Under the pieces are notes generated by a model. That model was not told the DNA's origin. It worked only from the letters and a program-made list of their open reading frames with translations, and made no database searches. Positions 1 to 32,717 of a stretch of 32,717 bases of DNA are shown here, in pieces (position 1 is the first letter of the stretch; each line of letters opens with the position of its first letter). The DNA comes from a virus. Its lineage: Duplodnaviria; Caudoviricetes. The position numbers and the translations under genes are program-made. The DNA lies in the IMG/VR virus record IMGVR_UViG_3300032277_000044, positions 1 to 32,717 of that record; one strand, written 5' to 3'.

Positions 1-2
1 AG

Positions 3-755
3 AGGGATCAAGTCTTTGCATTCCTCAAAACGAATGGTGATACATGGTATTCGATTAAGATTGTTCGCATCGTTGGAACGACTGCGATCCTTGCCGAACC
101 TTTACCGCGTGAGATTGACTTAACAACCAGTGCAACGATTGAGTTTGCAATGTGGTATGTCACAGCATCTTCAGCGAATGTCACGGCGACGAGTGGAACT
201 TTTCAATACTTAGTCTCATACTCGTCAGACCGTGGACAAAACAATGTGTCTAAGTTGGATAAGGGAGTGATTAAAGTTACTCCTCGACCTTTCGACACAA
301 GTCTCGATCATGATTCTTTTGTGAATCGCTTTGCTCCACTTGCTGACATGATACCAAGGAGACAATCTGACTTTGCTCCTCAAATCAAAGCATCACTTGA
401 CGAACTATCATTGATGCTGAGAGATCGATTGTCCTCCTCGAATGTGACTGAAGATGAGATCTTCAATGCTGAAGCGTTTGAACTATGTCATGCATATTGC
501 ACAGCAGCTCGAATCTATGAAATGAATCTTCAGCTTGATGTTGCTGATGCAATGAGAGCTCGTTGTCTTGAGTTAATGGATTTAGCACTTCGATCAGTTG
601 ATCTTGATCTTGATGGAGATGGAGTGATTGACAGTGGTGAGATTGATCTTGAGAAACAAGGAGGGAAGTCAACTGACTTTCGTGCAAGTTGGAGTTCTTA
701 CAATAAGACTCAACATGACAAAGACTTCACACCATCGAGATCGATGAGGCATTAA
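3..755 (+). CDS. Putative head-tail adaptor/neck protein, 5'-truncated by the window edge
   Basis: The frame of ORF 150..755 is open back to nt 3 (RDQVFAFLKTNGDTWYSIKIVRIVG...), so the real start is upstream. It lies directly before the virion morphogenesis and tail genes and has a C-terminal DLDGDGVIDSGE motif. Confidence 0.55.
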   Translation, partial: RDQVFAFLKTNGDTWYSIKIVRIVGTTAILAEPLPREIDLTTSATIEFAMWYVTASSANVTATSGTFQYLVSYSSDRGQNNVSKLDKGVIKVTPRPFDTSLDHDSFVNRFAPLADMIPRRQSDFAPQIKASLDELSLMLRDRLSSSNVTEDEIFNAEAFELCHAYCTAARIYEMNLQLDVADAMRARCLELMDLALRSVDLDLDGDGVIDSGEIDLEKQGGKSTDFRASWSSYNKTQHDKDFTPSRSMRH

Positions 756-1276
756 TGTCAGTCAAGCTCAAGTTGAATCTTCCTCGAAGTGTCTGGTCGG
801 CAAAGGATACAAAGACCGTTGCATTGAATACCGTTGCAACTGTCAAGCGTCGCACCATGAAAGGCCTATCTTCTAATGGTGGGAAGTTCAAGAAGTATTC
901 AAGAGAACCGATGTATGTATCCTTTAAAGGTGCTCGACTTAAGCCCAAGGGAGGAACAAGAGTATCTCGAACAGGTGCGTCGATTTATTACGCCGGTGGT
1001 TATCAACAATATAAACATGATTCAAGAAAGCGACAAGGAGGACAAGGGAAGACAGCTGAAGTTGATCTCGTTCTAAGTGGTCAATTGATGAACAACCTCG
1101 TCGTTCTTGAAGCAACTGATACTCGTTTCAGAATCGGATTGACAAAGCATGTTCAACATTATGGATATGAAGTTCATAAGGTTCGACCATTCATCGGATT
1201 GACTGATGATGAAATCAATATTCTTGTCAATGCCGTTGCTTTTGATATATCAAAAAAGTTAGGTAGGAAAGTATGA
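755..1276 (+). CDS. Phage virion morphogenesis / neck (tail completion) protein, Mu gpG-like
   Basis: Basic protein with DLVLSGQLMNNL and a C-terminal RPFIGLTDDE motif typical of this family. TAATG overlap with the previous gene and a neck-module position. Confidence 0.7.
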   Translation: MSVKLKLNLPRSVWSAKDTKTVALNTVATVKRRTMKGLSSNGGKFKKYSREPMYVSFKGARLKPKGGTRVSRTGASIYYAGGYQQYKHDSRKRQGGQGKTAEVDLVLSGQLMNNLVVLEATDTRFRIGLTKHVQHYGYEVHKVRPFIGLTDDEINILVNAVAFDISKKLGRKV

Positions 1277-1737
1277 GTCGAGGAATCTTTAAAGGTTTAA
1301 TGAAGATCAAAGACATGATCGAAGCTATTGAACCGAAGACAGACATTCACCAAGGATTTGTTTGTGTCAATGATGGGACTGGTCTTGTATCTCCATTGAA
1401 TACAAGATTTCAAAGTCAAAGGCAGTTTGCTCTTGAGGTTGTCAGTCTTGCCATGGACGATGGAAGCGCGGGGCTGAGTGGGAGAAAACGAGTTACAATT
1501 GAAATTCATGTGAGATATGCAGTTCCGAAAGAGGAAGGCTTTAAGATTCGCATGATGACAGAAGACTCGGGGAAGTTGATTGATACAATCAAAGGCCCTC
1601 AATATGATTTTAATACAACGGGGATCGTGTCAGTGATACCATTACAAGCAAGAGCTGAATTGATTACTGATGATACAGGTGAAACGCTTGGTCATCTCCT
1701 TGTTGTTCCTTTCGATTTGCTTTATTTGGAGGCATAA
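1273..1737 (+). CDS. Putative tail terminator/tail completion protein
   Basis: 154 aa, directly upstream of the major tail gene, ATGA-coupled. Assigned by synteny only. Confidence 0.5.
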   Translation: MSRGIFKGLMKIKDMIEAIEPKTDIHQGFVCVNDGTGLVSPLNTRFQSQRQFALEVVSLAMDDGSAGLSGRKRVTIEIHVRYAVPKEEGFKIRMMTEDSGKLIDTIKGPQYDFNTTGIVSVIPLQARAELITDDTGETLGHLLVVPFDLLYLEA

Positions 1738-1740
1738 AAA

Positions 1741-3045
1741 ATGAGTGTTACACATAGAAGTTTAAGCGTTGCAATTGAATCGGCATTTGGTTCATTGTCT
1801 ACAACTACAAATCTTCCTGATAATTCGGGATATACTTATGTATCAATTCCTTGTGAACGTGATCCTATTTTGATTTATGGTGATATCGTAGCAAGTGAGA
1901 GAAATGATGCAAAAGATGGCTCTTATCTTGTGCCACCTGAACCCGATACTGTTTGGAGTGGTGGCAATAGAGTTCGTCGAAGAACTGGACAAGTGAACTT
2001 AAGAGTTGACTTGACGACCATCGGATCAAGCCCAAGTAATTATAATACTAATTATCTCGGTATGCTTCTTGGTGCAGGATTCCTAACTCAAGTTAATGGT
2101 GTTGCAAGTGTTGCCGCTTCGGGCGTTACTGATGTTAATAATTTCGCAGCTTCGGGATATGCAGCAACTGACATCGGAACATTGATCTCATCAATCGTAA
2201 ATGGAGCCGTCGAGTATAGTGCAATCACTGAAGTTGATGGTACTGATATAAGTGTGTCACCTGCATTCTCAGCAGGATTCACAGCAAGCACTCCAAGTCT
2301 CAGAGGGACTCAAACATGGTATCCCGGATCAAGAACGCAAACAGGAACACGAACGAATTCATTGACTTTCCGTGTTGATGGAGTGAACTTCAGATCATAT
2401 GCTTATGGATGTGTTCTTGAAAGTCTGGCCATTAGTCTTGATAATGGTCGCCTGATGGCTGACTTCACATATCAATCAGCATTAATTCAAGATGATCATA
2501 CAAGTGCAGTCGGCCCAATCGAGCCAACGTACAACGCAGGCGCTCCTCCTTTCTTCAGAAACTCATATGTTGTCATTAGTGGTGGATCACCTTCATCATT
2601 AACAAATGCAACTTCAGCCGATGAGCTTTCAAGAATCGCTGTCGACTGTGAAGACTTCTCATTGACTGTCACTAATACATTGACTCCACTTGGTCATTCA
2701 GAATCAATCCTTGCAATGTCTGATATGGAGATCACTGATTTGAATGTCGAGTTGACTTTGACATTGTCGACTGTAAATACAACAATTGCGAATGATTATT
2801 TCAACAGAACCGTTCGTCAAGTGTTAATAGGAACAGGCCCCTCAGCTGATGGCGAAGGTTGTGCAATCATGATTCCTGCTGCTCAACTTGCAAACGATCC
2901 GTCAAAATATGATGTCAGTGGAAATGATATTGTTCGTCAGACTCTGACTTATAATCAATCTCGATATGCAGGAGATGTCAATAGTGGAGCGGCTTATGAA
3001 TCAAATGCAGGATGCTCACCGTTCAGAATCGCTTTAGGATTGTAA
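1741..3045 (+). CDS. Major tail (tube) protein
   Basis: 434 aa, S/T/G-rich. GGAGG RBS. Sits between the neck genes and the tail chaperone/tape measure. The C-terminal half has the alternating beta-strand pattern of tube proteins (FSLTVTNTL, VELTLTL). Confidence 0.7.
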   Translation: MSVTHRSLSVAIESAFGSLSTTTNLPDNSGYTYVSIPCERDPILIYGDIVASERNDAKDGSYLVPPEPDTVWSGGNRVRRRTGQVNLRVDLTTIGSSPSNYNTNYLGMLLGAGFLTQVNGVASVAASGVTDVNNFAASGYAATDIGTLISSIVNGAVEYSAITEVDGTDISVSPAFSAGFTASTPSLRGTQTWYPGSRTQTGTRTNSLTFRVDGVNFRSYAYGCVLESLAISLDNGRLMADFTYQSALIQDDHTSAVGPIEPTYNAGAPPFFRNSYVVISGGSPSSLTNATSADELSRIAVDCEDFSLTVTNTLTPLGHSESILAMSDMEITDLNVELTLTLSTVNTTIANDYFNRTVRQVLIGTGPSADGEGCAIMIPAAQLANDPSKYDVSGNDIVRQTLTYNQSRYAGDVNSGAAYESNAGCSPFRIALGL

Positions 3046-3046
3046 T

Positions 3047-3559
3047 ATGGCTATTAACTTTTTGACTTCGACAGAATCTACTTTTGACATTGTGATCAGT
3101 GCTGATGACTCAGTGACTTGCGACAGTGAGCAATATAATAAATATATGAACACTGGCGACATGAGTGTTCTTGAAGAAGTCAAAGAGGATGCCACGATAT
3201 TCACAATCAAACCACTTGGCCCAAGTGAACGAGAGCAAGCAGAGATTCGAGCAGGTGCATATTCAAGATCTGAACTGGGTCGACTGCTTTGGATTGAAGC
3301 ACCAACTGACAAGAATGATAAAGCTCGTTGGCATCATGCGCTCCCAATCGATGAGCGTGAAGCATACGCAGACTATGAATCATATATCTCTCGAGTATAT
3401 ATTGAAATGATTCGAGAGTCCCTCGTGTCAATCAATGGAGAACCAAGTAATGTCGATATGATTCAAAGGATCAGGCCGGACTCGATGAGGATTGCAACAA
3501 TCACAGAATTAGTATTGCATATTCAAAGATCATCGTTAGTTGGTGACTCGGGAAAATAG
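3047..3559 (+). CDS. Tail assembly chaperone (gpG-like, short form)
   Basis: Acidic 170-aa ORF between tail tube and tape measure, ending in the slippery heptamer G GGA AAA immediately before TAG. Confidence 0.8.
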   Translation: MAINFLTSTESTFDIVISADDSVTCDSEQYNKYMNTGDMSVLEEVKEDATIFTIKPLGPSEREQAEIRAGAYSRSELGRLLWIEAPTDKNDKARWHHALPIDEREAYADYESYISRVYIEMIRESLVSINGEPSNVDMIQRIRPDSMRIATITELVLHIQRSSLVGDSGK

Positions 3560-3969
3560 CTCTCGCTTCCTCCATATGGATCCCTTTCAGCAAGGGGTGG
3601 GGGTGGGATTGCTCACAATGTCAATCGAACAAAGACTTGAGACGACGACGAGGAAATTGCGGTGGGCCTTTCAAAGCAGGATTAAGACAGACTCAAAAAG
3701 ATGAGCATGGATTGTATATGCCAGGATACAGGATTGCGCCCAATTCAGGTGAAGCGTACTCTGATCTTAAAATCAGATCTTGCCCTATTGCAGACATGAA
3801 TCGAGTGGCTTCAATCATCACGAATTATAATCGAATCAAAACAGGATTGATTGAAATGAAAGACATCTATCCTCGTCCCACATGTGCAATCATTGAAAGT
3901 CTTGAGATAATAGAATATAATCAAAATCAAATGATTGCACGTCAACACGAGCAACACATGAAGGAGTAA
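3047..3969 (+). CDS. Tail assembly chaperone, -1 frameshift-extended form (gpGT-like, about 307 aa)
   Basis: The -1 frame opens after TGA at 3544-3546 and runs without a stop to 3969, containing ORF 3637..3969. The junction reads ...GDSGK/IALASSIWIPFSKGWGWDCSQC... Confidence 0.85.
3550..3556 (+). other. Programmed -1 ribosomal frameshift site GGGAAAA
   Basis: X XXY YYZ heptamer in the correct phase, inside the short overlap of the two frames, at the conserved position upstream of the tape measure gene. Confidence 0.85.
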
Positions 3970-3974
3970 ATCCC

Positions 3975-6062
3975 ATGGCTAATGGTGGAACAATAGAGAT
4001 TGATGTTGAGCTAACAGGGACGAAAGACATCAGAGAGGGATTCAGTGAAATCGGTAATGCAGGTAAAGCACTTACTGAAACCATGGGAGCGACAAATGAG
4101 AAACTCGGTGAAGGTTTAGCCGGTGTAGGAGAGTCAGTCTTTGGACTTGTTGATTCGTTTGGAGAGTTAAAAACAGGAATCTCCAATGTTGGTCAAACAG
4201 GAGTCAAAGGATTCATGTCTTTATTGGGCCCAATTGGAATGCTTGTCACGGCAGGATTTGCATTATTTGAAACATTTAAAATGATCTCGGGAGCAGCTCA
4301 AGAAGCCGAAGAGAATCAAAGTGCAATGGCGGCGGCCGCAGGTGATCTGCAAAGTAAGCTTGAAGCACTCGCTGAAAAGGGTGTGATTCCTGCTTCAAAG
4401 GAAATGAAAACCTTTGCTCTTAATACGCTTCAATCGCAATTTGCAAAAGAAAAGTTACAATTTGCAACCGAAAAACTTAATAAGAAATTTGCTGAATTAA
4501 GGGATGCACAAGAGGAAGTAAACCGATCACAAGGTAAAGGAATTAAGATCACTCAAGAGAATGCAAGACAGATTATTGATAGTGCAAACGCTTCAAGAGA
4601 AGCACAAGAAAGACTTGCAAAGGCTAATAAAGCAGTCAATGAATCTTATGAACAGTTTGCAGATCAACAAAAGATTGTTGAAGAAGGTCTTGAAAGAGAT
4701 GCAAAGCACTATAAGACACTTGAAGAAAGTTCAGCTGAATTCTTAAGTACTAAAGTAAAAGAAAACCTTCAAAGACTGAAAACTCTTACTATAAGAGATC
4801 AAGAAATCGTTCAGTCCGAAGAAAGTTTAAAGCTAGTAACAATTGAAATTGAGAAGGCTATAGAACTACAATTAATTAAAGCAAAAAATAATGAAGAAGA
4901 TAAGAAAGCACTTGCAAAACAAAATGCTGAGATTGAGAAAAGGATTGCAACATTCAATGAAGTTGAACTCGCTGAACAAAAAGCAATAATCGAGACTGAC
5001 AAAGTACATGCTGAGATTGAAAAGAAGCGAAGATCAAGAATTGCAGATAGAAGACAGAATGCAGAAAAAGCAAGGCGAGAAGCTGAAGCAGCATCCCAAA
5101 GAATGAAGCGTTTAGAGCTTCAACGATTTGCAGAAAGTGCGAGAATCTCTCAACTTAGAATAGAATCTGAAGAAGACTCAACATTAAAACAAATCAAGTT
5201 AGCAAGACACAGATATGACACAACAAAAAAACTTGCTAAGAACAACCTAAACCAACAACTTATCGCAAGGCTTTCATTTCAGAATGAAGTCACAGCAATA
5301 AATCGACAAGCTGAACAAAAACGACTTCAAGAAGAAAGACAGATCGAAGAACAAAGAAAGTCGTTTGCACTTGAAACATTAAACTTTAATATTCAGCAAA
5401 TCGAAGACCAGACGCAAAGAGAATTGTTAATGTTGCAAGTTCAGTATGATGAAAGACTGAAGCTAGCAAAAGATAATGAAGAACAAAAACAAGAATTACA
5501 AAGACGATTCTCGATTGACTTCTTGAAGACTTTAAATCGTGAGACTGATGAGATGCAACAAAAGTTCAAAGATATGTTTGCAAATATGGGTAAAGGATTT
5601 GCTGAAGCCGCTGTCGCTTCAATGCTAATGGGAGAATCCTTCAAGAATGGAATTGCTTTAGTTTTGCAAGGTCTAGCAAAGCAAGCCGGTGTCGAGTCAC
5701 TCATGGAGACGGCAAAAGGAATCGCGGCTTTATTTATCAATCCTGCCGGAGCGGCAAATCACTTTGCGGCCGCCGGTGCTTTTGGTACTGCGGCACTTGC
5801 TGCCGGTGCTGCTTCAAGTGCTCTCGGTGGTGGAGGTGGTGGTGGTGTTGGTGGAGGTGGTGGTGGTGGAATGTCACCAAGTGGCTCACCTCAAACATCA
5901 TCAATGATGCAACGAGAAGAAGCGACAAGTTCGAGCATGGTTTTTAATGTGAACTTTTCCGGTGCCGTTGTGTATGATACAAAAAGAGCAGCTGAACAAG
6001 CGTTGACTGATCGTGTTGTAAAGACTATGAGATCGAAACGAAGAGGAGCACCAAGAATATGA
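3975..6062 (+). CDS. Tail tape measure protein
   Basis: 695 aa; N-terminal IEIDVEL motif, long E/K/Q/A coiled coil, hydrophobic Ala/Gly segments near both ends, poly-Gly tract. AAGGAG RBS; follows the frameshifted chaperone. Confidence 0.85.
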   Translation: MANGGTIEIDVELTGTKDIREGFSEIGNAGKALTETMGATNEKLGEGLAGVGESVFGLVDSFGELKTGISNVGQTGVKGFMSLLGPIGMLVTAGFALFETFKMISGAAQEAEENQSAMAAAAGDLQSKLEALAEKGVIPASKEMKTFALNTLQSQFAKEKLQFATEKLNKKFAELRDAQEEVNRSQGKGIKITQENARQIIDSANASREAQERLAKANKAVNESYEQFADQQKIVEEGLERDAKHYKTLEESSAEFLSTKVKENLQRLKTLTIRDQEIVQSEESLKLVTIEIEKAIELQLIKAKNNEEDKKALAKQNAEIEKRIATFNEVELAEQKAIIETDKVHAEIEKKRRSRIADRRQNAEKARREAEAASQRMKRLELQRFAESARISQLRIESEEDSTLKQIKLARHRYDTTKKLAKNNLNQQLIARLSFQNEVTAINRQAEQKRLQEERQIEEQRKSFALETLNFNIQQIEDQTQRELLMLQVQYDERLKLAKDNEEQKQELQRRFSIDFLKTLNRETDEMQQKFKDMFANMGKGFAEAAVASMLMGESFKNGIALVLQGLAKQAGVESLMETAKGIAALFINPAGAANHFAAAGAFGTAALAAGAASSALGGGGGGGVGGGGGGGMSPSGSPQTSSMMQREEATSSSMVFNVNFSGAVVYDTKRAAEQALTDRVVKTMRSKRRGAPRI

Positions 6063-7270
6063 ATCCATCTCCATCTCCTAATTTTGCTTTATTGGCAAGC
6101 ACTGACTTTTCTCAAATCAATAGCAAGCCCCTTGTTCGTGGAGCAACTGCTATTGATGGATTATGGTTGTCAGACTATGAAGACATGATCAGCTTTTTAA
6201 ATGGTCGAGGTATGGCGAACGGTAAGAATCTACCTGACTCCTTACTCGCACTCTCGAACTTTGGTACTAATTGGCACATTGGAATAAATGCAAATGATAA
6301 GATCGAGATAAGTTCAACTCATGCATTTAGAATACGTTTTGATCCTGCTTCAGCTTTTGTTAATGATACCGACGTTTTAGGCATCGGGACAAATTGGGTC
6401 TTGTATGATGGATCGGCAACAATTGGATCTCCTCTTTTATCTTTTAAAGCAACTGCTCCTTCGGAATGGTTGAGAGGTGAAATCATATCATTCTCATATG
6501 AGATTGAAGAAGTCGGATCGGGGAGCGGTGCTTTTCTTTTTAACTTCTCAGGAGGATCACAAGATCTCATTGTTGCATGTCGTGAACGTGGCAATGGTGA
6601 CATTGATGATCTTAATAGTGGAACGCTTGAAGGGGCTGATGTAACTGCAACGAGTGGGGATACTCGATGGTATATTAATAATGATGGTCATGTTGTGAAC
6701 TCAAGTATTGGGATCACTGCGTTGACTTGGAATGATACATCATTCAGAAACTTCCTTGGATTCACTGGTGACGAGTCATCAACCTCGGTGAATGGGTATA
6801 CAGTATTAACTGCAACTTATCCATGTGAAGCCGTCCTTGTTCCATCTCGACCATATCAACAAAACCACATTAGCACAGAGAATGCATCTCAATCTCGTCG
6901 TAAGATTGGAGGAGGGTATACAAGTAATTATGTTGGAACATATAACACGACTGTTCTTGGTTTTGATCTTGACGCTAATCTTGATCTGATAAACCTTTAT
7001 CAACACTTCATTCACAAGTTTATCAATCATGCTTCCAAAGGCGAACGAGTAAACTTCTATCAAGTATGGGGAGACTCGAGACGCTCTTTGATATCATCTG
7101 ATGTTAATGCTGATCAGCCGGCACATGATTTGATTTATACAAGTTCGAGGAATGGATTCGAGGGAAGGATTCGAGGTTGCATGATCACAACGGAATTCAA
7201 TTTGATGTTCCCAAATAACATGAGAAGACGTGTACCAGTGAACATGAGAATCGAGCATTTAAATGAGTAA
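6059..7270 (+). CDS. Putative tail tip / distal tail protein
   Basis: 403 aa, first gene after the tape measure, ATGA-coupled. Assigned by synteny only. Confidence 0.5.
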   Translation: MNPSPSPNFALLASTDFSQINSKPLVRGATAIDGLWLSDYEDMISFLNGRGMANGKNLPDSLLALSNFGTNWHIGINANDKIEISSTHAFRIRFDPASAFVNDTDVLGIGTNWVLYDGSATIGSPLLSFKATAPSEWLRGEIISFSYEIEEVGSGSGAFLFNFSGGSQDLIVACRERGNGDIDDLNSGTLEGADVTATSGDTRWYINNDGHVVNSSIGITALTWNDTSFRNFLGFTGDESSTSVNGYTVLTATYPCEAVLVPSRPYQQNHISTENASQSRRKIGGGYTSNYVGTYNTTVLGFDLDANLDLINLYQHFIHKFINHASKGERVNFYQVWGDSRRSLISSDVNADQPAHDLIYTSSRNGFEGRIRGCMITTEFNLMFPNNMRRRVPVNMRIEHLNE

Positions 7271-8384
7271 CTCGTATAATGCAACAACAATCCTTTCTGA
7301 TCCTGCTTCAACTGTGGCAGGAAGACAAGTCACATTGTCGACTCCTGAAAGGATGGCGAACGGGATCAACTTTGCTTTTGCCACTGGCAATTGTGAGAAT
7401 GTAATCTCTCAAGCTTTTGCTGATCGTTGTTTTATTACAAGTGCTTCTTCATATACTGAAATGGCAGAATGGAGAGTTCCTCTTGTTTCATTGGATCATG
7501 ATGAGATTGAATACATTGTCAATTATCGAACTCATGGATCGGGGTCGGGTTGTAATATTCGATTTACAATTGATGTCAATGGAACAACTGTCACGTCAAT
7601 CTTGAGTCTGAGTTCGACAACAAATGCATTTGCAAATAATAATGCTGTCATTACTTTTCCAGTTGGCAATCATTACTATGCAACTGTCACCATGGAGATT
7701 GAAACTGGATCAGGTGCAGAAGTCGAGATCTTCTCAGTGATGGGATATTTCAAAAGAATCATTTCACCGATTCCAGTTGGACAAAAGAATCAATATGATG
7801 CATCAACTTTCGTGACTCCATTCGGAACAACTCGAACGACTGTCAATAATGCATTTACATCTCGCTTTGCTCACAACATGATTGATGATATTGGTGAGTT
7901 AAGAAAACGTTTTAGATCGTTATTGAGTTGGTCGGGAGTATATAATACAAGTTCATCGCTTTATCCAAACGCTGAAGACGCTGCCACAAGTCAGATATAT
8001 ATCGGAGTCGGTGACATCAATTCTCTTTTTGCTTATCCACTATTACCAAGTGGATTCGAAAACTTGAGCTTTGATAAATTAGAGCTTCATGTCAAAGCAA
8101 TTGGAGATGTTGACTTTACATTCTTTGGTCAATCACTCAGCATCAATCAAGCGAGTGATACAACCGTTGGATGGCATGTATTCGACTTAGAGATTGACAA
8201 TGGAGAGCTTTCAACCGTTGGAGATACAAGACTTCCATATTATAAAGCAACCTTCGACGCAACGAATGAGAATCAAGATAATCTTGTATCACTTTCAAAC
8301 GCTCGTTCTCAAAGATATCCACCTGCTTCGAGTGGAACAGGTACAGCAAACACAATCATTGCATTGACGCTGATCGGAGTGTGA
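7263..8384 (+). CDS. Putative tail tip structural protein
   Basis: 373 aa, S/T-rich and beta-rich, within the tail operon. Confidence 0.45.
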   Translation: MSNSYNATTILSDPASTVAGRQVTLSTPERMANGINFAFATGNCENVISQAFADRCFITSASSYTEMAEWRVPLVSLDHDEIEYIVNYRTHGSGSGCNIRFTIDVNGTTVTSILSLSSTTNAFANNNAVITFPVGNHYYATVTMEIETGSGAEVEIFSVMGYFKRIISPIPVGQKNQYDASTFVTPFGTTRTTVNNAFTSRFAHNMIDDIGELRKRFRSLLSWSGVYNTSSSLYPNAEDAATSQIYIGVGDINSLFAYPLLPSGFENLSFDKLELHVKAIGDVDFTFFGQSLSINQASDTTVGWHVFDLEIDNGELSTVGDTRLPYYKATFDATNENQDNLVSLSNARSQRYPPASSGTGTANTIIALTLIGV

Positions 8385-8385
8385 T

Positions 8386-9090
8386 ATGTTAATCTCAACG
8401 GCTCTCAGTTTACTTCCTCAAAAGTCATCATGTAATAATGGTCAAGTACTATTTGGTTCAGCAGTATCATCAATGTCAAATGCATTGAATCAATTGAATT
8501 ATGTCAAGTTCTTGAATCGAACTAACTATCCAATTATGAGATCTGCTTATTCATACGCTCATATCGTCAACGGTCGAAATTATATGAATACAAGGATCGC
8601 TGAATCTGATGGACGAATCAATAAAGGACACACTGAAAGTCACAAGTTGATCTCAGCGACTCGACTTGTATCTGACTGGATTGGGATCATTGCACAATAT
8701 GAAAGCGGCACCACTGGACAAGATGCAGGTAGTTCAGAATTCTCTCCTGTCATCGATGTTGAAATAGGGCTGCTCATTGACTCGGGTTCGGGATATTCAC
8801 AAGTCGCCGTTGTCGACTATGGTATTCGATTTAACTCAGCAGATAGCATGATGCTTACTTCAGAAACATCAACTCAATACTCTCAAAACTTCATGATTGA
8901 TTCGGGTTATATCATACCTTCAGCCGTTCCAACAAATGTCAGTCCTGAAGCTCCTCGTCCTTTATATATTCCCAATACAGTTGGATCATATCAAGCCAGA
9001 GGGGAGAGGATGGTTTTTAATATTTCATGCTCTGATTGCAAGTTGAAATCATTTACAACATTTGATCTTTATCGAGCGGATTTATCATGA
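8386..9090 (+). CDS. Putative tail tip structural protein
   Basis: 234 aa, within the tail operon and tightly packed against its neighbours. Confidence 0.4.
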   Translation: MLISTALSLLPQKSSCNNGQVLFGSAVSSMSNALNQLNYVKFLNRTNYPIMRSAYSYAHIVNGRNYMNTRIAESDGRINKGHTESHKLISATRLVSDWIGIIAQYESGTTGQDAGSSEFSPVIDVEIGLLIDSGSGYSQVAVVDYGIRFNSADSMMLTSETSTQYSQNFMIDSGYIIPSAVPTNVSPEAPRPLYIPNTVGSYQARGERMVFNISCSDCKLKSFTTFDLYRADLS

Positions 9091-12000
9091 GCATAACAAA
9101 AGATGAAGGTCGTCGAGTCTTCGCACTTGAGATCGCAGGATTGAAATATCGATATCATTCAATCAGTCCTCCTTCAAGTAGCAATCTCAACTCAAACATT
9201 GTTGCAGGCATTGCCTACAATGACAGTCAAGCGATCGTCGGTCTTGGTGCATTCAATAGTTCTATTGATCCGAATGGTGGTGTTGCTGATTATGGATCAG
9301 TATCAATTGATTTGTCGATATTGAAAAACAATCTTGAAAGTGATCCGGGGGTTGTTTTTGGTAGAATTGGAAAGAGGTCGGATAATGTCACAAGAGCCAA
9401 TCTTGAAACTGACATCACTTTTAATTCATTACCTCAAACGATCAATCTTGATTCTGATCTTTCTGCTTTGTCAGTTCCTCGACTTATGCACATAGGAGCT
9501 GAGACTTTCAAAGTGACAGCTTTTACAGCAGCCAATATGACAATCTCAAATCGTGGTGTTGGTGACAGTCAATTTCAATCACATAGGATTGATGCTCAAA
9601 CCTCATCGATTCCTTTTGTTGAAGATAAGATCACGATCTTTCGTGGAAGACGTTGCAAGTTATATGTTGCAAGTCAAGACTCGATCGGCAACGTTGGTAA
9701 TTATACTTGTGTAATCAATGGATTCATTGAGTCTTCTCCATACGTCGAAGAAGGTTCAACGATAAGTCTTTCAATCATTCCTTTGACTGCTTTACTTGAT
9801 ACTGAATTAAGTGATCAGAAAGGAGCTTCATCGTTTCTCCTTCATGATCATCATTACTTCTTCAAGAACAAGTCTGATGTCTTCGAGTTTGGATCAGCAT
9901 TCAAGAATGATTATATCCTTCAGTTGACAAATGCTGCTCAAAACTCAGTTGATAATACAAAGACTGATATTGATATCTTGTATCCAGGTATTCCCTTGCA
10001 AGACATTTATGATGCTAGCTTGTCGAACGGACAAGATGCTCAAGCCACTTTATGTCATCCAAGATATCCAATGATCATCACAACAACAGGATTGAAGATT
10101 TATCCTGTAACTTTGGCAACGGTAGGATCAACTCAAAGAGTGACTGTCACTCATGCAGTTACAGGATCGACAACACAAGCCGATTTAATTAATGCAGTAA
10201 ATGTGATTGGTGATGTTGTTGCTAAGATTGAAAATAGAGGAGAGATAAAACGCTTTCAACTTGCAAGTGATTCTCTTGAGAGTTGGCCTGCTGTCATCAA
10301 TACAGCTCTGAATAATATTACGACTCATACTGGTATTAATGGTGCATTCAGCAACTTCAAGATTAGAGGTGATCAAGTTCGTGCTGTGACTCTTGCAGAT
10401 CATCGAGCATGGACACCACATGAAGGAAGACTCCATTTCTGGTATTCATCAGCTTGGTATCGATCAAGCCCAAATTATAGGTATGCATATTGGAGAACTT
10501 CGAATCTTGAAATGAGATCAAGATTGTCGAACGGTCGAAGGGTATTTTATCCTTTAGACTTTTGGAACGATGGAACAAAACCAAACTATGCAGGGAATAG
10601 CACTCTATTAAAAACTATTGAATTCCCAAATCAAAGATCGACTTCATCATTCATCGACGTGAATATATCACCGGCTTATAAACAAGCAAATGAACCAGGT
10701 ATCCTTTGCGAGAGTTCGTTGAATCTTCCAACTTCATTGACTGCTAATGTATACTATGGAATTCAAGTTGAAACATTTGATTATGCTGAAGGTAGGTCAA
10801 AGACTTTATACTTCCAAGCGACACATGAAGAAGCATTATCAACCGGCTTCTTAATTCACTTAAGACGATTCAGAGAGAATGAGAGCCAAGGTCATTTCGG
10901 TGATTGGAACGGACAAGAGAGAACGATTGTCAAACGTGGAGTGACTGAATACTTTGTGTCACCCGGTGAGATGATGTTGAAGATCCTTCAAAGCGGTGGA
11001 GGTGGTAACAACGGAACTTATGACACACTTGGATTCGGTCTTTCAATTCATGAAGATGATATCGATGTTGATTCATTCTTGAACAATGGCAGTAGACAAA
11101 TAGAATGGTTAAGCCGTGGGTTCTCAGTTGATGACTTTAATCCTCGTGACTTCTTTGATTCATTGCTAAAATCCATTGGTTGCATTCTTATCATGAAGCG
11201 AAGTTCTTCAAGTGTTCCAAAGATTACACTTGAATCAATCGGAACTGAAGCGGAGCAATTCGTTTCAGCAATTATAAATGAAGGTGACTGGCTTACTGAT
11301 CCATCTCCTACTTGGTCGATCTATGAAGACATAGTGACACAATGCGAGATCAAATTCGATTGGGATAATGACCAGAACAAGTTCTTGGAACATGTGATCT
11401 TTAATAATCAGGAATCAATCAATCGATATGGTGGAGAGAAAAGCAAGATATCAATTGAATTGTATGGACTTAATTCCATTGATGTTGGATCGGGTGCAGG
11501 TGATGCATTCAACTACTTTCTTCCAATAGCTTCAAGAGTGTTCAATGTTTTATCTGATCCAATGAGATTATGGAACGGATCAATTGGTACAGGTAAATCC
11601 ATCTTTCTTGAAGTTGGATCATATGTGAAATGCTCCTCACCTCACCTCAAAGATCTTGGTGATTCATATGGAGTCACTGACAAGATTGGAATGATAAAGT
11701 CCATCAATCAAGAACTCATGAGTGAGGGTTGTGAACTCGAGATTGTCAGAACAGGAATCAGCGTCGTCAATTGGAACTCAACAATGAAAGTGACTTTTGT
11801 TACATCAACAACATCTCTCACAGTATCAACGAATACTTTTAGCAGTGATGACACTTCATTCTTTGCCGTTAATGATGTGGTCGACTTCCTTCCTTTTGGA
11901 AATGAAGATGCATCAATTACAGGATTGACAATTCAATCAATCGTTGGGGCCGTTGTGACATTCACTGGAGCTCATGGAGTATCAACATTGGGAACACTTG

Positions 12001-12107
12001 AACCAACAATATACACGAGTGCATCGGCTGATCATAAACAAGACGCTTATCTTGCAAGTGCTGCCGGTGTTCTTGGATCATCAGATCAAGCACAGGAGTA
12101 TGCATGA
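9087..12107 (+). CDS. Large tail tip / baseplate hub (central tail) protein
   Basis: 1006 aa, last and largest gene of the tail-tip block. The C-terminal NNQESINRYG...LEVGSYV segment resembles hub/Tal-type proteins. Confidence 0.55.
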   Translation: MSITKDEGRRVFALEIAGLKYRYHSISPPSSSNLNSNIVAGIAYNDSQAIVGLGAFNSSIDPNGGVADYGSVSIDLSILKNNLESDPGVVFGRIGKRSDNVTRANLETDITFNSLPQTINLDSDLSALSVPRLMHIGAETFKVTAFTAANMTISNRGVGDSQFQSHRIDAQTSSIPFVEDKITIFRGRRCKLYVASQDSIGNVGNYTCVINGFIESSPYVEEGSTISLSIIPLTALLDTELSDQKGASSFLLHDHHYFFKNKSDVFEFGSAFKNDYILQLTNAAQNSVDNTKTDIDILYPGIPLQDIYDASLSNGQDAQATLCHPRYPMIITTTGLKIYPVTLATVGSTQRVTVTHAVTGSTTQADLINAVNVIGDVVAKIENRGEIKRFQLASDSLESWPAVINTALNNITTHTGINGAFSNFKIRGDQVRAVTLADHRAWTPHEGRLHFWYSSAWYRSSPNYRYAYWRTSNLEMRSRLSNGRRVFYPLDFWNDGTKPNYAGNSTLLKTIEFPNQRSTSSFIDVNISPAYKQANEPGILCESSLNLPTSLTANVYYGIQVETFDYAEGRSKTLYFQATHEEALSTGFLIHLRRFRENESQGHFGDWNGQERTIVKRGVTEYFVSPGEMMLKILQSGGGGNNGTYDTLGFGLSIHEDDIDVDSFLNNGSRQIEWLSRGFSVDDFNPRDFFDSLLKSIGCILIMKRSSSSVPKITLESIGTEAEQFVSAIINEGDWLTDPSPTWSIYEDIVTQCEIKFDWDNDQNKFLEHVIFNNQESINRYGGEKSKISIELYGLNSIDVGSGAGDAFNYFLPIASRVFNVLSDPMRLWNGSIGTGKSIFLEVGSYVKCSSPHLKDLGDSYGVTDKIGMIKSINQELMSEGCELEIVRTGISVVNWNSTMKVTFVTSTTSLTVSTNTFSSDDTSFFAVNDVVDFLPFGNEDASITGLTIQSIVGAVVTFTGAHGVSTLGTLEPTIYTSASADHKQDAYLASAAGVLGSSDQAQEYA

Positions 12108-12781
12108 AAACGACGAAAGCAGAATTGAGTAAACAGATCGATAGTCTTGAAGAAGAAGTTCGAAGATTGAAACGAGATGTCAGTCATCTTCAACTTGATC
12201 TTACTCCTTTAAAGTATGTTGACAAGTCTTTTGATCACACTTCAAAACCGACTTATCATGTGAGAGAGGTCGTTCAAAGAGCTCATGATGAATGGGAATT
12301 GAACGTCACGGAACCTGGGCTCGGAGGTGACTCATCACGAATTAATCTTTATATTAAATCGAGAGAGGGTATCGGTTGGACTTGGGAAGCTGACTATACA
12401 AAGAATGGACAATTCGCTTGGTGTGGAGCTTTCGCTGCTTTTTGCTATACAAAAGTTCAGTTCAATATTAAGCAAAAGATATTTCCTTCATGCTATCGAA
12501 TGTATTCAAATTGGGGAGGTACTTCTCGTAAAGTCGCTGAAGTAATGAAGGGAGATATCGTTGTTGTTTATACATCGAGTGCAAAGACTCCCGACTATGG
12601 AAATCATATCACTATTGCTTTAAGTTCTCCTGATGATGAAGGGAACTTTGAAACAATTGAAGGTAATGCAAAAGGCGAAGGGCCAACAGGAGAGTGGAGA
12701 GAAGGAGTCATCAAGCGTCAAAGAAGTATCTTTGATGTTGCACATATTTACAGATTAAACGATGGAGACTATGATGAGTAA
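12104..12781 (+). CDS. CHAP-domain peptidoglycan hydrolase (endolysin) with an N-terminal coiled coil
   Basis: WCGAFAAFC (catalytic Cys), KGDIVV, GNHITI (His) and TIEGN motifs of CHAP amidases. Followed by a holin-like gene. Confidence 0.8.
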   Translation: MKTTKAELSKQIDSLEEEVRRLKRDVSHLQLDLTPLKYVDKSFDHTSKPTYHVREVVQRAHDEWELNVTEPGLGGDSSRINLYIKSREGIGWTWEADYTKNGQFAWCGAFAAFCYTKVQFNIKQKIFPSCYRMYSNWGGTSRKVAEVMKGDIVVVYTSSAKTPDYGNHITIALSSPDDEGNFETIEGNAKGEGPTGEWREGVIKRQRSIFDVAHIYRLNDGDYDE

Positions 12782-12965
12782 ATTAATCAAAGCATTTGGG
12801 GGTCGAAAGTCCTTCATGTTTCTTGTAACATTAATCACAGTCTGTACGTTGTCGGCATTCAACAAAGCATCAACTGAAGTCCTTGGGCTTATTGATACTT
12901 TATATCTTGTATATGCCGGATCAAACGTCGTTGCAAAAAAGAAAGAGAAAACGAATGAGCAATAA
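12774..12965 (+). CDS. Putative holin
   Basis: About 63 aa (MSKLIKAFGGRKSFMFLVTLITV...), two hydrophobic segments and a basic C-terminal tail (AKKKEK), adjacent to the lysin. GGAG spacing favours the ATG at 12774 over 12762. Confidence 0.6.
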   Translation: MSKLIKAFGGRKSFMFLVTLITVCTLSAFNKASTEVLGLIDTLYLVYAGSNVVAKKKEKTNEQ

Positions 12966-13344
12966 ATTATCAGTACAAAATCCAATCTCAGCAGGTCAAA
13001 TCATCGGAGCTTATAACGCTTCAGGTGTCATCAATACAGATTGGCACTCTTTGACAAGTGCTGACTTCTATGATCCAACTTTGGGAACTCAGCTTGATGC
13101 ATCTTTAAAGTTTGCATACTTGGGAGCCGTGTCATCAAATACAACGACTGTATCTTATATTAAATTAAGAGCTGCCGCAGGTGCCGGTGATGGTGTCACT
13201 AATAGCGATGGAGTAATACCTTTGCTTTCATCTTACTCGATTGATAGTCAAGCCCTTGCATCTTCCAACATCACTAGCATTGCATACAAGAAAGCTGACG
13301 CATCAGATTCTTTCGTGTTGTACTGTGGATTTAATCGAGGTTAA
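12955..13344 (+). CDS. Hypothetical virion-associated protein
   Basis: Likely start MSNKLSVQNP at 12955 within track ORF 12883..13344. S/A/T-rich, directly before the tail fibre. Confidence 0.5.
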   Translation: MSNKLSVQNPISAGQIIGAYNASGVINTDWHSLTSADFYDPTLGTQLDASLKFAYLGAVSSNTTTVSYIKLRAAAGAGDGVTNSDGVIPLLSSYSIDSQALASSNITSIAYKKADASDSFVLYCGFNRG

Positions 13345-13346
13345 TT

Positions 13347-15788
13347 ATGAGTATTAAATTCGAATCATTTAAAGGAACTGGCGGCGGTGCGGTGACAGGT
13401 GGACTCGTTTACAAAGGTTCATATAATGCAACTACATCAAGTCCCTCATTAGTCACAGCCAAGAAAGGTGACTTCTATATTGTGTCAGTTGCCGGAGCTT
13501 TGGCAGGTGTCACGCTTAATGTCGGTGATCACATTGTATTTAATCAAGATGCTGCCGATCCTGTCACATCAGCAATGTTTGATACAATTGATAACACTGA
13601 TGCAGTAGCAAGCGTCAACGCTCAAACAGGCGTTGTAGTTTTAAACGCTGCTAATGTTGGAGCTTTGGCAATAACATCGAATCTCAGTGATCTTAATAAT
13701 GCAGTGACAGCAAGAACCAACTTGGGACTTGGTACAGCCGCAGTCAAAGACCACGGAACGACCAACGGTGATCTTGTTATTCTCGATGCCGTGGGGCTTC
13801 CTGCGGTCGATGGTTCTCAACTAACAGGAATCACAGCGACTGACTCTAGTAAACTCGCTATTGCTAACAATCTAAGTGATCTGAATAATGCAGTGACAGC
13901 AAGAACGAATCTTGGACTCGGTACTGCAGCAGTCAAAGACCACGGAACGACGAATGGTGATCTTGTTATTCTCGATGCAACTGGACTCCCTGCCGTTGAT
14001 GGATCCCAATTAACAGGAGTCACAGGAACGGACGCAACAAAGCTCGCTATTACTAACAATCTAAGTGATCTGAATAATGCAACAACAGCAAGAACGAATC
14101 TTGGACTCGGTACTGCGGCAGTTAAGAATCATGGAACGACGAATGGTGATCTTGTGTTACTTGATGCCGTGGGTCTTCCTGCTGTAGATGGTTCTCAACT
14201 AACAGGAGTCACAGGAACGGACGCAACGAAGCTCGCTATTGCTAACAATCTAAGTGATCTGAATAACGCAGTGACAGCAAGAACGAACTTGGGTCTTGGT
14301 ACTGCGGCAGTTAAGAACCATGGAACGACGAATGGTGATCTTGTGTTACTTGATGCCGTGGGTCTTCCTGCTGTAGATGGTTCTCAACTAACAGGAATCA
14401 CAGCGACTGACTCTAGTAAACTCGCTATTGCTAACAATCTAAGCGATCTGAATAACGCAGTGACAGCAAGAACGAACTTGGGTCTTGGTACAGCGGCAGT
14501 CAAAGACCATGGAACGACGAACGGTGATCTTGTGTTACTTGATGCCGTGGGTCTTCCTGCGGTCGATGGTTCTCAACTAACAGGAATCACAGCGACTGAC
14601 TCTAGTAAACTCGCTATTGCTAACAATCTAAGCGATCTGAATAACGCAGTGACAGCAAGAACGAACTTGGGTCTTGGTACAGCGGCAGTCAAAGACCATG
14701 GAACGACGAACGGTGATCTTGTGTTACTTGATGCCGTGGGTCTTCCTGCTGTAGATGGTTCTCAACTAACAGGAATCACAGCGACTGACTCTAGTAAACT
14801 CGCTATTGCTAACAATCTAAGCGATCTGAATAACGCAGTGACAGCAAGAACGAATCTTGGTCTTGGTACAGCGGCAGTCAAAGACCACGGAACTTCAAAT
14901 GGTAATCTTGTTTTACTTGATGCGGTTGGTCTTCCTGCTGTCAATGGTTCTCAGCTCACAGGGATTACATCAACGGATGCCACAAAACTCGCTATTGCTA
15001 ACAATCTAAGTGATCTTAATAATGCAGTGACAGCGAGAACGAACTTGGGACTTGGTACTGCAGCAGTTAAGAATCACGGAACGACGAACGGTGATCTTGT
15101 ATTACTCGATGCTGTTGGACTTCCTGCCGTTAATGGTTCACAACTAACAGGACTTACAACAAATATAGTTGAAGATACATCTCCACAATTAGGCGGTTCA
15201 CTCGATGTCAATGGTCAGGACATTGTCAGCGTTTCAAATGGTGCGATTGAACTCGCTCCTGATGGCACTGGCAAAGTTACCATCAAAGGAAATGCAACAA
15301 GTGGATCAGGTCAAATTGTTTTAAACTGTGAACAAAACTCACATGGTATATCACTCAAAGGCCCTCCTCATTCAGCTGCTGCTTCTTATACTTTGACTTT
15401 TCCTAATACTGATGGGAATGCTGATCAAGTATTGAAGAGTGATGGGAGTGGTAATCTTGATTGGGTCGATCAAGCAAGCGGCGGCGGTGGTCTTACATAT
15501 CAAGCGAGAACAACGGCTTCACATAGTCCTTTAACTCCGGCGGCTGATTATCATTATTCAATCAATGCTGACAGTGCTACATTCGTTGTGAATCTTCCTG
15601 CTTTGAGTTCTTTGACAGATGGTCAACAAATCAGATTCAAATTACAAGCGAGAGGAAATGCGGCTTATGATGTGACTATTAATCGAGCAGGGAGCGACAC
15701 AATTGATGGAGCAACATCACAGACTTTAAGTGTGACATATTCCTCAATTACTCTTGTTGTTGGTTCGACAGAATGGGAGATTGTATGA
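13347..15788 (+). CDS. Tail fibre protein with tandem repeats
   Basis: N-terminal YKGSYNA...KGDFYIVSVAG domain, VASVNAQTGVV motif, 8 repeats containing NNLSDL...ARTNLGLG, then DTSPQLGGSLDVNG and YTLTFP...DQVLKSDGSGNLDW motifs common in phage fibres. Confidence 0.85.
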   Translation: MSIKFESFKGTGGGAVTGGLVYKGSYNATTSSPSLVTAKKGDFYIVSVAGALAGVTLNVGDHIVFNQDAADPVTSAMFDTIDNTDAVASVNAQTGVVVLNAANVGALAITSNLSDLNNAVTARTNLGLGTAAVKDHGTTNGDLVILDAVGLPAVDGSQLTGITATDSSKLAIANNLSDLNNAVTARTNLGLGTAAVKDHGTTNGDLVILDATGLPAVDGSQLTGVTGTDATKLAITNNLSDLNNATTARTNLGLGTAAVKNHGTTNGDLVLLDAVGLPAVDGSQLTGVTGTDATKLAIANNLSDLNNAVTARTNLGLGTAAVKNHGTTNGDLVLLDAVGLPAVDGSQLTGITATDSSKLAIANNLSDLNNAVTARTNLGLGTAAVKDHGTTNGDLVLLDAVGLPAVDGSQLTGITATDSSKLAIANNLSDLNNAVTARTNLGLGTAAVKDHGTTNGDLVLLDAVGLPAVDGSQLTGITATDSSKLAIANNLSDLNNAVTARTNLGLGTAAVKDHGTSNGNLVLLDAVGLPAVNGSQLTGITSTDATKLAIANNLSDLNNAVTARTNLGLGTAAVKNHGTTNGDLVLLDAVGLPAVNGSQLTGLTTNIVEDTSPQLGGSLDVNGQDIVSVSNGAIELAPDGTGKVTIKGNATSGSGQIVLNCEQNSHGISLKGPPHSAAASYTLTFPNTDGNADQVLKSDGSGNLDWVDQASGGGGLTYQARTTASHSPLTPAADYHYSINADSATFVVNLPALSSLTDGQQIRFKLQARGNAAYDVTINRAGSDTIDGATSQTLSVTYSSITLVVGSTEWEIV
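13665..15155 (+). repeat. Eight tandem 189-bp (63-codon) repeats within the tail fibre gene
   Basis: Units start at 13665 + n x 189 (for example 14421, 14610, 14988); the last is slightly truncated. Units 5 and 6 differ at only 2 nt. Confidence 0.95.
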
Positions 15789-16417
15789 GTCATAATAAAA
15801 TTAAAGTTGGCGGCCAAGAGCCTGACTCGAGTGGTGATATTACTTTATCGCTTGATAATTTAAGTGATGTTGATACGAGTGGAGTTTCTAATGATGAGAT
15901 TTTACAGTATTCTGGCGGAAGTTGGGGGGCGACTGCCGCTCCTGCTTCAGTCTCAAATTATATCCGAATTGGGCAAGGTGAGTCTGACTCTTACAGCAAT
16001 TCAGGAGCCAGTAATTTAAGCACCGGATCTTTTATAAGACTATATGACACAAGCCCGATTAATACAATTGCAGGGGCTTCTCTTACTAGCTCAAGCAATT
16101 GGATAAGTCTGATCACATTGCCTGCGGGAAACTACTTTATACAATCACAAGTAAGAGTAGTATTCTCTGCAAGTGGTCATTTGTTGTTTAATCTATCACA
16201 GTCTAATGGAACTAGAATATCCAATTCTGCTTTAATTGGAGATAATGCAAGCACATATATTGAGGGTGCTAGCAGTTCTCTGCAGTCGTTTGTGTCATTA
16301 AGCTCATCAACTGATTTAATGTTAAAAGTTGCGAATCCTTCTAATATAGATTCCGTTGCAAATCAAGGAACAACTATCAGCGAGTACTCATTCTTATTAA
16401 TTGTAAAAATAGGATAA
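15785..16417 (+). CDS. Putative receptor-binding / fibre-tip protein A
   Basis: Start MSHNKIKV at 15785 by ATGA overlap. LDNLSDVD...EILQYSGGSW fibre motif and a beta-rich C-terminal domain (ITLPAGNYFI). Confidence 0.6.
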   Translation: MSHNKIKVGGQEPDSSGDITLSLDNLSDVDTSGVSNDEILQYSGGSWGATAAPASVSNYIRIGQGESDSYSNSGASNLSTGSFIRLYDTSPINTIAGASLTSSSNWISLITLPAGNYFIQSQVRVVFSASGHLLFNLSQSNGTRISNSALIGDNASTYIEGASSSLQSFVSLSSSTDLMLKVANPSNIDSVANQGTTISEYSFLLIVKIG

Positions 16418-16421
16418 AATC

Positions 16422-17051
16422 ATGTCGCATAATAAAATTAAAGTAGCTAGTCAAGAGCCTAATAATAATAGTGATGTTACTATTTCTCTTGATGACTTGA
16501 GTAATACAAATATTACGAATGTTCAGAACTCTGATTTATTAAAATTTGATGATCCTAACTTTGTTAATTCAGCGCCGGCTTCAACTTTGTTTTTACATCT
16601 TGGATACTTTCAGCATTTTTTTTACACTTGGTCAGCAAGCTATACATACTTAATCAATGATTATAATATAGTAAGAGATGACTCGACAACCGGAGAAACT
16701 TACGGAGCAGCTTCTTTATTTAACAACGCAACACAAGCCAACTCGCCATTGAATAACTCCAAGTGGTCGGAATCCTATAACATTACAGCTGGTACTTACT
16801 TGTGTATTTGGTCTGCTCATTGCAGAAATGCAACGAATTGTGTTTGGCAATGGCATAATGATTCGGGTCCTTTTGGAGCTAAAACTTATGTTGATAATGC
16901 TAATAATTTTGGTGCTTTAGTAGTTGGTATATGTACAGTAACAGGCAATGATAAAGTTCGAACAGTCTTAACAAGTGCTAATGGTACAGTTTTCATCAGC
17001 AATGGAAAGACTATGAATGTTCAAGGCATTACTATAATTAAATTAAGTTAG
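16422..17051 (+). CDS. Putative receptor-binding / fibre-tip protein B (paralog of A)
   Basis: Shares the N-terminus MSHNKIKV.SQEP...DVTISLDDLS and an ITAGTY motif with protein A; otherwise divergent. Confidence 0.6.
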   Translation: MSHNKIKVASQEPNNNSDVTISLDDLSNTNITNVQNSDLLKFDDPNFVNSAPASTLFLHLGYFQHFFYTWSASYTYLINDYNIVRDDSTTGETYGAASLFNNATQANSPLNNSKWSESYNITAGTYLCIWSAHCRNATNCVWQWHNDSGPFGAKTYVDNANNFGALVVGICTVTGNDKVRTVLTSANGTVFISNGKTMNVQGITIIKLS

Positions 17052-17060
17052 GAGATTAAC

Positions 17061-17414
17061 ATGTGGATATCAGTTAAAACAAATCAAGATACTACAAAAG
17101 GTGATGTATTATCATTTGATAGTGCATCTGAAAAATGGATAAGAGCTAACGCTTTGTCAACTCCGATGGGTGTTGCGAAAGAGGATGCTAGACTGTCAGA
17201 AGATGAGACTTACTATTATGTACCGATGCAGATGCAAGGACAGATTGAAGCAAAGTCAAGTCGTGTCATTCCGAATGAAGGGGGGGAGTTAAATGTGGAG
17301 AATGGAGCAGTCTATGTTGATAATGATGCAAATCATGAAGGGATTATCTGTCCTAATTTTATTAACGCTGCTCAAAGACAAGCAGGTGAACTTATTACAG
17401 TAGTGATAAGATAA
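17061..17414 (+). CDS. Small beta-rich virion protein, possibly DUF2190/capsid-cement-like
   Basis: AGGAG RBS. The pattern KGDVL...PMGVAKEDA...VPMQMQG...AGELITVVI is reminiscent of the DUF2190 fold. Confidence 0.4.
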   Translation: MWISVKTNQDTTKGDVLSFDSASEKWIRANALSTPMGVAKEDARLSEDETYYYVPMQMQGQIEAKSSRVIPNEGGELNVENGAVYVDNDANHEGIICPNFINAAQRQAGELITVVIR

Positions 17415-17689
17415 TGACAATTAGCTCAGATACACTATTTCAAATACTTGGATTACTTGGAACGTTCGTCGCTGTAGTTTGGTATACAAGCAGTATTCTG
17501 AGTAAGATTAATCAAGATCTTTCAACATCTGCACAGCTCAACACTATACAAGAAGAGAAGATCCAGGACGCTAATAAGAAGATTAGCAATAATTATGAAG
17601 CATGCAAACAGGGACGTATTGAGATTTGGCGTGATCTAAATGATCTAAAGCTCAAAGTTGCAAAGCTTGAAGCCAAAGACAAATCATGA
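17414..17689 (+). CDS. Membrane protein (N-terminal TM + coiled coil), possible holin or lysis accessory
   Basis: Hydrophobic helix LFQILGLLGTFVAVVWY followed by a heptad-rich segment. Confidence 0.5.
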   Translation: MTISSDTLFQILGLLGTFVAVVWYTSSILSKINQDLSTSAQLNTIQEEKIQDANKKISNNYEACKQGRIEIWRDLNDLKLKVAKLEAKDKS

Positions 17690-17736
17690 TACATCTCTCA
17701 AGTCATGATATTACTGGGGAGTGATTCATGATATTC

Positions 17737-17796
17737 GAACCTGAGGCGAGTGCCTCAGTTCTTAGCTAAGCCTGAGGCGAGTGCCTCGGGTTTTTC
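17737..17796. terminator. Tandem GC-rich hairpins; intrinsic terminator between convergent genes
   Basis: CTGAGGC-GAGT-GCCTCAG (17741-17758) and CCTGAGGC-GAGT-GCCTCGGG (17771-17790) followed by TTTTT. Confidence 0.75.
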
Positions 17797-18225
17797 TTAT
17801 TTAATGATGCTGTATGTTGTCGCACCGATTGCCACTGATCCAAGTCCAATTGCAATATACTTCCATGCTTTGGATTGATACTTTACAATCTTGATCTCTT
17901 GTCGACTGTCTGCAAGATTCAATTGCAATGTTTTGATCAAGGTCTTTTGATAGTCGGGAATGCTGCCGCATGTATCATGACAGACATCAAGTTGATGTTT
18001 GCAAATAGCAATCCCATCATTAATGATTGCTTTGCACTCTCCATCATTTGATTCGATAAGTCCCTTCATCAGTATCCAGTCTCCGGGTGTTACTGCCATG
18101 AGATCCATATCGATTTGAGTATCAGCAGTCACAACGATTCCTTTAATGCGGTGATTCTCATTCAGTGATATCTCAGTAAGGATCGAAGAGAAAAGCATAA
18201 GGGGAGTAAGTAAGAAGTGGATCAT
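17797..18225 (-). CDS. Exported/membrane protein with 4 Cys, coiled coil and C-terminal TM
   Basis: Start MIHFLLTPLMLF at 18225 by ATGA overlap with the upstream gene. Hydrophobic N-terminus and C-terminal WKYIAIGLGSVAIGATTYSIIK. Confidence 0.55.
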   Translation of the reverse strand: MIHFLLTPLMLFSSILTEISLNENHRIKGIVVTADTQIDMDLMAVTPGDWILMKGLIESNDGECKAIINDGIAICKHQLDVCHDTCGSIPDYQKTLIKTLQLNLADSRQEIKIVKYQSKAWKYIAIGLGSVAIGATTYSIIK

Positions 18226-18554
18226 TGCTGACTCCCACATTTGAATTCATGCATAAGTTTTTTGTAACTTTCAATTGCGTCACTTACTTGTCGAGTGCAA
18301 ATCGGTTTACATACATCAATATGACATGATGCTTTGCATTCTGTTAAAGACTCCAAGTTATCTTTCTGCATATCAATCAAATCGTTGTGACATTGATTAA
18401 GCCAAGTAATTTCATCTTTACACAATTGCTCTTTGGGAATGAAGCCGGCTTCGACTCCCATCTGAAAAGAAATGTAACTTATTGCAACTATCAACATGAA
18501 TATTGCTATGATGATTTTATCTGATATAAGTGATAGAATGTATTTATAAATCAT
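18222..18554 (-). CDS. Membrane-anchored Cys-rich protein (7 Cys)
   Basis: Probable start MIYK at 18554 with GAGGT just upstream (track start 18593). TM IIIAIFMLIVAISYISF followed by a helical Cys-rich domain. Confidence 0.55.
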   Translation of the reverse strand: MIYKYILSLISDKIIIAIFMLIVAISYISFQMGVEAGFIPKEQLCKDEITWLNQCHNDLIDMQKDNLESLTECKASCHIDVCKPICTRQVSDAIESYKKLMHEFKCGSQQ

Positions 18555-18573
18555 AAGACCTCGTGAGTTTATC

Positions 18574-18828
18574 ATGGATATTAGTTCAGTCAATGCGATT
18601 GCTTCACTGTTTTCAATTGTTGGTGTTTGTTTTGCATACTTATCTTTCTTGAAAGAGAAACTTAAATCAGCTGAAGACTTTGGTCAACTAAAACAAAAAG
18701 TTATTACTCTCGAAGAACAATCTCGAATCAATGAAAACAGGTTTCAGACCATTGAAAAAAAGCTCGACAATATACAAGTGACTCTCACGAGAATTGATAC
18801 ATCAGTGAAGAACTTACTGAAAGATTGA
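18574..18828 (+). CDS. Membrane protein (N-terminal TM + coiled coil)
   Basis: TM AIASLFSIVGVCFAYLSFL and clear heptads (LEEQSRINENRFQTIEKKLDNI). Confidence 0.55.
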   Translation: MDISSVNAIASLFSIVGVCFAYLSFLKEKLKSAEDFGQLKQKVITLEEQSRINENRFQTIEKKLDNIQVTLTRIDTSVKNLLKD

Positions 18829-18882
18829 TTGCATCAAGTTGATACTTTTCATAATCTGATTGAACATCAAATGTGAAAAGGA

Positions 18883-20898
18883 ATGAACATGCAGAATAAG
18901 ATCTTGGGAAATGTGAGCTTTGCTGCTCAATATGCGAAGCCAATCAAAGGGGGTCGAGAGTCTTGGATTGATGCAGTCAATCGAGTTCAAGCGATGCATT
19001 TAAAAAAGTTTAAAAGATATGATCTTGAAGAAGAGATTCAGCATGCTTTTAATCTAGTCAAAGAAAAACGAATCTTTGCAAGTCAACGCTCGACTCAATT
19101 TGGAGGTCAAGCGATCCAAAGAAATAATATGAGAATGTTTAATTGCACATTCTCTCCCTGTGATCGAACTCGATTCTTTGCTGAATGCTTTTGGCTTCTT
19201 CTGTCGGGTTGTGGAACTGGATTCTCGATTCGTCGTCAACATATAAACAAGCTGCCAAGAATGATCACAAAAGAACATTGTGAAACAAGACCAACAAAAA
19301 CACACAGCATCATTGACTCGATTGAGGGTTGGGCGAATGCTGCTTTAATATTGATTGAATCATATTGTCTTGATTCATATTATGATCTTGAGCATGACAA
19401 TGAGATTGAATTTAATTACTCATTGATTCGAAAGAAAGGAGCTTTGATTTCATCGGGAGGACGAGCACCGGGATATAAACCGTTGGAGATTGCACTTGAG
19501 AAGATACGAGAACGAATGAAGCAAATGATTGATAGAGATCACAAGTTTCATTCAATTGATTGTTTTGATATTGTCATGTATCTGTCTGAAGCTGTCTTGA
19601 GTGGAGGTGTCAGAAGGTCTGCATCAATCGCAATCTTTGACGAGGACGATGAGGAAATGATGACAGCGAAACAAGGTGACTGGTGGAAAGATAATCTTGA
19701 ACGAGCATATGCAAATATATCAGCAGGAATCATTCTTGATGGAGATGAACAAAGACAAATTGTTAATAAGATCGTTGATGCATCAAAGCAATGGGGAGAA
19801 CCTGGTGTCGCTTTCTTCAAGAGTAAAGAGCATGGAACGAATCCGTGCGCTGAGATTGGACTTCTTGGTTGTCTTATCAAGGATCCTGATGGAGATATTG
19901 TTGATCATGTTTCGATTGATATGCTCGAGAATAGAAAGTCATTCGAGAGAATAGGATATAAATATCGAAGCGGGTGGCAAGGTTGCAACTTAACAGAGAT
20001 CAATATGTCAAAGAATAAAACAATCAATGAATTCTTTGAAGCGTGCAAAGCGGCAGCATTTATCGGAACACTTCAAGCGGCTTATACTCAAACTGGATAT
20101 CTTGGATATACGAGTCAGAGAATACTTGAAAGAGAAGCTCTCCTCGGTGTCAGCATGACTGGTATGTGTGAGAATGAAATCTCGTTTCGTGCTGATGTTT
20201 TGAAAGCAGGAGCAGAGATTGTCAACAAAGAGAATCAGCGAGTCGCAAAGATTATCAATATCAAGTCAGCATCAAGAACAACATGTGTGAAACCAAGTGG
20301 CAATACTTCAACCGTGGCCGGTGGTATCTCATCAGGTATCCATCCACATCATGCGAAGAAGTATATCCGACGAATGAGAATATCAAAGGTCAATCCAATA
20401 TGGCAGGAGCTCATGAGCAAAGTTCCTCAAGCGTGTCATGATCACGATGAAAACACTGGTATCATTTCATTTGCATGTCAAGCTCCCAAAGGAAGCATCA
20501 CTCGAGAATCATCAAATGCAATGACTCATCTTCAAAGAGTTAAGACAGTATATGAGAATTGGGTACTACCTGGAAGCACTCAAACAAGAGTTGAAGGTCT
20601 GACTCATAATGTGAGTAATACTTGCACAGTCAAAGACAATGAATGGAATGATGTTGCTTCATTCATTTGGGATCATCGAGAAGCATTGAGAGGAGTTGCA
20701 CTTCTCGGATATGTTGCAGACCACTTGTATGATATGGCCCCTTATCAAACTGTGGTTGATGGCCATGATTCAGAGAAGACTTGGAATGATCTTGCTTCGA
20801 TTGATTGGCAGGGGGTCAATTTATTTGTCGAAGGTCATGGAGAGAATCCAGTTCTTGACCCTGCTTGTTCCGGTGGTGAATGCACTTTAAGTTTTTAA
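18883..20898 (+). CDS. nrdJ: Class II (adenosylcobalamin-dependent) ribonucleotide reductase
   Basis: Motifs FNC, GCGTGFS, GGVRRSA, TNPCAEI (thiyl Cys), CNLTEIN, TCVKPSGN and C-terminal ACSGGEC. No small-subunit gene nearby. The start may be 18889. Confidence 0.88.
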   Translation: MNMQNKILGNVSFAAQYAKPIKGGRESWIDAVNRVQAMHLKKFKRYDLEEEIQHAFNLVKEKRIFASQRSTQFGGQAIQRNNMRMFNCTFSPCDRTRFFAECFWLLLSGCGTGFSIRRQHINKLPRMITKEHCETRPTKTHSIIDSIEGWANAALILIESYCLDSYYDLEHDNEIEFNYSLIRKKGALISSGGRAPGYKPLEIALEKIRERMKQMIDRDHKFHSIDCFDIVMYLSEAVLSGGVRRSASIAIFDEDDEEMMTAKQGDWWKDNLERAYANISAGIILDGDEQRQIVNKIVDASKQWGEPGVAFFKSKEHGTNPCAEIGLLGCLIKDPDGDIVDHVSIDMLENRKSFERIGYKYRSGWQGCNLTEINMSKNKTINEFFEACKAAAFIGTLQAAYTQTGYLGYTSQRILEREALLGVSMTGMCENEISFRADVLKAGAEIVNKENQRVAKIINIKSASRTTCVKPSGNTSTVAGGISSGIHPHHAKKYIRRMRISKVNPIWQELMSKVPQACHDHDENTGIISFACQAPKGSITRESSNAMTHLQRVKTVYENWVLPGSTQTRVEGLTHNVSNTCTVKDNEWNDVASFIWDHREALRGVALLGYVADHLYDMAPYQTVVDGHDSEKTWNDLASIDWQGVNLFVEGHGENPVLDPACSGGECTLSF

Positions 20899-21709
20899 GG
20901 AAGTAACTCATCTAAAGTAAGATAAATTAACTTATATAGATCATAATTCCATCTAGGTTTATTTTTTACGGTTAATGTTTTTGTATAGTTGCTAAGTACT
21001 TTAAATGCTTCTTTCATTAATATAGCTCGTAATTCATAACAAGGTTTTAGCCCATGTATCCAAACAGTTCGGTTTTTTTGACATCGGTTACTACTTGTCC
21101 AAAGGTGCCTATCATCAATAATAGATTTATCTTTATCAAACATTAATTCATAAAGTGTCTCAGCAAAGAATACACGATGATTTAAAAAGTCTGAAGCGTC
21201 TTGTATAGTAAGATCTAAATCTTTAAAATGTTCAGAGTCATTGTTATAATCAGTTTCCTCATAATACTCAACACTATCCATCCATTCAAAGTATTCTTTT
21301 TCATTGACTCCATTTGGATTGGCATTGTGACAATCTTTACAAAGTATCACAATATTAGATAAGACATCTCCTCCTCCAAGTGATAAAGGAATTACATGAC
21401 ATCTATCAAGACAAGTATCTTTAATATCCCAATTATTTTTGCAATTACACTTGTGTGACCATCCTTGAGTAGGCTGTGTTTCTTTTTCAAACCTTTTTAA
21501 ATTATGGTCTTGAATATGACATTTGTATAAATCAGAAGCAGGTAATCCTGGCCTATGACAAGCAAAGCATCTTGGGTATCCTATTTGTATGTTTCTTATA
21601 TTGAATGGAGTGCTTTCTTGATTTAGCCAATATTCAACTATTTTTGATTTATTGTAGCTCTTTCTTCTTTGTTTTTTTTTATTGTAGAAATCTTTTTTAC
21701 ATCATTCAT
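20895..21709 (-). CDS. HNH endonuclease, split by a frameshift at an A9 tract (about 271 aa if recoded)
   Basis: The frame of ORF 20895..21350 extends upstream through IVEYW...PRCFAC...LDRCHVIPLSLGGGDVLSNIVILCKDCHN. The ATG at 21709 with an AAGGA RBS is in another frame and joins by a -1 shift at T9 (21672-21680). Confidence 0.75.
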
Positions 21710-21718
21710 AATTAATCC

Positions 21719-22279
21719 TTAAGCTTCCTTCGGTGGTCGAGTTCCTTCAGCTGATGCAAACATGATCTCATCTCTCAACTTCTCATCAGTGATCATATTC
21801 TCAGCAAGTTCATCAGGACTATAAGACTGACCAATGATCTCGGGATATACTGCTCTTAATAATGCTGTCAAACATCTCTTATGAAGCATTGACTTTCTCA
21901 TAGTCTTCCAAGCACGTTGCTTCAACAATCCACGCTTGTCAGCATCTTCAGCAGTGAAGGTCCAAGTGTGTTCAATATCAAAGTCAAGTTCATCTCGTCG
22001 CTTGGTGCCAATGATGCAGCCATCTTCAGTCAACTCAATGACTCGAATGTATGCACAGATTTTGACTCCATCAGTATCAGTATAACGTCGTACAACTCCA
22101 CACATTGCATCGGCATTGAGTGCAGGTTTGCCGCTGATCACATAAGTATTTGCAAGTGTGACAGCAACATTATTCTCAAAGAGATGGCCGAACGTTAAGA
22201 ACGCTTTAACATTGTCATCGAAATCGTTGTTGTTTTTACTGAGGTTTTGAATTAGTGTAATAGTATCTTGATTTAACAT
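21719..22279 (-). CDS. RecT-like single-strand annealing recombinase
   Basis: Motifs GKPALNADAM and FTAEDADKRGL...WKTMRKSMLHKRC...YPEIIGQSYSPDEL. AAGGAG RBS before the ATG at 22279. Confidence 0.7.
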   Translation of the reverse strand: MLNQDTITLIQNLSKNNNDFDDNVKAFLTFGHLFENNVAVTLANTYVISGKPALNADAMCGVVRRYTDTDGVKICAYIRVIELTEDGCIIGTKRRDELDFDIEHTWTFTAEDADKRGLLKQRAWKTMRKSMLHKRCLTALLRAVYPEIIGQSYSPDELAENMITDEKLRDEIMFASAEGTRPPKEA

Positions 22280-22305
22280 TTGTTTGCTCCTTTTTATGAG
22301 TGTGA

Positions 22306-22680
22306 TTAAGATCGATATATTGAGGTGAGTAACCAACGGACTTGATCTTGTGTTGCTCCCCTCACGTTGTTTTCATATACAACGACGAGCTTCGCAAAGT
22401 CTCGACCGTCCAGGCAGGTAATCTCAGCAGGGAATTCACCTTGCTCAAATAAAATATTATCAGCATTGCTTTCAATAGATTCTTTTGTGATCTTGCCTTG
22501 GTTCAAAAGATATTGAATGTCCTCATCTTCTTTTTCTTCGATGCGCTTCATTGCTTCAAAGATTGCCAAGGTGACATCATGATTGATCACTCTTGAATAC
22601 TTGCTGATTGTGATTGGCTCCTTTTCTTCTAACATGAAAAGAATAGCGATGATTAAAACTGCGATGATTGCATATAACAT
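22306..22680 (-). CDS. Hypothetical protein with an N-terminal TM anchor
   Basis: Hydrophobic start MLYAIIAVLIIAILFML, GAGGAG RBS, acidic soluble domain. Confidence 0.6.
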   Translation of the reverse strand: MLYAIIAVLIIAILFMLEEKEPITISKYSRVINHDVTLAIFEAMKRIEEKEDEDIQYLLNQGKITKESIESNADNILFEQGEFPAEITCLDGRDFAKLVVVYENNVRGATQDQVRWLLTSIYRS

Positions 22681-22905
22681 TTAAAGCTCCTCGATAAGTG
22701 TGTCATTGATGATCAAGTTGATGAGTTCAAAGTGATCAAGTTCGTGCTCGTTGCCTTGGCTGCCTTGTAAGAAATAAGAATAAACTTTCATAGATGGTGC
22801 TTTGAATTGATGCATGATGCATTCCTCCATTTGTTTAATCTCAAAGATCTCATCATTATTGAGATCAAGAAAACGATCACCGACTTGAAAAGGAATACTA
22901 TTCAT
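22681..22905 (-). CDS. Small acidic hypothetical protein
   Basis: 74 aa, ATGA-coupled to the HTH gene, FQVGDRF start. Confidence 0.6.
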   Translation of the reverse strand: MNSIPFQVGDRFLDLNNDEIFEIKQMEECIMHQFKAPSMKVYSYFLQGSQGNEHELDHFELINLIINDTLIEEL

Positions 22906-23123
22906 TGGTCTTCATCCTTTCTAAAATCATTAAGAGTAAGTTGAATGCCAGTCATATCTTGAAGACTGTCAGCGATTCTCAAAGCTGTATGCATTTTCAT
23001 TGTTTGACTTCTCAAGTAATTTGAGAGCCTTGGTTGTGTGATATTCATATTCTCAGCAAGTTGAGTCATAGTGTATCCCTGACTTGCTAAAGAAGATTTG
23101 ATTCGTCGTTTTAATCTGCTCAT
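22902..23123 (-). CDS. XRE/Cro-type HTH transcriptional regulator (Aca-like position)
   Basis: Helix-turn-helix GYTMTQLAENMNITQPRLSNYL; 73 aa stand-alone domain; GGAG RBS. Confidence 0.85.
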   Translation of the reverse strand: MSRLKRRIKSSLASQGYTMTQLAENMNITQPRLSNYLRSQTMKMHTALRIADSLQDMTGIQLTLNDFRKDEDQ

Positions 23124-23124
23124 G

Positions 23125-23613
23125 TTATTGCTCCAACATGCTTGAAGTTACATCAATCAAAAGATGCTCTTTGTTAATCATATTAATAATATAAACAGTT
23201 CCTTGCTCATCTTCACTTTGAAAACAAAGTGCGCCTTGTGCCTTAGCTGCTTTGGCTTGTATGCCTTGCAAGAACCAAGAGAAGTCAGCCCGTGCTTCCC
23301 AATTCTCTTGAGCTTGCTCACATTCCCAAATCGTTAAGTCTTCGCATAGATAATCCATCGCTTCATCATCATCAATGTTGCAATCAAAGTATGTGTCGAA
23401 TCTATCTTTGATCTCATCAATGATATCTTGATTGTATTCAAGATCCCAAGCAGTAATGATTTGAGAATCATCGACATCAATCGAATAGACAAATCCCTGT
23501 ACAGTCGTAAAGTAAAGATCTTGACTGAAGAACAAGGCTCCCTGAAATTCGTTATGAATATAAAAGTCTTGAATCTTAGTAATTTGATTTGGGCTTGTAT
23601 GAAGTAGTTTCAT
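23125..23613 (-). CDS. AcrIF11-like ADP-ribosyltransferase (candidate anti-CRISPR/anti-defence)
   Basis: Motifs LLHTSP, FQGALFFS and SWFLQ...AKAAKAQG...EDEQGTVY parallel AcrIF11 (LFHGS, FGGLF, WELQ...LG...EDEHGTTW, recalled from memory). Very acidic, first gene after the promoter, GAGGAG RBS. Confidence 0.7.
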   Translation of the reverse strand: MKLLHTSPNQITKIQDFYIHNEFQGALFFSQDLYFTTVQGFVYSIDVDDSQIITAWDLEYNQDIIDEIKDRFDTYFDCNIDDDEAMDYLCEDLTIWECEQAQENWEARADFSWFLQGIQAKAAKAQGALCFQSEDEQGTVYIINMINKEHLLIDVTSSMLEQ

Positions 23614-23635
23614 TGTTGCTCCTCGTTTGTGATGA

Positions 23636-23740
23636 TCAAGTATTAGAATAATATATTTACTTTGTCAAATAATATTTTATAAAAAAGAAAATAAAATATT
23701 TTGTTGACAGAATTACTTATATTATACAATATGATTGAAT
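23636..23740. promoter_or_regulatory. Back-to-back sigma70-type promoters with an AT-rich inverted repeat
   Basis: TTGACA on the minus strand (23663-23668) and plus strand (23704-23709). Arms TGTCAAATAATATTTTAT / ATAAAATATTTTGTTGACA flank an A-tract. The -10 boxes are imperfect. Confidence 0.7.
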
Positions 23741-23760
23741 GCTATATAAAGGAGTAAGCA

Positions 23761-24522
23761 ATGAACGAATTTGAACTTCAAGCTCAGATCATGAAGGCAA
23801 GAGACATTAAGCCTGCTGATAAGTTTGTCATGTTGGTGATCTTGAAACATGTGGATTGGACGACATGGACTGGACGAATCACTCAGACATATCTTTGTCG
23901 ATATGCTGATATACCAAGGGCGACGTTTTCAAGAGCAATGAAAAGATTGAAGGCTGCAGGTTGGTTGACTGTGGATTGTGATCGAACTGCATTCAATAAG
24001 TTTCAAACTACAATCAAAGTAAATATCGATAGTATCAAAATGATACAACCGTTGTCTCAAAATGAGCCTATCGATAGTATCAATATGATACAACCGTTGT
24101 CTCAAAATGATAACACCGTGTATCAAAATGATACAGGGTTGTCTCAAAATGATACAGGGTTGTCTCAGAATGATGCATATATCAATATAAACAATATAAA
24201 CAATAAAGATATCAATATAGATATCAATAAGGAGGATCTTGAATTTGTGACAAAAGAAGAAGCAATAGAATATACTTCAAGTCAAGACTTCAATAATCTA
24301 TCTCATGTGTGTGATGATCGTGACAAGGTTCCTCTTCATGTCTTAAAAGCAGTACATCGAAGACTTGAGATTGAAAGACGTTGGGCACATCATCACAAGA
24401 CGATTGAAACAAATGCATTCAATGAAAGACGAATCTTTGAAGCGTTCAAGAAAGCAGAGATCAGAGAAGACTTTGATTTGTATGGATCAACTGCACAGAT
24501 CAAAAAGACTTGGAGGTCATAA
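23761..24522 (+). CDS. Replication initiator protein (lambda O-type organisation, N-terminal winged HTH)
   Basis: HTH ITQTYLCRYADIPRATFSRAMKRLKAAGWL, internal SQND repeats encoded by iterons, followed by a DnaC-like gene. AAGGAG RBS. Confidence 0.8.
   Translation: MNEFELQAQIMKARDIKPADKFVMLVILKHVDWTTWTGRITQTYLCRYADIPRATFSRAMKRLKAAGWLTVDCDRTAFNKFQTTIKVNIDSIKMIQPLSQNEPIDSINMIQPLSQNDNTVYQNDTGLSQNDTGLSQNDAYININNINNKDINIDINKEDLEFVTKEEAIEYTSSQDFNNLSHVCDDRDKVPLHVLKAVHRRLEIERRWAHHHKTIETNAFNERRIFEAFKKAEIREDFDLYGSTAQIKKTWRS
24024..24230 (+). repeat. Replication origin: seven iterons plus an AT-rich unwinding tract
   Basis: TCAnnnTGA cores (mostly TCAAAATGA) at 24035, 24057, 24080, 24102, 24123, 24144 and 24165, then an AT-rich run at about 24176-24230. 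Confidence 0.8.
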
Positions 24523-25421
24523 TGGATAGATTAGGAGATAGTCCAGAGCTAAAGAATTTATTAAATTCATTAACAGAGTTTATTCAAGATCCAAATAGAG
24601 ATCGAGTTGAAATGCCAAAGGATCAAGACTGGTCGAACTTCAATCCCGATTCATATCATCTACATGATTTAATAAAAGCAGGTATGAATCGATGCATTGC
24701 AGTAAATGAACCTCCTTGCCATTGTGTTGAAGGATATGAATTTGTGAGAGAAGGCAATGGCCCCAATGCAATATCATGTCGTAATTGTGGAAAGTTGAAG
24801 AAGTCTCTTAATCTATTATTGAGATCTCAACTTCCCAATGATGCTTTGACTGCTGCTCTTTCTGAATATGAATTCGATAGTCCACTTCAAGAGAATGCAT
24901 TCAATGAAATGATATCTTGGGATCGAGTTACACAACCTCCATCTTTCTTAATGCATGGAAGACCTGGCAATGGTAAATCAAGTCTCTTATACATTATTGC
25001 AAAGCATAAGACCTCCCAAGGATTCAGAGTAAAGTATGCTCATCATTATAGAACATTCGAAGCAGAGAAAGATTCTTGGTCAGACAACGCTTCTAAATCT
25101 CACTTAAATCAATTCTTGAATGATGTTGAGGTTCTTCTATTAGATGAGTTCGGAGGACTTGGTGGAGGGGTCAACAAGTATTCGGATTGGTTCAAGAACA
25201 CAACGATCGAATTTATTGGTTCAATATATGAACGATGGAAGTCGGGTCGAATGTCTGTCATCTTCACAACGAATGTATATCCGGCTTTACTCAGAGATAA
25301 GTTATTCGAAGGAAATTATGCAGCTCTATCGAGAATGCAAGAGATGTTCCAACAACCGATTGAAATGACTGGTCGAGATCGAAGAAGCCCACTGAACAGA
25401 ACTTCAGTTTGGGGTCAATGA
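24522..25421 (+). CDS. DnaC/IstB-like AAA+ helicase loader
   Basis: Zn-binding N-terminus (CHC...CRNC), Walker A GRPGNGKS, Walker B LLLDE, IFTTN, SRMQEM, GRDRR. GGAGG RBS and TAATG overlap give the start at 24522. Confidence 0.85.
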   Translation: MDRLGDSPELKNLLNSLTEFIQDPNRDRVEMPKDQDWSNFNPDSYHLHDLIKAGMNRCIAVNEPPCHCVEGYEFVREGNGPNAISCRNCGKLKKSLNLLLRSQLPNDALTAALSEYEFDSPLQENAFNEMISWDRVTQPPSFLMHGRPGNGKSSLLYIIAKHKTSQGFRVKYAHHYRTFEAEKDSWSDNASKSHLNQFLNDVEVLLLDEFGGLGGGVNKYSDWFKNTTIEFIGSIYERWKSGRMSVIFTTNVYPALLRDKLFEGNYAALSRMQEMFQQPIEMTGRDRRSPLNRTSVWGQ

Positions 25422-25853
25422 AAATACTTTAATATTATTTGACTCAAGATAGTGGACACCATGCAAAGAATATCCACTCGATGAGCAACCAACAGACTTG
25501 ATCCCGGCATGATGAATTAACTTAGCACATGCAAGGCAAGGAGGAATGCTGATGATCATTGTTGTTCCTTCAAGCCCAACACCCTTTCGAGCAGCGTTCG
25601 CAATTGCATTCTGTTCAGCATGATGACAACCGATCTCTGTTCTTGTGCCTGATTCGATCTTCATAATATCTCGAGCACATTCATGATCATCACTGCAAAG
25701 ACTTGATGAAGACTTTCGAGGAGGGCCGTTGAACCCTGCGCTGATTGGATTATTATTCTTATCAATGATGAACGCTCCAACTCGAGCGCGTGGACAAGGT
25801 GACATCGATGATATAAGTTCAGCATGTTTCAGCCAGTGCTTGACCCATTTCAT
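25404..25853 (-). CDS. dCMP deaminase
   Basis: Motifs SPCPRARVGA, GFNG, HAEQNAI and PCLAC. Confidence 0.92.
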   Translation of the reverse strand: MKWVKHWLKHAELISSMSPCPRARVGAFIIDKNNNPISAGFNGPPRKSSSSLCSDDHECARDIMKIESGTRTEIGCHHAEQNAIANAARKGVGLEGTTMIISIPPCLACAKLIHHAGIKSVGCSSSGYSLHGVHYLESNNIKVFSLTPN

Positions 25854-26338
25854 GTAAGTCTCTCTTTTAATCTTCTTCTGAGATTCTGATGTCGTCCATG
25901 TATTGTCTCAACTTTAGACCGGTACCGTTCAGCAATCTCACGAAATAAGAATCCACGAATCAACATGTTGATGACATCAAGTTCATATTCACTTTCTAAA
26001 TGTTTGATCACTGATTCATATAAAAGATTTGCATCATCAAGATCATATGAACGAGAGGCCATTGATTTGTATTGAGTGTATGATTTGTTTTTCTCAATTC
26101 TTGTCTTATGACTTCGAAGCATATTCATATGGGTTCTAGTCATGACAACTTTGACAAAGTTCAAGAAGTGGGATCCTTCCTTTTGTGCATATCTTTCAGG
26201 CTTCGCAATCAGCTTGATACAGGTGTCTTGAAATAGGTCGTCGGCTTCGATAAATGAATCCCTTGTCATCTTTCGAGCAATCATTTGAATAAAGTTTAAA
26301 TGATCAATGATCAGTTGATTCATGATTTCACTAGTCAA
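25850..26338 (-). CDS. ECF-type sigma-70 family RNA polymerase sigma factor
   Basis: Region 2 ADDLFQDTCIKL and region 4 GFLFREIAE...TIHGRHQNLRRRLKE; 162 aa; TTG start with a GGAGG RBS. Confidence 0.8.
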   Translation of the reverse strand: MTSEIMNQLIIDHLNFIQMIARKMTRDSFIEADDLFQDTCIKLIAKPERYAQKEGSHFLNFVKVVMTRTHMNMLRSHKTRIEKNKSYTQYKSMASRSYDLDDANLLYESVIKHLESEYELDVINMLIRGFLFREIAERYRSKVETIHGRHQNLRRRLKERLT

Positions 26339-26990
26339 GACAAACCTCCATGATGAATCTCATATCATCATCTCTTTCAAGAATCGCTTTAATCGCTTCA
26401 GCATAAAAAGTAATTTCGGCTTGTGCATTCTTTGCAAGTCTCAACTTCAAGAAGTGGATTAATGCTTGCAGGCTGCAAGTCCAATAGCACTCTGAATATG
26501 TTGCCAAAGGTAATACAAGCCGTGCTTGTTCTCGACACACTCCCATATCAATCAATTGATTATAAACTGAATACTGATGTTGAATACTCCATCGATACAA
26601 GTCAGCAGGATCTTTTTGATTGTTCATCAGTCCTCCACTTCCTTGTTTCACATTCTTGATTGACTCTCTCCACTCGTCCGGCTGATAAATTTCATAATCG
26701 AATTTAACATACCGTCCAGAGATCTCATTAAAAGTTGATCCGACTTGGTGCTTTTGCCATTGTCTCAAAACAAAGATTGGGGCTTTAATGTGGAAGGTGA
26801 ATGTGACGTGTCTGAATGGTGATGTATGCTGATGATTCCAAAGGTACTTGATAAGTCTTTTATCATCTTTTGTTAATTGTCCTTCTTGCCGCTTGCCAAA
26901 GCTGACACGCGCTGCATTAACAATCGAAATACAGTCTCCCATACTGTCGATCAGTGTGACAAATCCAAGGATCTCATTTTTATTATTCAT
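26331..26990 (-). CDS. thyX: FAD-dependent thymidylate synthase
   Basis: Motifs IVNAARVSF, HTSPF, RQWQKH, NEISGRY, REQARLVLP, LRL and AQAEI. Confidence 0.95.
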   Translation of the reverse strand: MNNKNEILGFVTLIDSMGDCISIVNAARVSFGKRQEGQLTKDDKRLIKYLWNHQHTSPFRHVTFTFHIKAPIFVLRQWQKHQVGSTFNEISGRYVKFDYEIYQPDEWRESIKNVKQGSGGLMNNQKDPADLYRWSIQHQYSVYNQLIDMGVCREQARLVLPLATYSECYWTCSLQALIHFLKLRLAKNAQAEITFYAEAIKAILERDDDMRFIMEVCLD

Positions 26991-27050
26991 AATAACTCAC
27001 TTAGTTATTGACTTAGTTCATGTGATTTGAAATAATAACACAAAGGAGGA
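26991..27050. promoter_or_regulatory. Divergent intergenic region with a rightward sigma70 promoter
   Basis: TTGACT (27008-27013), 17 bp, AATAAT (27031-27036) with TG extension; AAAGGAGG RBS; small inverted and direct repeats. Confidence 0.6.
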
Positions 27051-27054
27051 ACAT

Positions 27055-27312
27055 ATGAAAACACAATATTCAGTCGGATTGACTCAAGAGCAATCAATAT
27101 ATATCAAAGAGTTCGCAAGAACAGAATACATCTCATTAAGTGAAGCTATTCGAAAGATCATGTCGTTGGGTATCAATACTCATCAAGAGCGAGAGGTTCC
27201 AATCTCTGAACAAGTGCAGCTTATTGAAGATCAGATCAGATCAGTTGAAGAACAAAAAAGAGAACTATCATATCAACGAGACTTTTTAAAAAATAGAATT
27301 GAGGATCAATAA
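27055..27312 (+). CDS. Putative ribbon-helix-helix regulator with a C-terminal coiled coil
   Basis: YSVGLT...IKEFA...SLSEAIRKIM is an RHH/CopG-like pattern; strong RBS. Confidence 0.55.
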   Translation: MKTQYSVGLTQEQSIYIKEFARTEYISLSEAIRKIMSLGINTHQEREVPISEQVQLIEDQIRSVEEQKRELSYQRDFLKNRIEDQ

Positions 27313-27812
27313 TGGGATACAATCATATTCACATCTGTGGGAATCTTGGAAGAGATCCCGAAGTCAAGACAACTCAAAATGGCAAGCCAATGGTGAAACT
27401 TAATATTGCAGTTACAAAGAGATATAACAATCAAGAGAATACAACTTGGTTTAAGGTGGTGGCCTTTGGTGAACTCGCTGAACGTTGTGCAAAGTCTCTT
27501 GTCAAAGGATGTAAGTTATCAGTTCATGGAGAGATGGAATCAAGATCATATCTTCACAATGGAGAGAATCGGACTGACTGGTCTGTTCTTATGCGTGGTG
27601 TAGAATTTCATACTCGACCAGAGCGAAGTCATCAAGCTGAATATAAAGCTGCTCCATCTCCATCTCTTCAAGAAGTCAAATCAGTTGAAGTCTTAGATCC
27701 TTGGACTTGGGACAAGACTCAAGATTCTGCTCAAAGTGATTATAAGTGGGAGACTGCACCGAGTGAAGTCAATTCCTTCGTCAATCAACCATGGAGAAAC
27801 AATTCAAAATGA
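27312..27812 (+). CDS. ssb: Single-stranded DNA-binding protein
   Basis: OB-fold motifs GNLGRDPE, TTWFKVVAFGELAE and KG.KLSVHGEM. Confidence 0.93.
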   Translation: MGYNHIHICGNLGRDPEVKTTQNGKPMVKLNIAVTKRYNNQENTTWFKVVAFGELAERCAKSLVKGCKLSVHGEMESRSYLHNGENRTDWSVLMRGVEFHTRPERSHQAEYKAAPSPSLQEVKSVEVLDPWTWDKTQDSAQSDYKWETAPSEVNSFVNQPWRNNSK

Positions 27813-28285
27813 ATCCAAAAGACTTGACTGAATTCGGAAGGCGAGAAGCTATGAGTCATAATAATGATACAAATGAAACACAGTCCTTGCGTACACGTAA
27901 GATTCAGCCTTACAAATATTCTGATGATGTCGCAATGGTGATCTGTACTTACTTGAGAAAGGGATGCACCATCGAAGCATCTTGTCAAGCGGCGAACATC
28001 GGACGAGCAACATATTATCGTTGGATGGATGAGATACCTGAATTCAAAGAGTTCGTGAATGCTACTGAGTCAGATGTTGAAGCAACACTCCTCGACGAGA
28101 TCAGAGAAAGTCTTGACTGGAGGGCAAAAGCTTGGATACTCGAAAGACGCTATCCGCAACGATGGGGAGTCAAGAGAGAACTTGAGGTCAGCGTGACAAA
28201 GCAAACAGGAACCGACGTGGTTCATGGAATGCTAGCAAATATTTTAAAACAAGAAAGCACTGATGACTTGAAGGAGGAATCATGA
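27809..28285 (+). CDS. terS: Terminase small subunit
   Basis: HTH GCTIEASCQAANIGRATYYRW and DWRAKAWILERRYPQRWG motif, upstream of terL. Start at 27809 by ATGA overlap with ssb. Confidence 0.75.
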   Translation: MNPKDLTEFGRREAMSHNNDTNETQSLRTRKIQPYKYSDDVAMVICTYLRKGCTIEASCQAANIGRATYYRWMDEIPEFKEFVNATESDVEATLLDEIRESLDWRAKAWILERRYPQRWGVKRELEVSVTKQTGTDVVHGMLANILKQESTDDLKEES

Positions 28286-28682
28286 AACCATTGAATATAG
28301 ATGTTCTTAGAAACTGGAAAGTATCAAGATTGGCAAAGCACTTGCAAAGATTAAAAGATGTTCATGAGTCTCCATGTGGTGATCCATATGATTTATATTA
28401 TGATGTCGGTCAAGAAAGTGCATTGTATAAAGTAAATGAGGATTCAAGCTCTTTGTATAAACTTACTGCACGAAGTCATTGTGATCTTTATGATTTGTTT
28501 CAAGGTGAGGAGGGTTTTTTCACACTGACATTTAGTGATAAGCAAATAGAAGAAAATACAAGAGAATTATATCAATATGAATATTATTGTGATGTTACTA
28601 AATCGGACAAAGACATGATCATACAAGCCATAAAAGAGTCATATGATTACAGCAAGGATAATATTTTAAAACAAGAAAGCAC
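28238..28682 (+). repeat. 23-bp direct repeat pair AATATTTTAAAACAAGAAAGCAC
   Basis: Identical copies at 28238-28260 and 28660-28682. Confidence 0.9.
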
Positions 28683-28701
28683 CGACGATTCAGAGTCGTG
28701 A
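28282..28701 (+). CDS. Hypothetical acidic protein inserted between terS and terL
   Basis: 139 aa, GGAGG RBS; ends in the same NILKQESTDD sequence as terS. Confidence 0.65.
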   Translation: MKPLNIDVLRNWKVSRLAKHLQRLKDVHESPCGDPYDLYYDVGQESALYKVNEDSSSLYKLTARSHCDLYDLFQGEEGFFTLTFSDKQIEENTRELYQYEYYCDVTKSDKDMIIQAIKESYDYSKDNILKQESTDDSES

Positions 28702-28766
28702 AGAATCGCCAGTGCTTAATGTATCAACAAGAAATGATAATATAATATGAATATTAGGAGTAGTCA

Positions 28767-30128
28767 ATGATTGATATCAACCCCAATCCATTGCAGACTC
28801 AAATCCTCAAAGCGATTGGAAAACAAGATCGTGTTGTTGCTGCTCGTTGTGGTTGGGGAAGTGGTAAGACTTCAGCCTTAGTCTTTTCAATGTTGTTGGT
28901 TTCAAAGTTACGACCCAATACATCATCTCTCATAGTGACAGACACGACTCCAAGGTATAACTCAGTATTGATGCCAGAGATTGAGAAATGGTTGGTTCCT
29001 CTTGGATGGACTTACAATCACACAAATAAATTGTGGACTGATACCGAGAACGGCTCAACCGTTTGGTGTCGCTCCTACTATCGACCAGGTACAAGGGAAG
29101 CCACTCACAATCCACTTGAGGGTTTGAATGTCACAAGTGGAGTATGCATGATTGATGAATGTCAGACTCTGACTTCTGAAGTTGCACACAAAGCACTCGG
29201 TCGTTTGAGAAGTGGTCCAAGTCCAATCATGATCCTTGTTGGTCTTCCTGTGATCGATGCCTGGTGGGTCAAGTTAGCTGAACAAGCTGAATGCCTTCCT
29301 TTGTTCTTCTCCTCATATGTCAATGAAGAGAACTTGAGTTCAGAATGGTTCGAAGCAACGAAGCTCCTTCCTGAAGACGAGCGTGAAGCGATGGTCATGA
29401 ATAAACCAAAACCTCCAAGCGGTCTTGTGTATTCAGAATTCAATCATGAGAAGCATGTCATTGATGACTTTGTATATCATCCTTCAATGACTGGACGAAT
29501 CGCTATTGACTGGGGATTCAGGAAACCATCAGTCTTGATCATTGTATACGATGAGAAAAGAGAAGCATCGATCATAGTTCATGAGTTCAACCCCAAAGAG
29601 GTTACCATTGAACAACTCAGTTTGATGATCCTTGCTGTGGCATATCCTCGTTCATTGATATCATCAGCACCATCAGAAAGGATTTGGCTTGACACCGGTG
29701 TCGCTGACAAAGCAGGAAAAGCAAGGAGTGATCACACAGGACTCTCAGCATTCAGAGTAATTCGAAAAGATCCTGATGAAGGTGGAATCGGTTTGCCAAT
29801 GAGGTCAACCACTGATCCAGTTCGAACCGATGTTCTCAACGGTGTCCAAAGATTGAAGAGAGCATTTAACTCAGGGAAGTATCTGATCACTCGAGAGATA
29901 TGGGAGAAAGGGGAGAGGGCAAGCGGCAACTCAATCAGAAAGGCATTGCTCTCATATGCATGGGATAAAAAAGAACAACCAAAGAAAGACGGCAGGGAAG
30001 ATCCACTTGATGCATTGAGATATGATTGTATCTTTCATCACTGGACTGAGTCTGCTCGCAACTATCAACCAAAGAGCAAACCGAATCGCAAGGTTCGAGT
30101 TGGTTCATCAAAGAGAGTCGAGTTCTAA
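28767..30128 (+). CDS. terL: Terminase large subunit
   Basis: Walker A CGWGSGKT, Walker B MIDECQ, nuclease motifs IAIDWGF and DPLDALRY. AGGAG RBS. Confidence 0.93.
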   Translation: MIDINPNPLQTQILKAIGKQDRVVAARCGWGSGKTSALVFSMLLVSKLRPNTSSLIVTDTTPRYNSVLMPEIEKWLVPLGWTYNHTNKLWTDTENGSTVWCRSYYRPGTREATHNPLEGLNVTSGVCMIDECQTLTSEVAHKALGRLRSGPSPIMILVGLPVIDAWWVKLAEQAECLPLFFSSYVNEENLSSEWFEATKLLPEDEREAMVMNKPKPPSGLVYSEFNHEKHVIDDFVYHPSMTGRIAIDWGFRKPSVLIIVYDEKREASIIVHEFNPKEVTIEQLSLMILAVAYPRSLISSAPSERIWLDTGVADKAGKARSDHTGLSAFRVIRKDPDEGGIGLPMRSTTDPVRTDVLNGVQRLKRAFNSGKYLITREIWEKGERASGNSIRKALLSYAWDKKEQPKKDGREDPLDALRYDCIFHHWTESARNYQPKSKPNRKVRVGSSKRVEF

Positions 30129-31354
30129 TGATAATTCATGGAGATTCATTTGAGGAGGTCAAGACCTTACAAGATAATTCAATCGATGCACTGGTGACAG
30201 ATCCCCCATATGGCATGAGCAATATTTCATATGCTGCCTTCATGGATTGCATGATGAAGTGGTGTTCTGATGATGACATGTATCTTCCCAAGGCAAAAGG
30301 ATTCATGAATAAATCTTGGGATGGTTTTGTCCCTCCTCCCGGCTTCTGGAAAGAAGTCTTAAGAGTGTTAAAGCCGGGAGCCTATGGTCTTGTCTTTGCA
30401 AGCTCAAGAACGCAAGATCTCATGGGTCTGTCTTTACGGATTGCAGGGTTTGAGATTCGTGATTGTGTGACTTGGCTTTATGGCTCGGGTTTTCCAAAAT
30501 CTCTTAACCTAAGTAAAGCAATGGATAAAAAAAATGGGACGCTGAAAGTAGTTGGTCAAGGACGAGCAGGGAGAAATGCTCTTGGTCAAGATAGTGGGTA
30601 TAATAAAACATATAACCCACATACTTATGACATAGTAGAAGCCAATTCACAAGAAGCACAACAATGGGAAGGATGGGGGACAGCATTAAAGCCATCATAT
30701 GAACCTGCCCTCTTGATTCGAAAACCATTCAAAGGATCAGTTGCGAGTAATGTTCTTGAGTGGGGAGTGGGGGGAATTAATATTGATGGGTGTCGGATTG
30801 GAGAGAGTGAAAGGTGTAATGCAAGCGCAAGACTCAATAATATTTATGGACAATTTAAAGGAGATGAGAACAAAGGAAGGTCTTGTATTGGAAGATTTCC
30901 AAGTAATACAATCATGGATGATGTAGCCTCAAGCCTCTTAAAAGACGAGTCAAGATTCTTTTACACAGCCAAGGCTTCACCAAGTGAAAGATCAGCAGGG
31001 TTGAATTGCAAACCTCAAAAAATAAATGAGGGTAGAAAAAAAGAAATTGATAATGCTTTTCAAAGAGAAAAAACAGAGAAAAGGAACATTCACCCAACTG
31101 TAAAACCCATTGAAATCATGAGATATCTTTGCAGGCTGATCACTCCTCCCAATGGATTAATATTGGAACCGTTCTTGGGAAGTGGGACAACTGCTATCGC
31201 CGCAGAAAAGGAAGGATTTGACATCATAGGGATTGAACGTGAAAAGGAGTATTATGATATTGCTCAAGCTCGGATCAAATATTGGTCAACTCATGATCAT
31301 GCTATGACTCCTCAAAATCCTCCTGATGAAGAAGTTCAATTAACATTATTTTAA
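30128..31354 (+). CDS. DNA amino-methyltransferase (N6-adenine/N4-cytosine, beta class)
   Basis: N-terminal VTDPPY, then HPTVKP and C-terminal EPFLGSGTT; no cognate restriction gene. Confidence 0.92.
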   Translation: MIIHGDSFEEVKTLQDNSIDALVTDPPYGMSNISYAAFMDCMMKWCSDDDMYLPKAKGFMNKSWDGFVPPPGFWKEVLRVLKPGAYGLVFASSRTQDLMGLSLRIAGFEIRDCVTWLYGSGFPKSLNLSKAMDKKNGTLKVVGQGRAGRNALGQDSGYNKTYNPHTYDIVEANSQEAQQWEGWGTALKPSYEPALLIRKPFKGSVASNVLEWGVGGINIDGCRIGESERCNASARLNNIYGQFKGDENKGRSCIGRFPSNTIMDDVASSLLKDESRFFYTAKASPSERSAGLNCKPQKINEGRKKEIDNAFQREKTEKRNIHPTVKPIEIMRYLCRLITPPNGLILEPFLGSGTTAIAAEKEGFDIIGIEREKEYYDIAQARIKYWSTHDHAMTPQNPPDEEVQLTLF

Positions 31355-31364
31355 GGATTAATTT

Positions 31365-31523
31365 ATGAAAGACACAAAGAAAAAAGTAATCCTCGATCTG
31401 ACTCGAGAGATGATTATTCAGCCAAGTGAATTGTTCTCAAATGATGAATTTGAGGAGTCCGTGAAACTATTTATTGAGATTGTTAAGACGCTGATTGATG
31501 AAAGTGATCAAAATGATAATTGA
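31365..31523 (+). CDS. Small acidic hypothetical protein, 52 aa (not in the ORF track)
   Basis: MKDTKKKVILDLTREMIIQPSELFSNDEFEESVKLFIEIVKTLIDESDQNDN, with an AAGGA RBS; fills the gap between the MTase and portal genes. Confidence 0.55.
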   Translation: MKDTKKKVILDLTREMIIQPSELFSNDEFEESVKLFIEIVKTLIDESDQNDN

Positions 31524-31586
31524 CAATTGATAATATAAAAATGATAATATACCCAAAGTGATTAGCATCACGAGGGTATTATGCAT
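31520..31586 (+). promoter_or_regulatory. Portal promoter and RBS-sequestering hairpin
   Basis: TTGACA at 31520-31525 and extended -10 TGaTATAAT at 31542-31550. Stem ATAATACCC/GGGTATTAT plus GTGAT/ATCAC covers GAGG and the ATG. Confidence 0.65.
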
Positions 31587-32717
31587 AAACACGACGATGC
31601 ACCAAAACATTTAAGAGCGAAATATCCACGATTTAAATCGCTCGGTATTACAGGGACTCAACTATCCGGTGGTACTATATCCGGATATGAACAGAATACT
31701 TCTCTCACTGGCTTGTCATGGGTTCGAGCAGCTGAAGAGATGTTGAGGACGGATCCAGTCGTTCGTCGGTCGTGGCATATGTTAAGACAAACATTATTGT
31801 CTGCAACATGGAGATTCGAAGCAGGGATTGAAGGTGATCCAGTCTCTGAAGAGCTCGCACGATTTGCCAATGAAGCATATGGCTTCGATGGATACTCGGG
31901 TCAAATGTCTGTGGCATGGGAAGAACAACTCGGATATCTTTTTGAATATGTCACTATTGGATATCGATATGCTGAAGAGATTTACAAAGTCGGTGTTGAT
32001 GCTAATGGGAAAACAAAAGTCTTTCTGGACTATTATGCAGATAGAGAGCCATCGGCTCACAATGAATGGTTAAGTCGAGATGGTCAACATCTTGATGGAG
32101 TAATGCAAACCGTTGTTGGTGTTGGCAAGAATCCACAACCGATTCCATCTCATAAGCTCCTACTTCTCACATTGAATCGAACCGGTTCAAACTTTGAAGG
32201 AATCGGAATGCTTCGGCCGGTTTGGTGGTGGTGGAAGACAAAGCAAAGAGTTTCAAATCTTATGTGTGTGGGATTGGATCGTTGGGCCGTTCCTACTCCT
32301 AAAGTCATTGTTGATCGATCACAAGCCGAAGCCCTTGGCTTAACTGATGGAGATATTGATGCAATGGTTCATGATGCTGAATTACAGGCTCAAGCTTTTC
32401 TCTCAGCTGAACAATCTTATCTTGTTGAAAACAGTGCAGTGAAGTTTGATTCTTATGCGGCAGCTCCAAATCTTTATGCACAAGGCCCGCTCGACATTAT
32501 CAAAGAATGCGATAATCAAATATCTCAAGCCTTCCTTGCTCAGTTTGCTAATCTTGGAATTAGTGATAGCGGTTCAAGATCAGTCGGTGAAGTTCATCTT
32601 TCTGTTTTTCGTCGTGCCGCTATTAACCTTTGCGATGTCGTCGCCGGCCAAATCAGCGGCCCCGATCGACGAGGTGGAGGAACCATTGGTCGATTGATTC
32701 GTTTCAATTATGGAGTG
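31581..32717 (+). CDS. Portal protein (Mu gp29/DUF935-like), 3'-truncated (not in the ORF track)
   Basis: 379 open codons to the window end: MHKHDDAPKH...MLRTDPVV...GYRYAEEIY...NFEGIGMLRPVWWWW...LDRWAVPTP...ECDNQISQAFLAQ...GSRSVGEVH. Lies downstream of terL. Confidence 0.88.
   Translation, partial: MHKHDDAPKHLRAKYPRFKSLGITGTQLSGGTISGYEQNTSLTGLSWVRAAEEMLRTDPVVRRSWHMLRQTLLSATWRFEAGIEGDPVSEELARFANEAYGFDGYSGQMSVAWEEQLGYLFEYVTIGYRYAEEIYKVGVDANGKTKVFLDYYADREPSAHNEWLSRDGQHLDGVMQTVVGVGKNPQPIPSHKLLLLTLNRTGSNFEGIGMLRPVWWWWKTKQRVSNLMCVGLDRWAVPTPKVIVDRSQAEALGLTDGDIDAMVHDAELQAQAFLSAEQSYLVENSAVKFDSYAAAPNLYAQGPLDIIKECDNQISQAFLAQFANLGISDSGSRSVGEVHLSVFRRAAINLCDVVAGQISGPDRRGGGTIGRLIRFNYGV

Follow-up and report, generated by a model that had tools for sequence, protein, structure and literature searches.

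An optional AcrIF11-family gene in front of a core HTH gene in an uncultured family of tailed phages

Two AcrIF11 proteins have solved structures, AcrIF11_Pae1 (PDB 6KYF) and AcrIF11_Pae2 (PDB 8DWQ; 10.1101/2024.08.26.609590). In AcrIF11_Pae2 the double mutations H20A/Y46A and D146A/E147A each abolish both the ADP-ribosylation of Csy1 and the protection of the phage, and the S22A/E25A mutant keeps its activity (10.1101/2024.08.26.609590). The residue modified in the known system is N250 of Cas8f (PMC8120803). A known acr-aca operon is that of Halomonas caseinilytica, where acrIF11 comes first, a small HTH gene, aca7, lies directly after it, the promoter is of the sigma-70 type, and Aca7 binds a 19-bp inverted repeat within that promoter (PMC12658196). 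Small HTH genes that share a short-gene operon with an Acr homolog are what the AcaFinder rule of guilt by association selects (PMC9765179).

How does a similar gene pair in an uncultured aquatic phage compare with these systems? The window analysed here is a stretch of 32,717 nucleotides (IMG/VR record IMGVR_UViG_3300032277_000044). Protein family scans recognised terminase, portal, tail and replication genes in it, so that it represents most of a tailed-phage genome, and it also encodes a ribonucleotide reductase, ThyX, a dCMP deaminase, a sigma factor, an O-like initiator, a DnaC-like loader and a RecT-like protein. Its end falls inside the portal gene, and about 4 kb carried by relatives is absent from it; with that part missing, no integrase was recognised among the 39 window proteins scanned. 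The features of the region are given below, and the place between the leftward ribosome-binding site and the HTH gene is called the slot.

24510..25421, plus strand: DnaC-like helicase loader
23761..24522, plus strand: O-like replication initiator, divergent from the slot
23704..23709, plus strand: another TTGACA, oriented towards the replication genes and a candidate -35 box for rightward transcription, seen in several relatives
23671..23700, no strand: A/T-only inverted repeat between two back-to-back -35 boxes
23640..23668, minus strand: candidate leftward promoter, TTGACA (23668-23663), 17 bp, TAATAC (23645-23640)
23619..23624, minus strand: GAGGAG ribosome-binding site, of acrIF11 here and of the HTH gene in sisters without acr
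23127..23618, minus strand: optional cassette, the stretch missing from acr-less sisters, which begins inside the ribosome-binding site and ends where the HTH gene starts
23125..23613, minus strand: AcrIF11-family ADP-ribosyltransferase, 162 aa, by family model, fold match and catalytic residues
22902..23123, minus strand: XRE/HTH_3 regulator of 73 aa, encoded by a core gene in this family of phages and predicted autorepressor of the leftward operon
22681..22905, minus strand: 74-aa gene with variable alleles, a homolog of which occupies the slot itself in L156/L157
22306..22680, minus strand: 124-aa gene with a hydrophobic N-terminus, kept after the HTH gene in close relatives
21719..22336, likely start 22279, minus strand: RecT-like annealing protein, last gene of the leftward operon

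Several neighbouring segments are variable or repetitive. At 22710-22901, within the 74-aa gene, runs X1 and X7 as well as L103/L104 have a divergent allele instead, and the ESM Atlas matches of this gene are only viral clusters without names (best 0.90). The replication initiator gene contains direct and inverted repeats at 24024-24160 that are probably origin iterons, and sister phages have a different initiator allele of 60% identity. The sigma-70/ECF-type factor at 25850-26338 is more variable than its neighbours, with 61-68% identity in sisters, and is undetected in some of them. A second variable slot lies between the small and large terminase genes (28282-28766), which holds a 647-aa gene in L121 (5310-7253) and a 220-aa gene in L120 (6358-7020).

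The initial annotation had taken the first gene of the leftward operon for a very acidic AcrIF11-like ADP-ribosyltransferase. The 162-aa frame at 23125-23613 on the minus strand does carry LLHTSP (residues 3-8), FQGALFFS (23-30), WFLQ (113-116) and EDEQGT (134-139), and it is indeed very acidic, with 32 D+E against 8 K+R and a pI of 4.05. The family model, the sequence match to solved homologs, the predicted fold and the catalytic residues all agree with that assignment. The NCBIfam AcrIF11 model NF052490 gives 94.7 bits over profile positions 1-142 of 142; as this is nearly twice the curated cutoff of 50, the label "divergent" given to the enzyme was too strong. Against the PDB, phmmer finds 8DWQ at E 3e-14, and a profile of 16 sequences finds 8DWQ at E 1.5e-30 and 6KYF at E 4e-6. 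An AlphaFold2 model of the protein has a pLDDT of 90. When it was compared with known structures by Foldseek, as had been proposed at the outset, the AcrIF11 folds 8DWQ and 6KYF came out on top and were the sole matches at E <= 0.001 (4.1e-7 and 2.4e-5). They were also the sole matches at Z >= 8 in VIA (Z 10.1, rmsd 2.9, 119 aligned; Z 9.8, rmsd 3.9, 145 aligned); the next match had Z 7.0, and RES-type and diphtheria-type transferases ranked below the pair. The predicted fold is thus the diphtheria-toxin-like ART fold of 6KYF and 8DWQ.

By alignment to 8DWQ, residues H5, Y34, D135 and E136 are the equivalents of H20, Y46, D146 and E147 of AcrIF11_Pae2. No variation is seen at these four positions among the 16 close homologs, and over 152 aligned rows (149 representatives) H is kept in 146, Y in 144, and D and E in 149. 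In structural alignments the protein is about 30% (30-32%) identical to AcrIF11_Pae2, with which it aligns over its full length, and about 20% identical to AcrIF11_Pae1. It shares with both of them the predicted fold, the H/Y/D/E set, an acidic helical region and a phage-borne gene; E25 of AcrIF11_Pae2, one of the two residues changed in the mutant that keeps activity, is replaced by Q10. Unlike AcrIF11_Pae1 and AcrIF11_Pae2, it comes from a clade whose carriers are phages of an uncultured family. PF26151 was assigned to 14 of 16 homologs of the enzyme; a Pfam scan of the enzyme itself gave no match, nor did a PADLOC scan of the enzyme and the slot genes. Membership in the AcrIF11 family is established by these sequence and model comparisons, and from it we infer the activity and the target of the enzyme.

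Is the gene a constant part of this phage family? A viral-contig search with the single acr sequence returned no relative, and a search based on an alignment did find relatives: the alignment scans gave 29 viral, 72 metagenome and 7 genome loci. Eight family members have acr in the same slot (L001, L002, L003, L008, L032, L033, L034 and L044). Scans with HTH and DnaC found acr-less sisters as well, namely L102, L103 and L104, whose HTH is 99-100% identical, and L111, whose HTH is 62% identical. The alignment of L102-L104 with the window ends at 23126 and restarts at 23614, and these three acr-less phages agree with the window at 105-108 of the 110 promoter bases and at 208-220 of the 222 bases of the HTH gene. 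In the acr-less sisters, the HTH gene starts directly after the same ribosome-binding site. For a count unselected for acr, the best 80 of 333 relatives in a terminase scan were considered, of which 25 span the slot region and the other 55 are too short: acrIF11 is present in 1 of the 25, the slot is empty in 17, and it holds other small genes in 7, where several of the loci are near-copies and the profile used to detect the HTH derives from members of the family.

The same alternation is seen within samples. Eight public runs were examined, labelled microbial mat, seawater, freshwater and viral metagenome, and in three of them (X5, X7 and X8) contigs that carry acr and contigs that skip it occur together. 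The acr-less joints run from 23126 to 23619/23622, and the short side of the joint covers 126 bases in X5 and just 30 in X7 and X8. Thus the slot shows precise presence and absence of acrIF11. On a DnaC tree of 24 hand-chosen loci, of which 6 have acr, 13 have an empty slot and 5 have other genes, it takes 5 changes to account for the acr label, and well-supported branches force no fewer than 3 of these. The acr of L003 is 87% identical to that of L001 at a DnaC identity of 59%, and it is 59% identical to that of the window at a DnaC identity of 84%; these mismatches in sequence identity point to exchange of acr between phages. Members of the same acrIF11 clade also occur elsewhere in the genome, immediately upstream of the portal gene (L004:808-1341, L035:5001-5465, L036:1321-1854), and no match to the family HTH was found in these three loci.

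A consensus TTGACA promoter with an inverted repeat inside it had been proposed in front of the operon. The -35 part of this claim holds, with TTGACA 55 nt upstream of the acr ATG; the -10 box matches its consensus at 4 of 6 positions only. A promoter scan of the window is weak evidence by itself, with 27 sites against 18.6 +/- 4.0 in shuffled sequences. Of the 21 family promoters examined, 20 have retained TTGACA, and 16 of the 20 have TA at 17 bp from it; T stands at -7 in 1 of those 16. In promoters of this TTGACA-17-TA form, T is commoner one base further on than -7. Variant -10 boxes are TATAAT at 15 bp in L003 and TATAGT at 18 bp in L156.

The inverted repeat exists, with 10-bp arms and a 10-bp spacer at 23671-23700, and it lies upstream of the -35 box, consists of A/T only and is not conserved. 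Its arm length is equalled by 6 of 300 shuffles and its GC-weighted score by 15 of 100, and it is located in a spacer of 22% GC. It is imperfect in L102-L104 despite their HTH being 99-100% identical. In one comparison all 4 runs have a change at arm base 23696, and the repeat is unchanged in X2, the sole run of a second comparison with a long contig across it. It is therefore not the kind of repeat expected for an Aca operator, which would be conserved and overlap the core promoter; the HTH protein may have another operator. Note that it lies between two back-to-back TTGACA boxes, so it reads more likely as the upstream A/T tracts of two promoters than as an operator. A search for operators with 6-bp arms found none in the window, in L102-L104 or in L001. 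The family is not uniform in this respect. The intergenic region L008:4883-5000 lacks TTGACA and contains a 6-5-6 inverted repeat twice, both copies being perfect, and on sequence these copies are the best candidate operator for the HTH family; repeats are found at a -35 box in L111, L131, L133 and L139.

There is a further question of concern, whether the HTH gene is a new Aca. As described initially, a stand-alone HTH gene of 73 aa (22902-23123) follows on the same strand 1 nt after the acr stop. Its product matches Pfam HTH_3 with 25.2 bits against a cutoff of 23. It passes the AcaFinder rule, being small, stand-alone and in an operon with acrIF11, which is the part of the new-family proposal that stands. 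What weakens the proposal is that 24 of the 25 HTH loci are without acrIF11, that acrIF11 genes of the family also stand before the portal gene in L004 and L035, where no match to the family HTH was found, and that the flagged repeat is not conserved. Among the best 80 of 333 terminase relatives, the HTH gene is present in 25 of the 25 loci spanning the slot. The HTH gene is a syntenic core gene of this uncultured phage family, and a new, dedicated Aca family is weakly supported. By convention an Aca is named when it stands beside two or more unrelated validated Acr families, and the sole Acr family recognised beside this HTH is AcrIF11. None of the 16 PDB matches of the HTH profile at E <= 0.05 is a named Aca, nor is any of the NCBIfam matches. 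The best PDB matches are generic XRE proteins (the SinR N-domain, DdrOC and ICEBs1 Xre); the HTH protein resembles these stand-alone regulators in sequence and has no peptidase domain. Lambdoid phages have a divergent control region, and the layout here is like it, with the HTH gene between a recombination operon and O-like/DnaC-like replication genes.

The gene order is also that of acrIF11-aca7 in H. caseinilytica, acrIF11 first, a small HTH gene directly after it and a sigma-70-type promoter; the difference is that the flagged repeat of the window lies upstream of the -35 box, and Aca7 binds within its promoter (PMC12658196). Small HTH-like genes also lie directly downstream of unrelated acrIF11 loci (L013:428-604, L018:2892-3056, L026:5474-5659, L017:5428-5634 and L114), and in L014, L017, L026 and L114 the promoter repeats are strong and the loci resemble ordinary acr-aca operons. 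In the incompletely covered literature on marine AcrIF11 phylogeny, on anti-defence hotspots and on co-option of Cro or early-operon genes as Aca, no description of the locus was found.

We favour the reading that the locus combines an optional acrIF11 behind a promoter-like sequence, whose product likely ADP-ribosylates Cas8f, with a core HTH protein that likely represses the operon; as a whole it seems moderately likely. The best of the other readings is that the HTH protein is a true Aca, that the whole leftward operon serves anti-defence, including the genes after the HTH gene, and that acr-less members carry other cargo. Besides the AcaFinder rule, it draws on the finding that known Acrs neighbour just 15% of 2599 Aca-like homologs (PMC9410906), so that acr-less copies are compatible with an Aca, and on the prediction that Aca proteins control operons of other anti-defence genes (PMC13551039). 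Several unrelated small genes enter the slot, and the two perfect repeats of L008 would suit an operator. Against this, the gap between promoter and HTH gene is empty in 17 of 25 loci, and the operon runs into the RecT-like recombinase and faces the replication genes, which is the position of a general phage regulator. Moreover, strong inverted repeats precede 3 of the 21 operons of this family, compared with 7 of 13 hand-picked control loci with acrIF11 from outside it, and no second known Acr family was recognised among the slot genes beside the HTH gene. We regard a true Aca as possible and somewhat doubtful; it is compatible with either target of the enzyme.

What does the enzyme modify, and in which host? 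The acr genes of the phage family form one clade (SH-aLRT 97, 20 of 84 rows), and the acr genes from named gammaproteobacterial genomes lie outside it, in a tree built by a quick method in which the two solved homologs are not among the 84 rows. Relatives of acrIF11 from named genomes share 31-37% identity, and none of them is from this phage family. The terminase found 5 cultured records, all distant and none covering 80%, and the best matches of RNR, ThyX and RecT stay below 50% identity and come from scattered taxa; these host searches found no closely related phage that is cultured or linked to a genome. One clue comes from the promoters, as T at -7 occurs in more than 90% of gammaproteobacterial promoters and in fewer than 40% of alphaproteobacterial ones (PMC8407463). 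The scarcity of this T in the family promoters is a weak hint of a non-gammaproteobacterial host, drawn from related promoter sequences with predicted start positions.

The AcrIF11 domain is used more widely than in stand-alone Acrs, since it is also fused into larger proteins. A profile search with the enzyme found 510 representatives at E <= 0.001, some inside proteins of 400-2660 aa. Of 14 longer proteins scanned, two have polyvalent-protein domains (P0123 and P0147) and one has a zeta-toxin domain. AcrIF11-like domains lie within the larger proteins P0123, P0147, P0061, P0074 and P0110 and in L024:5001-5984, and the partner domains in such proteins are LPD38, PBECR3, ART-PolyVal, LPD1, zeta-toxin, InPase or DUF5661. 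Since the domain occurs inside large polyvalent proteins, the window enzyme may have other targets.

One alternative is therefore an active AcrIF11-type transferase that acts on another host protein, of another CRISPR type or defence system, in a host outside the usual gammaproteobacterial range. The family-specific acr clade, the scarce T at -7 and the fusions into P0123 and P0147 speak for it, as does the poor conservation of the helical region that is proposed to set target choice (10.1101/2024.08.26.609590). The same source reports that both characterised homologs, which are about 27% alike, modify Csy1/Cas8f, and that Csy1 alone was detectably modified by AcrIF11_Pae2 in cells, which argues against it (10.1101/2024.08.26.609590). 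The full-length alignment with AcrIF11_Pae2 argues in the same direction. The promoter argument is tempered too, as it uses related sequences with predicted starts, among which L003 and L156 have TATAAT and TATAGT at other spacings. Type I-F is also present in Zymomonas. We consider another target unlikely.

Another reading, to our mind equally unlikely, gives the HTH protein no role at this promoter, so that acrIF11 would simply head an early operon that is not repressed. In its favour, no conserved operator is seen in the window or in the sisters with identical HTH, and acrIF11 stands before the portal gene in L004 and L035 with no family HTH match in the locus. Against it, the HTH position is kept in all 25 loci, and the relatives L008, L111 and L131/L133/L139 have inverted repeats at their promoters. 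Finally, it is extremely improbable that the acr is a decaying, inactive remnant, as the absence of acr from most sampled family members might suggest, because its frame and catalytic residues are intact, intact homologs exist at 42 to 99% identity, and the gene is present with few differences in several independent runs.

The favoured reading, an optional acrIF11 and a core repressor, can be put as a sequence of events. The leftward promoter would fire right after DNA entry, so that acrIF11 is transcribed early. The enzyme would bind NAD through H5/Y34 and D135/E136, recognise the assembled Csy complex, possibly by its acidic helical region, and ADP-ribosylate Cas8f of the host type I-F CRISPR complex, which would block target binding. 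The HTH protein, which may repress the acr promoter as predicted, would then accumulate and damp the operon. It likely controls the operon with or without the enzyme gene, and when acrIF11 is present it would do the job of an Aca without being a dedicated acr partner. Taken separately, NAD-dependent modification of Cas8f that blocks target binding is quite likely, and feedback repression by the HTH protein is likely; the lower confidence in the whole follows from the target being taken as the main doubt. The locus is largely a known kind of gene in a variant arrangement.

Then what else enters the slot? A 98-aa gene is found in L152/L153 (L152:3672-3968), and a 93-aa gene together with a homolog of the window 74-aa gene in L156/L157 (L156:4592-4873). 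A slot gene family of 79-146 aa is common to L158 (4635-4886), L033 (5468-5707) and L165 (3779-4219), and a pair of 66-70-aa genes in the slot is common to L165 (3576-3776) and L197 (1958-2170). In L197 a 119-aa pentapeptide-repeat protein (2186-2545) is the first gene of the early operon. Apart from this pentapeptide repeat, no family could be assigned to the other slot genes, and ESM Atlas gave no usable match for the slot gene of L158. By their position these genes are anti-defence candidates.

How the slot genes move may be seen in two relatives. The 79-aa gene of L033, which is missing from the otherwise similar L034, is flanked by a repeated ribosome-binding-site/start sequence, and L156 has a similar, longer repeat. 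Recombination at such repeats may move slot genes in the family, and the repeats are clear in L033 and L156 only. A specific repeat as boundary of the window cassette was rejected, as 304 of 465 gene-start pairs in the window reach at least the score of the acr/HTH pair; since the starts in the window are alike only at this background level, the recombination is proposed for the family and not for this cassette. A comparable process is PeSL-mediated modular shuffling, a repeat-driven exchange of small early genes in T4-type phages (PMC2839356). In both cases small non-essential genes are gained and lost behind strong early promoters at repeated regulatory sequences; unlike in that described system, the repeats here are short copies of the ribosome-binding site and start codon, and there is no promoter-terminator cassette (PMC2839356). 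A bolder reading would take the slot as an exchangeable anti-defence cartridge in a non-gammaproteobacterial host, with the AcrIF11 clade retargeted off Cas8f, the replacing genes (L033/L158/L165, L152, L156, L165/L197) as new anti-defence proteins and the core repressor recruited as an Aca; in this full form we hold it to be quite unlikely.

The locus calls for caution in guilt-by-association mining, because a rule that asks for an acr plus an HTH gene would name a new Aca here, yet the HTH gene is a core gene that is mostly found without acr. The coexistence of near-identical phages with and without acr in the same samples means that the cost and benefit of an enzymatic Acr are trackable in natural populations. 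What is more, the slot gives a short list of small proteins that replace acr in this phage family and are directly testable as anti-defence candidates.
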